Part shown: piece after piece, positions 1 to 64,000 of the stretch | How positions within the stretch are numbered: position 1 is the first letter of the stretch | Layout: each line of letters begins with the position of its first letter | Source: Candidatus Forterrea multitransposorum CG_2015-17_Forterrea_25_41 | Lineage (GTDB): Archaea; Iainarchaeota; Iainarchaeia; Iainarchaeales; CSSED10-239 | Direction: 5' to 3' | NCBI GenBank assembly: GCA_009392915.1 | Contig: CP045477.1 | Location: forward strand, 1 to 64,000 | Length of the DNA stretch: 64,000 nt | The notes under the pieces: model-generated | What the model was told of the DNA's origin: nothing | Databases searched by the model: none | Seen by the model: the letters and a program-made list of their open reading frames with translations, nothing else | Program-made: the position numbers and the translations under genes

Positions 1-1092
1 ATGCCAATTTCAAAAAAAAACATATTTTCAAATGTTAAAAACATAGAAGAGTCTATCTTTAAAGATGAACAAGTCTTTTATCCAGACTTTACTCCAGAAA
101 ACATTTTTTCAAGAGATTCACAAATTAAAGAACTTTCTTTTTCTTTAAAACCATTAATTTCAAATAAAAAAGCAAATAATTTTTTAATATATGGACCTCC
201 AGGAACAGGTAAAACTTTAACTTCAAGATTTGTTTTAGAAGAACTTATAAATTATTCTTTAAAAGTTAAATATCTATATGTTAATTGTATACAAGATAAT
301 ACAAGATTTTCTGTATTTTCAAGAATAGTTTCTTTCTTTGGAGGAATAATGCCAAGAAGAGGTCTTGCAGTTGATGAAATTTGGCAAAGAATTAAAGAAC
401 TTTTTTCAAAATCTTCTTTTTCACCAGTAATTATTTTAGATGAAATTGATAAACTTAAAAAAGAAGATCTTTCTGTACTTTTATATGATCTTTCAAGATT
501 TTCTTCAAATAATAAATATTTTACATTAATCTTAATTACAAACAATAAATCTTTTATTTTAGACTTAGATTCAAGAACCCAAAGCTCTTTATTTTTAAAA
601 GATTTAGAATTTAAAAAATATTCTTCTCAAGACCTAAAACTAATCTTAAAAGAAAGAGTTAATTATGGGCTTATTGAGAATGCAATTTCAGAAGATTTAA
701 TAGGGTATATTGCAGGATATGCAGCAATAAGAGATGGAGATGCAAGAATTGCTATTGATCTACTATATAAAGCTGCAAAGCAATCTGAAAGAGAGGGTAA
801 TTTGATGATCTCTAAAGAGGTTTTATTGTCTGTTTCAAACTTAATAGATTCTATTAAACTTAATGAAAAGATAGCTTCTCTTTCAAAAGAAGAATTTATG
901 TTTTTAAAATCTCTAAAAGAAGATCAAACAACAACAGAAGCATATTCTTCTTTAAAAGAAATTGCTCAAAGAACAAAAAGTAGATATCTTTTAAAATTTG
1001 AAAAATTAGGTTTTATTTCTTTTTCTCCAGTAAAAGAAGGAAAAGGTAATGTTAGAATAATATCTTTAAATTTTAATAAAGAATTATTATAA
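1..1092 (+). CDS. cdc6: Orc1/Cdc6 replication initiator AAA+ ATPase. The window starts exactly at its ATG, so it may be 5'-truncated.
   Basis: Walker A GPPGTGKT, Walker B ILDEID, and a C-terminal winged-helix region. Length and motif order are typical of archaeal Orc1/Cdc6. Confidence 0.8.
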   Translation: MPISKKNIFSNVKNIEESIFKDEQVFYPDFTPENIFSRDSQIKELSFSLKPLISNKKANNFLIYGPPGTGKTLTSRFVLEELINYSLKVKYLYVNCIQDNTRFSVFSRIVSFFGGIMPRRGLAVDEIWQRIKELFSKSSFSPVIILDEIDKLKKEDLSVLLYDLSRFSSNNKYFTLILITNNKSFILDLDSRTQSSLFLKDLEFKKYSSQDLKLILKERVNYGLIENAISEDLIGYIAGYAAIRDGDARIAIDLLYKAAKQSEREGNLMISKEVLLSVSNLIDSIKLNEKIASLSKEEFMFLKSLKEDQTTTEAYSSLKEIAQRTKSRYLLKFEKLGFISFSPVKEGKGNVRIISLNFNKELL

Positions 1093-1111
1093 AAAAACAG
1101 GTGATTAAATC

Positions 1112-1366
1112 ATGGGCTTTTTAAAAACTGATAAAAAAAAAGTAGAAGTTAAAGATGGAGATAAAGTAATTAAAGCTGCAGAAAAATTAGGTGTGCCTTT
1201 TAGTTGTAGAGAAGGTATTTGTGGTACTTGTAAAGTAAAGGTTGTAGATGGTTATGATAATTTAGCTGAAAAAACAAGTAATGAAGAATTTATGGATTTA
1301 AAAAAAAATGAAAGATTAATGTGTCAATGTAAACTTAAGTCAGGAGAAGTAAAAATTAAATTTTAA
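1112..1366 (+). CDS. Small 2Fe-2S ferredoxin-like protein
   Basis: CxxGxCGxC...C cysteine pattern (CREGICGTCKV ... MCQC) in an 84-aa protein. It sits next to the oxidoreductase operon. Confidence 0.55.
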   Translation: MGFLKTDKKKVEVKDGDKVIKAAEKLGVPFSCREGICGTCKVKVVDGYDNLAEKTSNEEFMDLKKNERLMCQCKLKSGEVKIKF

Positions 1367-2207
1367 TTATTTTTTTTAGTTTCTCTAAATTTCTTTTTCT
1401 TTTAAAAAGAGGATTTTTATTTTTTTGATAAACATTTTGCATTTCTTCAAAGGTTTTTTTCTTTTTAGAAATATAAATTATTCCTAAAGGCATTTTTTCA
1501 GTTTCTAAAGCTTTTAAAATTGCATTTTCTTTATTTTCTGGATTATAATCTTTTTCTAAATAATATGTGTTTTCTTTAAACCATTCAAAAGTATTTATTT
1601 TATTAAAAGTTACACATGGTTGAAGAATATCTACAATTGATAAGCCTTTATGATAAATTGCTTTTTGTAAGATTTCTTTTGTTTCTTTCAAGTCCCCTAT
1701 GTTTGCTCTAGCAACAAAAGATGCATCTAAAGAAATAGCTAGAGAAATTGGGTTTAAGGGCTCTAAAATAACCCCTGTTGTCTGAACTATAGTTTTCATT
1801 CCTTTTTTACTTGTAGGAGATGCTTGTCCTTTTGTTAAACCATAAATCATATTGTTGTGCACAATTATTGTAATATCTGGATTTCTTCTAATAGCATGTA
1901 AAAAATGATTTCCACCTTCTCCATACATATCTCCATCTCCACTTGTAACAATTACTTTTAAATCAGGATTAACAGCTTTAATAGCGGTTGCAGGAGGAAG
2001 TGATCTTCCGTGAAGTCCATTAAAAAAATTTGTATTAATATATTGTGGTGTTTTTGCCGCTTGTCCTATTCCTGAAACTAAAACTATATTTTCTGGTTTT
2101 AGTTTGGTTTCTTCTAGTACTTTTTTTAAAACTAAGTGTATTCCAAAATTTCCACATCCAGGGCACCATGCAATTTCTGTTTGGTTTGAAAAATCTATTT
2201 TGTTCAT
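1356..2207 (-). CDS. porB: 2-oxoacid(pyruvate):ferredoxin oxidoreductase beta subunit (TPP-binding)
   Basis: N-terminal CPGCGNFGI motif and a GDG TPP-binding region. It lies immediately downstream of the alpha-type gene on the same strand. Confidence 0.8.
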   Translation of the reverse strand: MNKIDFSNQTEIAWCPGCGNFGIHLVLKKVLEETKLKPENIVLVSGIGQAAKTPQYINTNFFNGLHGRSLPPATAIKAVNPDLKVIVTSGDGDMYGEGGNHFLHAIRRNPDITIIVHNNMIYGLTKGQASPTSKKGMKTIVQTTGVILEPLNPISLAISLDASFVARANIGDLKETKEILQKAIYHKGLSIVDILQPCVTFNKINTFEWFKENTYYLEKDYNPENKENAILKALETEKMPLGIIYISKKKKTFEEMQNVYQKNKNPLFKRKRNLEKLKKIIKI

Positions 2208-2210
2208 ATT

Positions 2211-5093
2211 TTAATCTAACCTCTCTGTTATTTCTTGCATGACCTCTTCTACAAAGAATTGCAATCCATTATATTTTAATATTTTAATAACTTCTTTATT
2301 TGTTTCTTTTTTAATAAGTTCTGCAAATTGCCCTGTTGCATTTCCTTCAATAACTATTATTTTTTTTGCAGATTTAAGTAAGTCTTTTGTTCCAGGATAA
2401 ATTGGATATAATTGTTCATAATGAAGATATTTTATTTTTTTATTATCTATTTTTTCAACAGCTTCTTTAATTGTTTCAAAAGTACTTCCCCATCCAATAA
2501 TAATTATTTCATTACCTTTTCCAATAATTGTTGGCTTTAAACTTTCAAAAGTTATATCTTCTATTCTTTTTAATCTTTTTTTAACCATTTTAATTCTTAA
2601 AGAAAAATCTTCTGTAATATGTCCTGTTTGGTCATGTTCGTCACTATCCACACAAACTAAACCTTTTCCAAAGCCAGGGATTGCTCTAGGGGAAATTCCA
2701 CTTTCTGTAAAAGCATATCTTTGATAATCTTTTTTACTTTCTATAATATATTTTTCTTTATCTTCTTTTATTTCTATTTTTTCAAAAGGATAAAGATTTT
2801 CCATAAAATATTGATCTGTTAATATAAAAACAGGAATTTGGTATTTTTGAGAATCAATAAAAGCTTTGTTTGTAATCTCTACAGCACTTTTTAAATTTTT
2901 AGGAGCATATACAATTCTTGCAAATTCTCCATGTCCAGCGTGCATAACTAAATTTAAATCTTCTTGAGCTGTTCTTGTTGGAAGTCCAGTTGCAGGTCCT
3001 GGTCTTTGAGCTACATGTATGACTAATGGAGTTTCTATCATTCCTGCAAGGCTTACACCTTCACACATAAGTGCAAATCCTCCACCAGATGTGTTTGTAA
3101 GTGATCTTGCACCTGCAAAAGATGCTCCTAAACACATGTTTATTGCTGAAATTTCATCTTCTGCTTGTTCTACAATAATATCAAAATTTTCTCTTAATTT
3201 TGCTAGATTTTGTAAAACACCTGTTGATGGTGACATTGGGTATGCTGATATAAAATCACACCCTCCAGCAATTGCTCCGTATGCTATTGCTTGAGCACCT
3301 GTAAATAAATTATTTAATTTTATTTGTTTATTTTTTTTAATTTTTGGTAAATTTTTAACTATTTTTAAAATTTCTTTTCCTTTTAAAATACCTTTTTCTG
3401 CTGCTTGAATATTTTTTAAAACAATTTCTTTTCCTTTTTTTGAAAAACTTTCTTTTAGTTGTTTTATAAAATATTTTTTATTAATATTTAGTATTCCTAA
3501 AAGAGTTCCTGTTGCAACAGTGTTTGCAAAAACTTTATTTCCTATTTTTTCTGCAATTTCTTTAAAGGAAACATCAATTGTTTTATTTTTAAGCCCTAAT
3601 TTTCTAACTTCTTCTTTATTTCCAATAATAATTGTATTTTCATCAATTCTTTCTTTTAAATGTTCTATAGTATTTTTATCTAAAGCAAGTAAAATATCTA
3701 TTTTTTTTAAATTTCCTCTTCTTTCTTTTTCTGTAAGTCTAATAGATATGGTGTTAACTCCTCCTCTAACTCTTGACATATATTCAGAGTTTGAAGAAAA
3801 GTAAAAACCTTCTTCTTTAAGTATTTTAAGTAAAACATTTTGAACAGATACAAGACCTTGGCCTGCTTCTCCAGAAAGTACAATTGATAATTCTTTTTCA
3901 TCTATTTTTTTATTTTTAATTTCTTTTTTAAAAAGTTCTTTTGTTTTTTCAGTAATTATCTTTGAAAATTCATTTAATTTTTTAAAGTTTTCTTTTTTAG
4001 GAATTCCTGTTGAAATTTCTCCTAAAATAACTTCTGCTTCAAAATTATTTGTAATATTTTCAAATTCTTTAAAGGCTTCCCCACCCCATTCTTTAGATCC
4101 AATAAATCCAATAATTTTTGTTTTTGGTTTTAATTTATTTAAAGTACTAACTGTTGTTGAAACAATAGGGTGAAGCCCACCTAAAAAAGTAGGAGATGCT
4201 ATAATTAAAGTTGACGCATCTACCATTTCAATTGCAAGTTGTCCTATCTCTGTAGTTGTAAGATTATATTCTTTAACTTTATTGCCTTGGTTAATAAGTT
4301 TAGAAGTTAAATATTCAACCATTTTTTTTGTACTTCCGTGCATAGAAGTATACCCAATAATTATTTTTGGTTTGGTTTCTTTTTTTGACCAATTATAGTA
4401 TTTATCAATTATCCAATCAACATCTTGGTATATTTTTCCATGACTTGGAGCTATTATTTTTGGATTATATTCTTTTATTTTTTCTAAGTTTTTAAGAATA
4501 TAATTTCTAAAAGGCATCATTATTTCTGCATAATATCTTTTAGCAGGTAATTCTATTTCTTTTGTATCTTTAACAAATAATTCGCTTGTTGCAAGATGTG
4601 CTCCAAAAAAATCACAAGAAAACAAAATTTTATCTTCTTTTAAAAAAGTAGACATAGTTTCTGGCCAATGAACCCAAGGAGTATAAATAAATTTTAAGGT
4701 TTTATCTCCTAAGCTAATTTCTTCTAAGTCTTTAATAACTTGTATTCTTTTTTCCTCAATTACCATTTCATCTAAAAGTATTTTTTTACAAAGAGGATTA
4801 CAAATTAATTTTGCTTTTGGAAATTTATTTAAAATTATAGGTATTGATCCAGAGTGATCTTGTTCTGCATGATTAGATATAATATAATCTATATTTTTAA
4901 TATTTAATTTTTCTAAGTTTAAAATAAGTTCTTCTGTTTTTGTAATGTCAACAGTGTCTATTAAAGCTGTTTTTTTAGATCCAATTATTAAGTATGAATT
5001 GTAGCTAGTTCCATCTGGAAGATAGATTAGTTCATCAAAAAGCTTTCTATCCCAATCAATGGCTCCAACTGAATATATGTTTTTCTTAATCAT
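2211..5093 (-). CDS. Fusion protein: flavodiiron protein (metallo-beta-lactamase + flavodoxin) fused to 2-oxoacid:ferredoxin oxidoreductase gamma-alpha
   Basis: The N-terminal ~400 aa have the HAEQDH di-iron motif of the MBL fold and a flavodoxin segment (IIGYTSMHGSTKKM). The middle part is PorG-like (LSGEAGQG). The C-terminal ~390 aa are PorA-like (GAQAIAYGAIAGGCDFISAYPMSP). It is a single uninterrupted 960-aa ORF. Confidence 0.7.
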   Translation of the reverse strand: MIKKNIYSVGAIDWDRKLFDELIYLPDGTSYNSYLIIGSKKTALIDTVDITKTEELILNLEKLNIKNIDYIISNHAEQDHSGSIPIILNKFPKAKLICNPLCKKILLDEMVIEEKRIQVIKDLEEISLGDKTLKFIYTPWVHWPETMSTFLKEDKILFSCDFFGAHLATSELFVKDTKEIELPAKRYYAEIMMPFRNYILKNLEKIKEYNPKIIAPSHGKIYQDVDWIIDKYYNWSKKETKPKIIIGYTSMHGSTKKMVEYLTSKLINQGNKVKEYNLTTTEIGQLAIEMVDASTLIIASPTFLGGLHPIVSTTVSTLNKLKPKTKIIGFIGSKEWGGEAFKEFENITNNFEAEVILGEISTGIPKKENFKKLNEFSKIITEKTKELFKKEIKNKKIDEKELSIVLSGEAGQGLVSVQNVLLKILKEEGFYFSSNSEYMSRVRGGVNTISIRLTEKERRGNLKKIDILLALDKNTIEHLKERIDENTIIIGNKEEVRKLGLKNKTIDVSFKEIAEKIGNKVFANTVATGTLLGILNINKKYFIKQLKESFSKKGKEIVLKNIQAAEKGILKGKEILKIVKNLPKIKKNKQIKLNNLFTGAQAIAYGAIAGGCDFISAYPMSPSTGVLQNLAKLRENFDIIVEQAEDEISAINMCLGASFAGARSLTNTSGGGFALMCEGVSLAGMIETPLVIHVAQRPGPATGLPTRTAQEDLNLVMHAGHGEFARIVYAPKNLKSAVEITNKAFIDSQKYQIPVFILTDQYFMENLYPFEKIEIKEDKEKYIIESKKDYQRYAFTESGISPRAIPGFGKGLVCVDSDEHDQTGHITEDFSLRIKMVKKRLKRIEDITFESLKPTIIGKGNEIIIIGWGSTFETIKEAVEKIDNKKIKYLHYEQLYPIYPGTKDLLKSAKKIIVIEGNATGQFAELIKKETNKEVIKILKYNGLQFFVEEVMQEITERLD

Positions 5094-5159
5094 TCTAGAG
5101 TCTATATATAAAACACCTCATAATAAAAAAAAGAAAAATAGTTTTTTTAAAATAAAAAA

Positions 5160-5912
5160 CTATTCTTGGTCAACTCTTGGTGCTAAGAAATATCTAATAG
5201 CAGAAGAGCCGATTGTGTAATTAATTTCAAGTGGCATATCGTCTTTAAGTTTTAAAGTGATTATGCTTTTTGCATTCTTAATCATATTTTGTAAATAGTC
5301 TAAAGTATACATTGCTTTTGCTTTGCTTCCTGAAATTAAAAGATTATTATCATTTGCTTCAATCTCTTGTTTGAATTTCCCTTTACTACTTTGTGTTTCT
5401 AAATAAAATTTATTATTTTCAACTTTTAAAGTGATATGGGAGCTAAAAAGACTTGCATCTTTTAAACCTGCAAGTAATTGATCAGAAGAGATTTGAACTG
5501 TTACATCAAATTGTATTTTAGGAAGAGGTTGTTCTTGTTCTGATACATCTATTAAAGGGATATGGAAGCTTCTTTTTGATTTTCCAATAAGTTCTATTAA
5601 GATAAATGATTTATCATCTTTAATTTCTAAACTTAATTTATCGTCACTTGATGAGTGGTTTAAGATTTGTAAGAAATTATTTATATTTATTCCAAAAGCA
5701 ATATTTTTTTCATCATCTTTAATATCTACTAAAAATTCTTCAAATGAATCTTTTGGCATTACAAAATCAACTAAACTTATTTGTCCAGGATCTGTTGCTC
5801 TTAAAAACATTTTTTCACTATCGATTGTAAATAAACCTTCGTTTATTAATACTCCAATAGCATCCATACTTTTTTGGAATTCTTTTACATCTTTTATTAT
5901 TAATTTAATCAT
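5160..5912 (-). CDS. pcn: DNA polymerase sliding clamp PCNA
   Basis: 250 aa, with a PCNA-like N-terminus (MIKLIIKDVKEFQKSMDAIGVLINEG...) and two-domain organisation. Confidence 0.75.
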   Translation of the reverse strand: MIKLIIKDVKEFQKSMDAIGVLINEGLFTIDSEKMFLRATDPGQISLVDFVMPKDSFEEFLVDIKDDEKNIAFGININNFLQILNHSSSDDKLSLEIKDDKSFILIELIGKSKRSFHIPLIDVSEQEQPLPKIQFDVTVQISSDQLLAGLKDASLFSSHITLKVENNKFYLETQSSKGKFKQEIEANDNNLLISGSKAKAMYTLDYLQNMIKNAKSIITLKLKDDMPLEINYTIGSSAIRYFLAPRVDQE

Positions 5913-5976
5913 CTTTAAATCTCCCCCTTAGCTAATATATTATATAAGCGATAATATTAAAATACTAATCATTTGT

Positions 5977-6495
5977 TTATAAAACTAATAATACATAAAC
6001 CCAACCTAATATTAAAACTACTCTTATTAAAAAAGATTGATCTAATACTTTAAATAACCAAGAAAGTATTAAAATTAGAATAGTTAAAGGAAGTAGTAAT
6101 ATCTTATAAAACCACTTAAACAAAGATTGTTTCAATCTGTAGCTTTTTTTTACAGAATCAAAAATGTTATTTGCATCTTGTCTTGAAGGTATTGAAAAGA
6201 AAAGCGCTGATATTGAAACCCATATAATTAATAATTTATAAATTAAAATCATTTCTTTTTTTAAAAGCAAAATTCCTATTATGGCTATTGCAATATTAAA
6301 AAAGAACGGAAATATAGAAATTATTATATTTTTATAAGATCTAGATTCATCATGAACTACATAACCATCTGAAAAACTAAATAATTTAATTTTTCTAATC
6401 CTTACTCCTAAAATAATACATGCAAATGCATGTGCAAGTTCATGGATAGTAATTCCAATAAATAATATTTTGGAAATAAAAACATTAAGGTTCAT
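5977..6495 (-). CDS. Small polytopic membrane protein with an HExxH motif, a putative membrane metalloprotease-like protein
   Basis: HELAH motif within a transmembrane helix and several hydrophobic segments. Confidence 0.35.
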   Translation of the reverse strand: MNLNVFISKILFIGITIHELAHAFACIILGVRIRKIKLFSFSDGYVVHDESRSYKNIIISIFPFFFNIAIAIIGILLLKKEMILIYKLLIIWVSISALFFSIPSRQDANNIFDSVKKSYRLKQSLFKWFYKILLLPLTILILILSWLFKVLDQSFLIRVVLILGWVYVLLVL

Positions 6496-6497
6496 AA

Positions 6498-6887
6498 TTA
6501 TTTTTTCTCAATATATATTTTTTTATTTTCTTTTCTAAAGAGGATTGTTTCTTTTTTAATTTCTCTAAAATCTACTTTAATTTCAATATTACTTTCTAAA
6601 AAATATTCTTTTTCTTCATTTGATATTTTATATTTTGAATCTATTTTTTCAATAGTCCATGTCTTTTTAGGTAATGCTTGAATCTCTTCAGAATAATTTT
6701 CTAATATTTCAGAAATATCTATATTTCCTTGTAATTTTTCAGAAAAACTTTTAATCTCTCTATTATCTATTATTTGCATATTTTTAGAATAAAGAGAGGT
6801 TGCTTGAATAATAATTAAGGAAAGCACAACTACAATAGAAAGCGATATTAAGATATACTCTAAACTAACTTGTGCTTTTTCATTCAC
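6498..6887 (-). CDS. Type IV pilin-like protein with a class III signal peptide
   Basis: The N-terminus MNEKAQVSLEYILISLSIVVVL is typical of archaeal prepilin/archaellin-like class III signal sequences. Confidence 0.45.
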   Translation of the reverse strand: MNEKAQVSLEYILISLSIVVVLSLIIIQATSLYSKNMQIIDNREIKSFSEKLQGNIDISEILENYSEEIQALPKKTWTIEKIDSKYKISNEEKEYFLESNIEIKVDFREIKKETILFRKENKKIYIEKK

Positions 6888-6901
6888 AGTTAATTTTTCC
6901 T

Positions 6902-7093
6902 TTAGTCTATTTTTTCTATTTGTTTAAACACATCATCTGCTTTGTCATCAACAGTTTTATTTGCTTTAGTTGTTGTTTTTTGTAACTGTGTTACAACTAC
7001 TAAAACTATAGCGATTATTGCAGCTATTAAAATTATCATTTCAGCAGAAATTTGTGCTTTTTGATCTTTAAATAAATATTTTAATTTATTCAT
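6902..7093 (-). CDS. Small type IV pilin-like protein with a class III signal peptide
   Basis: The N-terminus KAQISAEMIILIAAIIAIVLVVV is pilin-like, in a 63-aa protein. Confidence 0.45.
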   Translation of the reverse strand: MNKLKYLFKDQKAQISAEMIILIAAIIAIVLVVVTQLQKTTTKANKTVDDKADDVFKQIEKID

Positions 7094-7169
7094 AATTCTT
7101 CAAATAATTTATTGGTTATAAGATTATTTAAACCTTTTGTTCTTTATTTTTATTAAATATAATTAATAA

Positions 7170-7919
7170 ATGATTATCATGCAAAGATTAATAATTGTAA
7201 CTGGTGCAACTGGTGATTTAGGTAAAGAATATGTGAAAGTTTATTCCAAATTATCAGAAAATAAAGTTTATGCTATTTCAAGGCGAAAAGAAGACTTTCC
7301 AATAGAAGGTGTAATTTATCTTAATTGTGATTTAGAAAATAAAGATATAACTTTAAATGAAATTAATAAAATTTCTTTAGAGCACACCACTGAAATAGTA
7401 TTTATTCATCCTGTTGGAAAATTTAAGTTTGAAGAAAATGGAGACTTAATAAATAGTATTGATCAAGAAATATTTAAATCTAATTTAGATAGTTTTCATA
7501 ATGTTTTAAACCCTTTATTATTATTAAGAAAAGATAAAAATATTTTAATTAAATTAATTGCTTTTGGATCTTTAAGTGATTCTTTTAATGTACCTTGGTG
7601 GATTTCTTATAGTAAATCAAAACTTGCACTGAGAGCTGATATGAAGTCAATTTCTTTTTCTAAAAAAAATATTTGTTCTCTTTTTTTAAATTTAAGTAGT
7701 GTGAAAACTTTTAATGAACATAAAACAAGACCTTTTGCAGAAACTTCTTTTTGGCTTTCAGTTGATGAAATTGTAAAGAGATCTTTATCTATAATTGATT
7801 CTTTAAAAGAAAAATATACTGAAATTAATTTATATAATAATTCTCCTGAATATTATGAAGGTTATTACAAAGATTTTAATTTTTTAAAAGAAAAATGGTT
7901 AAAAGAAATGAAGGGCTAG
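7170..7919 (+). CDS. Rossmann-fold short-chain dehydrogenase/reductase-like protein
   Basis: N-terminal VTGATGDLGKEY dinucleotide-binding motif. Confidence 0.4.
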   Translation: MIIMQRLIIVTGATGDLGKEYVKVYSKLSENKVYAISRRKEDFPIEGVIYLNCDLENKDITLNEINKISLEHTTEIVFIHPVGKFKFEENGDLINSIDQEIFKSNLDSFHNVLNPLLLLRKDKNILIKLIAFGSLSDSFNVPWWISYSKSKLALRADMKSISFSKKNICSLFLNLSSVKTFNEHKTRPFAETSFWLSVDEIVKRSLSIIDSLKEKYTEINLYNNSPEYYEGYYKDFNFLKEKWLKEMKG

Positions 7920-7934
7920 AAGTCTTCTTTTTAT

Positions 7935-10253
7935 TTGTTTTTATCTATAATATATATATTTATGATTAAATCAATATATCTTGAAAATTGGAAAACCCAC
8001 CTTGATTCTAAGCTTTCCTTTCAAAAAGGAACAAACATACTCTTAGGTGTAATTGGTTCTGGAAAATCAAGTGTTGTTGATGCTATTTGTTATGCTTTAT
8101 ATGGTACATTTCCAACACTTTCAAACAGGAAAATAACTTTAGATGAAACTATAATGTTTAAACCTGTACAAAAAGAAAGTTTTAAGGTTATTTTAGAGCT
8201 TGTTCAAGAAAATAAATTATATTTAATAGAAAGAGAAGTATTTTCTGGAAATAAATCAAACTCTGCAAAAGTATATCTTGAAGGAAAGTTATTGGCTGGT
8301 CCTAAAAAAAGTGATGTTGATGAATTTATTTCAAAACTTTTAGGTATTGATTATAATCTTTTTATAAAAGTTGTATATTCTCAACAAAATGAAATTGATT
8401 ATTTTTTAAAAATAGCTCCTTCTAAAAGAAAAGAACAGTTTGATGATCTTTTTGGTATATCTCATTTTGAAAATATTAAAGTTTCAACAAGAGAAATTGA
8501 TAGACTTTTAAATCATGAAATTGATAAAAATGAACTTTTATTAAAACAAATAACTACTCAAATTTCAAATTATAATATAGAAGAACTTTTAGAAAAAGAA
8601 AAAGAAATAGCTGAAAAAATAACTTCTCTTGAAAAAGAAATTTTAGAAAAAGAAGTAAAAACTTTTTCTTTAAGTAAAGTAATTTCTGAAAAGAAGCTAG
8701 TTAAAGAAAAGCATGAATCCTTAACTTCTCAAATATCTTTATTTTCGTCCAGGCTTGAAGACTTTAATAAAGAATATACCTCTCTTTTAGAAAAAACTAA
8801 TCTTTCTTCTAAAGAAGAACTTGATCTCTTTGAAAAAGAGGTTTTTAAGAAAGAAAAATTCTTTAAAGAAAAACAAAATAAAAACAAAGAAACTGAGATT
8901 TTAAAAAAATCTTTAGATAACAAAATTTCTTTTTATGAAAATAATATTTTTCAAAACCAAGAAAGGATAAAAGAGCTTCTTTTAAAAATAGAAAAAGAAG
9001 AATTAACTATTCCTTTAATAGAGGAAAAGAAAAAATATCTTTTAGAAGAAATTGATTCTCTTAATATTTTAAAAATATCTTTACTTTCAAAACAAAAAGA
9101 TTTAGAAAAATCTTTTTATGAAATTTCTAAAGGCTTTTCAAACTGTCCTGTCTGTCAAACCCCTTTTACTGCAGATAAATTAACTGAAACTAAAGAGCAT
9201 ATAGATAAAGAGCTTTCAAGTCTATCTTTAAACCTAAAGGATTATTTAGAAAAAATAAAAGAAAAAGAAGATTTATTAAATCTGTTAAAAATAAAAGAAA
9301 AAACTTTAGAAAGAAATTTCTTAATTGAAAAACAAATTGAACAATTAAACAAAATAATTCTAGAAAATACTTATTTAAAAGAAAATGCCTTAACTGAAAT
9401 TAATTCTTTAGAAAAAATAGATGACTTGTCTGCTTTAGAAAAAGAAATTTTAAAAATAAAAGAGAGTCTTTCTCTTAAAAAAGAACTTTTAAAAATATCT
9501 GAAAAAATAAAAGAATACACCGAAAAAACAAAATTACAAAAAGAAGAGCTTTCAAAAATAAATTTTTCTCAAGAAGAATATCTAAATCTTTTAACAGATT
9601 ATAAAGGCTTAGAAAATAATTTCCTGCAAATAAAAGAATCCTTAACAAACTATAAATCCTTAAAAGAAAATTTAAAAAAACAATTAGAAAACCTAACCTC
9701 TCTTTCAAAACAAAAAGAAGAAGTAAGCCTTTCTTTTACAAAAATAAATAATAAAAAACAAGATCTTTCTTATTTTTTAAAAGCAATTGATAATAGCCAA
9801 CTACAGTTAAGAAAAGTTTTAATAGATAACATAAATCAAGCTCTTTCAATCATCTGGCCAAAAGTATATCCTTACAAAGATTATTTATCAGCAAGATTAA
9901 ATGCAGATAATGATTATATCTTAGAGGTCTTAACTTTAAAAAATAACTGGATAAGGGTTGAAGGTTTATTAAGTGGAGGAGAGAGGGCTTGTGCTTCACT
10001 TTCCATAAGGATTGCAATTTCTTTGATTCTTACAAAGAAATTAGGCCTTTTAATTCTTGATGAACCAACACATAATTTAGATGAAAAATCAATAGAGGCT
10101 TTATCAAATGTCTTAGAGGAAGAGCTTCCTGATCTTGTTGAGCAAATATTTATTGTGACTCATGATAATAAGCTTCTTGAAACAGTAAATGCAACTAAGT
10201 TTATAATAGAGAGAGATAAAGAAAACGATTCTGCTTCAAGAGTTAATTTTTAA
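7935..10253 (+). CDS. rad50: DNA double-strand break repair ATPase Rad50 (SMC-like)
   Basis: N-terminal Walker A (GVIGSGKSS), long coiled-coils, a central zinc hook CPVCQ, a C-terminal signature LSGGER, and Walker B LLILDEPT with D-loop. Confidence 0.85.
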   Translation: MFLSIIYIFMIKSIYLENWKTHLDSKLSFQKGTNILLGVIGSGKSSVVDAICYALYGTFPTLSNRKITLDETIMFKPVQKESFKVILELVQENKLYLIEREVFSGNKSNSAKVYLEGKLLAGPKKSDVDEFISKLLGIDYNLFIKVVYSQQNEIDYFLKIAPSKRKEQFDDLFGISHFENIKVSTREIDRLLNHEIDKNELLLKQITTQISNYNIEELLEKEKEIAEKITSLEKEILEKEVKTFSLSKVISEKKLVKEKHESLTSQISLFSSRLEDFNKEYTSLLEKTNLSSKEELDLFEKEVFKKEKFFKEKQNKNKETEILKKSLDNKISFYENNIFQNQERIKELLLKIEKEELTIPLIEEKKKYLLEEIDSLNILKISLLSKQKDLEKSFYEISKGFSNCPVCQTPFTADKLTETKEHIDKELSSLSLNLKDYLEKIKEKEDLLNLLKIKEKTLERNFLIEKQIEQLNKIILENTYLKENALTEINSLEKIDDLSALEKEILKIKESLSLKKELLKISEKIKEYTEKTKLQKEELSKINFSQEEYLNLLTDYKGLENNFLQIKESLTNYKSLKENLKKQLENLTSLSKQKEEVSLSFTKINNKKQDLSYFLKAIDNSQLQLRKVLIDNINQALSIIWPKVYPYKDYLSARLNADNDYILEVLTLKNNWIRVEGLLSGGERACASLSIRIAISLILTKKLGLLILDEPTHNLDEKSIEALSNVLEEELPDLVEQIFIVTHDNKLLETVNATKFIIERDKENDSASRVNF

Positions 10254-10273
10254 ACTTTTTATTAAAAATAACC

Positions 10274-11557
10274 TTGTTTTTAAACATTTTTATCTATATA
10301 TTATTTATGTCTTATATCCCTGATTTTCATAAGATTAAATACTTTACAGAAAAGTTTAAAGAATACTATCAAAATAATTATATCTCTTGTATATTGGATG
10401 TTTCAAAAAGAGAGTTTGGAATTGGTACTATACAATCTAAAATAAGTCAAAGACATTTATCTTTTGTATCTTTAGAAGATTTTAATAATTATTTAAGAAT
10501 TACTCCTCCTTTTTATGTTTCTTATTCAACAAGTTATTTTAAATATCCAGATAGAAGACCAATGGATAATAAAATATGGGAAGGTTCAGACATTGTTTAT
10601 GAGTTTGATTCAGATGATTATGATCTACCATGCCATGATAGACATAATACTTGGCAATGTACAAGTGAAGAATGTAATGAATGGGGTTATGGAAATTTAA
10701 CAGAATGCCCTAAATGTTTTTCAAAAACAAAGATTACAGAATGGACTTGTGATGAATGTTTAGGAAAAGCAAAAGAAGATACCTTAAGATTAGTTGATTT
10801 TTTAGAAAAAGAATTTAAATTAAATCCAGCAAGCTTTATTATTAGTTTTTCAGGTGCTAAAGGGTATCATGTAAGAATAACTGATAGAACAATAATTTCT
10901 TTATCTAAACCTGCAAGACTACAGATGATGAACTATATTTTAGCAAATGATTTAGAGCTTGAAAAATTAGGTTTTATAAAACAGAAAAAACTTTGGAAAA
11001 TACCACCTATAAAAGAAGCAGCTGGATGGTCTAAAAAGATTTTACATGGAATAATTGATATTTTTTCTTATGATGAAAAAAAGCTTATTAATTTATTTGG
11101 ACTTTCTCCAAAAAAAGCAAAACTTTTAAAGGATACAAAAGAAGATATTTTAAATAAGATGTATCATAATAATATATTAGTTGCTGATTTTTCTTCAAGT
11201 GATAAATTCTTTGAAGATGTTATAAATCATGTAATAAACAAGACTAGACTTAAAATAGACCCTCAATCATCTTCAGATATTTTTAAGATAATGAGGGTTC
11301 CAGATACTATTCATGGTGGTACTGGTTTTTTATCAACATATATTAAGACAAAAGAAGATTTAATTAATTTTGATCCTTTCAAAGATCCTGTTGTTTTAGG
11401 TACTATGGATCTAAAAAAAATAAAATTATTAAAACCAACACCTAAATTTAGAATAATTGACCAATATTATGGTCCTTATAATAAAGATGAGGTTTTAAAA
11501 CTTCCAGAAAAAGTATCAATGTTTTTAGTTCTTAAAGGGGTGGCAAATTTTGAGTGA
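10274..11557 (+). CDS. priS: DNA primase small (catalytic) subunit PriS
   Basis: PriS blocks: RHLSF, PPFYVSYS, MDNKIWEGSDIVYEFDSDD (catalytic acidic motif), FSGAKGYHVRI, plus a Cys-rich Zn-knuckle insertion. Confidence 0.7.
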   Translation: MFLNIFIYILFMSYIPDFHKIKYFTEKFKEYYQNNYISCILDVSKREFGIGTIQSKISQRHLSFVSLEDFNNYLRITPPFYVSYSTSYFKYPDRRPMDNKIWEGSDIVYEFDSDDYDLPCHDRHNTWQCTSEECNEWGYGNLTECPKCFSKTKITEWTCDECLGKAKEDTLRLVDFLEKEFKLNPASFIISFSGAKGYHVRITDRTIISLSKPARLQMMNYILANDLELEKLGFIKQKKLWKIPPIKEAAGWSKKILHGIIDIFSYDEKKLINLFGLSPKKAKLLKDTKEDILNKMYHNNILVADFSSSDKFFEDVINHVINKTRLKIDPQSSSDIFKIMRVPDTIHGGTGFLSTYIKTKEDLINFDPFKDPVVLGTMDLKKIKLLKPTPKFRIIDQYYGPYNKDEVLKLPEKVSMFLVLKGVANFE

Positions 11558-12116
11558 AGATTATAGTTTAGATTACGATGAATTAAGAAAAATTTATAGA
11601 CTTGAAACAAAGTCTCCCAAACTTACAAAATTAAATACTGATTTTTATAAGGAACTTAAAAAATTTCTTTCAGATGAAAGAAAAAAATATACTTCAGAGA
11701 TTGAAGAGTCTTTTTCTCATGCCACTATAAAAAAGTTTGAAACTTTAAAAAAAATGGTTGAAAAAATAAGAGAAATAAGAATGAAAAAATGTCTTAACCT
11801 TTGTTTAATGTATAGTAGAACAAATGATTTTGAAGAAGAAGGTTTAATTGATTTTGAAATTGATTTTGCAAAAGGTGTGATTAAATTAATTGATAAACAA
11901 ACAGAATTTTCACAAAATGTTTTTGGACTTTCTAAAAAAGCTAAAAAAATTGAAAATCAAAATCTTTGTAAAGTAAAATTTTTAGAGGAAGTTCCAACAT
12001 TTATTGGTGCTGATTTAAAGGAGTATGGTCCTTTTGAAAAAGAACAGGTTTGTGAGATTCCTGAAGATATGATTAAAATATTAGAATCAAAAAATCTTAT
12101 TAAAAAAATAGATTAA
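11550..12116 (+). CDS. GINS subunit-like protein (Gins15/Gins51 type), putative
   Basis: 188 aa, alpha-helical N-terminus typical of GINS. It sits immediately downstream of, and overlaps, priS; archaeal gins15 is classically co-operonic with priS. Confidence 0.4.
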   Translation: MSEDYSLDYDELRKIYRLETKSPKLTKLNTDFYKELKKFLSDERKKYTSEIEESFSHATIKKFETLKKMVEKIREIRMKKCLNLCLMYSRTNDFEEEGLIDFEIDFAKGVIKLIDKQTEFSQNVFGLSKKAKKIENQNLCKVKFLEEVPTFIGADLKEYGPFEKEQVCEIPEDMIKILESKNLIKKID

Positions 12117-12132
12117 AAAGAGTTGATAATTA

Positions 12133-12897
12133 ATGGTTGATTTTCCAAATATAAACGATGTGGTAATTTGTAAAGTTACAAAAATAGCTGATTTTGGTGT
12201 TTTTGCAGAGCTTTTAGAGTATGATAATATGGAAGGGTTTGTGCATATTTCACAAATATCTTCTACATGGATAAAAAATATTCATAACCATGTAAAACAA
12301 AATCAAATAAGAGCTGCAAAAGTTTTAAAAGTTGATGAAGAAAAAAAACATATTGATATTTCTTTTAGTAGGATCACAGCTGCAGATGAAAAAAGAAAAA
12401 TTTCTGAATATAGATTATTTTTAAGATCTCAAAGTCTTTTGGGTGTAATTGCTCAAGAAATTGGTGAGTCTCAAGAAAAAATTTGGGAAGAAGTTGCAGA
12501 TCCAATTATTGAAGAAGAAAATTCTCTTTATAAAGGATTTTTAAATATCTTAAAACATGGTGGAGATTATTATTCTCAAATTGATCCTAAATATCATAAA
12601 GTTTTATTTGAAATTTTAGATAAAAATATTACTTTGAAAGATAAAGATATTTTAGGAATTATGACAATTACTTCAAGTAATTCAAATGGTTTTGAAAATA
12701 TTAAAAAAGTACTTTCTGAAGTTACTGAAAAATATCCTGACTGTAGAATAATTTATTTAGGTCCTGGAAAATATGAACTTAAAGTAACTTCTAAAGAATT
12801 TAAAACTTCTGCAAAAAAATTTGATTTAATTGTAGATGAAATTTCTAAAGGATTAAAGAAACATGCTTCTTTTGAAGTTGTTAAAAAAGATTCTTAA
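12133..12897 (+). CDS. eif2a: Translation initiation factor 2 alpha subunit (aIF2-alpha)
   Basis: N-terminal S1 domain (VICKVTKIADFGVFAEL...GFVHISQISS), helical and C-terminal alpha/beta domains, ~254 aa. Confidence 0.75.
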   Translation: MVDFPNINDVVICKVTKIADFGVFAELLEYDNMEGFVHISQISSTWIKNIHNHVKQNQIRAAKVLKVDEEKKHIDISFSRITAADEKRKISEYRLFLRSQSLLGVIAQEIGESQEKIWEEVADPIIEEENSLYKGFLNILKHGGDYYSQIDPKYHKVLFEILDKNITLKDKDILGIMTITSSNSNGFENIKKVLSEVTEKYPDCRIIYLGPGKYELKVTSKEFKTSAKKFDLIVDEISKGLKKHASFEVVKKDS

Positions 12898-12911
12898 ATA
12901 TTTATATAAAG

Positions 12912-13730
12912 GTGAGTTGTAATATGGTTACAGAAATAAAATTAATTAAAAACATAAAAACTTTAAAAAACCCAGTTCTTTTTGTAGGACTTCCTGGAAT
13001 TGGTTTAGTTGGAAAAATATCTGTTGATTATTTAATTAAAGAATTATCTCCAAAACCAACATTGATTGGAAAAATATTTTCTGATTCATTTCCTCCTGCA
13101 GTTCACGAAAAGAATTCTGTTTTAGAGCTTATTTATGATGAAATTTATTTATATAAAACAAAAACAAAAGATTTTTTATTTATAGCAGGCCCTGTACAAC
13201 CTCCTTTAACAAACACAATTAATAGTGATCAACATTATGAATTTTCAGAAAAAATTGCTTTATTTGCAAAAAAACATAAAATTAAGGAAATATATACTTT
13301 TGCAGGTCTTAATATAGGTGATAAAAGAATAACTTCTAAACCAAAAGTAATTTGTGTTTCTACAGACTTAAAAACTAAAGAAAATATTTTAAAAAAGAAA
13401 ATATCAAATCTTCATTTTCAAGATAAAGGACAAGATGCTTTAATCTCTGGAGTTGCAGGTTTACTTTTAGGTATTTCTTTTGAATCTTATAAAATCCCAG
13501 GTGCTTGTTTAATGGGTGAGACAAATAGTAAATTAACTTATGGAGATCCTTCTTCTGCAAAACAACTTTTAGAAGTAGTTGATTCTTTATTTAAATTAAA
13601 AATTAATTTGAAAAAAATAGATGAGAGTGCAAAAAAGATTGAAAAATCATTTAGTGAAATTTCAAAAAATTTAGAACAAATTTCTCAAAAACAAGAAGGT
13701 CCTTCAACTCAATCTAATTATATAAGATAA
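12912..13730 (+). CDS. PAC2-family proteasome assembly chaperone (PbaA/PbaB-like)
   Basis: N-terminal VLFVGLPGIGLVGKIS motif characteristic of the PAC2/DUF75 family. Confidence 0.6.
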   Translation: MSCNMVTEIKLIKNIKTLKNPVLFVGLPGIGLVGKISVDYLIKELSPKPTLIGKIFSDSFPPAVHEKNSVLELIYDEIYLYKTKTKDFLFIAGPVQPPLTNTINSDQHYEFSEKIALFAKKHKIKEIYTFAGLNIGDKRITSKPKVICVSTDLKTKENILKKKISNLHFQDKGQDALISGVAGLLLGISFESYKIPGACLMGETNSKLTYGDPSSAKQLLEVVDSLFKLKINLKKIDESAKKIEKSFSEISKNLEQISQKQEGPSTQSNYIR

Positions 13731-13751
13731 TTTTTTTGGTGAAAAATAAAT

Positions 13752-15299
13752 ATGGTCTTTAAAGAAAATGAACTTGGAATTGTTGTTTCAACAATGGATT
13801 CACCTTCAACTTCAAAGATCACTTTTGTTTGTACCAAAAAAGTTTATAAAGGACAGTATGTTCAAATAGAATACTCTCAAGGTAGTTTAATTGGGCTTGT
13901 AACAGATGTATCTTCTCAGAATAGATATTTTGAAAATAATGAATCTGTAAAAGAATTTGAAAGTTCTGATTATAATATCAATGATCAATTTCCAACTAGT
14001 GATTGGGAATTTTTAATTGCAAATATAAAGCCTTTAGGGGTTCTTTCAAAAGAAAATTTTTTTGTAAGATCTACTCTTCCAGTATCTCCTGGTTCAAAAG
14101 TTTTAATTTGTGAAAAAGAAGTTTTATTTAAATTTCTTCATTTAAAAAAGAATGGACTTAATCTTGGACAAATTGAATTTCCTACTCTTCCTGTTACTTT
14201 TTGTATGGATAGACTTTTACAAAAACATTTAGCAATTTTAGCACAGTCTGGGGCAGGAAAAAGTTATTTAACCTCTGTTGTTTTAGAAGAACTTTTAGAC
14301 AGAACTAAAGAAGAAGGGCAAGTTGCAATTTTATTATTTGATGTTCATGGAGAGTATTCTCATTTTTCACACCCTATAAAAGATTCTTCTCAACATAAAG
14401 ATTATTCTTCAAAGACAATAAAGATTAATTCTTTTGAAATAAAGATTGGAGTTTCTACTCTTTCTTTAAATTTCTTTTCATCTCTTTTACCTTCTTTAAG
14501 TTCTGCACAAAAACGTGAACTTGGAAGTGTTTTAAAAAAATTAAATGAAGATAAAAAAAATGGTTTAGGTCCTTTTGATCTAAAAGACATTATTAAAGAA
14601 ATTGAAAGACAAGAAGTTAAAGAAAATGTTTCAAAACCTTTAATTAATGCTTTAGGTGAACTTTTAGATTATCATCTTTTTGCAAAAATAGATTCACCTT
14701 CAATTTTTGATATTGTAAAACCTGGAAAATTAACCATTATTGATTTATCTAGAGAGATAAATCTTAAAAAGAAACAATTAATACTTTATTATTTTGCACA
14801 TAAACTTTTTTACTCAAGAACAAATCCTTCTTTAAATGTACCTCCATTCCTTTTAGTTGTTGAAGAAGCCCATCAATTTGCTCCAGAAAGTGCAAGTAAA
14901 GATAGAGCTATGGCAAAATCAATTTTAGAAACTATTGCAAGAGAAGGTAGAAAGTTTGGATCTTGTCTTTGTTTAATTTCTCAAAGACCTGTAAAATTAT
15001 CTACCACTGTGCTTTCACAGGCAAACACACATATAATTTTAAGAATAACTAATCCTTATGACTTAAAACATATAGGAGAATCATCTGAAGGACTTGATTC
15101 TAAATCAGTAGAAATGATAACTTCTTTAAGAGTTGGAGAGGCTTTAGTTGTTGGTGAAGCTTCATCTTATCCTGTGTTTTTTAAAGTTAGAAAAAAATAT
15201 TCTCAAGATTCTCATTTAGATGTTTCTCTTTCAGGGCTTGCTAAAAATTATTTAAAAAATACTTCTAATCAAGAGAAAGATATTGAAGGCTTTTTATAG
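13752..15299 (+). CDS. herA: HerA-type DNA helicase/translocase ATPase
   Basis: HAS-barrel N-terminus, Walker A AQSGAGKSY, Walker B LLVVEEAHQF, and LISQRPVKLSTTVLSQANT of the HerA/FtsK superfamily. Confidence 0.75.
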   Translation: MVFKENELGIVVSTMDSPSTSKITFVCTKKVYKGQYVQIEYSQGSLIGLVTDVSSQNRYFENNESVKEFESSDYNINDQFPTSDWEFLIANIKPLGVLSKENFFVRSTLPVSPGSKVLICEKEVLFKFLHLKKNGLNLGQIEFPTLPVTFCMDRLLQKHLAILAQSGAGKSYLTSVVLEELLDRTKEEGQVAILLFDVHGEYSHFSHPIKDSSQHKDYSSKTIKINSFEIKIGVSTLSLNFFSSLLPSLSSAQKRELGSVLKKLNEDKKNGLGPFDLKDIIKEIERQEVKENVSKPLINALGELLDYHLFAKIDSPSIFDIVKPGKLTIIDLSREINLKKKQLILYYFAHKLFYSRTNPSLNVPPFLLVVEEAHQFAPESASKDRAMAKSILETIAREGRKFGSCLCLISQRPVKLSTTVLSQANTHIILRITNPYDLKHIGESSEGLDSKSVEMITSLRVGEALVVGEASSYPVFFKVRKKYSQDSHLDVSLSGLAKNYLKNTSNQEKDIEGFL

Positions 15300-15341
15300 C
15301 AAAGATGTTTTTATATATCTTATGATATAATATTATATAGT

Positions 15342-15809
15342 ATGTACAAAGTATCGTGGACAGAGTTTGAAAGTCTAGCAATTGATCTTACTAAAAAGAT
15401 TAAATCTTCAAATAAAAACTTTTCATTTATAGTTGGGGTTAGTAGAGGTGGTCTTTTACTTTCAAGATTATTATCTTCAACTTTAGATTTACCTATGGGT
15501 GTAATTGCAGCAAAACATGTAGATGGAATTTATCATGTTGATAATTATATATCAACAATATATGATGTTGAAGGGGATATTCTTTTAGTTGATGATGTTA
15601 TGGATCAAGCTTCTGTTAATGTAATTTCAAAAATAAATAAAAATTATAAAAATATAAATTCTATAACTTCAGCATGTGTTTTTTATAAAGGTACAGAAAA
15701 AAGTTTTAAACCTGATTTTTATACAAGTAAAGTTGATGATTTTATAACCATTGTTTTTCCTTATCAAGAAAAATCAATTTTGAAAAATTTAGAAAACTGT
15801 GAGGATTAA
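15342..15809 (+). CDS. Type I phosphoribosyltransferase (purine PRTase-like)
   Basis: PRPP-binding motif ILLVDDVMDQAS and VGVSRGG loop. Confidence 0.55.
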   Translation: MYKVSWTEFESLAIDLTKKIKSSNKNFSFIVGVSRGGLLLSRLLSSTLDLPMGVIAAKHVDGIYHVDNYISTIYDVEGDILLVDDVMDQASVNVISKINKNYKNINSITSACVFYKGTEKSFKPDFYTSKVDDFITIVFPYQEKSILKNLENCED

Positions 15810-15817
15810 GATTAATT

Positions 15818-16279
15818 ATGAAAAAAAAAATGTCTAATAAACAAAATTTAATAATAGCTTTATTAATTATTTTAATAATTTTAGTAATATTTTTTATTGT
15901 TATATTTTCTGCAAATATTTTATATAGTAATATAAAAGAAAATAATTTAGATAATATAGATTATAATTTAACAATTTCAAAAGTAGATTTTAATTCTGAT
16001 AGGTTAGTAAATGTAGAAAATGATGTGAATTTGTCAGAATTAAATGAATTTACTTTACCAGAAAGTAAGCTTATTAATGAATATTTAATCACAAGTATAA
16101 ATATTTCTGATTTAAGAAATAAATATTCTTTTTTATTTGATGAAGCCTTAGTTTCTTCTTATGGTTATCTTCAAACAGAAAAAGGAGATTATATTTTAGA
16201 ATATAAAGATTATATTTTAGTTTTTAATAAAGATGAAAATCAAACAAAAAGTATCTGGATGATTGAATATTTAGAATAA
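15818..16279 (+). CDS. Hypothetical membrane-anchored protein
   Basis: N-terminal transmembrane helix; no recognisable domain. Confidence 0.3.
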   Translation: MKKKMSNKQNLIIALLIILIILVIFFIVIFSANILYSNIKENNLDNIDYNLTISKVDFNSDRLVNVENDVNLSELNEFTLPESKLINEYLITSINISDLRNKYSFLFDEALVSSYGYLQTEKGDYILEYKDYILVFNKDENQTKSIWMIEYLE

Positions 16280-16297
16280 TTTTAAATTTTAAAAAAT

Positions 16298-18844
16298 GTG
16301 TTTTTTATGGATGATGCAAATTTAATGCTTTTAAAAAAGAAAGTAAAAGCTATAAAACAATATAAAGGCCAAGGTACTCAACTTATAAGTCTTTATCTTC
16401 CACCTGATGCAGATAGAAGTTCTGCAACAAAACAATTAACTGATGAAATGAGTCAATCTTCAAATATTAAGAGTGCTCAGACTAGAAAAAATGTACAAGC
16501 AGCTTTAAAAAGAATTATTAATTATTTAAAACAAATTGATTTTAAACTTCCTGAAACAGGTTTAGTTTTATTTTCTGGAGATGTTTCAACTAATCCTTCT
16601 AAATCAGATGTAATTTTACTTGCAATTGCACCTCCTGTAAGACTTACAACTAAGCTTTATTGGTGTGATTCAACATTTCACATAGCTCCTTTAGAAGATA
16701 TGGCACAAACAGATGATGTTTATGGTTTAGTTGTTCTTGACAAACGAGAAGCAACAGTTGCTATTTTAAGAGGAAAATCTAAAGAAATTCTTTTTTCAGA
16801 AACCTCAAATGTTCCTGGTAAAACAAAAGCCGGGGGGCAATGTTTAAAAGATGCTTTTGTATCTTTATCTGATGGGAATTTAATAGATGTTAGTGAAATT
16901 TCTAAAAAGGATATTCTTTCTTCTATGAATTTTAAACAAAATAAATTAATTAATTCTAAGGTTTTAGATAATTGGTCAGTTTCTAAAAATAAAACATATA
17001 TTATTAAAACAAAAGCTCCTGGTACAGAAATAAAAGCTAGTGAAGATCATATATTTTTTGTTTTAACTCCAGATGGTGTTGTTGAAAAAGCTTCAAAAGA
17101 TTTAACTTTAAATGATTATTTGTTATTTCCAGAAAAATTATCTTATAAAAATAAAATTTGGTCTTTTGATACTAAAAAATATATTTCTAAATTAAATAAA
17201 CCTTCTATAAAGATACCTATAAAACTTAATAATGTATTTGCTAAATTTTTAGGTTATTTATTAGGTGATGGTTCTATTGAAACTGATAGATTAACTTTTT
17301 ATGAATCTAGAAAAGATGTTATTTTAGAATATAAAAAGTTATTTGATAAATATTTTAATGTAAATTCTTCTTTAACTTTTAGAGATTCTAAAAATTATTA
17401 TCAATTAAGAGTTAATTCAACTGCTCTTGTAAGATTAATTAAAGAAGAATTTAAGGAAATTAAAAAAGCAAGAGATTCTTTAATACCTTCTAAAATATTA
17501 ACTTCTTCTAATAAAATATTAGCTAATTTTTTAAAAGGATTTTATGATGCTGAAGGTTATATTAATACTTCTAGAAAATCAATAGATATTGGAATAAATA
17601 ATAAAAAAATTGCACAACAACTTCAATTATCATTATTAAGATTTTCAATTATTGGATCTTTACAAGAATATGATAATAAACAAAATCCTTATACAAATAA
17701 CCATAGGTTTGTGATTTCAATTTCTGATAAAGAGTCAATAGATTCTTTTGAAAAAAATATTAATTTTACTTCTTTTGAAAAGCAAAAAAAAATAAAAAAA
17801 ATTCAAAAATTAAAAACAAACATGAGTTTCTCAAGAACACTTCCTGTATATGGTAGTCAGGTTAGATCTGTTGTTACAAAACATGGTTATAATTTAGAAC
17901 TTTTCCCAAAAGTGAGTAGTTTTTTCAATAATAATAGAATGCTTAGTAAATGCTTTTTTAAAAGTTCTGTTTTAGATTATGTTAAAGATAAATCTCTTTT
18001 AAAAGATTTAATTAAATTTTATAATATGCCATTTTTTGCTGCAAAGATAAATTCTATATTTATTGAAAAAAAGAAAACAATTATGACAGACATTTCTGTT
18101 GCTAATAAATCTTTTATTGCAAATGGATTAATTGTTCATAATTCAGCACATAGATTCGAAAGACTAAGAGATAAATATGAAGAAGAGTTTTATAAGAGAG
18201 TAGGTTCTAAAGTAAATACTGCTTTTGTAGATCTTGATAATTTTAAAGGAATGATTGTTGGTGGTCCTGGACTTACTAAAAATGAATTTTTAGAAATTGG
18301 TGATTTAGACCACAGAATAAAAGATAAAGTTTTAGGAACTGTAGATACTTCTTATACAGATGAGTCAGGTATAAAAGAAGTTTTAGATAAATCTGAAGAT
18401 ATTTTAAAAGAAACTGGTTTAGTTCATGAAAGAAAATTAATTAATAAGTTTTTTGAAGACTTAGCAAAAACAGGCCTTGCAAATTATGGTTTTCAAGATG
18501 TAATTGATGCCTTAAATATTGGTAAAGCTTCAACTGTTTTAGTGTCTGAAGGTTTAGAATGGACTGTTTTAATTTTTAAATGTTTATCAGACAAATCTAG
18601 ATTTATAAAAATTGTTAAAGATAAACATGAAGTTTCTGATACTATCTCAAAATTTGAAAATTCTCCAACAGATTGTCCAGAAGGTAAAGCAGAACTTGTT
18701 GAAGAAGTTGATATATATGATTATTTTATAGATATTTCTAAAAATACAAGTGCAAAAGTTGAACTTATTTCTATTGAAACTTTAGAAGGTAAACAATTTT
18801 TTGAAACTTTTGGAGGGCTTGCAGCTTTCTTAAGATATAGGTAA
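16298..18844 (+). CDS. prf1: Peptide chain release factor aRF1 interrupted by an in-frame intein
   Basis: The exteins (181 + 233 aa) have the aRF1 architecture, including the catalytic GGQ followed by SAHRFERLR. A 434-aa insertion begins with Cys and ends with His-Asn, followed by Ser. Confidence 0.8.
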   Translation: MFFMDDANLMLLKKKVKAIKQYKGQGTQLISLYLPPDADRSSATKQLTDEMSQSSNIKSAQTRKNVQAALKRIINYLKQIDFKLPETGLVLFSGDVSTNPSKSDVILLAIAPPVRLTTKLYWCDSTFHIAPLEDMAQTDDVYGLVVLDKREATVAILRGKSKEILFSETSNVPGKTKAGGQCLKDAFVSLSDGNLIDVSEISKKDILSSMNFKQNKLINSKVLDNWSVSKNKTYIIKTKAPGTEIKASEDHIFFVLTPDGVVEKASKDLTLNDYLLFPEKLSYKNKIWSFDTKKYISKLNKPSIKIPIKLNNVFAKFLGYLLGDGSIETDRLTFYESRKDVILEYKKLFDKYFNVNSSLTFRDSKNYYQLRVNSTALVRLIKEEFKEIKKARDSLIPSKILTSSNKILANFLKGFYDAEGYINTSRKSIDIGINNKKIAQQLQLSLLRFSIIGSLQEYDNKQNPYTNNHRFVISISDKESIDSFEKNINFTSFEKQKKIKKIQKLKTNMSFSRTLPVYGSQVRSVVTKHGYNLELFPKVSSFFNNNRMLSKCFFKSSVLDYVKDKSLLKDLIKFYNMPFFAAKINSIFIEKKKTIMTDISVANKSFIANGLIVHNSAHRFERLRDKYEEEFYKRVGSKVNTAFVDLDNFKGMIVGGPGLTKNEFLEIGDLDHRIKDKVLGTVDTSYTDESGIKEVLDKSEDILKETGLVHERKLINKFFEDLAKTGLANYGFQDVIDALNIGKASTVLVSEGLEWTVLIFKCLSDKSRFIKIVKDKHEVSDTISKFENSPTDCPEGKAELVEEVDIYDYFIDISKNTSAKVELISIETLEGKQFFETFGGLAAFLRYR
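16841..18142 (+). mobile_element. Intein with a LAGLIDADG homing-endonuclease domain inserted in aRF1 between Gln181 (of GGQ) and Ser
   Basis: N-terminal Cys, C-terminal VHN with a +1 Ser, and two LAGLIDADG-type blocks (FLGYLLGDGS and LKGFYDAEGYI). Confidence 0.75.
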
Positions 18845-18856
18845 GGTGTTATTTTT

Positions 18857-19363
18857 TTGATAAAGACATTTAAAGCAAGAAAGATTACAAAAACTAATAT
18901 TGGTTCTAAATGTGGAATCGTAGATATTCGTAAAAGAATTCTAGAAAATAAAACTTATTCTATTTCCTATACTATAAAAGGTAAGTCTTTAGAACTTAAT
19001 TTTTTAAAACGATATCGAAAATCTAATCTTAGTGATTTTAAAAATATTTATTCTGATCTTTTAAATATTGCAAAAGAAAAAAAAGTTAAAAAAATATATA
19101 CTAGTTCTTGGGTATTTTCAGAAACTAAAGGTTTATCTGAAAGATTAGGTTTTAAACTTGTTAAGGGTACTGATAAAAAATTAAATCTAATTAAAGAAAA
19201 ATATCCTGATTATAAAATTATAGGTATTGAACAAAGATTTTCTACAGATTCAATAAATTATGGTGTAATTCCTTGTTTAGTTTTAGAAAATAAATCTTTA
19301 AAAAAAGAAGTTATAATAAATATGGATAAAAATATGCTCCCAATATATGTAAAGGAACTTTAA
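18857..19363 (+). CDS. Hypothetical protein
   Basis: 168-aa ORF with no recognisable motif. Confidence 0.25.
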   Translation: MIKTFKARKITKTNIGSKCGIVDIRKRILENKTYSISYTIKGKSLELNFLKRYRKSNLSDFKNIYSDLLNIAKEKKVKKIYTSSWVFSETKGLSERLGFKLVKGTDKKLNLIKEKYPDYKIIGIEQRFSTDSINYGVIPCLVLENKSLKKEVIINMDKNMLPIYVKEL

Positions 19364-19366
19364 ATT

Positions 19367-20638
19367 ATGGATTATAGATATGTTACAGATACAAAAGGTT
19401 TAGGTGGAAGAATAAAACAACTTCCACAAGATTTCATTGTTGAGGAAATTGGTTTAGATTATGAAACTTCTGTAAAATACTTGCCTGATAAAAAAATAGA
19501 AACTATTGATTGGGAAAAAATATTTGAAAATAAAGAAGAAGGAAAAGATCATTTAATTTTAGATTTAGAAAAACATAATCTTTCTACTATGCAGGCAATT
19601 TCTCAAATGTCAAGATTTTTAAGACTTTCAAAATCAAGATTTGGTTATGCTGGATTAAAAGATAAAAGATCTATTTCTTCTCAAAAAATTTCTCTTTATA
19701 ATCCTGAATTGGAAAGACTTTCAAAATTTTATTTTAAAGACATTAAAACATATAACCCTTTTTGGTCTTCTAAAAAAATAGATATTGGTGATTTAAAAGA
19801 AAATAGATTTATTATAACTATTAGACAAATAGAAGGATTATCAAAAGAAGAAATAAAAGAAATTATTGAAACAAATTTTCTTAAAATAAATCAAAAAGGA
19901 TTAATTAATTATTTTGGTGAACAAAGGTTTGGAGGAGCAAGGGAAGTTACTGCTAAAGTTGGAAAACATTTAATATTAAAAGAATATAAAAAAGCAATTA
20001 TGCTATACTTAACCTCTCCTTCTCCTTATGAAGATCAAGATTTAAAAAATGCAAGAGAAGATATTTTAAAAACAAATGATTTTAAAAAATGGGCTTCTTC
20101 TTTTCCATCTAAATCTGGTTTTGAAGTTCCTATTTTAAATCATTTAGCAATTAATCCTGAAGATTATTTAGGAGCTTTTAAATCTCTTTCAAAATCTATG
20201 CAATATTTATTTATTCATGCTTATCAATCTTATTTGTTTAATGAAATTATTAATTATAGAATTGATAAAGGTTTATTTTTAAAACCATTAGATGCTGATA
20301 ACGTTATAAATGGTGTTTTACATTTACCTTTATTTGGTTATGATTCTAAATTTTTAGATGGTAGGGCAGGAGAAATTGAAAAAGAAATTTTTAAAAGAGA
20401 AGGAATTGATTTTAGACATTTTTTTAATAAAGATTATTCTGTTCTTTCTTGTAGAGGAGACTTAAGGCCAGTTATTACTTTTCCAAAAGAATTAAAGTTA
20501 ATTTCTATAGAGGAAGATGATTTAAATCAAGAAGAAATTCCAGGATCAAAAAAAGCAACAATTTCTTTTATTTTAGATAAAGGGCAATACGCCACTGTCT
20601 TGATTAGAGAGATTATTAAAAAAGAAAATATTGGTTAA
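19367..20638 (+). CDS. truD: tRNA pseudouridine synthase TruD/Pus7-type
   Basis: TruD family motif GLKDKRS (catalytic Asp) and typical length. Confidence 0.6.
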   Translation: MDYRYVTDTKGLGGRIKQLPQDFIVEEIGLDYETSVKYLPDKKIETIDWEKIFENKEEGKDHLILDLEKHNLSTMQAISQMSRFLRLSKSRFGYAGLKDKRSISSQKISLYNPELERLSKFYFKDIKTYNPFWSSKKIDIGDLKENRFIITIRQIEGLSKEEIKEIIETNFLKINQKGLINYFGEQRFGGAREVTAKVGKHLILKEYKKAIMLYLTSPSPYEDQDLKNAREDILKTNDFKKWASSFPSKSGFEVPILNHLAINPEDYLGAFKSLSKSMQYLFIHAYQSYLFNEIINYRIDKGLFLKPLDADNVINGVLHLPLFGYDSKFLDGRAGEIEKEIFKREGIDFRHFFNKDYSVLSCRGDLRPVITFPKELKLISIEEDDLNQEEIPGSKKATISFILDKGQYATVLIREIIKKENIG

Positions 20639-20803
20639 AATAAATATATTTGTTTTTTAGTGGAAAAATAATTTATGGTCCAAAAGGAATTCAGTGGATT
20701 TATAAACCTCCATTATATCTAAAGGACATAAAAAAAAGTACTTTGGAGATTTAACTTAAAATCTAAATAATATAATAAATTGAATTGATATAAATAAAAA
20801 GGA

Positions 20804-21088
20804 GTGATGAAAAATATGAAAAAAGAAGTTTTAGAAAAACTAAATATATTATTAACTAGTGCTTTTGGTTTAGTTGCTGCTCTTGCATGGAATGATGCTA
20901 TTAAAGCTTTGTTCGTTGCTATTTTTGGACAAGCTGGAACAATAATTGCAATGTTTTTATATGCTATAGTGGTTACAATAATAGTTGTTTGGGTTACAAT
21001 GAGACTTTCTATTTTTTCTGAAAAAACTGGTGACTTAGCAAATAAAGTTGTAAGTACTGCTAAAAAACCTTTAAAGAAAAAGAAGTAA
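20804..21088 (+). CDS. Small membrane protein (DUF-type, two transmembrane helices)
   Basis: Two hydrophobic helices, a lysine-rich C-terminus, and a strong upstream RBS (aaaggagtga). Confidence 0.35.
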   Translation: MMKNMKKEVLEKLNILLTSAFGLVAALAWNDAIKALFVAIFGQAGTIIAMFLYAIVVTIIVVWVTMRLSIFSEKTGDLANKVVSTAKKPLKKKK

Positions 21089-21126
21089 CTTATTTTTTAA
21101 AAAAAGTGAAAAAGTAAAGAAAAATT

Positions 21127-23268
21127 TTATTCTTTCTTTATTTTTTCATTTATTGTTTTTTCTTGATATTCAATTTTTAATTCTTTTAAAGTATCAAGTC
21201 CAAATTTTCCAACTAAATTAATAAATTTGTCAGTATTATTTTTAATATCGTTAGCGCTCTTTATACCATTATTAAAAAGTCTTCTAGCTCTTACTCTTCC
21301 AATATTTCTAAGTTCAACTAATGGAACAAGTTCTTGTTTAATACCATACTTAATCCTAGAAAGAAGATTTGAATATTCTTTTATAGTTATAATACTTGAT
21401 TTAGTGTGTTTTAAAAGTTCAATTGTAGAGTGACAGATCCATTCTGCTCTTGATATTAAATCTCTTATTTGTCCTGGTGTGGTATTATACTCATCAATAA
21501 TGTAGTTTTCTTCTTTTTCTTCAATCCAGTCAGCTATAAGTTTTGTTAAATATATTTTTTGTAAAAGATAAATATCTTCATAATCAAAGAAAATATTAGG
21601 TCTAATTTCTTCAAAGATTGTAAATATATTATTTTCTTTTTCTTGTTTATATTTTAAATATGGATACATTTCAGATGTGTTTGAAATAGTAAATATTTTT
21701 TCCATAATTTTAGTATCTTTATTTTTTTTAATCTCAAGATCTTTTAAAATATTATTTGCAGATAATGGATCAATGTATAAATAACATACTTTTTTACCAA
21801 GAGAAGTTATTAAAAAATCATTTTCATTTTTCTCTAAAAAACCATATTCATAGAATTCATAGACAATATCTTGTATATTTTTTCTAATTTCATGATTATC
21901 TCCATATGTGAAATAGTAAAATGTTTTTGATAAATAATTAATAAGTTCTTCTATACTTTTTAGTTCATTAACTAAAATCATAGAAAGCAAATGTCCTCTA
22001 AGAATATTTATTTTAGAAAGTTGAGAATCTATATTGGAAGGACCAGAAATAATATATGTGTTGTATATCTTTGGAATATCACTTTCTTTATTTACAACAC
22101 AAATAGCTTCTCCTTTTTTATCATATTTAGGTCTTCCTGCTCTTCCTGCCATTTGTTGAAATTCATTAACCGGTATTGGAACCATTGATCCTTCTGAAAA
22201 TCTAAACACACTATTAATAACAACTCTATATGCAGGTAAATTAATTCCTGCTGCAAGAGTTGGTGTTGCAAAAATTGCTTTAATATTTCCTTTTTTAAAA
22301 TTATTTTCAACAATTTCTCTTTGTTTATAAACAAGTCCTGCATGATGGAAAGCAGACCCCATTAAAAGAGAAAGAGAAAGTTCTTCACATTGTTTTGTAG
22401 GATTTTCTAAGGCTTCAAGAGCTTCTTTTGAAATTTGTCTTAGTTTTTTATATTCTTCTGGATTTATATGGGTTGATATTATTTTTCCATATTTTTTAGC
22501 AAACGACATTGCATTTTTTCTAGATGCACAAAAAACAATAATTTGTTTTTCTTTTTTTAAAGTGTCTCTAATGATTGATCCTAAATTAATGTTTTTAACT
22601 GCAAGAGAAGTTAAATCTTCTTTTCTATCTTCAAAATAAATAGAGTCGTTATAAAAAACCCCAGTCTCTAAAGGAACTGGCCTATAATTACTTAAAACTA
22701 GTTTTGCAGAAAGCCAATCAGATATTTCTTTTGAATTTTTAATAGTTGCAGATAAACCTAAAAGAGTAATTTCCTTGTAGTTATGTTTTAGTTGTGTTAT
22801 TATTACTTCTAAGGTAGATCCTCTGTTTGATCCAAGTTCATGTATCTCATCAATGGTTAAAAGTCCAACTTGTTTAAGCCAGGATGGCTCATGTCTTATG
22901 ATTGAATCAAATTTTTCGTATGTTAAAAATAAAACATCATAACTTTCAAGATATTTATTACTTGAATCAAGATCTCCTGTTGAGAGTGCTATTTTTACAT
23001 CAAGTTCTTTTGCAAACTTTCTTTTAGTTTCAAGATAATGTTCTGTAGTTAATGCTTTTAAAGGAGATATATATATTACTTTTTTTTTCTTATTTAAAAG
23101 ACAATCAAGCATATACATTTCAAAGACTGTTGTTTTACCTGAAGCAGTAGGTGTTGTTATGAGTGTATTTTCTCCTATGTTTTCTTTTGCTAAGATTTGC
23201 ATAGGGTTAAGTTTATCATAACCGTTAATCTTTAAGATTTTTTGAATAATTTCTTCTTTTGAATGCAT
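21127..23268 (-). CDS. Ski2/Hel308-like superfamily 2 DNA/RNA helicase
   Basis: Motif I TPTASGKT, DEIH Walker B (LLTIDEIHEL), SAT motif, QMAGRAGR motif VI, and a winged-helix/ratchet C-terminal region. 713 aa. Confidence 0.75.
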   Translation of the reverse strand: MHSKEEIIQKILKINGYDKLNPMQILAKENIGENTLITTPTASGKTTVFEMYMLDCLLNKKKKVIYISPLKALTTEHYLETKRKFAKELDVKIALSTGDLDSSNKYLESYDVLFLTYEKFDSIIRHEPSWLKQVGLLTIDEIHELGSNRGSTLEVIITQLKHNYKEITLLGLSATIKNSKEISDWLSAKLVLSNYRPVPLETGVFYNDSIYFEDRKEDLTSLAVKNINLGSIIRDTLKKEKQIIVFCASRKNAMSFAKKYGKIISTHINPEEYKKLRQISKEALEALENPTKQCEELSLSLLMGSAFHHAGLVYKQREIVENNFKKGNIKAIFATPTLAAGINLPAYRVVINSVFRFSEGSMVPIPVNEFQQMAGRAGRPKYDKKGEAICVVNKESDIPKIYNTYIISGPSNIDSQLSKINILRGHLLSMILVNELKSIEELINYLSKTFYYFTYGDNHEIRKNIQDIVYEFYEYGFLEKNENDFLITSLGKKVCYLYIDPLSANNILKDLEIKKNKDTKIMEKIFTISNTSEMYPYLKYKQEKENNIFTIFEEIRPNIFFDYEDIYLLQKIYLTKLIADWIEEKEENYIIDEYNTTPGQIRDLISRAEWICHSTIELLKHTKSSIITIKEYSNLLSRIKYGIKQELVPLVELRNIGRVRARRLFNNGIKSANDIKNNTDKFINLVGKFGLDTLKELKIEYQEKTINEKIKKE

Positions 23269-23405
23269 ATTTATTTTTTTAAAAAATTTATTTTTCTGTT
23301 TATATATTATTTTTTTCTTTCTATATATTATTATAAAGAAGATAATATAATACCTCTTTTTATTAATTAATTACTTTTAAAAAGATTATTATAAATAATA
23401 TATTT

Positions 23406-23609
23406 ATGGATATAAATAATAAATTATCTAAAAATCTAAAGTTAGCTTTTAAAGCATATGAAACAAGAAGTATTTCTTTATCAGAGGCAGCAGACATCGC
23501 TGGTATTTCATATAAGGATTTTTTAGATAAAATGGCTGTAAATAATGTTAAGTTTGATTTTTCAAGTATTGGAAAAGATGTGAACTATTTTGTTAAGAAA
23601 ACTAAGTAG
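23406..23609 (+). CDS. UPF0175-like small HTH protein (putative antitoxin)
   Basis: 67 aa with ISLSEAADIAGISYKDFLDKM, resembling UPF0175 antitoxin HTH proteins. Confidence 0.4.
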   Translation: MDINNKLSKNLKLAFKAYETRSISLSEAADIAGISYKDFLDKMAVNNVKFDFSSIGKDVNYFVKKTK

Positions 23610-23625
23610 TTTAATCTTTTTTTAT

Positions 23626-24737
23626 AATTGTGTTGCATAACTCTTTTTAAAAGTATTGTCTAACCTATTTTATTACTAGATAAAGGAGGTTAGACAATAT
23701 GAATATTAAGAACGAAAAGATTAATAAAAGGAACTGGTCAAAGATAAATTATGGAAAAACAAGACAAATCTTGTTTTTACTAGATAAAAACATTATTTTT
23801 AGTGAAAATGAAAGACTAGTTTCCCAAAATAAAAACAAACCAGGAAGACAATTTATATATAGTGATAGAATAATAGAACTATTAATTGATCTTAAAAATT
23901 ATTTTAAATTTGATTATCGTAAACTACAGGCATTCTGCCTGTTGTTTAATAATGTTATAAAAATAAAAACACCTGACTTTACAACTATTTGTAGAAGAAT
24001 GCACAAATTAGAATTATTTCTAAAAAATATAAAAACAAAAAAAGAACCAACCTTTATAGCTATAGATGGTTCTGGACTTCAAACTACTAATCGAGGAGAA
24101 TGGCTTAGATTAATACACAAAAAAGGAAAAATAAACTTAAGAAATGGATTTGTAAAATTAGTGATTGCAACAGATGTTGCATCTGGAGAAATAACTGGAG
24201 TGTATATTTCAGATGATTCTGATTTTGAAAATAAAAGCTTATCAGATTTATTATACCAAACAATAAATAATCAAAACCAAGAAGTCAAAGGACTTCTTGG
24301 AGATGGGGCATACGATTCTTATGATAACTTTGATATGCTTGATGATATGGGAATAAAACCAATTATCAAAATCAGAAAGAATGCAATTACAACAGAACCT
24401 AATGACGATTATTTAAAAAGAAGAAGAAAACTTGGAAAAAAGAAAAAAATAAAAAGAATTGAAGTTGCAAAAAAGCAACTTAAAAATGTAGATGACTGGA
24501 AACAAAAAAATGAGTATAATAAAAGGTGGGTTGTTGAATACACGTTTAGTGTATTCAAAAGACTATTCGGACATAGTGTGTACTCTAAAAGAAAGAAATA
24601 TGTCAAAAATGAAGTAATTTCTAAAGTAAATTTGTATAATAAATTATTAAATATCAATTAAGAAAAAAATAAAATGAATTAAAAAAAGAAATAAGCTAAA
24701 AATATTGTGTAAAACACAATATTTGTGCAACACAATT
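23626..24737 (+). mobile_element. IS5-family-like insertion sequence
   Basis: Perfect 12-bp terminal inverted repeats aattgtgttgca at 23626-23637 and, reverse-complemented, at 24726-24737, extendable to ~17 bp. They flank a single DDE transposase ORF. Flanking T-rich sequence is consistent with an ~8-bp target duplication (ttttttat). Confidence 0.65.
23699..24661 (+). CDS. DDE transposase (IS5/IS4 superfamily)
   Basis: Catalytic blocks IAIDGSG, LGDGAYDS and VVEYTFSVFKRLFG, the E-containing block typical of IS5-family transposases. Confidence 0.65.
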   Translation: MNIKNEKINKRNWSKINYGKTRQILFLLDKNIIFSENERLVSQNKNKPGRQFIYSDRIIELLIDLKNYFKFDYRKLQAFCLLFNNVIKIKTPDFTTICRRMHKLELFLKNIKTKKEPTFIAIDGSGLQTTNRGEWLRLIHKKGKINLRNGFVKLVIATDVASGEITGVYISDDSDFENKSLSDLLYQTINNQNQEVKGLLGDGAYDSYDNFDMLDDMGIKPIIKIRKNAITTEPNDDYLKRRRKLGKKKKIKRIEVAKKQLKNVDDWKQKNEYNKRWVVEYTFSVFKRLFGHSVYSKRKKYVKNEVISKVNLYNKLLNIN

Positions 24738-24818
24738 TTTTTTATCTTTTTTAGTTACATTTATAAATATAATCTTCTTTAATATTAGTACCTTATATAT
24801 ATTATACTCAGATCATTT

Positions 24819-26192
24819 ATGGCTATAGACAAAAGATTTTTTTTAGGGATAACTATTAGTAAAAAAAGAAAAGCAATTTCTCCTTTAATTGCCACTATTC
24901 TTTTAATAGTTGTTGCCGTTGCAATTATAGCTATTATTGTTTCCTGGGGAAAAGGATTTACCAATGATTCTTTAAGCAAAGCCTCTGGTCTTGAAATTTA
25001 CACTGAATCAGAAACTTCTTTTTACTTGCAAGTAAAAAATTCAATAAACGGAAGAACTGTTGTTCAATATAATCCTCCTTATAATTCTCCTCACACCTCT
25101 TTAACCATAACAGGTTATAGCCTACATGGTAACACGAATATTAATCCCATAGATCCACCAATTACAATAACTGCAAACCAAACTGCAGTTATTGATCATG
25201 GTATTTTATTTCCAGAATTAAATTTAGTTTTATATTTGGATAATGATCGAATGATTATTAAAACTGATCTTTTACAAACTATTAAATCTCCTCTTTCTTG
25301 TCCAGAAGGTTATGTTTCTGTTCCAGGAAACCACTTATATGGAACTATGAATGAAAGTGGGGGTTTTTGTGTTTCAAAATATGAGATGAAAATGGATAGA
25401 ACAGGAGATGGAATAGGAAATCTTGTAGCTGATTATCCTGATTGTAACACCGGTTCTTTAACATATAATACTTATAGTTATGAATTATGCCCTACACCAG
25501 GCACTTTAGTTTCTACTCCAGAAGGTTCTCCCATAGCAAGAATCACACAAACTGAAAGCATATCAGCCTGTGAAGCTATTGGTGGTCATTTAATAACAAA
25601 TAACGAATGGATGACCATTGTACGAAACATAGAACAAGTTCCATCTAATTGGTCAGGTGGAGCAGTTGGTGATGGCTACCTTCCAAGAGGGAATTCATCT
25701 TCTTCAGGAGCTATGGAAGGCTTTGATCAACTTTCAGGAACTACCAAAAGAACCTTGACCTTAACAAACGGAGAGGTAATTTGGGATTTAGCAGGAAATG
25801 TAAGACAATGGACCAGTGACACTATTCAAAGAAAGGACCAGCCTGATGGTTTTAATAATGTAGATGATAGTAATAATACTTCTGGTTTTAATTGGTTTGA
25901 TTATTTTAAGGGCGGTGGAGTAGATCAATATATTTATTCTGATAATTTAGGTAACACCACCTTAAAGTATAAAGATTTATTTTTATTAACTAGTAATACT
26001 TATAATGCAACAGATAATGGTGTTGGAAGGATTTATACTTATAGTGATTTTAGTGATACTAGTACAACTGAGTACGCGTTTTTGCGCGGTGGTCACTGGG
26101 GCAATGGCACTAATGCCGGGGTCTTGCACCTGGTCTTGAACAAGACTCCTGGGTCCCGGAGCATCCTCATCGGCCTGCGCTGTGTCAAGTAG
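24819..26192 (+). CDS. DGR target (variable) protein: pilin-like surface protein with a C-terminal FGE/C-type-lectin-fold domain
   Basis: N-terminal class III signal/archaeal pilin-like segment KKRKAISPLIATILLIVVAVAI. FGE/DUF1566-type motifs GGHLITNNEWMTIV, GNVRQWTSD, and a C-terminal FLRGGHWGNG...GLRCVK coinciding with the VR repeat. Confidence 0.8.
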   Translation: MAIDKRFFLGITISKKRKAISPLIATILLIVVAVAIIAIIVSWGKGFTNDSLSKASGLEIYTESETSFYLQVKNSINGRTVVQYNPPYNSPHTSLTITGYSLHGNTNINPIDPPITITANQTAVIDHGILFPELNLVLYLDNDRMIIKTDLLQTIKSPLSCPEGYVSVPGNHLYGTMNESGGFCVSKYEMKMDRTGDGIGNLVADYPDCNTGSLTYNTYSYELCPTPGTLVSTPEGSPIARITQTESISACEAIGGHLITNNEWMTIVRNIEQVPSNWSGGAVGDGYLPRGNSSSSGAMEGFDQLSGTTKRTLTLTNGEVIWDLAGNVRQWTSDTIQRKDQPDGFNNVDDSNNTSGFNWFDYFKGGGVDQYIYSDNLGNTTLKYKDLFLLTSNTYNATDNGVGRIYTYSDFSDTSTTEYAFLRGGHWGNGTNAGVLHLVLNKTPGSRSILIGLRCVK

Positions 26193-26195
26193 TTT
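26075..26195 (+). repeat. DGR variable repeat (VR) at the 3' end of the target gene
   Basis: The 121-bp GC-rich segment matches 27300-27420 at 108 of 121 positions. 12 of the 13 mismatches correspond to adenines in the other copy. Confidence 0.85.
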
Positions 26196-26498
26196 TTAGA
26201 AAAAATATATTTCATCCCCAAACCATGTATTTAGACGGGTGAGACGGCAAGACGGCCAGACGGAAGAAGCCATGGCAACCTAAACGTTTCAAGATTGTTT
26301 TTGCAAAAAAATGAAAAAACGTATTTGTGAAGTTTTAAAAAAAAGAAATGAGTGTGATTTTTGCAAATTTTTTTGATTTTTTTCAAAAAAATTTGCTAGC
26401 CGTTAAACCAAATGGTTTTTTAATGTAAAAATAATTTTTATAATAATTAAGTTTTAAAGAAAAAATACTTTATATCTTGGACAAACAATGTGATTTAA

Positions 26499-26885
26499 AT
26501 GAGTTTAGTTGGAAATGAAAAAGGAATTCTAAATTTTGGTGTTTACAAGGAGCTTTTCCCAATCGTTATTGAAACTTATAATTTTTTAGAAAATAATAAA
26601 TCTTTATTTAAAGTAGATTTTGTTTATACAGATACTGTTAAAAATTTAATAGATATTCTTTCTTTTCTTTCCAAAGGGTATAATAAATTTCATTCTAATG
26701 AAAAATCTTTACTTTACTCTTATTCAAGAGATTGTGTTTCTACAACCCAATCTAATCTTTTAATATTATCTGAACTTAATAAAGATCTCTCAAAAGAAAA
26801 AACCTTATATTTTTATAATCAATTTGAGGATAAAATAAAGTATTTTAATGGTTTAATAAAAAAGATTGAAGAAAATAAAAACTAG
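26499..26885 (+). CDS. Hypothetical protein located between the DGR target and avd
   Basis: 128-aa ORF of unknown function within the DGR cassette. Confidence 0.3.
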   Translation: MSLVGNEKGILNFGVYKELFPIVIETYNFLENNKSLFKVDFVYTDTVKNLIDILSFLSKGYNKFHSNEKSLLYSYSRDCVSTTQSNLLILSELNKDLSKEKTLYFYNQFEDKIKYFNGLIKKIEENKN

Positions 26886-26896
26886 GGTATATTATT

Positions 26897-27226
26897 ATGT
26901 TATTTGACTTAAAGTTATATAAAGAAACTTATAACTTTTTACTTTATATTTATCCTGAAATAAATAAATTCCCTAAATCAGATAAATATTCTTTAGGAGA
27001 GGATATTAAAAAAACAACTATTTCTTTAATGTCAAATATTGTTCTTTTTTCAAAGCATAATGAAAATACTTTAAAAGAAGCAGATAAAAACTTAGAATTA
27101 CTAAGAATATATATTAGGCTTTCTTTTGATTTAAAAATAATCTCTTTTAAAAAATATGAGGTTATTTCAAGGCAATTAAATGATATTGGTAATTTATTAG
27201 GTGGTCTTTTAAAACAAAAGATTTAA
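26897..27226 (+). CDS. avd: DGR accessory variability determinant (Avd)-like four-helix-bundle protein
   Basis: 109 aa with the pattern FPKSDKYSLGEDIKKTTISLMSNI, reminiscent of the bAvd/23S-rRNA-intervening-sequence protein family. It is positioned immediately upstream of TR. Confidence 0.6.
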   Translation: MLFDLKLYKETYNFLLYIYPEINKFPKSDKYSLGEDIKKTTISLMSNIVLFSKHNENTLKEADKNLELLRIYIRLSFDLKIISFKKYEVISRQLNDIGNLLGGLLKQKI

Positions 27227-27299
27227 ATATTTTTTCAACTAATAGTTATGTTGTTCTTTTAAATAAAAAGAATAGGGCTTTTACAGAAAAAAACAGGTG

Positions 27300-27420
27300 C
27301 GCGTTTTTGCGCGGTGGTAACTGGAACAATGGCACTAATGCCGGGGTCTTGAACCTGAACTTGAACAATACTCCTGGGAACCGGAACAACAACATCGGCC
27401 TGCGCTGTGTCAAGTAGTTT
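27300..27420 (+). repeat. DGR template repeat (TR)
   Basis: Intergenic 121-bp copy of VR, adenine-rich in AAC codons, located between avd and the RT gene. Confidence 0.85.
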
Positions 27421-27422
27421 CT

Positions 27423-27445
27423 CCTTATTATTTTTAATAATAAGG
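27423..27445 (+). other. Perfect 10-bp stem hairpin immediately downstream of TR
   Basis: ccttattatt-ttt-aataataagg. Confidence 0.4.
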
Positions 27446-27678
27446 TTTTATCAGAGTTTGTATGTTTATTTTTTTATCTAAAAAAACATATAAAGCGAAT
27501 ATTTTAAAAAACTACATCTGTAAAATGTTTCCTGATTGCACATAATGTGTGCCATAAGAACTATTTTGTTTTTATGTTAAAAAATCAAATATAAAGATAA
27601 GTTATTACATTTAGTATTTTTATAGTCTGTAAAAAGAAATCTGTAATAACTCTTAACTTTAAATAAGGCTTTTTAAAA

Positions 27679-28695
27679 ATGAAATCATACAATAACCTTT
27701 GGCAAGAATTCACTTCTTTTAAAAATATTTTTAATGCCTATAAAAAAGCAAGAAAGTCCACACCAAACAAAAAGTATATCTTGCAATTTACCACAAATTT
27801 AGAAAAGGAGTTATTCTTATTACAAGATCAATTAATTTCAGAAAATTTTCAATTTTCTCCTTACAGAAGTTTTAAAGTTTATGAACCTAAAGAAAGAACA
27901 ATAAGTGCACCTATTTTCAGGGATGTTGTTGTTCAGCATGCCATAATAAACATTATTGAACCTATTTTTGATAAAACCTTTATAGATAACTCTTTTGCTT
28001 GTAGAAAAGGAAAAGGCACACATAAAGGGCTTTTTGAAATTAAAAAAGTAATTCAAACCCCAAATCATCCAAAATACTATTTAAAACAAGATGTAAAGAA
28101 ATACTTTCCTTCAGTTCATAAACCTACCTTAAAAGAAATAATTTTTAAAAGAATTAAGGATGCAAGATTACTTTCTCTAATATATAAAATAATTGATAGT
28201 TATTCTTTTGATTTAAATCAAATTCAAAAAGGTATCCCTATAGGTAATTTAACCTCTCAGTTGTTTGCAAATATTTATTTAAACCATTTAGATCAGTATG
28301 TTAAGCATTCTTTAAAAATTAAACATTATTATAGATATGTAGATGATTTTTTAATATTTTCAAACAATAAAAGAAAATTACATGTTTTTAGAAGAAAAAT
28401 AAAATTATTTTTAAGTAAAGAACTATTATTAGATGTTCCAAAAAATAAAACTTATATAAACTTAGTAAGTAAAGGAGTTGATTTTTTAGGTTATAAGGTA
28501 TTTCCTTCAAACATAAGATTAAGAAAATCAAATCTTAAAAGATTTCTTCTAAGACAAAATAAAAATAACTTTCTTCTAAAAAAAAATCAAATTTCTAAAC
28601 TTAACTATAATTTTTCTCTTTTTTCTTTTTTAGGTTATGCAAAGCATGCAAACTCTTATAATCTCTTAAGTACTTTAAATATTAATGAGTTATAG
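27679..28695 (+). CDS. DGR reverse transcriptase
   Basis: RT motifs FRDVVVQHAI, the DGR-diagnostic motif 4 PIGNLTSQLFANIYLN (IGxxxSQ), and motif 5 YYRYVDDFLIF (YxDD). 338 aa; adjacent to TR. Confidence 0.85.
   Translation: MKSYNNLWQEFTSFKNIFNAYKKARKSTPNKKYILQFTTNLEKELFLLQDQLISENFQFSPYRSFKVYEPKERTISAPIFRDVVVQHAIINIIEPIFDKTFIDNSFACRKGKGTHKGLFEIKKVIQTPNHPKYYLKQDVKKYFPSVHKPTLKEIIFKRIKDARLLSLIYKIIDSYSFDLNQIQKGIPIGNLTSQLFANIYLNHLDQYVKHSLKIKHYYRYVDDFLIFSNNKRKLHVFRRKIKLFLSKELLLDVPKNKTYINLVSKGVDFLGYKVFPSNIRLRKSNLKRFLLRQNKNNFLLKKNQISKLNYNFSLFSFLGYAKHANSYNLLSTLNINEL
28589..28687 (+). repeat. 99-bp direct repeat, copy 1 (3' end of the RT coding sequence)
   Basis: Near-identical to 30138-30236. Confidence 0.8.
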
Positions 28696-28838
28696 TTTAT
28701 TTTTATTATGGGCACTTGAGCGTCTATTTTAAACTTAAATTATAATCTTTTACTAACGCACTATACCTTAATTATAATCTTCTATCAAAAGACTATATTT
28801 AAAAATGTTTTTATTATATATTATATTAGTGATAAAAT

Positions 28839-30104
28839 ATGGATAAAGCTTTTTTAAGAAACGTTGTTTCTGACCAGTATGAAGATTTAAAAGATGTTTC
28901 AAAAACAATACAAAGATATGATTCAAAAGAAATAGCGCGCTTTGTAAATAATCCTGCTATATCTATAATTTCAGGAGTAAGGCGTTGTGGTAAGTCCACT
29001 TTTTTAGAGCAGATAATAAATTTATATTATAAAAATAACTTTTATTATTTTGATTTTTCTGATGAAAGAATTGCAAAATTTGAAACTGCTGACTTTCAAA
29101 CATTATATGAGGTGTTTTTAGAAAAATTTGGAAAAAGACAGGCTTTTTTCTTTGATGAAATACAAGGAGTTCCAGAATGGAATAAATTTGTTAATAGAAT
29201 GAAAAAGATTGGGCATAAATGTTTTGTAACCGGTTCAAATTCAAATTTGTTAAGTCAAGAAATATCTACTTATCTAACAGGAAGACATATTGATAAAATC
29301 TTATTCCCTTTTTCCTTTAAAGAATATTTAACGTATAAAAATATTAATGTAGATTTAGATTCTACAAAATCAAGAACCTTAATTATTAAAGAGTTTAAAA
29401 ATTACTTTAAAATAGGTGGTTTTCCAGAGGTTGTTTTAACAAACGATACTTCAATTTTATTAAATATTTATTCTGACATAATTTCTAAAGATATAATTGA
29501 AAGATTTAGGATTAATGATGTTTCTTTATTTAAAGAATTTTGTAATTATGTAATTTCTTTATCTACGAATGAATTTACTTTTAAATCATTAAAAGATAAT
29601 TTTAATATTCAGAATATTACTACTGTTTCAAACTATCTTGATTATCTTAAATTAACTTACCTTGTTTATGAAGTTAAAAGATTTTCTTCTTCATTACAAA
29701 AATTAAATAAATATCCAAAAAAATATTATTGTATAGATAATGGTTTATTAAATAAAGTGGGTTTTGGATATTCAATAGAGGAAACTAGATTTTTAGAAAA
29801 TCAAGTTTTTATTGAACTTTGGAGAAATAATCCGCAATCTGAAATTTATTATTATAGAGATAAGGATAATAAAGAATGTGATTTTTTATTGTTAAATGAT
29901 AGAAAAGTAGTTAAGGCTATTCAAGTGTGTTTTGCTTTTAAAAAGATAGATACTAGAAAAAGAGAAATAGAAGGTTTACTATCTGCTTTAAAAGAGTTTA
30001 ATCTAAATTATGGCGAAATTATTACTTTTGAGCATAAAGAAAAATTAAAGATAGATGGAAAAGTAATAGAGATGATTCCTGTATATGAGTGGTTATTAAA
30101 ATAA
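28839..30104 (+). CDS. DUF4143/COG1373-family AAA ATPase
   Basis: Walker A GVRRCGKST, Walker B FFFDEIQ, and a C-terminal DUF4143-like region. 421 aa. Confidence 0.65.
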   Translation: MDKAFLRNVVSDQYEDLKDVSKTIQRYDSKEIARFVNNPAISIISGVRRCGKSTFLEQIINLYYKNNFYYFDFSDERIAKFETADFQTLYEVFLEKFGKRQAFFFDEIQGVPEWNKFVNRMKKIGHKCFVTGSNSNLLSQEISTYLTGRHIDKILFPFSFKEYLTYKNINVDLDSTKSRTLIIKEFKNYFKIGGFPEVVLTNDTSILLNIYSDIISKDIIERFRINDVSLFKEFCNYVISLSTNEFTFKSLKDNFNIQNITTVSNYLDYLKLTYLVYEVKRFSSSLQKLNKYPKKYYCIDNGLLNKVGFGYSIEETRFLENQVFIELWRNNPQSEIYYYRDKDNKECDFLLLNDRKVVKAIQVCFAFKKIDTRKREIEGLLSALKEFNLNYGEIITFEHKEKLKIDGKVIEMIPVYEWLLK

Positions 30105-30137
30105 TTTTTTTTAATTTTAAAAAAGGCTTTACCTTTA

Positions 30138-30236
30138 AAATTTCTAAACTTAACTATAATTTTTCTCTTTTTTCTTTTTTAGGTTATGCAAAGCATGCAA
30201 ACTCTTATAATCTCTTAAGTACTTTAAATATTAATG
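30138..30236 (+). repeat. 99-bp direct repeat, copy 2 (intergenic)
   Basis: Near-identical copy of the RT 3' end, downstream of the ATPase gene. Confidence 0.8.
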
Positions 30237-30336
30237 GTTTTATAGTGTAGATTCTCTTTGCATTAAAAATATTGTTTTTGAAAAAAACAAAGCTTTAAAT
30301 TTTGTTTATTTATATAATATATTAGGTGAAAGCAAT

Positions 30337-30549
30337 ATGAAATATAGAGTTTTAATAGAACAAGACGAAGATGGTATCTTTGTTGCTGAATGCCCTAGTC
30401 TTCCAGGTGCAATTTCTCAAGGAAAAACAAGAGAAGAAGCAATAATAAATATTAAAGAAGCCATAAAAGGTTATCTTGAAAGTTTAAAGATAGCTAATGA
30501 ACCAATTCCTTCTCCAATATCTGAAGAAATAATTGATATTTATGGATAA
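30337..30549 (+). CDS. hicB: HicB-like antitoxin (UPF0150)
   Basis: MKYRVLIEQDEDGIFVAECPSLPGAISQGKTREEA is typical of HicB. It overlaps the downstream hicA. Confidence 0.6.
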   Translation: MKYRVLIEQDEDGIFVAECPSLPGAISQGKTREEAIINIKEAIKGYLESLKIANEPIPSPISEEIIDIYG

Positions 30550-30766
30550 ACTGCCTATTATATCTGGTCAAGATTTAATCAAATTACTTCTAAAATTAGA
30601 TTATCAAGTTCATCATCAAACTGGATCACATATTATCTTAAGACAAAATAAAGAACCTTTTAGAAGATTAACAATTCCAAACCATAAAGAAATTTCAATA
30701 GGGACTTTAAGAGCAATTATAAGGCAAGTTGGAATAACAAGAGAAGAATTTGTTAAATTATTCTAA
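30533..30766 (+). CDS. hicA: HicA-like mRNA interferase toxin
   Basis: YcfA/HicA fold signature with conserved His (QTGSHIILRQ). 77 aa. Confidence 0.6.
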   Translation: MIFMDKLPIISGQDLIKLLLKLDYQVHHQTGSHIILRQNKEPFRRLTIPNHKEISIGTLRAIIRQVGITREEFVKLF

Positions 30767-31041
30767 ATTAAATTGTTCTTTTAATTATTATTTTTAATTT
30801 TTTTAAAGTAAAATAAATAATTTTTAACCTAATTTAAATGTTTTTAAGTAATTTATAATATTTTTTTAATTTACTACATAAAAACAAATCTTTTTAAGCA
30901 ATTCGGTCTATAATTATATTATATAAAAAATCTACTTTTATAAATATCCTATTTTTTGCGGCTGTTTTAATTATTAAAAACAGTAGTAGATAGGTTATTG
31001 ATTTTTAGTTTCTATGATTAGAAGACAAGAGGTTAATTAAC

Positions 31042-31719
31042 ATGATAAAAACAAAAGATATTATTGAAATTGATCTAATTTTAAAAGATGTAAATACTAA
31101 TGAAATTTTAGATACTACAAAAAAAGAAATTGCGAAAGAAAATAATTTAAATTTAAAAAATGAATATAAACCTTTAAATTATGTTTTTGGTACTGGAGAA
31201 CTTTTAAAAGGTATTGAAGATAATATTTCTGATTTAGAAGTTTCTAAAACAAAAACATTTGTTTTAAAAAAAGAACAAGCTTTCAAAGATAAAGACCCTA
31301 AAAAAATAGAATTAGTTTCTTTAAATGAATTTAAAAAAGAAAATGTAAGACCAGAAGTTGGTTTATTTGTAAATATTGGAAATAGATCTGGAAAAATAAT
31401 TTCTGTTTCTGGTGGAAGAGTTAAAGTTGATTTTAATCCTATTTATGCAGGAAGAGATTTAGAATATACTGTAACAATAAATAAAGTTATTTCTAAAGAT
31501 TCTGATAAACTTCCTTTACTTTTAGAAAAGGCATTTTATTTTATGCCAAAAGAACAAATTAATTTAATTTCTAAAGAAGATGAAATTGAAGTTGAAATGC
31601 CTTTAGGTGTTCCTCAAGAAATTGATTATTTTAAACAATTTTTTGCAAAACTAGTTTTTGATTCAACTAATTATGAAAATGTTAAGTTTGTTCAAAAATT
31701 AACTAAGAAAAAAGGGTGA
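31042..31719 (+). CDS. FKBP-type peptidyl-prolyl cis-trans isomerase (long archaeal type)
   Basis: FKBP core (YVFGTGELLKGIEDNI ... NPIYAGRDLEYTVTI) with an IF-domain insertion. Confidence 0.6.
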   Translation: MIKTKDIIEIDLILKDVNTNEILDTTKKEIAKENNLNLKNEYKPLNYVFGTGELLKGIEDNISDLEVSKTKTFVLKKEQAFKDKDPKKIELVSLNEFKKENVRPEVGLFVNIGNRSGKIISVSGGRVKVDFNPIYAGRDLEYTVTINKVISKDSDKLPLLLEKAFYFMPKEQINLISKEDEIEVEMPLGVPQEIDYFKQFFAKLVFDSTNYENVKFVQKLTKKKG

Positions 31720-31725
31720 ATTATT

Positions 31726-32331
31726 TTGAATGATAAAACATTAAAAACAGGTACAACAACAGTTGGAATTGTTGCAAAAGATGGTATTGTTTTAGCAGCT
31801 GATATGCAAGCTACAATGGGTAATTTAGCAGTTAATAATAATACTACTAAAATATACAAAATTAATGATTCTATTGCAATGACAATTGCAGGTTCTGTAG
31901 GGGATGCTATGGTTTTAATTAGATATCTTCAAAATCATGCAAATCTTTATGAACTTGAACATAAGAGGGCTTTAAGTACAAAATCATGTGTAACTCTTTT
32001 GTCAAATATTTTAAATTCTAGTAAAATGCTTCCGTTCTATTCTCAATTAATTCTTGCAGGAGCAGATCAAGAACTTTATTCTCTAGATATGCTTGGAGGA
32101 TTTTCAAAAGAAGATAATTTTTCATTTTCAGGTTCAGGTTCAGAACTTGCTTTAAGTGCACTTGATAAAGGTTATAAATCTAATATTTCTATTAAGGATA
32201 CTATTGAACTTGCAAAAGAAGCTATTACTTCTGCTAAGAAAAGAGATGTTTTTACTGGCGGAGATGGAATAAAAGTTGTAATTATTAAAAAAGATGGTAT
32301 TGAAGAACTACCTATTGAAAAATACAAATAG
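31726..32331 (+). CDS. psmB: Proteasome beta subunit
   Basis: The TTTVGIVAKDGIVLAAD propeptide/Thr1 region is typical of archaeal PsmB. Confidence 0.8.
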   Translation: MNDKTLKTGTTTVGIVAKDGIVLAADMQATMGNLAVNNNTTKIYKINDSIAMTIAGSVGDAMVLIRYLQNHANLYELEHKRALSTKSCVTLLSNILNSSKMLPFYSQLILAGADQELYSLDMLGGFSKEDNFSFSGSGSELALSALDKGYKSNISIKDTIELAKEAITSAKKRDVFTGGDGIKVVIIKKDGIEELPIEKYK

Positions 32332-32483
32332 TTCTTTTTTTATTTTTTTTTAAAAATTACTTTTAAATTTTTTATACTTTATAATCTTTATATTTATTTT
32401 AAATAAATTATAAAGAAAATTAATCTAAATTATACAATTAAATATATGATATTTATACTTTTTTAAAAATAATGTGAACAAAT

Positions 32484-34376
32484 ATGGACTTATTCGATAA
32501 TATTAAAAAACAAATTTCTTCTCTCTTAAATGAGAAAAAAATGTCGTTTTCAAAGATAGAACCTGAAGCTTCAGAGATTGCTATCTATACAAATGACCCT
32601 TATTCTTTTTTCAGTAATAAAACAATTGTTGGTGAAATTGCTGATAAATTTAAAAAAAGAATTAACATTAGAACTGAAAAATCATCTCTTATGGATTCAG
32701 CTGAAGCCTATAATAAAATAAAAGAAATAATTCCAGAAGATGCTGGTATTAAATCAATTGCTTTTGATGGAGTTTTTTCAGAAGTTGTAATTGAAGCAGA
32801 TAAGCCTGGTGTAGTTATTGGAAAACAAGGAGATGTTTCAAAATCAATTATAAAAGAAACAAAATGGATTCCAAAAATATTAAGAGCACCACTTGAACCT
32901 TCTGAAATAATTAAAAAAATAAGAGGGTATGCAATTAAAAATAATACTGAAAGAAGACAATTTCTAAAAGAAGTTGCAAAAAAAATATATTCTCCTCCTG
33001 TTAGTAATAAAGAATGGGTTAGAATGACAGCTCTTGGTGGTTTTAGAGAAGTTGGAAGAAGTGCTATACTTTTAGAAACTCCTGATACAAAAATACTTTT
33101 AGATTGTGGAATTAATCCTGCAGATAAAAATGAAGAAGCACCTTTCTTTGGTGTTATAAGATTTCCTTTAGATGAACTTGATGCTGTAGTAATTACACAC
33201 GCTCACATAGATCACGTAGGATTTTTACCATATCTTTTTAGAGCAGGTTATAGAGGTCCTGTATATTGTACAGAACCTACAAAAGATATTATGGCTCTTT
33301 TACTTTTAGATGCAATTTCAGTTTCTGAAAAAACAGGTAGAGAAGCTCTTTATGGAGAAGAAGATGTTAAGGAAGTTATAAAACACTGTATAACTAAAAA
33401 CTTTAGAGAAGTTACAGATATCGCTCCTGGAATAAGACTTACTTTCCATAATTCAGCACATATTTTAGGTTCTGCTTCTGCACACTTACATATAGGTGAT
33501 GGAAAACATAACTTAGTTTATTCTGCAGATATTAAATATGGTTTTACAAGATTATATAACAATATGGATGCAAATTATCCTAGAGTAGATACTTTAATTT
33601 TAGAAAGTACTTATGGTGGTAAACCATTAAATCCTTCTAGAAATAAATCAGAAGATCGTTTAATAGAAGTTTTAAATGAAACACATGATAAAGGAGGAAT
33701 TACTTTAATTCCTGTTTTTTCTGTAGGTCGTGCTCAAGAAGTTATGATTGTTTTAGAAGAATATTTTAGACGTGGAAAATTAAAAGCAGAAAATGTTTTT
33801 ATAGATGGTATGACAAGAGAAGCTTCTTTAATACATACTGTTTATCCTGAATATTTAAAAATGAATATTAAAACTAGAGTTTTACAAAATAATTCTCCAT
33901 TTTCTTCAAAACTTTTTAGATCAGTTGATTATGAAGAAAATTCTAGAGAAAATGTTTTAAATTCTCCTGGTTCAATTATTATAGCATCATCAGGTATGCT
34001 TACAGGTGGACCTTCAGTTGCATATTTTAATGAACTTGCAGATAACCCTAATAATTCTTTAGTTTTTGTTGGTTATCAAGCAAGAAATAGTTTAGGACAA
34101 AAGGTGCAAAAAGGTTTAAAATCAATGATTATTAATGATTCTAAAGGAAAAACAAAAACATTAAATGTTAATCTTAGAATTGAAACTATTGATGCCTTTT
34201 CAGGTCACGCTTATCGTCAAGAGTTACTAAATTATGTTACAAGTTTAAATCCTAAACCAAAAACAATTTTAGTAAATCACGGTGATTCTTGTCCTGAATT
34301 TGCAAGATTTGTTGCAAAGAAATTCCATATTAATACACTTTCAATTCAAAATTTAGAGAGTGTTAGATTAAGGTAA
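32484..34376 (+). CDS. aCPSF1/FttA (KH – metallo-beta-lactamase – beta-CASP ribonuclease), transcription termination factor
   Basis: N-terminal KH domains, HAHIDHVG MBL motif, and a beta-CASP region. 630 aa. Confidence 0.8.
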   Translation: MDLFDNIKKQISSLLNEKKMSFSKIEPEASEIAIYTNDPYSFFSNKTIVGEIADKFKKRINIRTEKSSLMDSAEAYNKIKEIIPEDAGIKSIAFDGVFSEVVIEADKPGVVIGKQGDVSKSIIKETKWIPKILRAPLEPSEIIKKIRGYAIKNNTERRQFLKEVAKKIYSPPVSNKEWVRMTALGGFREVGRSAILLETPDTKILLDCGINPADKNEEAPFFGVIRFPLDELDAVVITHAHIDHVGFLPYLFRAGYRGPVYCTEPTKDIMALLLLDAISVSEKTGREALYGEEDVKEVIKHCITKNFREVTDIAPGIRLTFHNSAHILGSASAHLHIGDGKHNLVYSADIKYGFTRLYNNMDANYPRVDTLILESTYGGKPLNPSRNKSEDRLIEVLNETHDKGGITLIPVFSVGRAQEVMIVLEEYFRRGKLKAENVFIDGMTREASLIHTVYPEYLKMNIKTRVLQNNSPFSSKLFRSVDYEENSRENVLNSPGSIIIASSGMLTGGPSVAYFNELADNPNNSLVFVGYQARNSLGQKVQKGLKSMIINDSKGKTKTLNVNLRIETIDAFSGHAYRQELLNYVTSLNPKPKTILVNHGDSCPEFARFVAKKFHINTLSIQNLESVRLR

Positions 34377-34382
34377 GGTATT

Positions 34383-34877
34383 ATGTATTTTGTAATAACA
34401 GGTTCTGTTGCAAGCGGTAAAACTACGCTTGCACAAGAAGTTAAAAAAAAATTTCCTTTTCAAAAGTTTTTAGTTGTTAATGATAAAGATTTTTCTAAAG
34501 AAAATAATATTGCTATCTTAAATGAAGAAACAAAAGAATATGAAATAGATACTTCACTTCTTTCAAAAAAATGTTTAGAACTTTTAAAAAAGAAAAAAAA
34601 TATTATTTTTGAAGGACATTTGTTTTGTGAAGTTTCTAAACTTTTTTTAAAAAAAATGGATTTTGTTTTTTTATTATTATCTTCTGAAAAATTATTAAGA
34701 GATAGAATGTCTGAGAGAAATTATTCTGTTTTAAAAATTGAAGAAAATATTCTTTGTCATAAGACAAGTTATTTTCAAGAAAAATTAAATTCTAAAAAAA
34801 TAGATTATATTCCTATAGAGGTTTCAAAAGACCTTAAATTAAATTTAAAAAAAATAAATAAATATTTAAAATTATAA
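34383..34877 (+). CDS. P-loop nucleotide kinase-like protein
   Basis: Walker A ITGSVASGKTT. 164 aa. Confidence 0.4.
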   Translation: MYFVITGSVASGKTTLAQEVKKKFPFQKFLVVNDKDFSKENNIAILNEETKEYEIDTSLLSKKCLELLKKKKNIIFEGHLFCEVSKLFLKKMDFVFLLLSSEKLLRDRMSERNYSVLKIEENILCHKTSYFQEKLNSKKIDYIPIEVSKDLKLNLKKINKYLKL

Positions 34878-34890
34878 AATGTGATAAAAA

Positions 34891-35724
34891 ATGGTTCAAG
34901 CATTAGTTTCTGCAAAAACACAAACTGTTAAAGAAATTAAAAAGAAATCTTCTATTAAAAGAAGAAATAAATTAATTGTTAAATTGATTTTAATAACTAT
35001 TGTTGCAATATTAATTGCATTGATATTAAGCAAAATAGTTGTTGAAACAAGAACTTCTTTTACAAATAATGATATTGACTTTAAATCAGTAAACTTTCAT
35101 ATACATGAAGGTTTTGAAATATTTGGAACTGATAAAAATTATTTATTAGTTTTTAATTACTATTACCAAGATACAAATTATTTATCTTCAGTAATTGATG
35201 GCCTTGTATTTTCTCAATCCATGCTTTCTGCTAAAAATAAAAATACAATTCTTTTAATTTCTGTAATTGATAATGAAAATAATCTTCTTTATTGTCAATC
35301 AAATAATGGAAATGTTTTAGAAAATATTGAACTTACAAGTGAAGAATGTTTATCTCTTTTAGATACTAATCATTCTGTAATTATGGTTAATTATCCTTTT
35401 GGAGATGTTGAAAAATCAGAAGTTGTTTTAAATTTAAATGAAAAATTATTATTAATTAATCCTAAATCAAAAGAATTTGTTTATGACTCTTTATATGTTT
35501 CTTTTAATCAAATGTATAAAGATGCTAAAATGATTGAAGATTCTTTAACAGATATTCAAAATAAATTAAGCACTTCTAAAGAAAAGTCTTTGGTTGATAA
35601 AAATATTATTGATGAAAATATTGTTGATGAAAACTTTTATGATCAAAATATTTTAATTGATGAAAATTTTTCTGATGATAATTCTTTAAACGATGATAAC
35701 TTTTCACAAGATATTAATAATTAA
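34891..35724 (+). CDS. Hypothetical membrane-anchored protein with a D/N-rich C-terminus
   Basis: Single N-terminal transmembrane helix and a low-complexity acidic tail. Confidence 0.3.
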   Translation: MVQALVSAKTQTVKEIKKKSSIKRRNKLIVKLILITIVAILIALILSKIVVETRTSFTNNDIDFKSVNFHIHEGFEIFGTDKNYLLVFNYYYQDTNYLSSVIDGLVFSQSMLSAKNKNTILLISVIDNENNLLYCQSNNGNVLENIELTSEECLSLLDTNHSVIMVNYPFGDVEKSEVVLNLNEKLLLINPKSKEFVYDSLYVSFNQMYKDAKMIEDSLTDIQNKLSTSKEKSLVDKNIIDENIVDENFYDQNILIDENFSDDNSLNDDNFSQDINN

Positions 35725-35786
35725 ATATTTTTTTAAAAATAACTTTATAAAACAATTTATATTGTTTATGTTCTATAATTATAATT

Positions 35787-37157
35787 ATGTCTTCAATAAA
35801 TCTTGATAAATCAAAAGTATCAATTTATAGAGATACTAGAAAGAAATTACTTTCTCAAATCAAACCTAGTACTTCTCAAAATATAAAAGAAAAAAGATTT
35901 ATTGATAATGTTATTAAAAAAATAGAAAAGATGCCAGGACCACATTTATCTGCTGTTTGTGCAGGTTCTTTTGGAAAAGGTACTAATTTAAAAGATACAA
36001 AAGATTTTGATGTTTTTGTAATTTATCCTCCTTCTCTTGAAAAAACAAAATTTATTGAAGAAGGTTTAATGTTAGGTCAAAAAGCTTTTAAAGGATATTT
36101 TTGGGAAAAAGCATATTCTCAACATCCTTATATAAGAGGTGTAATTGACGGACATAAAGTTGAAGTTGTGCCTGCATATAAAATAGAACCTAATGAACCT
36201 ATAATTTCTGCAGTTGATAGAACTGTTTTACATTTAATGTTTGTTTTAAAAAATATGTCTGAAACACAAAAAGATGAAACTAGACTTTTAAAATATTTTT
36301 TAAAACAAATAGGGTCTTATGGTGCAGATACTTCTGTATCTGGATTTTCTGGTTATTTATGTGAACTTTTAATTCTATTTTATGGAGATTTTATAACTGT
36401 TTTAGAGAATGCTTCAAATTGGCAATATCCTATAAAATTTACTTTACTTAAAGAACAACATGTTAACTTAGCAAGATTTTCTGAAAGCTTAGTTGTAATT
36501 GATCCTATTGATGATACTAGAAATGTAGCATCTGCTGTAAGTTTAAAACAATTAAGTTTATTTATAGCTTCTTCAAGAAAATTTTTAGAAAATCCTTCTA
36601 TTGATTTCTTTAATACTAAAGTTATTCCAAAAGTTACATATCATCAATTAATAGGGAAACTTGAAAATTTTTCACTAGTAATTGTAAGTTTTGAAGTAAA
36701 AGATATGTTAAAAGAAATTATTTGGTCTAAAGTTAAAAGTAATACTTCAAAGTTAATTACTCATTTAGAATTTTCTGATTTTGATATTTTAAAATATGAA
36801 GTTTATCATAAAGAAGGTCAAGATAGATGTTATCTTGTATTATTATTAAATACTTTAGAACTTCCTAAATTTAAAAAAATTAATGGACCTTTAGTTTCTG
36901 ATTTTAAAAGTTCTCAAAATTATTTAACTAATAATCGTTCTGTACTTGGTCCATATATTAAAGAAGATAGATGGTATGTTGTAAGAAAAAGAGATAAAAC
37001 TTCTGCAAAGGCAATAATTTTAGATTTCTCACAAGTCTTTAATTTAAAATCTAAGATTTATTCTGGAACAGAGATCAATGATTTATTTTTAGAAGATGAT
37101 GACTTATCTGAATATTTAACTGATTTTTTTATTACTAAAGAGAAATTTTTAATTTAA
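35787..37157 (+). CDS. cca: Archaeal class I CCA-adding enzyme (tRNA nucleotidyltransferase)
   Basis: GSFGKGTNLKDTKDFDVFV nucleotidyltransferase motif and typical ~450-aa length. Confidence 0.75.
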   Translation: MSSINLDKSKVSIYRDTRKKLLSQIKPSTSQNIKEKRFIDNVIKKIEKMPGPHLSAVCAGSFGKGTNLKDTKDFDVFVIYPPSLEKTKFIEEGLMLGQKAFKGYFWEKAYSQHPYIRGVIDGHKVEVVPAYKIEPNEPIISAVDRTVLHLMFVLKNMSETQKDETRLLKYFLKQIGSYGADTSVSGFSGYLCELLILFYGDFITVLENASNWQYPIKFTLLKEQHVNLARFSESLVVIDPIDDTRNVASAVSLKQLSLFIASSRKFLENPSIDFFNTKVIPKVTYHQLIGKLENFSLVIVSFEVKDMLKEIIWSKVKSNTSKLITHLEFSDFDILKYEVYHKEGQDRCYLVLLLNTLELPKFKKINGPLVSDFKSSQNYLTNNRSVLGPYIKEDRWYVVRKRDKTSAKAIILDFSQVFNLKSKIYSGTEINDLFLEDDDLSEYLTDFFITKEKFLI

Positions 37158-37299
37158 TTTTTTTAGTTATATATAAGTTAATTATTTAATATTAATATCT
37201 TATTTTTTCCTTTTTTATCCTAAGTAATTATAATCTGGTATGTTATTTTAGATTAAGGTGTTTTTTTTTGTACACTTATTTAGGGTTAATATATATATA

Positions 37300-37500
37300 T
37301 TACACAAATTATAGTTATATTGGATTTGAGACCTTGGAGACAAGTAGTTTCCTAAAGAATGATTTTCAGGTGAGTTTTTTCATCTAGGAGGTGGTGATAA
37401 AGTAATATGACGATAAACGACTCGAACGATAGTTAGGGAAGCAAACCCAAACCAGGTTTATATGGTAAACTGATGTGATTTGAAGGCTTCCCTATCTTTA
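37300..37500 (+). ncRNA. Candidate structured non-coding RNA (unidentified)
   Basis: A GC-enriched patch inside a 460-bp non-coding gap. It has a long-range helix (gatag..agggaagc / gcttccct..atc) enclosing a local hairpin (gttta-tatgg-taaac), and no ORF. Confidence 0.25.
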
Positions 37501-37617
37501 ACAAATATTTTTTCTATTTCTCTAATTTTATTTAAATTCTATAAGCTTTATATATCTTTTCTATATATATTATATATATAGTACCTTTTTTTTATCAAAG
37601 ACTATATGGTAAAAAAT

Positions 37618-37699
37618 GCAGAGGTGGCGGAGTGGTCAAACGCGCCAGCCTTGAGAGCTGGAGCCTTGCGCTACACGAGTTCGAATCTCGTCCTCTGCG
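37618..37699 (+). tRNA. tRNA-Ser (anticodon TGA), type II with long variable arm
   Basis: Acceptor gcagagg/cctctgc, anticodon stem ccagc/gctgg with loop cttgaga, T-loop ttcgaat. No encoded CCA. Confidence 0.8.
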
Positions 37700-37730
37700 C
37701 TTTATCTTTTAAAATATAGGAATTTTTATT

Positions 37731-38063
37731 ATGATTAAAGAAAACATTTCTTTTCAAGATTTTTTAAAACTTGATATAAGAATTGGAACAATTGTTGAGG
37801 CTGAAGCTGTTGAGGGTTCTGATAAATTAATAAAATTAATAATTGATTTTAAAGATTTTAAAAGACAGATTTTAGCTGGTATTAAAACAAAATATCAACC
37901 AACTGATTTATTAAACAAACAAATTCCTGTTATTGTAAATTTAGAACCTAGAAAAATGATGGGTTTTGAAAGTCAAGGAATGATCTTAGCTGTTGGAGAT
38001 AAAACTTTAGATGCTTTACTTTTACCATCTGAGCCTGTATCGGAAGGCTCGATTGTACACTAA
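37731..38063 (+). CDS. tRNA-binding domain protein (Trbp111/CsaA/EMAP-like)
   Basis: LDIRIGTIVEAEAVEGSDKLIKL OB-fold tRNA-binding signature. 110 aa. Confidence 0.65.
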   Translation: MIKENISFQDFLKLDIRIGTIVEAEAVEGSDKLIKLIIDFKDFKRQILAGIKTKYQPTDLLNKQIPVIVNLEPRKMMGFESQGMILAVGDKTLDALLLPSEPVSEGSIVH

Positions 38064-38084
38064 TTTTTTTTTAAAACTAAAAAT

Positions 38085-38166
38085 GCAGAGGTGGCGGAGT
38101 GGTCAAACGCGCAAGCCTGGAAAGCTTGAGCCTCGTGCTACGCGAGTTCGAATCTCGTCCTCTGCG
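38085..38166 (+). tRNA. tRNA-Ser (anticodon GGA)
   Basis: Same scaffold as the upstream tRNA-Ser; anticodon loop ctggaaa. Confidence 0.8.
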
Positions 38167-38197
38167 CTTTTTTCTTTTTTAATTTAATATTTATTTT

Positions 38198-38286
38198 GCA
38201 GAGATGGCGGAGTGGTCAAACGCACAAGTTTCGAAAACTTGATTAAGGTTTTTTCCTTTACATGAGTTCAAATCTCATTCTCTGCG
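38198..38286 (+). tRNA. tRNA-Ser (anticodon CGA)
   Basis: Acceptor gcagaga/tctctgc, anticodon loop ttcgaaa, long variable arm, T-loop ttcaaat. Confidence 0.75.
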
Positions 38287-38462
38287 TAGCTGGTTTCGGT
38301 CAGCTAGCACCCAATGATTTTGCGTTTGTTAACGCTTATTTAAACTTTCTTTTTAAAAGAAGTGATTTTCCCCCAAAACTTTTTTTCTTTAAAAATTGTG
38401 TTTTAAAAATTTTTAATCTATTTTATATCTATTTAAAATACTTTTGCCTCTCTTTAATATTT

Positions 38463-39584
38463 ATGACTGAAAAAATGATTGTAAATCCATACCAAGTAGA
38501 AGGAGAAGTTGATTACCAAAGACTTGTAAAAGAATTTGGTCTTCAAGAAATAACTCCTGAAATTTTAGAAAAAATAAAACAAATAACTAAAGGTCTTCAT
38601 CCAATGTTAAAGAGAAAAATCTTTTTTGCACATAGAGACCTTAACTGGGTGTTAGATGAATATCTAAAAGGAAATAAATTTTTTCTATATACAGGTTGTG
38701 GTCCATCAGGTCCAATCCATCTAGGGCATGCATTAGTATGGTATTTTACAAAATACTTACAAGATACTTTTGATGTTGAATTATATTTTCAGTTTACAGA
38801 TGATGAAAAATTTTTATACAAAGATAAACCTTATGAAGAAATACAAAAATGGGTCTATGAAAACATGCTTGATGTTATAGCTATAGGTTTTGACCCTAAA
38901 AAAACATTTTTCATAGTAGACACAAAGCATGCTGGTCTTCTTTACCCAGAGGCAATAAAGGTTGCAAAGAAATTAACTTTTTCAACAGTTAAATCTTCTT
39001 TTGGTTTTACAGATAGCAATAATGTTGGATCTATTTTTTATACCTCTATGCAAGCAGTTCCTTCTTTTTTGCCATCAGTTTTAAAAAAGAAAAACATTCC
39101 TTGCCTTATTCCTCATGCAATAGATCAAGATAATCATTTTAGAATAACAAGAGATATTTTACCAAAGCTTGGTTTTTATAAACCTGCAAGCATACAATGT
39201 TCTTTTCTTCCTCCATTAACAGGAGCTTTTGGAAAAATGAGTAGTACTGGAGAAGCTAAAGGAATATTCATGACAGACTCTCCAAAAGAGATTAAAGATA
39301 AAATAAATAAATATGCCTTCTCTGGAGGACAACCAACTTTAGAAGAACATAGAGAAAAAGGTGGAAACACAGAGATTGACATTCCTTTCCAATATTTAAA
39401 ATATCTTTTCGAAGAGGATGATGAAAAATTAGCAGAGATTGAAAAAGATTATTCTTCTGGAAAGATGTTAACTGGAGAGATTAAAAAATATTTAATTGAT
39501 AAAATAACTGCTTTCCTTTTAGCTCATCAAGAAAGAAGAAAAGATGCTCACAAGAAAATAGATGATTTTCTTTTAAAGGTTTAA
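38463..39584 (+). CDS. trpS: Tryptophanyl-tRNA synthetase (archaeal/eukaryotic type)
   Basis: Class I HIGH-region GPSGPIHLGH and a KMSST (KMSKS-variant) motif. The start is reassigned to the internal ATG at 38463, because the longer ORF overlaps the tRNA. Confidence 0.75.
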   Translation: MTEKMIVNPYQVEGEVDYQRLVKEFGLQEITPEILEKIKQITKGLHPMLKRKIFFAHRDLNWVLDEYLKGNKFFLYTGCGPSGPIHLGHALVWYFTKYLQDTFDVELYFQFTDDEKFLYKDKPYEEIQKWVYENMLDVIAIGFDPKKTFFIVDTKHAGLLYPEAIKVAKKLTFSTVKSSFGFTDSNNVGSIFYTSMQAVPSFLPSVLKKKNIPCLIPHAIDQDNHFRITRDILPKLGFYKPASIQCSFLPPLTGAFGKMSSTGEAKGIFMTDSPKEIKDKINKYAFSGGQPTLEEHREKGGNTEIDIPFQYLKYLFEEDDEKLAEIEKDYSSGKMLTGEIKKYLIDKITAFLLAHQERRKDAHKKIDDFLLKV

Positions 39585-39596
39585 ATTAGGTGTTTT

Positions 39597-40364
39597 ATGA
39601 ATTTATTATTTTTAGGATTAGGTAATACAGGTATTTCTATTGCCGATAGATTATCTAAAAATAATAATATATTCTATTATGATGTAGTTAAAAAAAATGT
39701 AGCTTATAAGTATTTACCTTTAACAAAGTTAAAAAAATCTAATTTTGATTATATAATAGTTACACTTTCTTCAATTTCGATATTAAACCGACTTAAATTA
39801 TGCTCTAAATATAATACTACTTATGATTTAAGAAAATATGAGTTGGTTAAAAATAAAAATAGTTTGAAAAAAATTATAAATTACCTCCCTAATTCTAAGG
39901 TAATTGTAGTTTCTAATCCTGTGGATGATATTGTTACTTTTTTATCAAAAAATACTAATTTAGATGTAATTGGTTTTGGGATTTCTTTAGATGCTTTAAG
40001 ATATTCTAATTATTTTAAACAAAAAATTAATTGTATTGGTTTACATGGTTTTTCAGTTCCTTTAAAGGTATTAAAAAGTAAAACTCATTTTTTAAAAAGT
40101 TATTCGGCGGTTGATCTAAAATTATTTAACTCTTTTAAAGTTAATGGTATTAATTATGATCTAGTATCAAAAGAATTTGAATTATTTTTTAATAAACTTA
40201 ATTCAGATAAACAAAATACATTATATTTATCTAAATATATTTCAAAAGACATTCTAGGATTAGAAAATATATCTTTATCTCTCCCTTATTTTGTAAAAAA
40301 AGGAAAAGTAGTTGGTCTTAAACAAATAAAACTAACTAGTCTTGAAAAAAATCTATTAAAATAA
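39597..40364 (+). CDS. Lactate/malate dehydrogenase-like Rossmann protein (short, possibly degenerate)
   Basis: N-terminal GLGNTG Rossmann motif and a VSNPVD motif, but only 255 aa. Confidence 0.35.
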   Translation: MNLLFLGLGNTGISIADRLSKNNNIFYYDVVKKNVAYKYLPLTKLKKSNFDYIIVTLSSISILNRLKLCSKYNTTYDLRKYELVKNKNSLKKIINYLPNSKVIVVSNPVDDIVTFLSKNTNLDVIGFGISLDALRYSNYFKQKINCIGLHGFSVPLKVLKSKTHFLKSYSAVDLKLFNSFKVNGINYDLVSKEFELFFNKLNSDKQNTLYLSKYISKDILGLENISLSLPYFVKKGKVVGLKQIKLTSLEKNLLK

Positions 40365-40366
40365 AA

Positions 40367-40879
40367 TTATTTTCCTAATTTTCCAGGTCTTTCAAAGACA
40401 ATTGATTTATGAGCAGAAAATCTAGTTAAGTTCATTATTAAATCTGCAAGAAGTTTTGCATATATAGGTGGAAAGTTTAAAAATTCAACAAAACCAATAA
40501 CCATTATAAAAATAACAATTACTGCAGAAAAGTTAATTACATAATATCTTCCAAAAGCAAAAAGGTTTTTCTTAGAAAAAGCTTTTACATCATTTTTAAA
40601 AACAAATTTTTTATGAAGATTAAAATTTGTAAATGTTTTTACAAAATCAGAAATAAATGTAACCCATAAGTAATTATAAGCAAGTATATTATGTAAACCA
40701 AAAATCATTAATATATCTATTATTGTTCCTGCAAGACCTAAGACTGCATATTTTAAAAATCTCTTCATTCTATACATTAAAGGAAAAGAAATTAACCAAT
40801 AATATATTTGATATACAAAATTACTTTTTTTAATAGTAATTAATGAATGTGTGAATTTATCATTTTTATCTAAAGCCAT
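40367..40879 (-). CDS. GtrA-like small polytopic membrane protein
   Basis: Four predicted transmembrane helices; ~170 aa. Confidence 0.35.
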   Translation of the reverse strand: MALDKNDKFTHSLITIKKSNFVYQIYYWLISFPLMYRMKRFLKYAVLGLAGTIIDILMIFGLHNILAYNYLWVTFISDFVKTFTNFNLHKKFVFKNDVKAFSKKNLFAFGRYYVINFSAVIVIFIMVIGFVEFLNFPPIYAKLLADLIMNLTRFSAHKSIVFERPGKLGK

Positions 40880-41013
40880 ATTTTAAAAACTCTAATTAAC
40901 TATATTATATATTATTTATAACCCTTAAGTTTTAAAAAGAATAACTATTTATATCTTTTACATATATAATATATTGTTATGATTTTTTAATAACTATTAA
41001 ACTTTGATAAAAT

Positions 41014-44000
41014 ATGTCCGTAGAGAAATATAAAGCAACAAATGATAAAGATTTATTTGATGAAGTAGAATCTTCTAATAGAAAGTATGTTAATGAAGAT
41101 ACTATTAAAGATATTGAAGATAAATTAAAAAAATCAAGAGAAGAACATCCTTTAGAAGATGTTGAAAATTTTTCTGAAATTGATGATTCTGAAGATGATG
41201 ATTCTGAAGATGATGATAACTTAGATGAAGTTGATTTAGAAGAAAACTCTGAAGATGAAAATTCAGAAGATAATAATTCAGAAGATAATAATTCAGAAGA
41301 TAATAATTCAGAAGATAATAATTCAGAAGATAATAATTCAGAAGATAATAATTCAGAAGATAATAATTCTGAAGATAATGATATAGATGAAGCTGATTTA
41401 GAAGAAGACTCTGAAGATAATAATTTAGAAGAAGATAATGTTGAAAAAGACCTAAATGAAATTGATTCTAAAGAATCAGATTTAAAAGAAGATTTTACTA
41501 AAAACTCAAATATATCAAAAGAGATTACTAAAGATAAAGATATACCTGCTAAAAGTTCAGAAATTATAATTAAACCAGCACTTAAATTCTTAGAAGATTT
41601 ACAAGACCCTAATGTAGTTTATTTAGGTAGAAAAAAATCTGTTTTAAAACAATATGGAAAGATAGCTACAGCATATATAGGAAAAGTTGCTGAAAATCAA
41701 CAAGAAGGCAAACAAGTTAACATAGATGGTCTAAATCCACACGTTATTTTCTTAGATGGTGCTAGAGGAACAGGTAAGAGTTATCTTTTAGGGGTAATAG
41801 CAGAAGAGCTTGCAAGAACAAACCCATATATAGGGCAAATAGTAATTGATCCTGTAGGTGTTTTCTGGTCAATGAAATTTCCAAACAGAGATTCAAAAGA
41901 ATTAAAAATTTTAGAAGAATGGGGTTTAAAGGCAGAAGGTCTTAAAAACTTAAAAGTCTTTGTTCCAGAAGGTATAGTTTCTCAAGTTTCAAAAGATACT
42001 TATGATGACACTTTTTCAATGTTTCCTTCTCTTTTAACTCCAGAAGATTGGTGTTTAACTTTTGGTATTGAAAGATTTTCTCCATCAGGCTTACTTTTAG
42101 AAAAAACTTTAGAGTCTGTAAAGAAAGGATATGTTACAGGTGGAACAAAAGATGTTCCTGATGTTAAAAAAATATCAGCAAAAGGAAATCATTTTACTTT
42201 AGAAGATATTATTAACTGTCTTCAAAACAATTCTGAATTTCAATCTTCTCAAAAAGGTTATAAACCAGATTCTATAAGAGCTTTAGTTTCAAGATTTGAA
42301 GCTGCAAGATCTTGGGGTATATTTTCAGATTCTGGAACTCCTCTTTCAAAACTTTCAAGAGAAAATCAATTAACTGTGCTTGATACTTCTTTTTTAGATG
42401 AAAATATTACTGCTTTAGTTATTGGTATTTTAGCTAGAAGAATTCTTTCTGCAAGAAAACTTCTTGCAAGACAAGAAGCTGTTAAAAAATATGGTGATTC
42501 AACACAAAAAGCAGAAGAACTTTTAGAAATTGAAATTCCTCCAACATGGATGTATATTGATGAAGCACACACTTTAATTCCTTCTGGAAATTCTCAAACA
42601 CCAGCAACTGCAGGAATTATAGAGTATGTTAAGCAAGGAAGAAGACCTGGTTGTTCTTTAGTTTTTGCAACACAACAGCCTTCTGCAATAAACACTAAAG
42701 TTTTATCACAAGTTGATATATTAATCTCAAATAAATTAGTTTTTAATGATGATATTTCTGCAATTCAAAAAAGAATGCCTGCAATAATACCAAAGCAATA
42801 TAAAGAACCAAATTTTATAAAGACTTTGCCTTTTGCAACTGCTCTTGTAGGAGATAGATCAGAAGAAACTTCTAGAGCTTTTATTTTAAGAGCAGCACCA
42901 AGAAGATCTCAACATGAAGGTCGTGATGCAGAAACAATTAGAGAGATTCCTAAAAAAAATAAATCTGAAGTTTTAGAAATTGCTTTTAAAATGGTTTATG
43001 AAAAATTAGAAAAAACAAAAGAAATTAAAGTGTCTTTTGCAAAAGATATTTTAGATGTTATTAATATTAAATATAGAGGAACTGTTGAATATGATGAACT
43101 TTTAGAAAAACTTTTAGAAAAAAATGTTTTACTTAAAGAAGATCTTCTATATCTTAATGAAAATTTTTTCAAAGAATATAATCAAGAAGAAAAATTAGTT
43201 TCTAATGATTCCGAAAATACTGATGAAATAAATTCTTTAGATGAAAATGAGCTTGAAAATATTGAAGAAAATTTAGAACATGTTAAAAGTAGTGTTTCAA
43301 AAGTAAAAGTAAGAAATACTATTGCAGAAAGAATTTCAAAAGCAAATATTGAAGAAATTGCAAATCAAAATATTAAAAAATCTTTATTATTTAAACCAAA
43401 AGAAGAAATTTTAAATATTGTTTTAAAATATAGAACAATTTATAAAATAAGTTATAATGTTTATGATTCACAAGATTCTTTTAAGACAAATACTTGTTTT
43501 GTGGATTCTGTAACTGGTGAGTTTATACATTTTTTAAATGGAGAGTTTAAGATTTCTTCTGGTTTAAATGTTTTAGATAAAATTAATGAAGATTATTTAG
43601 AGATTCTTTATCTTTTAAATAAACAACATACTTTGTTTTCTTTAAATCAAGAAACAGATATTGAAGAAAAAGATTTAATTGAAATGATTGATTCTTTTAA
43701 AGAATTAAATTTAATTACTGTTAAAAATAATTCTGGTATAGATGTTTATAAAATAGATTCAAAAGCTTTTGATATTCCTTTTAACCCGACTATTAAAGTT
43801 CTTTCATCTTTAGATGTTTTACCTTTAAAAAAACAAGATGTTGAGTTTTTAGAATCAATAAACTATTCTTTAAATGTTATTCAAGATAATTTAAAGAAAT
43901 TATGGGGTGAAATTGAATTTACTTCTCTTCAAGAAATCTATTGGCCAATTTGGCAAATTACTTATAATAATAAAGAAGGAAATAGAGTTTTAAAAGTAGA

Positions 44001-44025
44001 TGCTGTAACAGGCAAAAAAATGTGA
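41014..44025 (+). CDS. Large HerA/FtsK-superfamily ATPase with an acidic repetitive N-terminus and a long C-terminal extension
   Basis: Walker A GARGTGKSY, Walker B MYIDEAHTL, and ATQQPSAINTKVLSQVDILISN mirroring the HerA motif. The N-terminus has (SEDNN)n repeats. 1003 aa. Confidence 0.6.
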   Translation: MSVEKYKATNDKDLFDEVESSNRKYVNEDTIKDIEDKLKKSREEHPLEDVENFSEIDDSEDDDSEDDDNLDEVDLEENSEDENSEDNNSEDNNSEDNNSEDNNSEDNNSEDNNSEDNNSEDNDIDEADLEEDSEDNNLEEDNVEKDLNEIDSKESDLKEDFTKNSNISKEITKDKDIPAKSSEIIIKPALKFLEDLQDPNVVYLGRKKSVLKQYGKIATAYIGKVAENQQEGKQVNIDGLNPHVIFLDGARGTGKSYLLGVIAEELARTNPYIGQIVIDPVGVFWSMKFPNRDSKELKILEEWGLKAEGLKNLKVFVPEGIVSQVSKDTYDDTFSMFPSLLTPEDWCLTFGIERFSPSGLLLEKTLESVKKGYVTGGTKDVPDVKKISAKGNHFTLEDIINCLQNNSEFQSSQKGYKPDSIRALVSRFEAARSWGIFSDSGTPLSKLSRENQLTVLDTSFLDENITALVIGILARRILSARKLLARQEAVKKYGDSTQKAEELLEIEIPPTWMYIDEAHTLIPSGNSQTPATAGIIEYVKQGRRPGCSLVFATQQPSAINTKVLSQVDILISNKLVFNDDISAIQKRMPAIIPKQYKEPNFIKTLPFATALVGDRSEETSRAFILRAAPRRSQHEGRDAETIREIPKKNKSEVLEIAFKMVYEKLEKTKEIKVSFAKDILDVINIKYRGTVEYDELLEKLLEKNVLLKEDLLYLNENFFKEYNQEEKLVSNDSENTDEINSLDENELENIEENLEHVKSSVSKVKVRNTIAERISKANIEEIANQNIKKSLLFKPKEEILNIVLKYRTIYKISYNVYDSQDSFKTNTCFVDSVTGEFIHFLNGEFKISSGLNVLDKINEDYLEILYLLNKQHTLFSLNQETDIEEKDLIEMIDSFKELNLITVKNNSGIDVYKIDSKAFDIPFNPTIKVLSSLDVLPLKKQDVEFLESINYSLNVIQDNLKKLWGEIEFTSLQEIYWPIWQITYNNKEGNRVLKVDAVTGKKM
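41251..41372 (+). repeat. 15-bp coding tandem repeat (about 7-8 copies of gaagataataattca)
   Basis: Directly visible; encodes the SEDNN repeats in the N-terminus of the large ATPase. Confidence 0.85.
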
Positions 44026-44031
44026 TAAAGT

Positions 44032-44328
44032 ATGGTTTTAACTGAAAAAGATTTTATACAAGATACATGTAAAGCAACACCAGGATTTGAATATTATCCA
44101 AAGAAGTTCTTAGAATTAAATGTTTCAAAATTACTCCCTATATTAAAAGAAAATGATTTTTATATATCTAAAGATAATTCTCCTTTTTATCTGCATGTAA
44201 AAAAAAAAGAATTAGAAGCATCTATTTTTTCATCAGCTAAGATAATTATTAAGAATACTACTGTTGAAGAAGATGCTAGTTTATTTTTACTTGATATTTT
44301 AGTTTGTTTAAATAAAGTTATGGAATAA
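44032..44328 (+). CDS. Hypothetical small protein
   Basis: 98-aa ORF tightly following the large ATPase. Confidence 0.25.
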   Translation: MVLTEKDFIQDTCKATPGFEYYPKKFLELNVSKLLPILKENDFYISKDNSPFYLHVKKKELEASIFSSAKIIIKNTTVEEDASLFLLDILVCLNKVME

Positions 44329-45328
44329 TTTTTTTTAAAATTTTTTCCATTCTTTCAATAACTTCTCTTTTTTCTTTTTTTTCAATATATTTTTTATGTC
44401 TTTTAATTATTTCTTTTCTAGCAGCTTCTTTAATTTTCTCTTCATTTATAATTGAGCTTTTAACTGTATTTATGCCCATATCTGTAGGAGATTTATACTC
44501 GTGCATTTTATTTTTTTTTGAAATAATTTTGTTAATTATTTTTTTTAAAATTTTAAAATTTTCAATATCTCTATTATAGTTAATAGCTGTAATTCCATAT
44601 GCTTTTTTATGATAAGGGTCAATAATATTTTTATCTCCAATATCTGCTGTTGCAGCTTCATATGCAAGATTAATAGGATGATTTAAAGGAAGATTAAATA
44701 CTGGGAAAGTTTCAGATTTAAAATATCCTGAATTAATTTTATTTTTTGAATCTAAAAATATTTGTGCTAAACAAATCCCCATTTTTCCTGAATTTGCAAC
44801 TGCACCAATTACAACATTTATTTTTTTATTTGTTTGGATATATGGTTGTTCAATAAATCCTTTTTGTCCTAATATTTCATCTAAATCATTTGGATAGTCT
44901 TTAATTGTTTTTGAGAAATAAACTTTTATGTTTTTCTTTTTCATTTCTTTTTCTAAAACTTTTCCTGAATTTTCATTTTTATATCTTGTTATTACTATAT
45001 CAATTTTTTCAAATTTTTTATGCAATTTTTCAATTTCTTCTAATACTAATTTTCTAAATTCTAGATTACTATTATAATCTCTTCCATTTTCTAGATGTTT
45101 TGAATAAATACAATATATTATTCCTACATCTTTTTTTATTTTTTCAAGAATCTTTACTTTTGTATCTTTTTTATAATCTATTAATACTCTATTTGCATGA
45201 TAGTCTCTTAAAAGATGTCCTCCAAACTCAATATAGACTTTATCAAAGTTTTTAATTCTTTTTTTAATTTCATTTACTTGTAATTGAATATATTTATCTT
45301 CATCAAATGCTATTTTCTTTGTAATCAT
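44318..45328 (-). CDS. Hypothetical protein
   Basis: 336-aa ORF, lysine-rich, with no recognised motif. Confidence 0.3.
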   Translation of the reverse strand: MITKKIAFDEDKYIQLQVNEIKKRIKNFDKVYIEFGGHLLRDYHANRVLIDYKKDTKVKILEKIKKDVGIIYCIYSKHLENGRDYNSNLEFRKLVLEEIEKLHKKFEKIDIVITRYKNENSGKVLEKEMKKKNIKVYFSKTIKDYPNDLDEILGQKGFIEQPYIQTNKKINVVIGAVANSGKMGICLAQIFLDSKNKINSGYFKSETFPVFNLPLNHPINLAYEAATADIGDKNIIDPYHKKAYGITAINYNRDIENFKILKKIINKIISKKNKMHEYKSPTDMGINTVKSSIINEEKIKEAARKEIIKRHKKYIEKKEKREVIERMEKILKKIIP

Positions 45329-45398
45329 AATTATTTTTTCCTATATCTTTAATATACGATATTACTATCAAAGAGATTATAAATATTTATCTTTATAA

Positions 45399-47465
45399 AT
45401 GTTTTGGTTTTCTTTTTTATATATGTATCTTAATAAAAATGCTATTTCTCCATTAATAGCAAGCATTTTAATTATTGTTGTAGTTGTTGCAGTTATTGGT
45501 GTGATTCTATTATGGGGTAAAAACTTTACAAATGAAAGTTTAACTTCCACTTATACTTTTTCACAAGATAAAACTGTTTCTGATTTTGTTTGGCAAGATG
45601 ATATTACTGGTAAAAATCTTTTTATAAAAAACACACATATATCATTAAGTAAAACTATTATTGGTTATAAAATAAACAGTTCCTTAGATTATGCTTATCT
45701 TAATAAATATCATTATCTTGATGAATCTTTTTTATTATCTAAAAATTCCATTGCTCAATTAACTTTAGGTTGTGTTCCAGAAAAGAATTTTTCAATTGAA
45801 CTTTTAACAGACTCTAATGAATATATTTCTTTTCCTGTCACTTCTAAGTTTTTTGATCCTTCAGAATGTACTTTTTCTTTTTCAATAACTTCTCCTTTGG
45901 AAAATTCAATCAATGCTTTAAATTCTAGTATTTCATTTACTTCTGAAATTTTAAATTCTTCAGGTACTCCTTCTTGTACTTGGATTTCTTCAATTGATGG
46001 TACTTTTTCAACATCTTGTGATGCAACTTATTCTTCTTTATCTTCTGGTTCTCATGATATTAATTTAGTTGTTGAAGATTCTGGTGATATTTTAACACAA
46101 TCAACTTCAATTATTGTAAAAGATTCTTTAGAAAGTATTATTTCTACTCCTTCAAATTCATCAAATCATTTATTTAGTGATACAATTTCATTTAGTGGTA
46201 CTGCAGATAATAATTTTGGTTCTCACACTTGTTCTTGGACTTCTTCTTTAGATGGTTCTCTTTCAAGTGATTGTAGTTTTAGTTCTAGTTTATCTCCAGG
46301 CACACATACTATTACTTTACAAGTAACTGATTCTCTTGAAACAGCATCTTCAAATATTTCTATAGATGTTTATGCTTTATTAGTTGCTTCTGTTTCTCTT
46401 CCTGCTAATAATTCTACAAAATCTTTAGGAAGTCCTATCTCTTTTTCATCAAGCATTTCTGGAGGCGATGGATCTTATTCTTGTAGTTGGACAGATAATG
46501 GTTCTCCTTTAAGTTCTAGTTGTTCATTTAGTCATACTTATCCACAAGGAAGTTGGTCTGAATATCAAGATATGCCTCAAGGTAGAGATTATCATGATTG
46601 TGTAGGTGTTGGTGATAAACTATATTGTTTTGGAGGAGATGATTCTACTTATAATGTAGAAAGAACTACTCAAATTTATAATTCTACAACAAATACTTGG
46701 TCTTTAGGTGCAAATATGCCTGCAGATAGAGAGCTTCCAGCATGTAGTTATTATAATGGAATAATTTATTGTATAGGAGGATTTAATAGTTCTTGGGATT
46801 ATGTTAATTCAAATTATGCTTATAATATTTCTACAAATTCTTGGTCTAGTAAAACTTCTATGCCAACAGTAAGAGCTGAACATGATTGTACTGCCTTAGA
46901 TGGAAAAATTTATTGTTTTGGTGGAAATAAAGATGGTGGAGGTGCAAGTAATCTTCTTGAAATATATAATATTTCAACAAATTCTTGGTCAACAGGTACA
47001 AGTTCACCTTCAGGAAAAGCAAATCATAATTGTGAGGGTTTAAATAATAAGGTTTATTGTATTGGTGGTACAACTACTACTTTAATATATGATGTTTTAT
47101 CTGATTCATGGTCTACAGGTACAACTATCTCAACATCAAAATCATCTGGAGCTTCTGATTTATATGGTACTAAAATTTATTATGGAGGAGGTTCTTCTGC
47201 TGCACTTTTAGTTTACGATACTGTTTTAAATAGTTGGTCAACTCTTGCTAGTTTACCTTATTCTAACAGATCTTATATAGGTTGTGGAATTGCAGATAAT
47301 ACTTTTTATTGTGCAGGAGGAGATTCAAGTCAAGGTAGAGAAACATACATGGATAAATTACATGGATATTCTATAGGTGCTACAGGAACACATGAAATTG
47401 AATTAAATGTAAGTGATGGTTATGGTCAAACTGCTTCTAATACAATAAATATTAATGTTCAATAG
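45399..47465 (+). CDS. Secreted pilin-like surface protein with Cys-containing repeats and a C-terminal Kelch-repeat beta-propeller
   Basis: N-terminal class III signal/pilin-like segment NKNAISPLIASILIIVVVVAVIGVILLWG, which shares the AISPLIA...IVV segment with the DGR target. Repeated SC(S/T)WTSS.DGS blocks, and about 6 Kelch-like repeats (YCFGG / YCIGG). Confidence 0.55.
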   Translation: MFWFSFLYMYLNKNAISPLIASILIIVVVVAVIGVILLWGKNFTNESLTSTYTFSQDKTVSDFVWQDDITGKNLFIKNTHISLSKTIIGYKINSSLDYAYLNKYHYLDESFLLSKNSIAQLTLGCVPEKNFSIELLTDSNEYISFPVTSKFFDPSECTFSFSITSPLENSINALNSSISFTSEILNSSGTPSCTWISSIDGTFSTSCDATYSSLSSGSHDINLVVEDSGDILTQSTSIIVKDSLESIISTPSNSSNHLFSDTISFSGTADNNFGSHTCSWTSSLDGSLSSDCSFSSSLSPGTHTITLQVTDSLETASSNISIDVYALLVASVSLPANNSTKSLGSPISFSSSISGGDGSYSCSWTDNGSPLSSSCSFSHTYPQGSWSEYQDMPQGRDYHDCVGVGDKLYCFGGDDSTYNVERTTQIYNSTTNTWSLGANMPADRELPACSYYNGIIYCIGGFNSSWDYVNSNYAYNISTNSWSSKTSMPTVRAEHDCTALDGKIYCFGGNKDGGGASNLLEIYNISTNSWSTGTSSPSGKANHNCEGLNNKVYCIGGTTTTLIYDVLSDSWSTGTTISTSKSSGASDLYGTKIYYGGGSSAALLVYDTVLNSWSTLASLPYSNRSYIGCGIADNTFYCAGGDSSQGRETYMDKLHGYSIGATGTHEIELNVSDGYGQTASNTININVQ

Positions 47466-47517
47466 ACTTTATATAAAATAAATATGTTTTTAAACATTAA
47501 CTCTATATAATTATATA

Positions 47518-48375
47518 ATGAACTATAAAATTATATTTTTATTTTTAACATTAATTATATTAACTCCAGGGATTTTTTCTCATGTTAATTTATCAGTAGA
47601 TCCTTCTGTTTCAAATAATACTGTTTATTTATCAAAAAATATTTCAAAAGATGTTTTATTTAATTATACTTCAAATTATTCTTCAACAATTAATAATACT
47701 TATAGAGCTGAATATGATTTAAAAATATATTCTCAAGAACTAAAAGAAATAGATTTATCTTTATCAAAAACAGAAGAATATTTTGTTTCAGATGTCTTTT
47801 CATCTTTTGCTTTAAATATAAGAAGTTTAAATTATATTGATCAAACAATTAATTTAAGAATAAAAGTTTCAGTCTATGATTCTTTAAATAATTTGGTTGA
47901 TAGTGATTATTTATTTTTAAAAATAATTTCAAATAATTCTGAATATGAATTTTCAGAGTCTCCAATAAATAAAGTTCCAGAATATAAAGGTTATTCTTTA
48001 TCTAGAGATAAGATGATACTTTTAAATTATTTAGATAAAGATAAGATTTCAATTAAAAATCATGTAGATTATTCTTTTGTATATGATGTTAATTGTACTT
48101 CAAATAGTAAAGATCTTTCTTTAGATTTAAGATATGATGGAGATAATAAACATATTTTAGAAGTTTCAATAGCTAATAATTCTGTTCAAGAAGATTTATT
48201 TTATATATCTTGTTATGCTTTTAATAAAGATGATATTAAAGACATTAGAACAATTACTGTTAATTATTTAAATCAAGATATTAATGTTAGTGATGAAACT
48301 ATTATTGAAGAAGAAGTTATAGAAGATAACAAAATTAAAACTTTTTTTAAAAATATTTTTGAAAAATTAAAATAA
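47518..48375 (+). CDS. Secreted hypothetical protein
   Basis: N-terminal signal peptide/transmembrane helix; S/N-rich. Confidence 0.3.
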   Translation: MNYKIIFLFLTLIILTPGIFSHVNLSVDPSVSNNTVYLSKNISKDVLFNYTSNYSSTINNTYRAEYDLKIYSQELKEIDLSLSKTEEYFVSDVFSSFALNIRSLNYIDQTINLRIKVSVYDSLNNLVDSDYLFLKIISNNSEYEFSESPINKVPEYKGYSLSRDKMILLNYLDKDKISIKNHVDYSFVYDVNCTSNSKDLSLDLRYDGDNKHILEVSIANNSVQEDLFYISCYAFNKDDIKDIRTITVNYLNQDINVSDETIIEEEVIEDNKIKTFFKNIFEKLK

Positions 48376-48383
48376 GTTTATTT

Positions 48384-48812
48384 CTAAAAACTATCTGCAA
48401 GTAAGTGTACTACAACTCCTAAAAAACCTGCAAAGAAATAAACTGGATCTAAAAAAAGTAAAGGACTTGCTGTTAATATTCCAAAAGTAAAAGAATGAAG
48501 TGGCCCTCTATGTTTAATGACAGTTAAAATAATTTCTAATAATAAAAGTATCCCTGCAATAATTAAAGCTGTTTGATCATTATTAATAATACTTATTCCT
48601 GTAAAAAATATTAATAAAAGAATAATTATTTTATCTAATTGTTTTCTTATCCATGAATTATTTTTATCAATATCTGGAAGAAGTGTGTATACTATGAATA
48701 TAAAGTATGCAATTAATATTTTTTCAATCTCAAGTTCCATTAAGTTTGAGATTACAACATATACAAAAGTAAATATAAATGTTGCAAATAGAACATGCCC
48801 TAATTTATTCAT
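48384..48812 (-). CDS. Hypothetical polytopic membrane protein
   Basis: Four hydrophobic helices. Confidence 0.3.
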   Translation of the reverse strand: MNKLGHVLFATFIFTFVYVVISNLMELEIEKILIAYFIFIVYTLLPDIDKNNSWIRKQLDKIIILLLIFFTGISIINNDQTALIIAGILLLLEIILTVIKHRGPLHSFTFGILTASPLLFLDPVYFFAGFLGVVVHLLADSF

Positions 48813-48915
48813 TTCTAAAAAATCCTTTTTTTCTTATAATATATATACTATAGATTTATTTATAAATTCTTATCTTCTTTAATATATATTAAATATATTT
48901 TAAAATAGACTAAAA

Positions 48916-49746
48916 ATGAATGAAATAATAAGTTATATAATAATTGGTATTTTACAAGGGGTAGTTGAATGGCTTCCTATAAGTTCTCAAGGAAACTTAA
49001 TGGTTTATTTATCAAATGTTTTAAATTTATCTTCTCAATTAAGTTTAAATTATTCTATTCTTTTACACATAGGTACTCTTTTAGCAGCTATTGTTTATTT
49101 TTATAAAGAAATTAAATCTCTTTTAACTGTTAAAAATATTTCTTTACTTTTTAAATATAATTTTAAATTATTAAAAATTAAAGAAAGTAATTTAGATAAA
49201 GATTTTTCTTACTTAAGATTTATTTTTATAACAGTTATTGTAACTCTTTTAATTTCAGGTCCAATTTATTTTTTAATAAGTGATGGAATAAATAATTTCA
49301 ATATACTTTTAATAAATTTAATTATTGGTCTATTATTATTTATTACTGGTTTTTTAATATTCTTTTCAAGAAAAATATTTTCAAAAAAACCTGTTCTTTC
49401 AATAAAAAATTCTTTTCTTTTAGGTTTATTTCAAGGTTTTTCAATACTTCCAGGGTTAAGTAGAAGTGGGCTTACAACTTCTTTACTTCTTTTTAGAGGT
49501 TTTAGTCCAGAGAAAGCTTTCAGAATTAGTTTTTTAGTTTCAATTCCAACTATTTTTATTGGAGAAATAGCACTTTTAGTTTTTAATGGTTTATTTTTCT
49601 CTCCATATATTTTAATTTCAATAGTTGTTTCTTTTATTGTTGGTTATTTTACAATTGATCTTTTGATTAAATTTGCAAAGAAAATTAATTTTTCATATTT
49701 TTGTTTTATTTTAGGATTTATATATATTCTAACTTATTTTATTTAA
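48916..49746 (+). CDS. uppP: Undecaprenyl-diphosphatase (UppP/BacA family)
   Basis: Conserved LSRSGLT motif, an N-terminal region with Glu and Ser (VVEWLPISSQG), and multiple transmembrane helices. Confidence 0.65.
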   Translation: MNEIISYIIIGILQGVVEWLPISSQGNLMVYLSNVLNLSSQLSLNYSILLHIGTLLAAIVYFYKEIKSLLTVKNISLLFKYNFKLLKIKESNLDKDFSYLRFIFITVIVTLLISGPIYFLISDGINNFNILLINLIIGLLLFITGFLIFFSRKIFSKKPVLSIKNSFLLGLFQGFSILPGLSRSGLTTSLLLFRGFSPEKAFRISFLVSIPTIFIGEIALLVFNGLFFSPYILISIVVSFIVGYFTIDLLIKFAKKINFSYFCFILGFIYILTYFI

Positions 49747-50320
49747 ATTCTAATAATATTCCTTTAATTCTTTCATATGTGATTTTAGGATCATTCAATC
49801 TTATTAGTAATTCATTTATGTGATTTTTATTATTTTTTAATTTTTTAATCAAAACATTTGTTATATTTTCTTTTTTAATTTTAGGTATTTTTTTTAAGAA
49901 TTTCGCAAAATTAATTATTATTTCTCTTGCTTCTTTTGAATTATAATTAAGAGAAACTAATGATATTATTTCTTTTGCTTTCTTAGAAGAAACTTCTTTA
50001 TTGATTAAAAACTTTAAATATATTTTTTTTTGTGCTGTAGTTAGTTTCTCTTCTTCGACAACTTTTCTTTTACTAACTTTTTTTAAGATTTCTTCTTCTT
50101 TTTTTAAACTGTTAAAAAACTGTTTTACACTAAACTTATTTTCTTCAATAGATTTTTTTATTCTTTCATAAATAATAGGATCTTTTTTAATGGTTTTTGT
50201 TAAAAGATTAATTTCGTTTATAGTTAAGTCTAGCCTATAAAGTTCAGGATATTTTTTATCCATTTTAACTAAAACTTCTTTTGTTCTTTTTAATGCTCTA
50301 TTATTTATATTTCTTGGCAT
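49739..50320 (-). CDS. Hypothetical protein
   Basis: 193-aa lysine-rich helical ORF. Confidence 0.25.
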   Translation of the reverse strand: MPRNINNRALKRTKEVLVKMDKKYPELYRLDLTINEINLLTKTIKKDPIIYERIKKSIEENKFSVKQFFNSLKKEEEILKKVSKRKVVEEEKLTTAQKKIYLKFLINKEVSSKKAKEIISLVSLNYNSKEAREIIINFAKFLKKIPKIKKENITNVLIKKLKNNKNHINELLIRLNDPKITYERIKGILLEFK

Positions 50321-50425
50321 GTTTAATCTTTCTTTTATTTATATTTATTTAGAAGATGTATATTCTTTTAAATGTATTCTATAATATATATATTATATAA
50401 AAATATTTCAAGGAGTGAATTAAAT

Positions 50426-50743
50426 ATGTCAGAAAATGTAACTGAATTAAATGATACTAATTTTAAAGAAACAATTACTGGAAAAGAAATTGTAGTTGTT
50501 GATTTTTGGGCTGCATGGTGTGGACCTTGTCAGATGTTTGCTTCAATTTTTGAAAATTTTGCAAAAGAAAATACTAATGTTTTTTGTGTAAAAGTTAATG
50601 TTGATGATTCTCCAAATATTTCTAAAGAATATCAAGTAATGTCAATTCCTACAATACTTTTTATAAAAAATGGAGAAGTTGTTAAAAAACAAGTAGGTGT
50701 ACTTTCTAAAGAAATTATTAAGCAAATTGTTAATGAATTATAA
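50426..50743 (+). CDS. trx: Thioredoxin
   Basis: WAAWCGPC active site. The start is placed at the internal ATG preceded by the RBS aaggagtga. Confidence 0.75.
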   Translation: MSENVTELNDTNFKETITGKEIVVVDFWAAWCGPCQMFASIFENFAKENTNVFCVKVNVDDSPNISKEYQVMSIPTILFIKNGEVVKKQVGVLSKEIIKQIVNEL

Positions 50744-50782
50744 AATTATTTTTTTTAAAAATTTAAAAGGAGTTTATCAAAA

Positions 50783-52288
50783 ATGAAACTAGAATTAAAA
50801 ATAAAAATATTAGATATTTATGCAAATTATCCAATAGTTATTATGCATCCAAGATCATCATTAAGTTTAGGTGCACAAAATTTAGATAGATTAGAAGTTA
50901 AAAATGAAAAAATTGATACAGCTTTTGTTTTAGACACTTCAAATTCTTATGTTACAGAAAATGAATTAGGTATTTTTAAAGATACAGCAAAAGATCTAAG
51001 TTTAAACAACGGAGATAAAGTAGTTGTAAAATTACAAACACCTCCTCTTGCAACTAAATATATAATGGATAAAATAAAAAATAAAACTTTAGAAAAAGAA
51101 GAAATTGATGAAATTGTAAAATCTATAGAAAACAATTCTTTATCAGAAGTTGAATTATCTGCTTTTGTAACTGGAGTTTTCATAAATGGTCTTAATTTAG
51201 AAGAAACTAAATTTTTATGTAATTCTTTAGTTGATATTGGAGATAGAATTGATTTTGGAGAAAACATTATTTTAGATAAACATTCTATTGGTGGAATTAA
51301 TGGTAGAGTTTCAATGATATTAACTCCAATTATTGCATCTTTAGGTTATAAAATTCCAAAAACAGCGTCTAGATCAATAACTTCTGCAGCAGGTACTGCT
51401 GATGCCATGGAAGTTTTAGCTCCTGTAAGCTTTGATGTTGAAGAAATTAAAGAAATTATAAATAAAGCAGGTGGAGTTGTTGCATGGGAAGGTAAATTTG
51501 ATCTTTGTCCTGTAGATAATAAATTAATTGATATTGAACATGCTTTAGGAATTAATCCAGAAGGAATAATGATTGCATCTATTCTTTCAAAGAAAAAAAG
51601 TATAGGTTCAACTCATCTTGTAATTGATATTCCTGTTGGAAGAGATGTTAAAGTTAAAAATAAAGAAGATGGAGAACGTCTTGCAAAGAAATTTATAACT
51701 ATTAGTGAATCTTTAGGTATTAAATCTAAGGTTGTTTTAACTGATGGTGATAAACCTTGTGGGGATTTCTTTGGTCCAGCTCTTGAAGCTAAAAATGTTT
51801 TAGAACTTTTAGAAGGTAAATATCAAGACTCTGTTTTAGAGAAAGCATGTCTTCTTGCAGGTGAACTTTTAGAGCTTGTTGGAAAATCAAAAAATGGAGA
51901 AGGTTATCTTCTTGCAAAAGAAATTGTAACTTCTGGAAAAGCTTTAGATAAATTTATTGAAATTATTAAAATTCAAGGTGGAAGTATTTTAAGATCAGAA
52001 GATGTTCCAAAAGCTAAGTTTATACAAAAGATTTATTCTTCACAAGCAGGGGATGTAAATAATTTTGATGTTTCAAAAATAACTCATTTAGCAAAACTTT
52101 TAGGTGCTCCAAAAGATATTGAAGCAGGTGTTGTTTTATTCTGTCAAGTAGGAGATTCTGTACAAGTAAATGATGCTATATTAGAGTTCCATGCAAATAC
52201 AGAAGAAAAAATATCAAGAGCTATTGAGTATTTAAAAGATAATAATCCTGTTATCTTTGATAAAATGGTTTTAGAAGAGTTTGAATAA
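50783..52288 (+). CDS. AMP phosphorylase (thymidine phosphorylase family, archaeal DeoA-like)
   Basis: 501 aa with an N-terminal extension and the pyrimidine-nucleoside phosphorylase core (SIGGINGRVSMILTPIIAS, TSAAGTADAMEVLA). Confidence 0.65.
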   Translation: MKLELKIKILDIYANYPIVIMHPRSSLSLGAQNLDRLEVKNEKIDTAFVLDTSNSYVTENELGIFKDTAKDLSLNNGDKVVVKLQTPPLATKYIMDKIKNKTLEKEEIDEIVKSIENNSLSEVELSAFVTGVFINGLNLEETKFLCNSLVDIGDRIDFGENIILDKHSIGGINGRVSMILTPIIASLGYKIPKTASRSITSAAGTADAMEVLAPVSFDVEEIKEIINKAGGVVAWEGKFDLCPVDNKLIDIEHALGINPEGIMIASILSKKKSIGSTHLVIDIPVGRDVKVKNKEDGERLAKKFITISESLGIKSKVVLTDGDKPCGDFFGPALEAKNVLELLEGKYQDSVLEKACLLAGELLELVGKSKNGEGYLLAKEIVTSGKALDKFIEIIKIQGGSILRSEDVPKAKFIQKIYSSQAGDVNNFDVSKITHLAKLLGAPKDIEAGVVLFCQVGDSVQVNDAILEFHANTEEKISRAIEYLKDNNPVIFDKMVLEEFE

Positions 52289-52304
52289 AACTCTTTTTCT
52301 TTTT

Positions 52305-53102
52305 TTATTTTTTAATTAAATTATATATTTTTTCAAATTCCTTTACAGATATTTGTTTTACTTTTTTAGTCTGTAATTTTTCTGGAATAAGTTTTATTTT
52401 ATCTAAAGAAATTATTTCTTTATTTTCAGAATTAGAATGTTTAAAGCTATTAACTATATCTTTATTTGGATATCTAAAAATATTTTTAATAAACTGATTA
52501 TAATTATCATCTACTTTTGTGTTCTTTTTTGGAATTATTGAAACTATTGAAGAATCAACTTTTGGTTTTGGAAAAAAAGATGCTTTTCTAATGTTTCTAA
52601 TATTTTTTATATCACTATGTGATTGTAAAAGTACACTGATTGAAACATAATTTGCAAAACCTTCATATGCAACTAATTTTTCTGCAAATTCTTTTTGTAC
52701 AACTAGACATGCTGGTTTAGTTGCTATTATCTTATCAATTATTTTTAAAGATATTGAATAAGGAATAAATCCAACAATTTTATCAAATTTAAGTTTAGAT
52801 AGATCTACTTCTAAAAAATCAGAATGGATTATTTCTAGATTTTTATCTGGATATTCTTTTTTTAAGATTTCAACCATTATTGGATCTTTTTCAATAGCAA
52901 TTACTTTTTTAAAAACTTTTAAAAGTTCTTTTGTTACAAATCCAAGTCCAGGCCCAATTTCTAGAACTGTTTCTTCTTTATTAGGTTTAATTGTTTCAAT
53001 TACTTTAGAAATAGAGTTTTTATCTATTATAAAATTTTGATCTAATTTATGGTTAGGTTTAAATCCATGAATAAGCATTAATCTATATATTTCTTTTTGC
53101 AT
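52305..53102 (-). CDS. ksgA: 16S rRNA dimethyladenosine transferase KsgA/Dim1
   Basis: LDQNFIIDKN and the SAM motif VLEIGPGLGFVT. Confidence 0.75.
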   Translation of the reverse strand: MQKEIYRLMLIHGFKPNHKLDQNFIIDKNSISKVIETIKPNKEETVLEIGPGLGFVTKELLKVFKKVIAIEKDPIMVEILKKEYPDKNLEIIHSDFLEVDLSKLKFDKIVGFIPYSISLKIIDKIIATKPACLVVQKEFAEKLVAYEGFANYVSISVLLQSHSDIKNIRNIRKASFFPKPKVDSSIVSIIPKKNTKVDDNYNQFIKNIFRYPNKDIVNSFKHSNSENKEIISLDKIKLIPEKLQTKKVKQISVKEFEKIYNLIKK

Positions 53103-53116
53103 AATAATTAATTTTT

Positions 53117-53638
53117 TTATTTTTTAATAAGATATGGCATTGTAAATAAATTATATTTAATTTCTTCGCCACCGATGATTTCATCAATAACCCTATTTAC
53201 AACAACCTTTACAGGATCTGGCATCATTTCTATTTCTCTAATGTCATCAAAAGAAGTGAATTTACCTTTTTTCTTAATATGTTCAATGATTGCCATTCTA
53301 TGTTTTACACCTATCATTGGTAAAAGATCAAGTTGATGTCTTCTAAGACCAATTGGTTTTGCATTATTGAAAAAATTTACAAATTTATCTGAGTGTTCAG
53401 TTACAATTGTTTCAATTGCTTTGTCAAGTTCTTTTTTTCCAACATTTGATAATCTATTATAATTTATTCTTCTTACAATTAAATTTTCTGTGGAAATTTT
53501 TTCTTGAATCTTATGATTTTCTGAAGTAACAATTTCAAGTAAAGAAAAGTTAGAGCTACCAATACAGTGAATAACATCTGTTTGTTTAAATTTAATATCT
53601 TTCTTTAGTCTATCTAAAACTATTGCTTCTTTCATCAT
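53117..53638 (-). CDS. DUF655-family putative RNA-binding protein
   Basis: Its position in the conserved archaeal L21e–RpoF–DUF655–KsgA cluster, and its size. Confidence 0.5.
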   Translation of the reverse strand: MMKEAIVLDRLKKDIKFKQTDVIHCIGSSNFSLLEIVTSENHKIQEKISTENLIVRRINYNRLSNVGKKELDKAIETIVTEHSDKFVNFFNNAKPIGLRRHQLDLLPMIGVKHRMAIIEHIKKKGKFTSFDDIREIEMMPDPVKVVVNRVIDEIIGGEEIKYNLFTMPYLIKK

Positions 53639-53647
53639 AAAATTTAA

Positions 53648-53971
53648 TCACTCTTTTTTGTATTTCTTTAAAATTTCTATGATTTTTTCTTTTTTATCAT
53701 CATCAATATCTTTTTCTTTTTCTAATATTAAGTTTAATTCTGTAACATTAGGCAAGATATCAGTTATTTTTGTTGCAAGTTCATCAGATAATTCTATTTC
53801 AATTAAAGCTGATTTTAACTTTTCTGCTGTTGCAGGAGTTAAACTTGCAAATAACTTTGCATGCTCGTGTGCATGTTTTTGTTCGAAATTTAATTCTTTT
53901 TCTTTTGCTTTTTCAGTTAATACTTTCTTAACTTCATTTAATGTTACGTCTTCAACATATTTATAATTCAT
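53648..53971 (-). CDS. rpoF: RNA polymerase subunit F (Rpo4/Rpb4-like)
   Basis: 107-aa helical protein between L21e and DUF655, matching the conserved cluster. Confidence 0.5.
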   Translation of the reverse strand: MNYKYVEDVTLNEVKKVLTEKAKEKELNFEQKHAHEHAKLFASLTPATAEKLKSALIEIELSDELATKITDILPNVTELNLILEKEKDIDDDKKEKIIEILKKYKKE

Positions 53972-54288
53972 TTTTTCACCTTTTTAACTTTAGGTATTTG
54001 TTTTATAGGTTTTAAATGAACTCTTTCAGTTATAACTTTCTTTTTTAAATTTCCATCATAAATTTCCATAACTGGGGCTTTTCCTTGGAAAGAAACTAAT
54101 TTACCTGTTTTTCCTTGCATTCTTTTATGAGGAAGTCCTTGATGTTTAGAACTGTTAATGTTTATTTGGTATGTTCCACCAATTTCAACTGGTTTTAGTA
54201 CTTCATTAACTGTTGTTTTTGCTCTAACATTTCTTTTCATTAAACTTCTTGTTTTTGCTCTTTTTCCGTGTGCTTTTTTTCCTGACAT
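53968..54288 (-). CDS. rpl21e: Ribosomal protein L21e
   Basis: MSGKKAHGKRAKTRSLMKR ... HQGLPHKRMQGKTGK, the L21e signature. Confidence 0.8.
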   Translation of the reverse strand: MSGKKAHGKRAKTRSLMKRNVRAKTTVNEVLKPVEIGGTYQININSSKHQGLPHKRMQGKTGKLVSFQGKAPVMEIYDGNLKKKVITERVHLKPIKQIPKVKKVKK

Positions 54289-54527
54289 ATTTAATTACCT
54301 TTTTTTATATTTTTTAAGACTTTGAAAAATTAAGTCACTAGACTAATAAATATCAAAATCTATTAATTATTCAATATATATTAATAGAATAGATATGTTT
54401 TAAAAGAGATTCTTAGGGGAAGAGGGTTTTGAAAATTCATTTTATTTATATTCCTTTAAATACCCCTTTATAAATATTTTGCTTTATAATATATCTAAAG
54501 TGCATATATAAAAATAGGTGATTTCTT

Positions 54528-55136
54528 ATGTCTTATAAAATACAAAATTTAGTTGCATCTTCTAATCTTGAAACTACATTAGATCTTTATAATCTTGCAG
54601 CTGCAATACCTGATGTTGAATACGAACCAGAACAATTTCCAGGAGCTATATTTAAACTTAAAGAACCAAAAGTAACTTTACTTTTATTTAAGAATGGAAA
54701 ATTAATAATCTCTGGAGCTTCAAATGAAGATGATATTGTTGCAGGAATTAAAAAAGCAACAAAGTTAATTAATGAAATTCAAAAAGAAGTTAAAATTAAA
54801 AAATCAGTAAATTATACCATTGTTAATTTAGTTGCAACTTCAAATCTTAATAAACCAGTTGATTTATTCCAAGCTGCAGTAACTTTAGATGATATTGAAT
54901 ATGAACCAGAACAATTTCCTGGTGCAATAATTAGAATTCATAATCCAAAAATTACAATTCTTTTATTTAAGAATGGTAAAATGATTTGTGCTGGTGCAAA
55001 ATCAGAAGCAGATATTAAGAAAAGTATTACTGTTGTAAAGAAATTATTAAAAGACAACAATTCTGAAGGTGAAGAAAAGTTATCTTTTAAACCAGAAAAG
55101 AAAGCAATTGCAAAGAAATCAGTTAAAAAGAAATGA
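54528..55136 (+). CDS. tbp: TATA-box binding protein
   Basis: Two direct TBP repeats (NLVASSNLETTLDLYNLAAAIPDVEYEPEQFPGAIFK and NLVATSNLNKPVDLFQAAVTLDDIEYEPEQFPGAIIR). Confidence 0.85.
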   Translation: MSYKIQNLVASSNLETTLDLYNLAAAIPDVEYEPEQFPGAIFKLKEPKVTLLLFKNGKLIISGASNEDDIVAGIKKATKLINEIQKEVKIKKSVNYTIVNLVATSNLNKPVDLFQAAVTLDDIEYEPEQFPGAIIRIHNPKITILLFKNGKMICAGAKSEADIKKSITVVKKLLKDNNSEGEEKLSFKPEKKAIAKKSVKKK

Positions 55137-55211
55137 TTTCTTTTTTTCTTATTTTTTAATAAAATATTTAAAAAGAATCTATTTATAAACTTTGTGGTTC
55201 TTATTATTTAT

Positions 55212-55328
55212 GTTAGCGGCCATAGGGATGGAGAAACACCTGGACCCTTTCCGAACCCAGAAGTTAAGTCTATTGCCGTTTTAGTTCGCTGTTAGTTCAT
55301 GCTAGTAGCGTCTTTAAAGCTGCTAACA
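55212..55328 (+). rRNA. 5S rRNA (divergent, unlinked to 16S/23S)
   Basis: 5' gcggccatag...ccgaacccagaagttaag conserved 5S blocks. Terminal helix ttagcggc/gctgctaa with one G·U pair. The middle/3' part is AT-rich and atypical. Confidence 0.55.
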
Positions 55329-55537
55329 TTTAATATTTTCTATTTTATAAAAAAGAATTATTAAAAGCTATTTTTTTTAAAAATAATTTTTCTACAAGCA
55401 AAACTTATTTTTTTATAAATAATTTAGTTCTTGTTTAGATAAACTTAAATTAAATCTATTTTTTAAAATTAAATATCTTTTAATATATTTCCCTACACAT
55501 TTATTTATTATAATTATTTATTTAAGGGGAAAAATAT

Positions 55538-57490
55538 ATGATAGATACAAAAACAGAATCAAATGCATTTAATACTTTTTTTACAAAACATAAAAAAATT
55601 ATATTTATATTACTTATTTTTTTAATGGCTTTTGCTGTTAGGGGACATCTTTTAAAATATGACAATATGTTTGAATTTGATACATATTGGCACTTAAGAA
55701 TGACAGGTTATGTTCTTCAAGGAGATTTACCTGATTATGATCCATTAGGTTTCTATGCAGAAGGAGGAACTCCACTTTCAGATAGACCCTCTTTTGTATG
55801 GTATTTAACTTCATTTTTATATATTTTATTTACTCTCGGAGCTCCCTACAATAAAGCTTTACTTATGGAGTTTGCAAGGTTTTTGCCAGCAATCTTTGGT
55901 GCTTTAATCTCAGTTGCAATGTATTTTTTAGGTAAAGAAATTTATAATCGTAAAGCTGGATTTATAATGGCAATAGTTACAGCTACAATTCCTGCATTTG
56001 TTTATAGAACCATGGCTGGTTTTTATGAAGAAGATGCTTTAGGATTTTTATGGATGATTTTAGGTTTTATTTTCCTTGTTAAAGCAATAAAAAATATGCA
56101 TTCAAGAAAACAAAATATAAGATACTCTTTATTATCTGGTTTGTTTTTTGGACTTATGGCTTTTACTTGGTCTGCATTTATTTTGATACCTTTAATTATA
56201 GTTTCATTTTTAATTGCAAATTTAATATACATGGCTTATAAGAATTATTCAAATAAAGATATTGCTTTATTTTTAAAAACCATTGTAATTTCTTTTGTAA
56301 TTTTTGCAGCTTTAGCTTCAATTGCTCAACCTGGTTGGGTAAAGACTACAGGTAATTATGTAATTGATAATATACCTTTAAATAAAGAAAACATAGATAA
56401 ACTTTCAAATAATGTAACTTCAGAAACTGATGTTGTAAAAGCATCTGTTGGTGAGGAAAATACAGGAAAGCAATTTTTCTTATATAAGTATAGTTTCCTT
56501 TTATGGATTCCGTTTGTTGTACTTTTAATAATGCCACTTAATTTATTATTTTCAAAAAAGAAAGATAATTTAACTTTATTACTTTTCTTTTGGATTTTAA
56601 TAACTTTATTGATGGCTTGGTCAAAATTAAAGTTTACATTTTATTTTGGAATACCGATAGCTGTATCTGCTGGATTTTTAATTTATTTTATAAATGAATG
56701 GATTAATAAAAATTCTACAGTTTTAAGAAAAAGAGTGTTTGCAATATTTATTGGTTTAATATTATTAACATCTATTGCTGCAGGTACACATGAAGTTTAT
56801 TCTAAAGTTCCACATATTGTTGAAAAAACAGATTGGAGGGAATCAATCTTTTGGATTGCAGAAAATACGTCTCCTGATGCAAAAATATTTAACTGGTGGG
56901 ATTATGGTCACTGGATAACTTATTTTTCAGAAAGAAAGGCCAGTACTGATAATACTAATTCCAATATATCAGGTACTAGTGACTTTGGATTATTTATTTT
57001 AAGTCAAGATTTAAATTATACAGCAAATCTTATGAAAAAATATGATGCTGATTATTTTATAGCAGATAATGGTTATTTTAATAGATATGCTTCATTTGGA
57101 TCTTACGGTTTTATTACTACAAATTATCAAGACCCAAGAATTAAAAGTTATGTTTCATTTTCTTTAGATTGTTATCCTGGCTCTGTAGGTGATGGTAAAC
57201 TTGCATACAAATGTGGAGAAAATATATTTACAGAAGAAGAATTTAATTCATTTCCAACAGTCTGGAATGATAAACCAAAAGATGTAATGAATGGAGTTCC
57301 AATCTTTATGTATCGTTTAGAAGATAACTCTAAATTATTTATTTTAAATACATCTTCAAATAATTCTACATTTGCAAAAATATGGTTTAATGAAAATATT
57401 CATTCTCAATTATTTTCTTTAGCTTATGAAAATGGGGCTGTAAGAATCTATGAAGTTAATAAAGAAAAAGTGAACGAGTATGCAGAATAG
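55538..57490 (+). CDS. aglB: Oligosaccharyltransferase AglB (STT3 homologue)
   Basis: WWDYGHWI motif (NWWDYGHWITYF), a multi-spanning N-terminus, and a C-terminal periplasmic domain. 650 aa. Confidence 0.8.
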   Translation: MIDTKTESNAFNTFFTKHKKIIFILLIFLMAFAVRGHLLKYDNMFEFDTYWHLRMTGYVLQGDLPDYDPLGFYAEGGTPLSDRPSFVWYLTSFLYILFTLGAPYNKALLMEFARFLPAIFGALISVAMYFLGKEIYNRKAGFIMAIVTATIPAFVYRTMAGFYEEDALGFLWMILGFIFLVKAIKNMHSRKQNIRYSLLSGLFFGLMAFTWSAFILIPLIIVSFLIANLIYMAYKNYSNKDIALFLKTIVISFVIFAALASIAQPGWVKTTGNYVIDNIPLNKENIDKLSNNVTSETDVVKASVGEENTGKQFFLYKYSFLLWIPFVVLLIMPLNLLFSKKKDNLTLLLFFWILITLLMAWSKLKFTFYFGIPIAVSAGFLIYFINEWINKNSTVLRKRVFAIFIGLILLTSIAAGTHEVYSKVPHIVEKTDWRESIFWIAENTSPDAKIFNWWDYGHWITYFSERKASTDNTNSNISGTSDFGLFILSQDLNYTANLMKKYDADYFIADNGYFNRYASFGSYGFITTNYQDPRIKSYVSFSLDCYPGSVGDGKLAYKCGENIFTEEEFNSFPTVWNDKPKDVMNGVPIFMYRLEDNSKLFILNTSSNNSTFAKIWFNENIHSQLFSLAYENGAVRIYEVNKEKVNEYAE

Positions 57491-58508
57491 TGTTTTATTC
57501 TTTATATTTTTAGGTTTTTCTTTTTTCTTTTCTTTATTTTTATCTTTATTTTTAGTTCCAATGTTTATTAAAATTATTTCTAAGACTTCATATTTAGGAA
57601 AAGATATGAATAAATACAATAAAAATTTAGTTTGTGAACTTGGAGGAGTTCCAGTTTTTTTAAGTTTTATTTTTTCAATTTTTTTAATAATGTTATTAAA
57701 TTTTGTTTTAATTTCAATTTTTAGTTTTAATTTTTCAGTAATTGATTTCATTCAGTTTAGTTTAATTATTATTGCTTTATTTTCAATCTTTTTTGTAGGA
57801 TTTATTGATGATATTTTAGGTTGGAAAAAAGGAATTAGTCAAATTCAACATTTTATATATCCTTTAGTATTTTCAATTCCTTTAATCATATATGCTTTAA
57901 TTTATGAAATTACAACTCTTTATGTTCCTTTACTAGGTGTTTTTAATGTTGGCTTACTTTATGCATTTATTCTAGTTCCAATTGCATTTACTGCAACTAC
58001 AAATCTTTTAAATTTACTTGCTGGATTTAATGGTCTTGAAGCTGGTATGGGAATTATAGTTTTTTTAACAATTTCAATTTTTTCTATTTTTCAAGGAAAC
58101 ATTACTCTTGTAATTATTTTATTTGCATGGATTGGTGCACTTTTAGGTTTTTTAAAATTTAATAAATTTCCATCTAAAATGTTTCCAGGAGATATTATTA
58201 CTTTAATTAATGGATCTTTAGTTGGAATTTCTGCAATTGTTTTAGGTTTAGAATTATTAATTGCTTTTTTAATTGTTCTTTTTATAATTGAATTTATAAT
58301 TAAAGCAAAACACAAGTTTAAAACAGAATGTTTTGGATTAATTTCAAAATCTGGAATTATAAAACCAAATCCTAAGGGTGGTTCTTTAACTCATGTAGTT
58401 TTAAGCAAAGGAAGGTTTACTGAAAAGAAATTAGTTAATGTTTTTTATATTTTACAAGGAGTAATTTCTGCAATTTCATTAATTCTTTTCTTTATTGTGT
58501 ATATTTGA
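57480..58508 (+). CDS. Glycosyltransferase family 4 polyprenyl-phosphate sugar-1-phosphate transferase (MraY/WecA/AglH-like)
   Basis: Polytopic membrane protein with a FIDDILG (DDxxD-type) motif. Immediately downstream of aglB. Confidence 0.5.
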   Translation: MQNSVLFFIFLGFSFFFSLFLSLFLVPMFIKIISKTSYLGKDMNKYNKNLVCELGGVPVFLSFIFSIFLIMLLNFVLISIFSFNFSVIDFIQFSLIIIALFSIFFVGFIDDILGWKKGISQIQHFIYPLVFSIPLIIYALIYEITTLYVPLLGVFNVGLLYAFILVPIAFTATTNLLNLLAGFNGLEAGMGIIVFLTISIFSIFQGNITLVIILFAWIGALLGFLKFNKFPSKMFPGDIITLINGSLVGISAIVLGLELLIAFLIVLFIIEFIIKAKHKFKTECFGLISKSGIIKPNPKGGSLTHVVLSKGRFTEKKLVNVFYILQGVISAISLILFFIVYI

Positions 58509-58514
58509 TGTATT

Positions 58515-59348
58515 ATGAGGTTAATTTCTTTTAATAAATTTTTAATAATTTCAAGGCCTATTCTTTTCCCACTTATTTTTATTTGTTTATTGGTTGCTTT
58601 TTTTTATACTTTTAAATCTTTTAAATTTTTAAATTTAATTGATTTAATATTTATTTTATTATTAACTTTTTTAGTTCCTTTTTTTACATTTTCAATAAAT
58701 GACCTTGGAGATTATTATTCTGATAAAAAAAATGTTAGGAAAAAAAATATTCTTTTTGGTAAATTTCAAAAAGATTTATTATTTTTTAAAGATTCAATTT
58801 ATTTATACAATTTTTTAATATTTTTAATTTTATTTATTTATTCTTTAATATTTTATAATTTAGAAACAGTAATTATTTTGTTATTACTTTTATTTTTTAT
58901 TTATTTTTATTCTGCAAAACCAATTAGATTTAAAGAAATTTTTATTTTAGATTTTTTATCAAACGGAATAATTACATTGCTTTGTTTTGCTTTAATTTAT
59001 TCTTTTAAATATTCTTTTTTTGATTTACCATTAGGAATTTATTTAATTTCTTTGGCAATTTCTTCCTATCATTTAATTGCTGCTCAATTAGATTATTCTC
59101 CAGATAAACTTGCAAATCAAAAGACAACTATAATATTAATAAATAATAGACATATAATTTATTCATTAACTTTATTACTAAATGTACCTTTATTTTTAAT
59201 TTCTTTTAATTCTATTTTTAGATATTTAGTTTATTTAAATATAATAATAATCTTAACTTTATGGTTTTTTCCAAAGATAAATAAAAAAATAGTTTTTTGT
59301 GTATTTATTATTTTTTGGACTTTTATTTGTATTTTTTATTTTATTTAA
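58515..59348 (+). CDS. UbiA-family membrane prenyltransferase-like protein
   Basis: NDLGDYYSD (NDxxDxxxD) motif in a polytopic membrane protein. Confidence 0.4.
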   Translation: MRLISFNKFLIISRPILFPLIFICLLVAFFYTFKSFKFLNLIDLIFILLLTFLVPFFTFSINDLGDYYSDKKNVRKKNILFGKFQKDLLFFKDSIYLYNFLIFLILFIYSLIFYNLETVIILLLLLFFIYFYSAKPIRFKEIFILDFLSNGIITLLCFALIYSFKYSFFDLPLGIYLISLAISSYHLIAAQLDYSPDKLANQKTTIILINNRHIIYSLTLLLNVPLFLISFNSIFRYLVYLNIIIILTLWFFPKINKKIVFCVFIIFWTFICIFYFI

Positions 59349-60412
59349 AAATCAAATATTCTTTTTTGAAATTTCAATCCTTTTAAAATTTCTGATTTTT
59401 GCAAAATCCATTTAAGATTTAAATTTTCTTTAATATATTCAATTACTTGATTTAAATCTTCAAAAACAATTTCTTCTTTTTCTAAAGATTCTTTTATTGC
59501 TTCTCTTATAACCCAAACTCCTTTAGAATTATATTTTTCATCAATATCTCTAAGGACAATAACGCTTGCTTTTTTATTTATTTTTTTTAAATATTCTAAA
59601 ACAACTTCTCTTGCTGCATAGTATGCACCAGTTATTTGATTTGCATATTCTTTTTTAGGTGAATTTATTTCATAGTCCTGAGCAATTAAATTTCCATTAA
59701 CATACTCAAACATTTCAAAACTCCAAGAATACGGCATAAATATAACATAAAATGTGTTGTTATAAAAACTATATTTATGCATCTTAAATCTATCAATTGT
59801 TTGATTGTTTTCAACATCTTTAAAAAATTCTTTTCCTAAAATATCATCAATTGATGTTATTGACCATCTAGTAGGTACAAAAATCCTATTTTTTTTAAGA
59901 CCTAAAAGACCAATAGATAATAGTTGTTCAATCTTATATACATCATTTGTTTTATTATAATATTCAACAATTGCATCTTTTGCTTTTATTTGAGTATCTC
60001 CTGTAATTTTATCTACAGTTCTTGAAACTTTAATATTGTCTACTATTTTTATTTTTTCAAGTTCTAAAGCTTTATTATTTATTCCTGTTATTTTTTCATT
60101 AATGTTTATTTTTTTAATATTGTAATTAATTTCAACTTCAGTTTCTTTATCTGATTTTATTAAATTTTGAATTTCAATAATTTCATTTTTATTTTTAACA
60201 GCATCTATTTTAGAATAATTTTTAACTGCAAAAACTTGTTTTTGTCTATTTTTTTCAACTTCAGATATTTCACTTTTGATCCATTTTTCAGGAGTATTTG
60301 AAAAAGCTTCTTTTTTATCATTAAATATTCCTGGACCTATCATTAAGTTAGGATAATTGTTTTCATAAACTATGTTATATGGCTTTGAATAGGCTTGTTT
60401 TTTAATACTCAT
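59345..60412 (-). CDS. Hypothetical protein
   Basis: 355-aa ORF with no confident motif. Confidence 0.25.
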   Translation of the reverse strand: MSIKKQAYSKPYNIVYENNYPNLMIGPGIFNDKKEAFSNTPEKWIKSEISEVEKNRQKQVFAVKNYSKIDAVKNKNEIIEIQNLIKSDKETEVEINYNIKKININEKITGINNKALELEKIKIVDNIKVSRTVDKITGDTQIKAKDAIVEYYNKTNDVYKIEQLLSIGLLGLKKNRIFVPTRWSITSIDDILGKEFFKDVENNQTIDRFKMHKYSFYNNTFYVIFMPYSWSFEMFEYVNGNLIAQDYEINSPKKEYANQITGAYYAAREVVLEYLKKINKKASVIVLRDIDEKYNSKGVWVIREAIKESLEKEEIVFEDLNQVIEYIKENLNLKWILQKSEILKGLKFQKRIFDF

Positions 60413-60573
60413 ACTATTTTTCTATTTTCTCTTCTTTTAACTATATATTATTTTAAGATAGGTTTATAAATTATTTTATAGATAATTAATATATTATATT
60501 TATCGTTTCGCCATAGAAACAAAATTATAAAGGATTTTATAAGACCTTTAAAAAAAAGGATAGTGATTAGTGT

Positions 60574-61053
60574 ATGTTTAAATTTTTAAGTTTATTTATT
60601 GATAAAAGCAAATCTCCTAAAATGTCAAGGAGAAATAATATTGCAATTTTTGTAGATGGTCCTAATATTTTAAGAAAAGAATTTAATGTTGATTTATCAA
60701 AAATAAGAAGATATTTACAAAAAGAAGGTGTTTTAAAAGTTGCAAGAGTATATCTTAATCAATATGCAACTGATAAGCTTATGGAAGCAGTTGTTAATTT
60801 AGGTTTTGAAACAATAATTACAGTTGGAGATGTTGATGTTGCAATGGCAGTTGATGCAACAGATATTGTTCACAATAAAGAAATAGATACTATTGTTTTT
60901 GTAACTAGAGATTCAGATTATCTTCCTGCAATTTTAAAAGCTAAAAAGCATGGAAAGAATACAATGGTTTTCTTAGTTGAAGAAGGTTCTGCAACAGCTC
61001 TTAAAAACACAGTTGATAAAGTTGTTTTCATGGACAAATTAAAATATGAATAG
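60574..61053 (+). CDS. NYN/LabA-like (PIN-related) domain protein
   Basis: IAIFVDGPNI ... VTRDSDYLPAI LabA/NYN signature. Confidence 0.55.
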   Translation: MFKFLSLFIDKSKSPKMSRRNNIAIFVDGPNILRKEFNVDLSKIRRYLQKEGVLKVARVYLNQYATDKLMEAVVNLGFETIITVGDVDVAMAVDATDIVHNKEIDTIVFVTRDSDYLPAILKAKKHGKNTMVFLVEEGSATALKNTVDKVVFMDKLKYE

Positions 61054-61056
61054 ATT

Positions 61057-61551
61057 ATGAATTTACCAATATCAAAACCAATAGTTGAAAATGTTTTCTT
61101 AGATGTAATAGATCCAGTTAAATTGTTATCTGATCTTAATCAAAAGCAATTTACTGGCTTTATTTATCTTACTATTCATTCTTTGAATAATTTTGAAGAA
61201 AATATTTTATTGTTTTTAAAAGGTAATATTTCTGGTTCTATTTATTTAAATAATACTTATAATGTTGAAATTTTTGGAAAAGAAGCATTTGATTTTTCAA
61301 TTAATAATTTAGGTTATAATGATGGGACAATAAATATTTATGAATTGTCTGCAGAACAATTAAAATTAATATTAATTTTTAATGATAAAATAAAATATGA
61401 AACAAAAATTGATGAAAAATCACTCTCTAAATTAAGTTTTAAATACAATGAAGATTTATTTAGAGAAAGATTGAAAAATAAGATTTTAAATGTTAAATTA
61501 AGAGAAGAATTATTTGACAAATTTAAAATTAATGAGTTATTAAGGTTATAA
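61057..61551 (+). CDS. Hypothetical protein
   Basis: 164-aa ORF. Confidence 0.25.
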   Translation: MNLPISKPIVENVFLDVIDPVKLLSDLNQKQFTGFIYLTIHSLNNFEENILLFLKGNISGSIYLNNTYNVEIFGKEAFDFSINNLGYNDGTINIYELSAEQLKLILIFNDKIKYETKIDEKSLSKLSFKYNEDLFRERLKNKILNVKLREELFDKFKINELLRL

Positions 61552-61554
61552 TTT

Positions 61555-61995
61555 ATGAAAAAAATATTATCTAGATTTCTAACAAGATTATCTACAAAAA
61601 TGTTAAATATTGATGATTTAAAAACTCCTAAAGAGTTAGAACCATTATTAGAGTATAGGCCAGTTAATTTATGTTCAAAAAACTTAGATGATTTTTTATT
61701 AAAATTAAGACATAAACATCTTGTAAATCATATAATTGTAACTGATCTTGAAGGAATAGTAATTGGTAGTACAGAAAAAGACTTAAGAGAGGGTTTTAAA
61801 AGTGCTGCAATGTATAATTATATTAATACAGAAATTAAAGAATTATCAATCATCTTAATTGAATCAAAAGGATGGAACATAATATTTAAATATAGTGACA
61901 ATGTATATTTTATTAAAGCAAATGATAGTCTTAGTAGAATAGAAGTAATGGCTATTGTAAATGATTTAGAAAATTATTTAAAAGTTATAAAGTGA
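61555..61995 (+). CDS. Roadblock/LC7 (MglB-like) domain protein
   Basis: HIIVTDLEGIVIGS core; ~146 aa; adjacent to a MinD/ParA-type ATPase. Confidence 0.45.
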   Translation: MKKILSRFLTRLSTKMLNIDDLKTPKELEPLLEYRPVNLCSKNLDDFLLKLRHKHLVNHIIVTDLEGIVIGSTEKDLREGFKSAAMYNYINTEIKELSIILIESKGWNIIFKYSDNVYFIKANDSLSRIEVMAIVNDLENYLKVIK

Positions 61996-62002
61996 AATTT
62001 AT

Positions 62003-62791
62003 ATGGGTGAAATATTAACAATTGCATCAGGAAAAGGCGGTGTTGGAAAAACAACACTAACAGCTAATTTAGGGATTGCTTTAAGTGATTTAGGTTTTAA
62101 AGTATTATTGATAGATGCAGATATTGCAATGTCAAATCTTAGTCTATTAATTGGTCTTGAAAATCCACCAATTACTTTACATGATATTTTATTAGGTTCT
62201 TCTTCAGCTCAAGATGCAGTTTATGATGGACCTAATGGAATTAAGATTATCCCTTCTGGACTTTCAATTTCTAATTATCAAAGAGTAGATGCTGAAAGAT
62301 TAATTTCTGTTGCAAAAAGTTTAATTTCAGATTTTGATTATATTTTAATTGATGCTCCTGCTGGTATTGATAAAAATGTTTTATCAGCAATTTCAGCTTC
62401 AACACAAGTTTTATTAATAACTGAACCAACATCTCCTTCTGTAGCAGATGTTTTTAAAGTTAAAATTGTTTGTGAAAGATTAAATCAAAAAGTTTTAGGA
62501 ATTGTTGTAAATAAAGTAAGTAGTACTAAGGGTGAAATTTCTGAAAAAGAAATTATGAAAATGCTTGAACTTCCAAGTTATGGAACTATACCTTACAGTG
62601 CAGACATTAGAGAGTCTTTCTTACTTAAAAAAATAAAACCTATCTTAATACATAATCCTAATAGTCCTTCTGCAAATTCTTTTAGATATATTGCAATAAG
62701 ATTATCAGGAAGAGAAGTTAAAGTTAAAGACGAAAAAAAGAAAAGTGGCTTTTTTAGTTTTTTAAAAAGATTATTTTCAAAAAAAAAATAA
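62003..62791 (+). CDS. minD: MinD/ParA-family P-loop ATPase
   Basis: Deviant Walker A SGKGGVGKTT and Walker B ILIDAPAG. Confidence 0.75.
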   Translation: MGEILTIASGKGGVGKTTLTANLGIALSDLGFKVLLIDADIAMSNLSLLIGLENPPITLHDILLGSSSAQDAVYDGPNGIKIIPSGLSISNYQRVDAERLISVAKSLISDFDYILIDAPAGIDKNVLSAISASTQVLLITEPTSPSVADVFKVKIVCERLNQKVLGIVVNKVSSTKGEISEKEIMKMLELPSYGTIPYSADIRESFLLKKIKPILIHNPNSPSANSFRYIAIRLSGREVKVKDEKKKSGFFSFLKRLFSKKK

Positions 62792-62802
62792 GGTGATTTA
62801 AA

Positions 62803-63033
62803 ATGAGTGATTCAAAAATAACAAGACCATTTGACATGTTAAATAATGCAATAAATAAGCAAGTTTTAATACAGTTAAAAGAAAATGTTCAAGTTAGAGG
62901 TAAATTAAAAGCATTTGATGTACATATGAATATAGTTATTGAAGATGCTGAAGAAATAATTGATGGAAAGATGAAAACTAAATATGTTGAAACTTTAGTT
63001 AGAGGAGATAATATAGTTTGGATAACTGTTTAA
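62803..63033 (+). CDS. Sm-like (LSm) archaeal protein
   Basis: 76 aa, with Sm1/Sm2 motifs (VLIQLKENVQVRGKLKAFDVHMNIVIEDAEE ... RGDNIVWI). Confidence 0.7.
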   Translation: MSDSKITRPFDMLNNAINKQVLIQLKENVQVRGKLKAFDVHMNIVIEDAEEIIDGKMKTKYVETLVRGDNIVWITV

Positions 63034-63054
63034 AATTTAATTTTAAAATAAGAT

Positions 63055-63999
63055 GTGTGTTATATGATATTGGCTATATTTACTAAATTTATTGAAAATT
63101 TTAATAATAATGTTAAAGATAGCCTTTATGATATAATTCCTCTTAACTATATTTTTATTTTTGTAATTATAATATTTGTTTTAGTTGCAATTTTAGTTTT
63201 CTCAACACTAATTTTACCGTTATTTAAAAAGTCTTCAAAAAGACTTTATAAAAGATATCTTTTTTTAAGAGATGAAATGAAAAGAGTAGATACTCTTTAT
63301 TCTCAAAAAAAAATTATATTTGATGAATATGTATCTTTACAGTTTCAGAATGCACAAGAATATTATCAAATTGTAAAAATATTATCTTCAGATCCAAAAT
63401 TTAAATCTAAACTTCAAAGTTACACTCTTCAGGATAATTTATCAAACCCAAAACCTCCTTCAAGAAAACCTTTAACAAAAGAAGAAAAAGATTTACAACA
63501 AATTGAAAAATTAACTTCTGTTTTAAAACCAAGAGCTAGTGATTTTACAAAAGAAGATATATATAGTGTTTTGCTTTATGAAGGTTTTGAAGAAAATATT
63601 ATTCAAAGTGTATTAAAAGCTTTAGTCTCTCAGAATGTGACCTTTTCAAAAATATCTTCTACTGAAAATAAAAAAGATTTATCTTCTTTCTTAGATAATT
63701 TAATTAAAGGAAAAGAATCTGATCTTAAAAATCAAGGTGAAACTTCTCAATCAATTTCATTTGATAAAAATAAAGAGAATGATTTCTTTAAAGAAGATTT
63801 TAAAAGAAAAGAACTTAATTTTGATAATATTAAAGATGTTGATTATACTTTTAAGGTTGAACCTGAAAAGAAAGAAAAAGTTGGTTTCTTTAAAAGACTA
63901 TTTGGAAAAAAGAAAAAACCACCTGTTAAAGCATCTATAACAGAAGTTGACAGTATCTTAAAGAATATTGAAAATGAATTAAAGACTAAAGAAATTTAA
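63055..63999 (+). CDS. Hypothetical membrane-anchored protein
   Basis: N-terminal transmembrane helix, a K/E-rich tail, and a stop at 63997-63999. Confidence 0.3.
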   Translation: MCYMILAIFTKFIENFNNNVKDSLYDIIPLNYIFIFVIIIFVLVAILVFSTLILPLFKKSSKRLYKRYLFLRDEMKRVDTLYSQKKIIFDEYVSLQFQNAQEYYQIVKILSSDPKFKSKLQSYTLQDNLSNPKPPSRKPLTKEEKDLQQIEKLTSVLKPRASDFTKEDIYSVLLYEGFEENIIQSVLKALVSQNVTFSKISSTENKKDLSSFLDNLIKGKESDLKNQGETSQSISFDKNKENDFFKEDFKRKELNFDNIKDVDYTFKVEPEKKEKVGFFKRLFGKKKKPPVKASITEVDSILKNIENELKTKEI

Positions 64000-64000
64000 T

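Follow-up and report, generated by a model that had tools for sequence, protein, structure and literature searches.

Insertion into the 3' end of a protein-coding gene, with the incoming element supplying a replacement end and thereby leaving the gene intact, is known from e14 (and phage 21) in icd of E. coli. According to PMC6379469 (citing Hill et al. 1989), the displaced original end of icd, 163 bp long, persists as a pseudo-fragment at the far end of the element, forming long direct repeats, and the two copies differ mainly at synonymous sites. Elements that target tRNA genes, including integrase-less, cis-mobilisable ones, carry repeats of the 3' end of their target at both ends, accrete in tandem and may have att sites without an integrase. 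The dif modules of Acinetobacter plasmids are small units comprising one gene or two, commonly toxin-antitoxin or accessory genes, that have no recombinase of their own and are shuffled in arrays between replicons, with 28-bp pdif sites in alternating orientation (PMC6449649, PMC13141974). Integron cassettes usually lack promoters of their own. The Campbell-type integration of suicide plasmids, a laboratory procedure, duplicates the homologous segment on both sides of the insert and is reversible. Lastly, PDC-S01 (AAA_14-DUF4143, COG1373) is a candidate single-gene system of PADLOC, an unvalidated defence candidate with an ATPase plus PD-(D/E)XK-superfamily architecture (PMC12988326, PMC3424549).

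In the window (the whole stretch of 64,000 nucleotides of Candidatus Forterrea multitransposorum analysed here), a single-gene ATPase cassette has very probably entered the 3' end of the reverse transcriptase (RT) gene of a DGR and left a 99-nt direct repeat as its insertion footprint (Table 1). The likeness to e14 lies in the site, the 3' end of a coding gene, and in the replacement end; e14, however, is a prophage of 15 kb that encodes an integrase and uses a defined core site, whereas the unit in the window measures 1.45 kb and contains one gene and no recombinase, and relatives use quite different targets. The pattern of tRNA islands recurs exactly at two homologous loci (L023, L102), at the 3' end of a tRNA-Thr gene, whereas in the window 99 nt of RT coding sequence take the place of a tRNA end, no integrase was found nearby and the targets across the family have no sequence in common. 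Arrays in DPANN archaea (L102, L104, L024) look similar to dif modules, although duplications of the landing gene, not pdif sites, are the boundaries here and no dif-like site was noticed at the cassette of the window; unlike integron cassettes, these cassettes carry their own promoters. The topology is identical to that of Campbell-type integration, but natural circles carrying the gene together with a piece of its target would have to be assumed. As for PDC-S01, the ATPase matches the models over its full length and sits between other conflict-related genes, namely the DGR and a HicBA pair.

Table 1. Coordinates of the DGR, the cassette and its flanking repeats in the window
Feature	Position	Strand	Basis or remark
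DGR target gene, FGE-sulfatase/C-type-lectin-like fold	24819..26192	+	Pfam PF03781
Variable repeat (VR)	26072-26195		End of target gene; VR/TR pair 124 nt, 89% identity
128-aa ORF of DGR cassette, no family match	26499..26885	+	Conserved
bAvd accessory protein	26897..27226	+	Pfam PF22296, E 2.2e-21
Template repeat (TR)	27297..27420	+	TR/VR comparison
DGR reverse transcriptase, 338 aa	27679..28695	+	Pfam RVT_1; translation; C-terminal motif SLFSFLGYAKHANSYNLL common to homologues
Repeat copy A (R_A)	28589..28687	+	Completes RT ORF; alignable tail to 28699
Cassette left arm	28688..28838	+	New RT tail and stop (AGTTATAG), then ATPase promoter region
AAA_14-DUF4143 ATPase, 421 aa, member of candidate defence system PDC-S01	28839..30104	+	Pfam, PADLOC
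Cassette right arm (spacer)	30105..30137	+	T-rich motif TTTTAATTTTAAAAAAGG at 30109-30126
Repeat copy B (R_B)	30138..30236	+	Displaced ancestral RT 3' end, now non-coding; tail to 30250 would read ...NINGFIV*
HicB-HicA toxin-antitoxin pair	30337..30766	+	Pfam

The RT is of the DGR type, being encoded next to bAvd and having DGR-type RTs with the same C-terminal motif as homologues; its closest NCBIfam match is a group II RT model, below the cut-off of that model. Likewise, of the 14 mismatches between TR and VR, 12 coincide with TR adenines, and the VR lies at the 3' end of the target gene, as in DGRs. The 128-aa ORF is also present in a syntenic relative and in a second DGR of the same genome. 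A DDE_Tnp_1 gene is located at 23699-24661, 4 kb off and outside the repeats. The HicBA pair, also missing from the syntenic relative (L017), is probably a separate insertion; the idea that it is itself a cassette sharing the 3' motif was dropped, as the resemblance is partly present at the empty site of L017.

The original prediction had described a near-perfect 99-bp repeat of the RT gene end on either side of a DUF4143 AAA-ATPase gene. Pfam and PADLOC identify the gene, and the repeat is real and of that length, but alignment and repeat search show it to be perfect, with 99 of 99 positions identical; in the DNA search it gave two matches with 0 mismatches, against 0 expected in 100 shuffles. 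Each copy is followed by a divergent patch of 2-3 nt (AG vs GTT) and then by TTATAGT, which bears out the "tatag" noted after both; including this post-patch tail, the alignable repeat extends over ~110 nt with 108 identities. R_A comprises the last 33 codons of the RT ORF, whose final two codons and stop are supplied by the sequence just past it, while R_B begins 33 nt past the ATPase stop and lies in the same reading frame within a purely mechanical ORF (30089-30250). No recognisable signal marks where the repeat begins on the left. A conserved special DNA element inside the repeat was considered and rejected: between the window and L017, whose RT genes share 79% identity overall, the repeat core reaches up to 93%, and other RT motifs are just as conserved. 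Both copies, with identical flanks, occur in at least 14 loci from independent JGI and ENA (MEGAHIT k141) assemblies. In L109 a SNP affects copy A but not copy B. The contigs L015 and L016 break off 3 nt into copy A, which would be compatible with a circle or attP-type junction but does not demonstrate one.

The empty site is found in L017 (GCA_015657875.1; RT 76% identical), which has the same order of target gene, 128-aa ORF, bAvd, RT, FKBP26 and proteasome genes; the RT end occurs once there and the ATPase is lacking, so that FKBP26 directly follows the RT. In the second DGR of the same genome, too, the RT end occurs once and no ATPase is present, and this end agrees with the tail of R_B: the displaced tail AATGGTTTTATAG corresponds to AATGGTTTTGATAG of the paralogous RT, which ends in ...NGFDRIF*. 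Judged from these alignments, the right-hand copy keeps the ancestral RT tail, and the left-hand copy completes the RT with a new one. The expectation of a chimeric RT C-terminus is therefore confirmed in kind but is small in extent, being confined to the last residues, which read ...NINEL* at present and ...NINGFIV* in the displaced copy. Target-derived direct repeats on either side, together with a one-copy empty site in relatives, are the configuration of an integrative element and agree with the insertion or duplication scar originally proposed; relatives with a duplicated RT end and nothing between the copies, which would have pointed to simple duplication, were looked for and none was found. 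All contigs of this population (at least 14) are filled, with no circular form, excision product or empty-site allele among them, and a metagenome scan for RT ends of the L025/L017 type (TTTAGGKTATGCAAAGCATGCAAAT) gave no match. Homology of the sequence just past R_A to the region downstream of the L017 RT extends over only about 10 AT-rich bases, a point against the explanation preferred below. The same RT-ATPase-R arrangement is found in a diverged strain (L025), whose ATPase has a dS of 0.13 and whose arms are 17-21% diverged; the arrangement of the window is older than the split from L025.

On sequence grounds, the inserted unit is a promoter/operator region plus one gene, forming a self-contained expression cassette of 1,450 bp. 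The motif cttaaNtataat, predicted to recur at ~28733 and ~28762, belongs to two operator-like units of 32 nt (28730-28761 and 28762-28793) in the left arm, in which a conserved TATTATATTAGTGAT box just precedes the ATG. These left-arm features are conserved in L019, L023, L024, L025 and L026, and the units of the window are a degenerate version of the tandem operator-like pair upstream of all close ATPase homologues; on the other side, TTTTAATTTTAAAAAAGG corresponds to GCGCTTTTCACTTTAGG after homologous cassettes. The ATPase, present in one copy in the window, matches PF13173 (2.1e-34), PF13635 (6.2e-23) and the PADLOC model PDC-S01 (E 1.5e-102 over residues 22-421, that is, full length), which makes antiviral defence a candidate function. 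Its P-loop ATPase domain is followed by the DUF4143 domain. Walker A GxxGxGKS, DE and E346-x-D348...Q362 are invariant; the nuclease motif ExD...Q-V is missing the canonical lysine; dN/dS against the L025 copy is 0.13. The AF2 model (pLDDT 89.8) best resembles Orc1/Cdc6- and STAND-like folds, and its Foldseek matches in PDB (ORC/Cdc6, STAND, RFC, RuvB) include no recombinase fold; a PDB sequence search returned nothing significant, and no NCBIfam model matches the protein. The ATPase is the sole ORF between the repeats, so that the cassette carries no recombinase gene; Pfam, PADLOC, NCBIfam and fold comparison found no transposase (DDE, HUH, serine or tyrosine) in it, and the Pfam lists of the neighbouring genes of these contigs contain no integrase. 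No convincing terminal inverted repeats were found (the best end-to-end pair, 34 nt and 76% complementary, is AT-rich and not terminal), the cassette ends differ among relatives flanked by direct repeats, and the repeats are variable, 28-157 nt, in place of a short target-site duplication of fixed length.

As far as sequence comparison tells, the ATPase gene behaves as a moving cassette. Homologues 81-87% identical sit between unrelated genes, with the same ~115-nt promoter region and 3' motif. In L023 the cassette follows a tRNA-Thr gene, of which 28-46 nt of the 3' end recur after it and again after the next cassette, a toxin-antitoxin one; such contexts fit the suggestion that the repeat is an att-like site of an ATPase element. 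Tandem cassettes lie at or after the tRNA-Thr 3' end in both L023 and L102, each ending in a shared 45-nt site that consists of GCGCTTTTCACTTTAGG and a tRNA-like hairpin, and the cassette of the window has the RT end where these relatives have the tRNA-like site. A metagenome scan with the promoter-start pattern returned only five loci, which informed on the cassette arrays but included no new RT-linked copy. An Rfam scan of five cassette-array loci found only tRNA-Thr. Viral contigs contain neither a relative of the ATPase nor a copy of R, and hence give no sign of a viral vehicle. A plasmid collection holds 238 records (170 from Acinetobacter) with distant homologues, 26-36% identical and too distant from this clade.

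Flanking direct repeats also mark the wider family. At a local-alignment score of at least 20, they accompany 15 of the 75 ATPase-family ORFs sampled, whereas among other ORFs at these loci the figure is 3 of 146 (Fisher p = 1e-5), and one of these three positive controls is itself a member of the sister ATPase-nuclease family Arch_ATPase/DUF234. The positive loci span unrelated bacteria and archaea of many phyla; their repeats, 28-157 nt long, are mostly duplicated local target sequence, confirmed by repeat search in L078 (124 nt, 98%), L095 (104 nt, 85%), L089 (about 140 nt), L049 (79 nt, 86%), L097 (157 nt, 85%) and L036 (39 nt, 87%). Some 10-11 of the 15 are clear target duplications, whereas L064, L069/L070 and an array element of L019 are flanked by genome-wide repeat elements. 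The duplicated sequences are the ends of unrelated genes (MCM, sulfatase, WecG, aminotransferase and others) that share no common site, and the neighbouring gene survives intact in one of the two copies. What moves is minimal: it begins a short way before the promoter and ends 0-60 nt past the stop. In L095, L089 and L049, most differences between the repeat copies are synonymous (21 of the 32 codons that differ in these three loci, counted by hand; 11 synonymous against 3 non-synonymous in L095). In the literature that could be searched on DUF4143, COG1373, AAA_14 and PDC-S01, no account of flanking repeats or mobility was found; the recurrence of the same kind of long flanking duplication hints at a mode of gene movement that has yet to be described.

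The explanation preferred here is a reversible, Campbell-type insertion-duplication, to which a probability of about 0.5 is assigned as a whole; the Campbell-type route specifically falls somewhat short of even odds. A circular DNA carrying the cassette and a copy of the end of the target gene would recombine with the resident gene by a single reciprocal crossover; this would yield the observed topology, in which R_A ends the RT ORF with a new two-codon tail and R_B is the displaced original end. Since the cassette encodes no recombinase, the crossover would be due to homologous recombination of the host or to an enzyme acting in trans. As two perfect 99-bp direct repeats flank the cassette, the event may be reversible: excision would release a circle of 1,549 bp, leaving a site that reads RT body-R-GTTTTATAGTGTAG, while the circle, or a tandem cassette junction, would read ...GGCTTTACCTTTA-R-AGTTATAGTTTATT. 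Re-entry after excision, or gene conversion, would account for the lack of differences between the two copies, and their identity at 99 of 99 positions despite the divergence of the L025 arms argues for ongoing recombination between them. The synonymous divergence of the copies in related loci, drawn from three loci and 32 codons, speaks for a carried copy over a fresh duplication. Conversely, as the targets differ in each lineage, a route by carried homology leaves the first arrival at each new target unexplained, and repeats such as those of L095 (~100 nt, 85% identical, no long identical runs) would be poor substrates for RecA/RadA if they were that different at insertion.

The main rival, which is unlikely, is an autonomous single-gene element that makes the target-site duplication itself: the ATPase, with its PD-(D/E)XK-type C-terminal domain, and host repair would produce a cut of long and variable stagger, whose fill-in after the cassette has joined leaves 30-160 bp duplicated, and the perfect 99-nt repeat would then be young. 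Unrelated targets in every lineage, the minimal mobile unit, the enrichment of the signal around the family and its sister family, and repeats 98-100% identical in the window and L078 would all suit such an element, and the one intact neighbour copy that is always kept would explain why PDC-S01 is found "embedded" in operons (10.1101/2024.01.29.577857). The protein, however, has an ORC/STAND-like fold with no transposase or strand-transfer domain and a nuclease motif without its lysine, and the cassette lacks terminal inverted repeats and conserved ends. The copies in related loci differ mostly synonymously, unlike a relic decaying in place, and those in the window are identical although the arrangement predates the L025 split; moreover, similar repeats flank an HTH-Fic gene in L045 and a toxin-antitoxin cassette in L023, without the ATPase. 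No prokaryotic DNA transposon is known to make duplications this long and variable.

Less probable still is that the repeats are attL and attR of a tyrosine or serine recombinase, either encoded elsewhere and acting on a cis-mobilisable unit or lost from a larger element reduced to its defence gene. The tandem cassettes of L023 and L102 do resemble repeated integration at one att site, and e14 in icd yields the same duplication of a gene end (PMC6379469), but the insert and the listed neighbouring genes of these contigs encode no recombinase, the RT end replaces the tRNA-like site, the family targets share nothing, and large elements are unlikely to have decayed to a single gene each time in more than 10 lineages. 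A local duplication of the RT end by slippage or template switching, in or beside which the ATPase arrived separately, is very improbable: tandem and segmental duplications are common and the signal-free left boundary would suit one, yet L017 and the paralogous DGR have a single RT end, and the same geometry surrounds homologous genes in many phyla, far above their neighbours. An assembly artefact, be it a k-mer-sized repeat or a strain chimera, has a negligible chance and was rejected; 99 is a common k value and L015 and L016 break off within copy A, but many assemblies read through both copies, the 14 contigs, assembled from different samples by different programs (MEGAHIT k141 among them), have unique sequence on each of the four sides, the diverged L025 has the same arrangement, and the L109 SNP affects copy A only.

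For the DGR, the arrival of a foreign gene in the coding end of its RT is tolerated. Three VR versions occur among the assemblies, all of which carry the insertion, so that on this sequence evidence the RT is functional and mutagenic retrohoming has not been stopped; a dispensable part of the RT C-terminus is thereby defined, in which the last 2-4 residues can change. Among the candidate defence systems of prokaryotes, PDC-S01 has been reported to rank fourth in frequency. Tentatively, and with the odds against it, PDC-S01 genes may each constitute a mobile element of one gene, or may travel as cargo in a cassette-insertion pathway not yet described; they would enter with a 30-160-bp target duplication and leave their neighbours intact. 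If true, this would explain why they are "embedded" in operons, widespread and multi-copy; as being embedded in other systems is the basis on which PDC-S01 was proposed as defence, the footprint would turn this into a mechanistic question, namely how a one-gene cassette without a recombinase enters and whether it leaves. If general, it would represent a so far overlooked way for small-genome archaea and bacteria to acquire genes, as well as an annotation problem of duplicated gene ends and pseudo-ORFs beside defence genes.

The repeat copies on either side of the AAA_14-DUF4143 ATPase gene, R_A on the left and R_B on the right, were called near-perfect in the original prediction; repeat search, sequence search, and alignment agree that they are in fact identical at 99/99 positions, and 0 matches are expected for a 99-nt repeat in shuffled window sequence. 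When both regions are aligned, the likeness breaks off sharply at the left edge, while past a 2-3 nt patch on the right (AG vs GTT) TTATAGT resumes in both, giving ~110 alignable nt with 108 identities. The same arrangement is present base for base in 14 independent loci, taken from separate JGI and ENA assemblies and including several MEGAHIT k141 contigs that span both copies, and a strain in locus L109 carries a single SNP confined to copy A; therefore, the repeat is real and not an assembly product. Two further assemblies from different pipelines (L015, L016) both stop at the same base, equivalent to window position 28592 and 3 nt in from where R_A begins on the left, and read through R_B. 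A second left-hand context for the repeat followed by the left arm of the cassette, in a circle or a tandem copy, would give such ends.

The genes upstream of the ATPase form a typical diversity-generating retroelement (DGR), and adenines of its template repeat (TR) account for 12/14 mismatches between TR and the variable repeat (VR). Three VR versions occur among the otherwise identical time-series and sample assemblies of the same population (L001-L014), all with the ATPase insertion and identical repeats, which means that the RT is active in its present, post-insertion form and indicates continuing DGR mutagenesis in the population. Comparison with homologues shows that the repeat codes for SLFSFLGYAKHANSYNLL, a genuine C-terminal motif conserved in this RT clade. 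Downstream of R_B lie genes for HicB/HicA, FKBP26, a proteasome subunit, an archaeal CPSF-type nuclease, and the CCA-adding enzyme, which mark the source as an AT-rich archaeon; in one assembly (L006), a single fusion ORF is called for FKBP26 plus proteasome subunit, probably through a frameshift or sequencing error. Directly 5' of the DGR target gene is a DDE transposase gene, and many population contigs break off <~200 nt from the target gene start, presumably because this element is multi-copy; the syntenic relative L017 has a UPF0175 gene at its place. L017 also keeps a cluster of three tRNA-Ser genes and bears an intein in its eRF1 gene; the syntenic window ORF is long enough to contain one too.

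In L017 (GCA_015657875.1), whose RT is 76% identical to that of the window and whose gene order is shared on both sides, FKBP26 directly follows a single copy of the RT end, with neither ATPase nor HicBA between RT and FKBP26 and with ~150 nt of unrelated hairpin-rich sequence at the position of HicBA. At another locus of the genome to which the window belongs, next to PheRS genes, lies a paralogous DGR (target, 131-aa ORF, bAvd, and RT P0246, 76% identical), from which the ATPase insertion is absent. The empty site that had been sought in a related genome thus exists, and the suspected insertion or duplication scar is borne out as an insertion. The RT P0246 gene ends in ...AATGGTTTTGATAGG (…NGFDRIF*), which the tail of R_B, ...AATGGTTTTATAG (…NGFIV*), resembles, unlike that of R_A, ...AATGAGTTATAG (…NEL*). 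R_B and its tail are therefore the displaced ancestral RT gene end, still attached to the chromosomal downstream flank, to which a 15-nt match between the window and L017, TTAAAAATATTGTTT, ~13-23 nt 3' of the RT-frame stop in each, lends weak support. The present RT end is sequence brought with, or arisen at, the left end of the insert, and the C-terminus is partly chimeric, as had been proposed.

Between the repeats lies a single gene, with 151 nt 5' and 33 nt 3' of it, and no terminal inverted repeats are present at the cassette ends. Its AAA_14 and DUF4143 protein matches, over its whole length, the PADLOC candidate defence system PDC-S01 (E 1.5e-102). PDC-S01 is described as an ATPase joined to a domain of the PD-(D/E)XK superfamily and is reported to rank fourth in frequency among the defence candidates of prokaryotes, to be enriched in archaea, and to be unvalidated by experiment (PMC12988326, PMC3424549); it was proposed as a defence system because it is embedded in other systems (10.1101/2024.01.29.577857). 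The predicted structure (pLDDT 89.8) has Orc1/Cdc6, STAND NTPases, RFC, and RuvB as fold matches, with no recombinase or transposase among them. All 119 relatives compared keep Walker A, the DE motif, and E346-x-D348...Q362 unchanged, the nuclease motif being without the usual lysine, and with a dN/dS of 0.13 between the window and L025, a diverged strain with the window arrangement, the gene is under purifying selection. The short motif cttaaNtataat noticed upstream of the gene is real: it forms two 32-nt units that in close homologues are clearly recognizable as tandem copies of TTRTCTTTTAGAAAAAGACTATAAT, contain an internal palindrome, and are followed by a conserved TATTATATTAGTGAT box directly before the ATG, and units and box are probably the gene's own promoter and operator.

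Homologues 66-96% identical to the window ATPase occupy unrelated contexts: downstream of a NYN gene (L019-L022), of a SpoIIM-like gene and tRNA (L023), or of a hydrolase (L024), and within tandem arrays that combine three or four different DUF4143 ATPases (L027, L029, L102). All these cassettes share the promoter region and a post-stop motif, GCGCTTTTCACTTTAGG (TTTTAATTTTAAAAAAGG in the window). In L023, a tRNA-Thr gene precedes the cassette and its last 28 nt are repeated past it, and again past the next cassette, a two-gene toxin-antitoxin pair, after which a second ATPase follows. In L102, L104, L024, and L019, many genes are each trailed by one 45-nt element that combines GCGCTTTTCACTTTAGG with a tRNA-Thr-3'-like hairpin, resembling the T-arm and acceptor end; the genes on these DPANN-type contigs include several different DUF4143 ATPases, HicA-like and RelE-like toxin-antitoxin pairs, NYN, and a deformylase-methyltransferase. 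These loci look like arrays of small integrase-less cassettes, in a layout that resembles integron or dif-module arrays, with no recombinase in view on the contigs. Distant ATPase homologues (26% identical) are found in 170 Acinetobacter plasmid records of the plasmid collection; Acinetobacter is known for Xer-dependent dif modules.

Coordinates of window features and of features in comparison loci (L numbers), with lengths and identities of ATPase-flanking repeats
Feature	Locus	Position	Remark
R_A	window	28589-28687	codes final 33 RT residues
R_B	window	30138-30236	starts 33 nt past ATPase stop; in frame within mechanical ORF ending ...NINGFIV*
ATPase ORF	window	28839-30104	
cttaaNtataat motif	window	~28733, ~28762	
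DGR target gene	window	26072-26195 (VR)	FGE-sulfatase/C-type-lectin-like domain; VR in 3' end
Conserved ORF	window		128 aa, DGR member
bAvd gene	window		DGR accessory protein
TR	window	27297-27420	
DGR RT ORF	window	27679-28695	338 aa
DDE transposase gene	window	23699-24661	IS4/IS5-type (DDE_Tnp_1, DDE_Tnp_1_5)
tRNA-Ser genes (TGA, GGA, CGA)	window	37618-38287	670 nt, around 110-aa tRNA-binding-domain ORF
ORF syntenic with eRF1	window	16298-18844	848 aa
eRF1 gene with intein	L017	1-1718	LAGLIDADG domain (precomputed Pfam list)
FKBP26-proteasome ORF	L006	4905-6194	429 aa
Paralogous DGR	L106	3239-7032	
~45-nt element	L102	2506, 3270, 5187, 6615, 9993	
~45-nt element	L104	100, 2670, 5746, 7159, 7868	
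~45-nt element	L024	112, 2535, 3513, 6264	
~45-nt element	L019	9493, 9862, 11278, 11898	
HTH-Fic gene	L045	5365-6801	
Cassette-derived start	L095	5290-5300	
Flanking repeat	L078 (Thermoplasmata)		124 nt, 98%
Flanking repeat	L097 (Nanoarchaeota)		157 nt, 85%
Flanking repeat	L089 (Terrimonas)		about 140 nt, 92% / 78%
Flanking repeat	L095 (Margulisiibacteriota)		104 nt, 85%
Flanking repeat	L049 (Paceibacterota)		79 nt, 86%
Flanking repeat	L036 (Iainarchaeum)		39 nt, 87%

Flanking repeats recur across the family. In 68 loci with ATPase relatives (33-82% identical) on one-genome-per-species contigs, 450 nt upstream and 350 nt downstream of every ORF of 250-600 aa were aligned, and a direct repeat scoring >=20 was found for 15/75 ATPase-family ORFs vs 3/146 other ORFs of the same loci (Fisher p = 1e-5); a separate search returned the ATPase-flanking pair as the largest direct repeat in every locus tested. 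The start-to-start distance is 1.4-1.6 kb in most (maximum 1.8 kb, L071), so that one gene lies between the repeats. What has been duplicated comes from the ends of unrelated genes: at the 3' side from MCM, a sulfatase, and a nucleotidyltransferase gene (its 3' part), at the 5' side from genes for a WecG transferase, an aminotransferase, and a glycine-rich secreted protein, and in one case from the spacer that separates an amino-acid kinase gene from a TPD-domain gene. In L095, the duplicated stretch is the middle of a small gene, whose right-hand copy receives a new ATG from the right cassette end; the cassette supplies a Shine-Dalgarno-like stretch and this in-frame start (ATGAAT), replacing the original first four codons. 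One intact copy of the neighbouring gene is left in every case. Among the 15 positives, L064, L069/L070, and L019 (array element) are flanked by genome-wide repeat elements and not by a duplicated target, and ~10-11 are clear target duplications. The three positive control ORFs are all cassette-like: a gene between two array elements (L024), an Arch_ATPase/DUF234-like gene (L069), and an HTH-Fic gene adjoining the ATPase in L045 with a perfect 51-nt direct repeat containing a TTGACA box and palindromes, which may be another cassette with the same type of footprint or a duplicated operator. The footprint may therefore be proper to a class of defence-type cassettes and not to the PDC-S01 protein alone.

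The insert has the topology gene end, insert, displaced gene end, and exactly this would result if a circle bearing both the insert and a copy of the target segment crossed over once with the resident gene, a route to which we give a probability of roughly 0.4-0.45. Such an arrangement is known from e14 in icd, where the gene receives a new 3' end from the element and its old one persists as a 163-bp pseudo-icd (PMC6379469), as the window insert also leaves a completed gene and a displaced gene end. Synonymous to non-synonymous codon differences between copies, partly counted by hand, are 11:3 in L095, 6:4 in L089, and 4:4 in L049, a synonymous share of 66% against the ~40% that we estimate for a relic decaying in place, and this bias fits one copy having evolved within the functional gene of another lineage. 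In L025 (ATPase 96.4% identical in DNA), the RT end (…LRTLGICEV*), left arm, ATPase, spacer, and right-hand R copy are arranged as in the window; with an ATPase dS of 0.13 and arms diverged by 17-21%, the arrangement is older than the split of the two. Its visible 59 nt of the right-hand copy equal the window R, the adjoining spacer being just 79% identical, and the chance of 0 differences over 99 neutral sites at 5-10% divergence is 0.006 to 3e-5. Such age combined with 99/99 identity suggests that the copies are being homogenised, whether through conversion or through repeated excision and re-entry, or that related R-bearing cassettes have entered the same site repeatedly. Synonymous bias and age versus identity favour a carried copy over duplication on the spot.

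The carried copy nonetheless leaves the first arrival of a cassette at a new target unexplained, homologous recombination works poorly on repeats that are 85% identical, and no circle or empty allele is seen in the assemblies of the window's population. The diversity of targets is better explained if insertion creates a long, variable target-site duplication, possibly through the activity of the ATPase-nuclease; we consider this main rival rather unlikely, as the cassette is without element ends, no strand-transfer domain stands behind it, and we know of no precedent for target-site duplication of such length. Alternatively, a site-specific recombinase may act in trans, as the tRNA-Thr arrays suggest, which seems to us less probable still.

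The finding is real and its interpretation in the original prediction holds. The duplication of a gene end at an integrated element is of a known kind, while a defence cassette of one gene, without a recombinase and lodged in a DGR RT that still works, is new. As far as could be found, the pattern of flanking repeats around PDC-S01 genes is undescribed, and this wider pattern deserves a systematic test.
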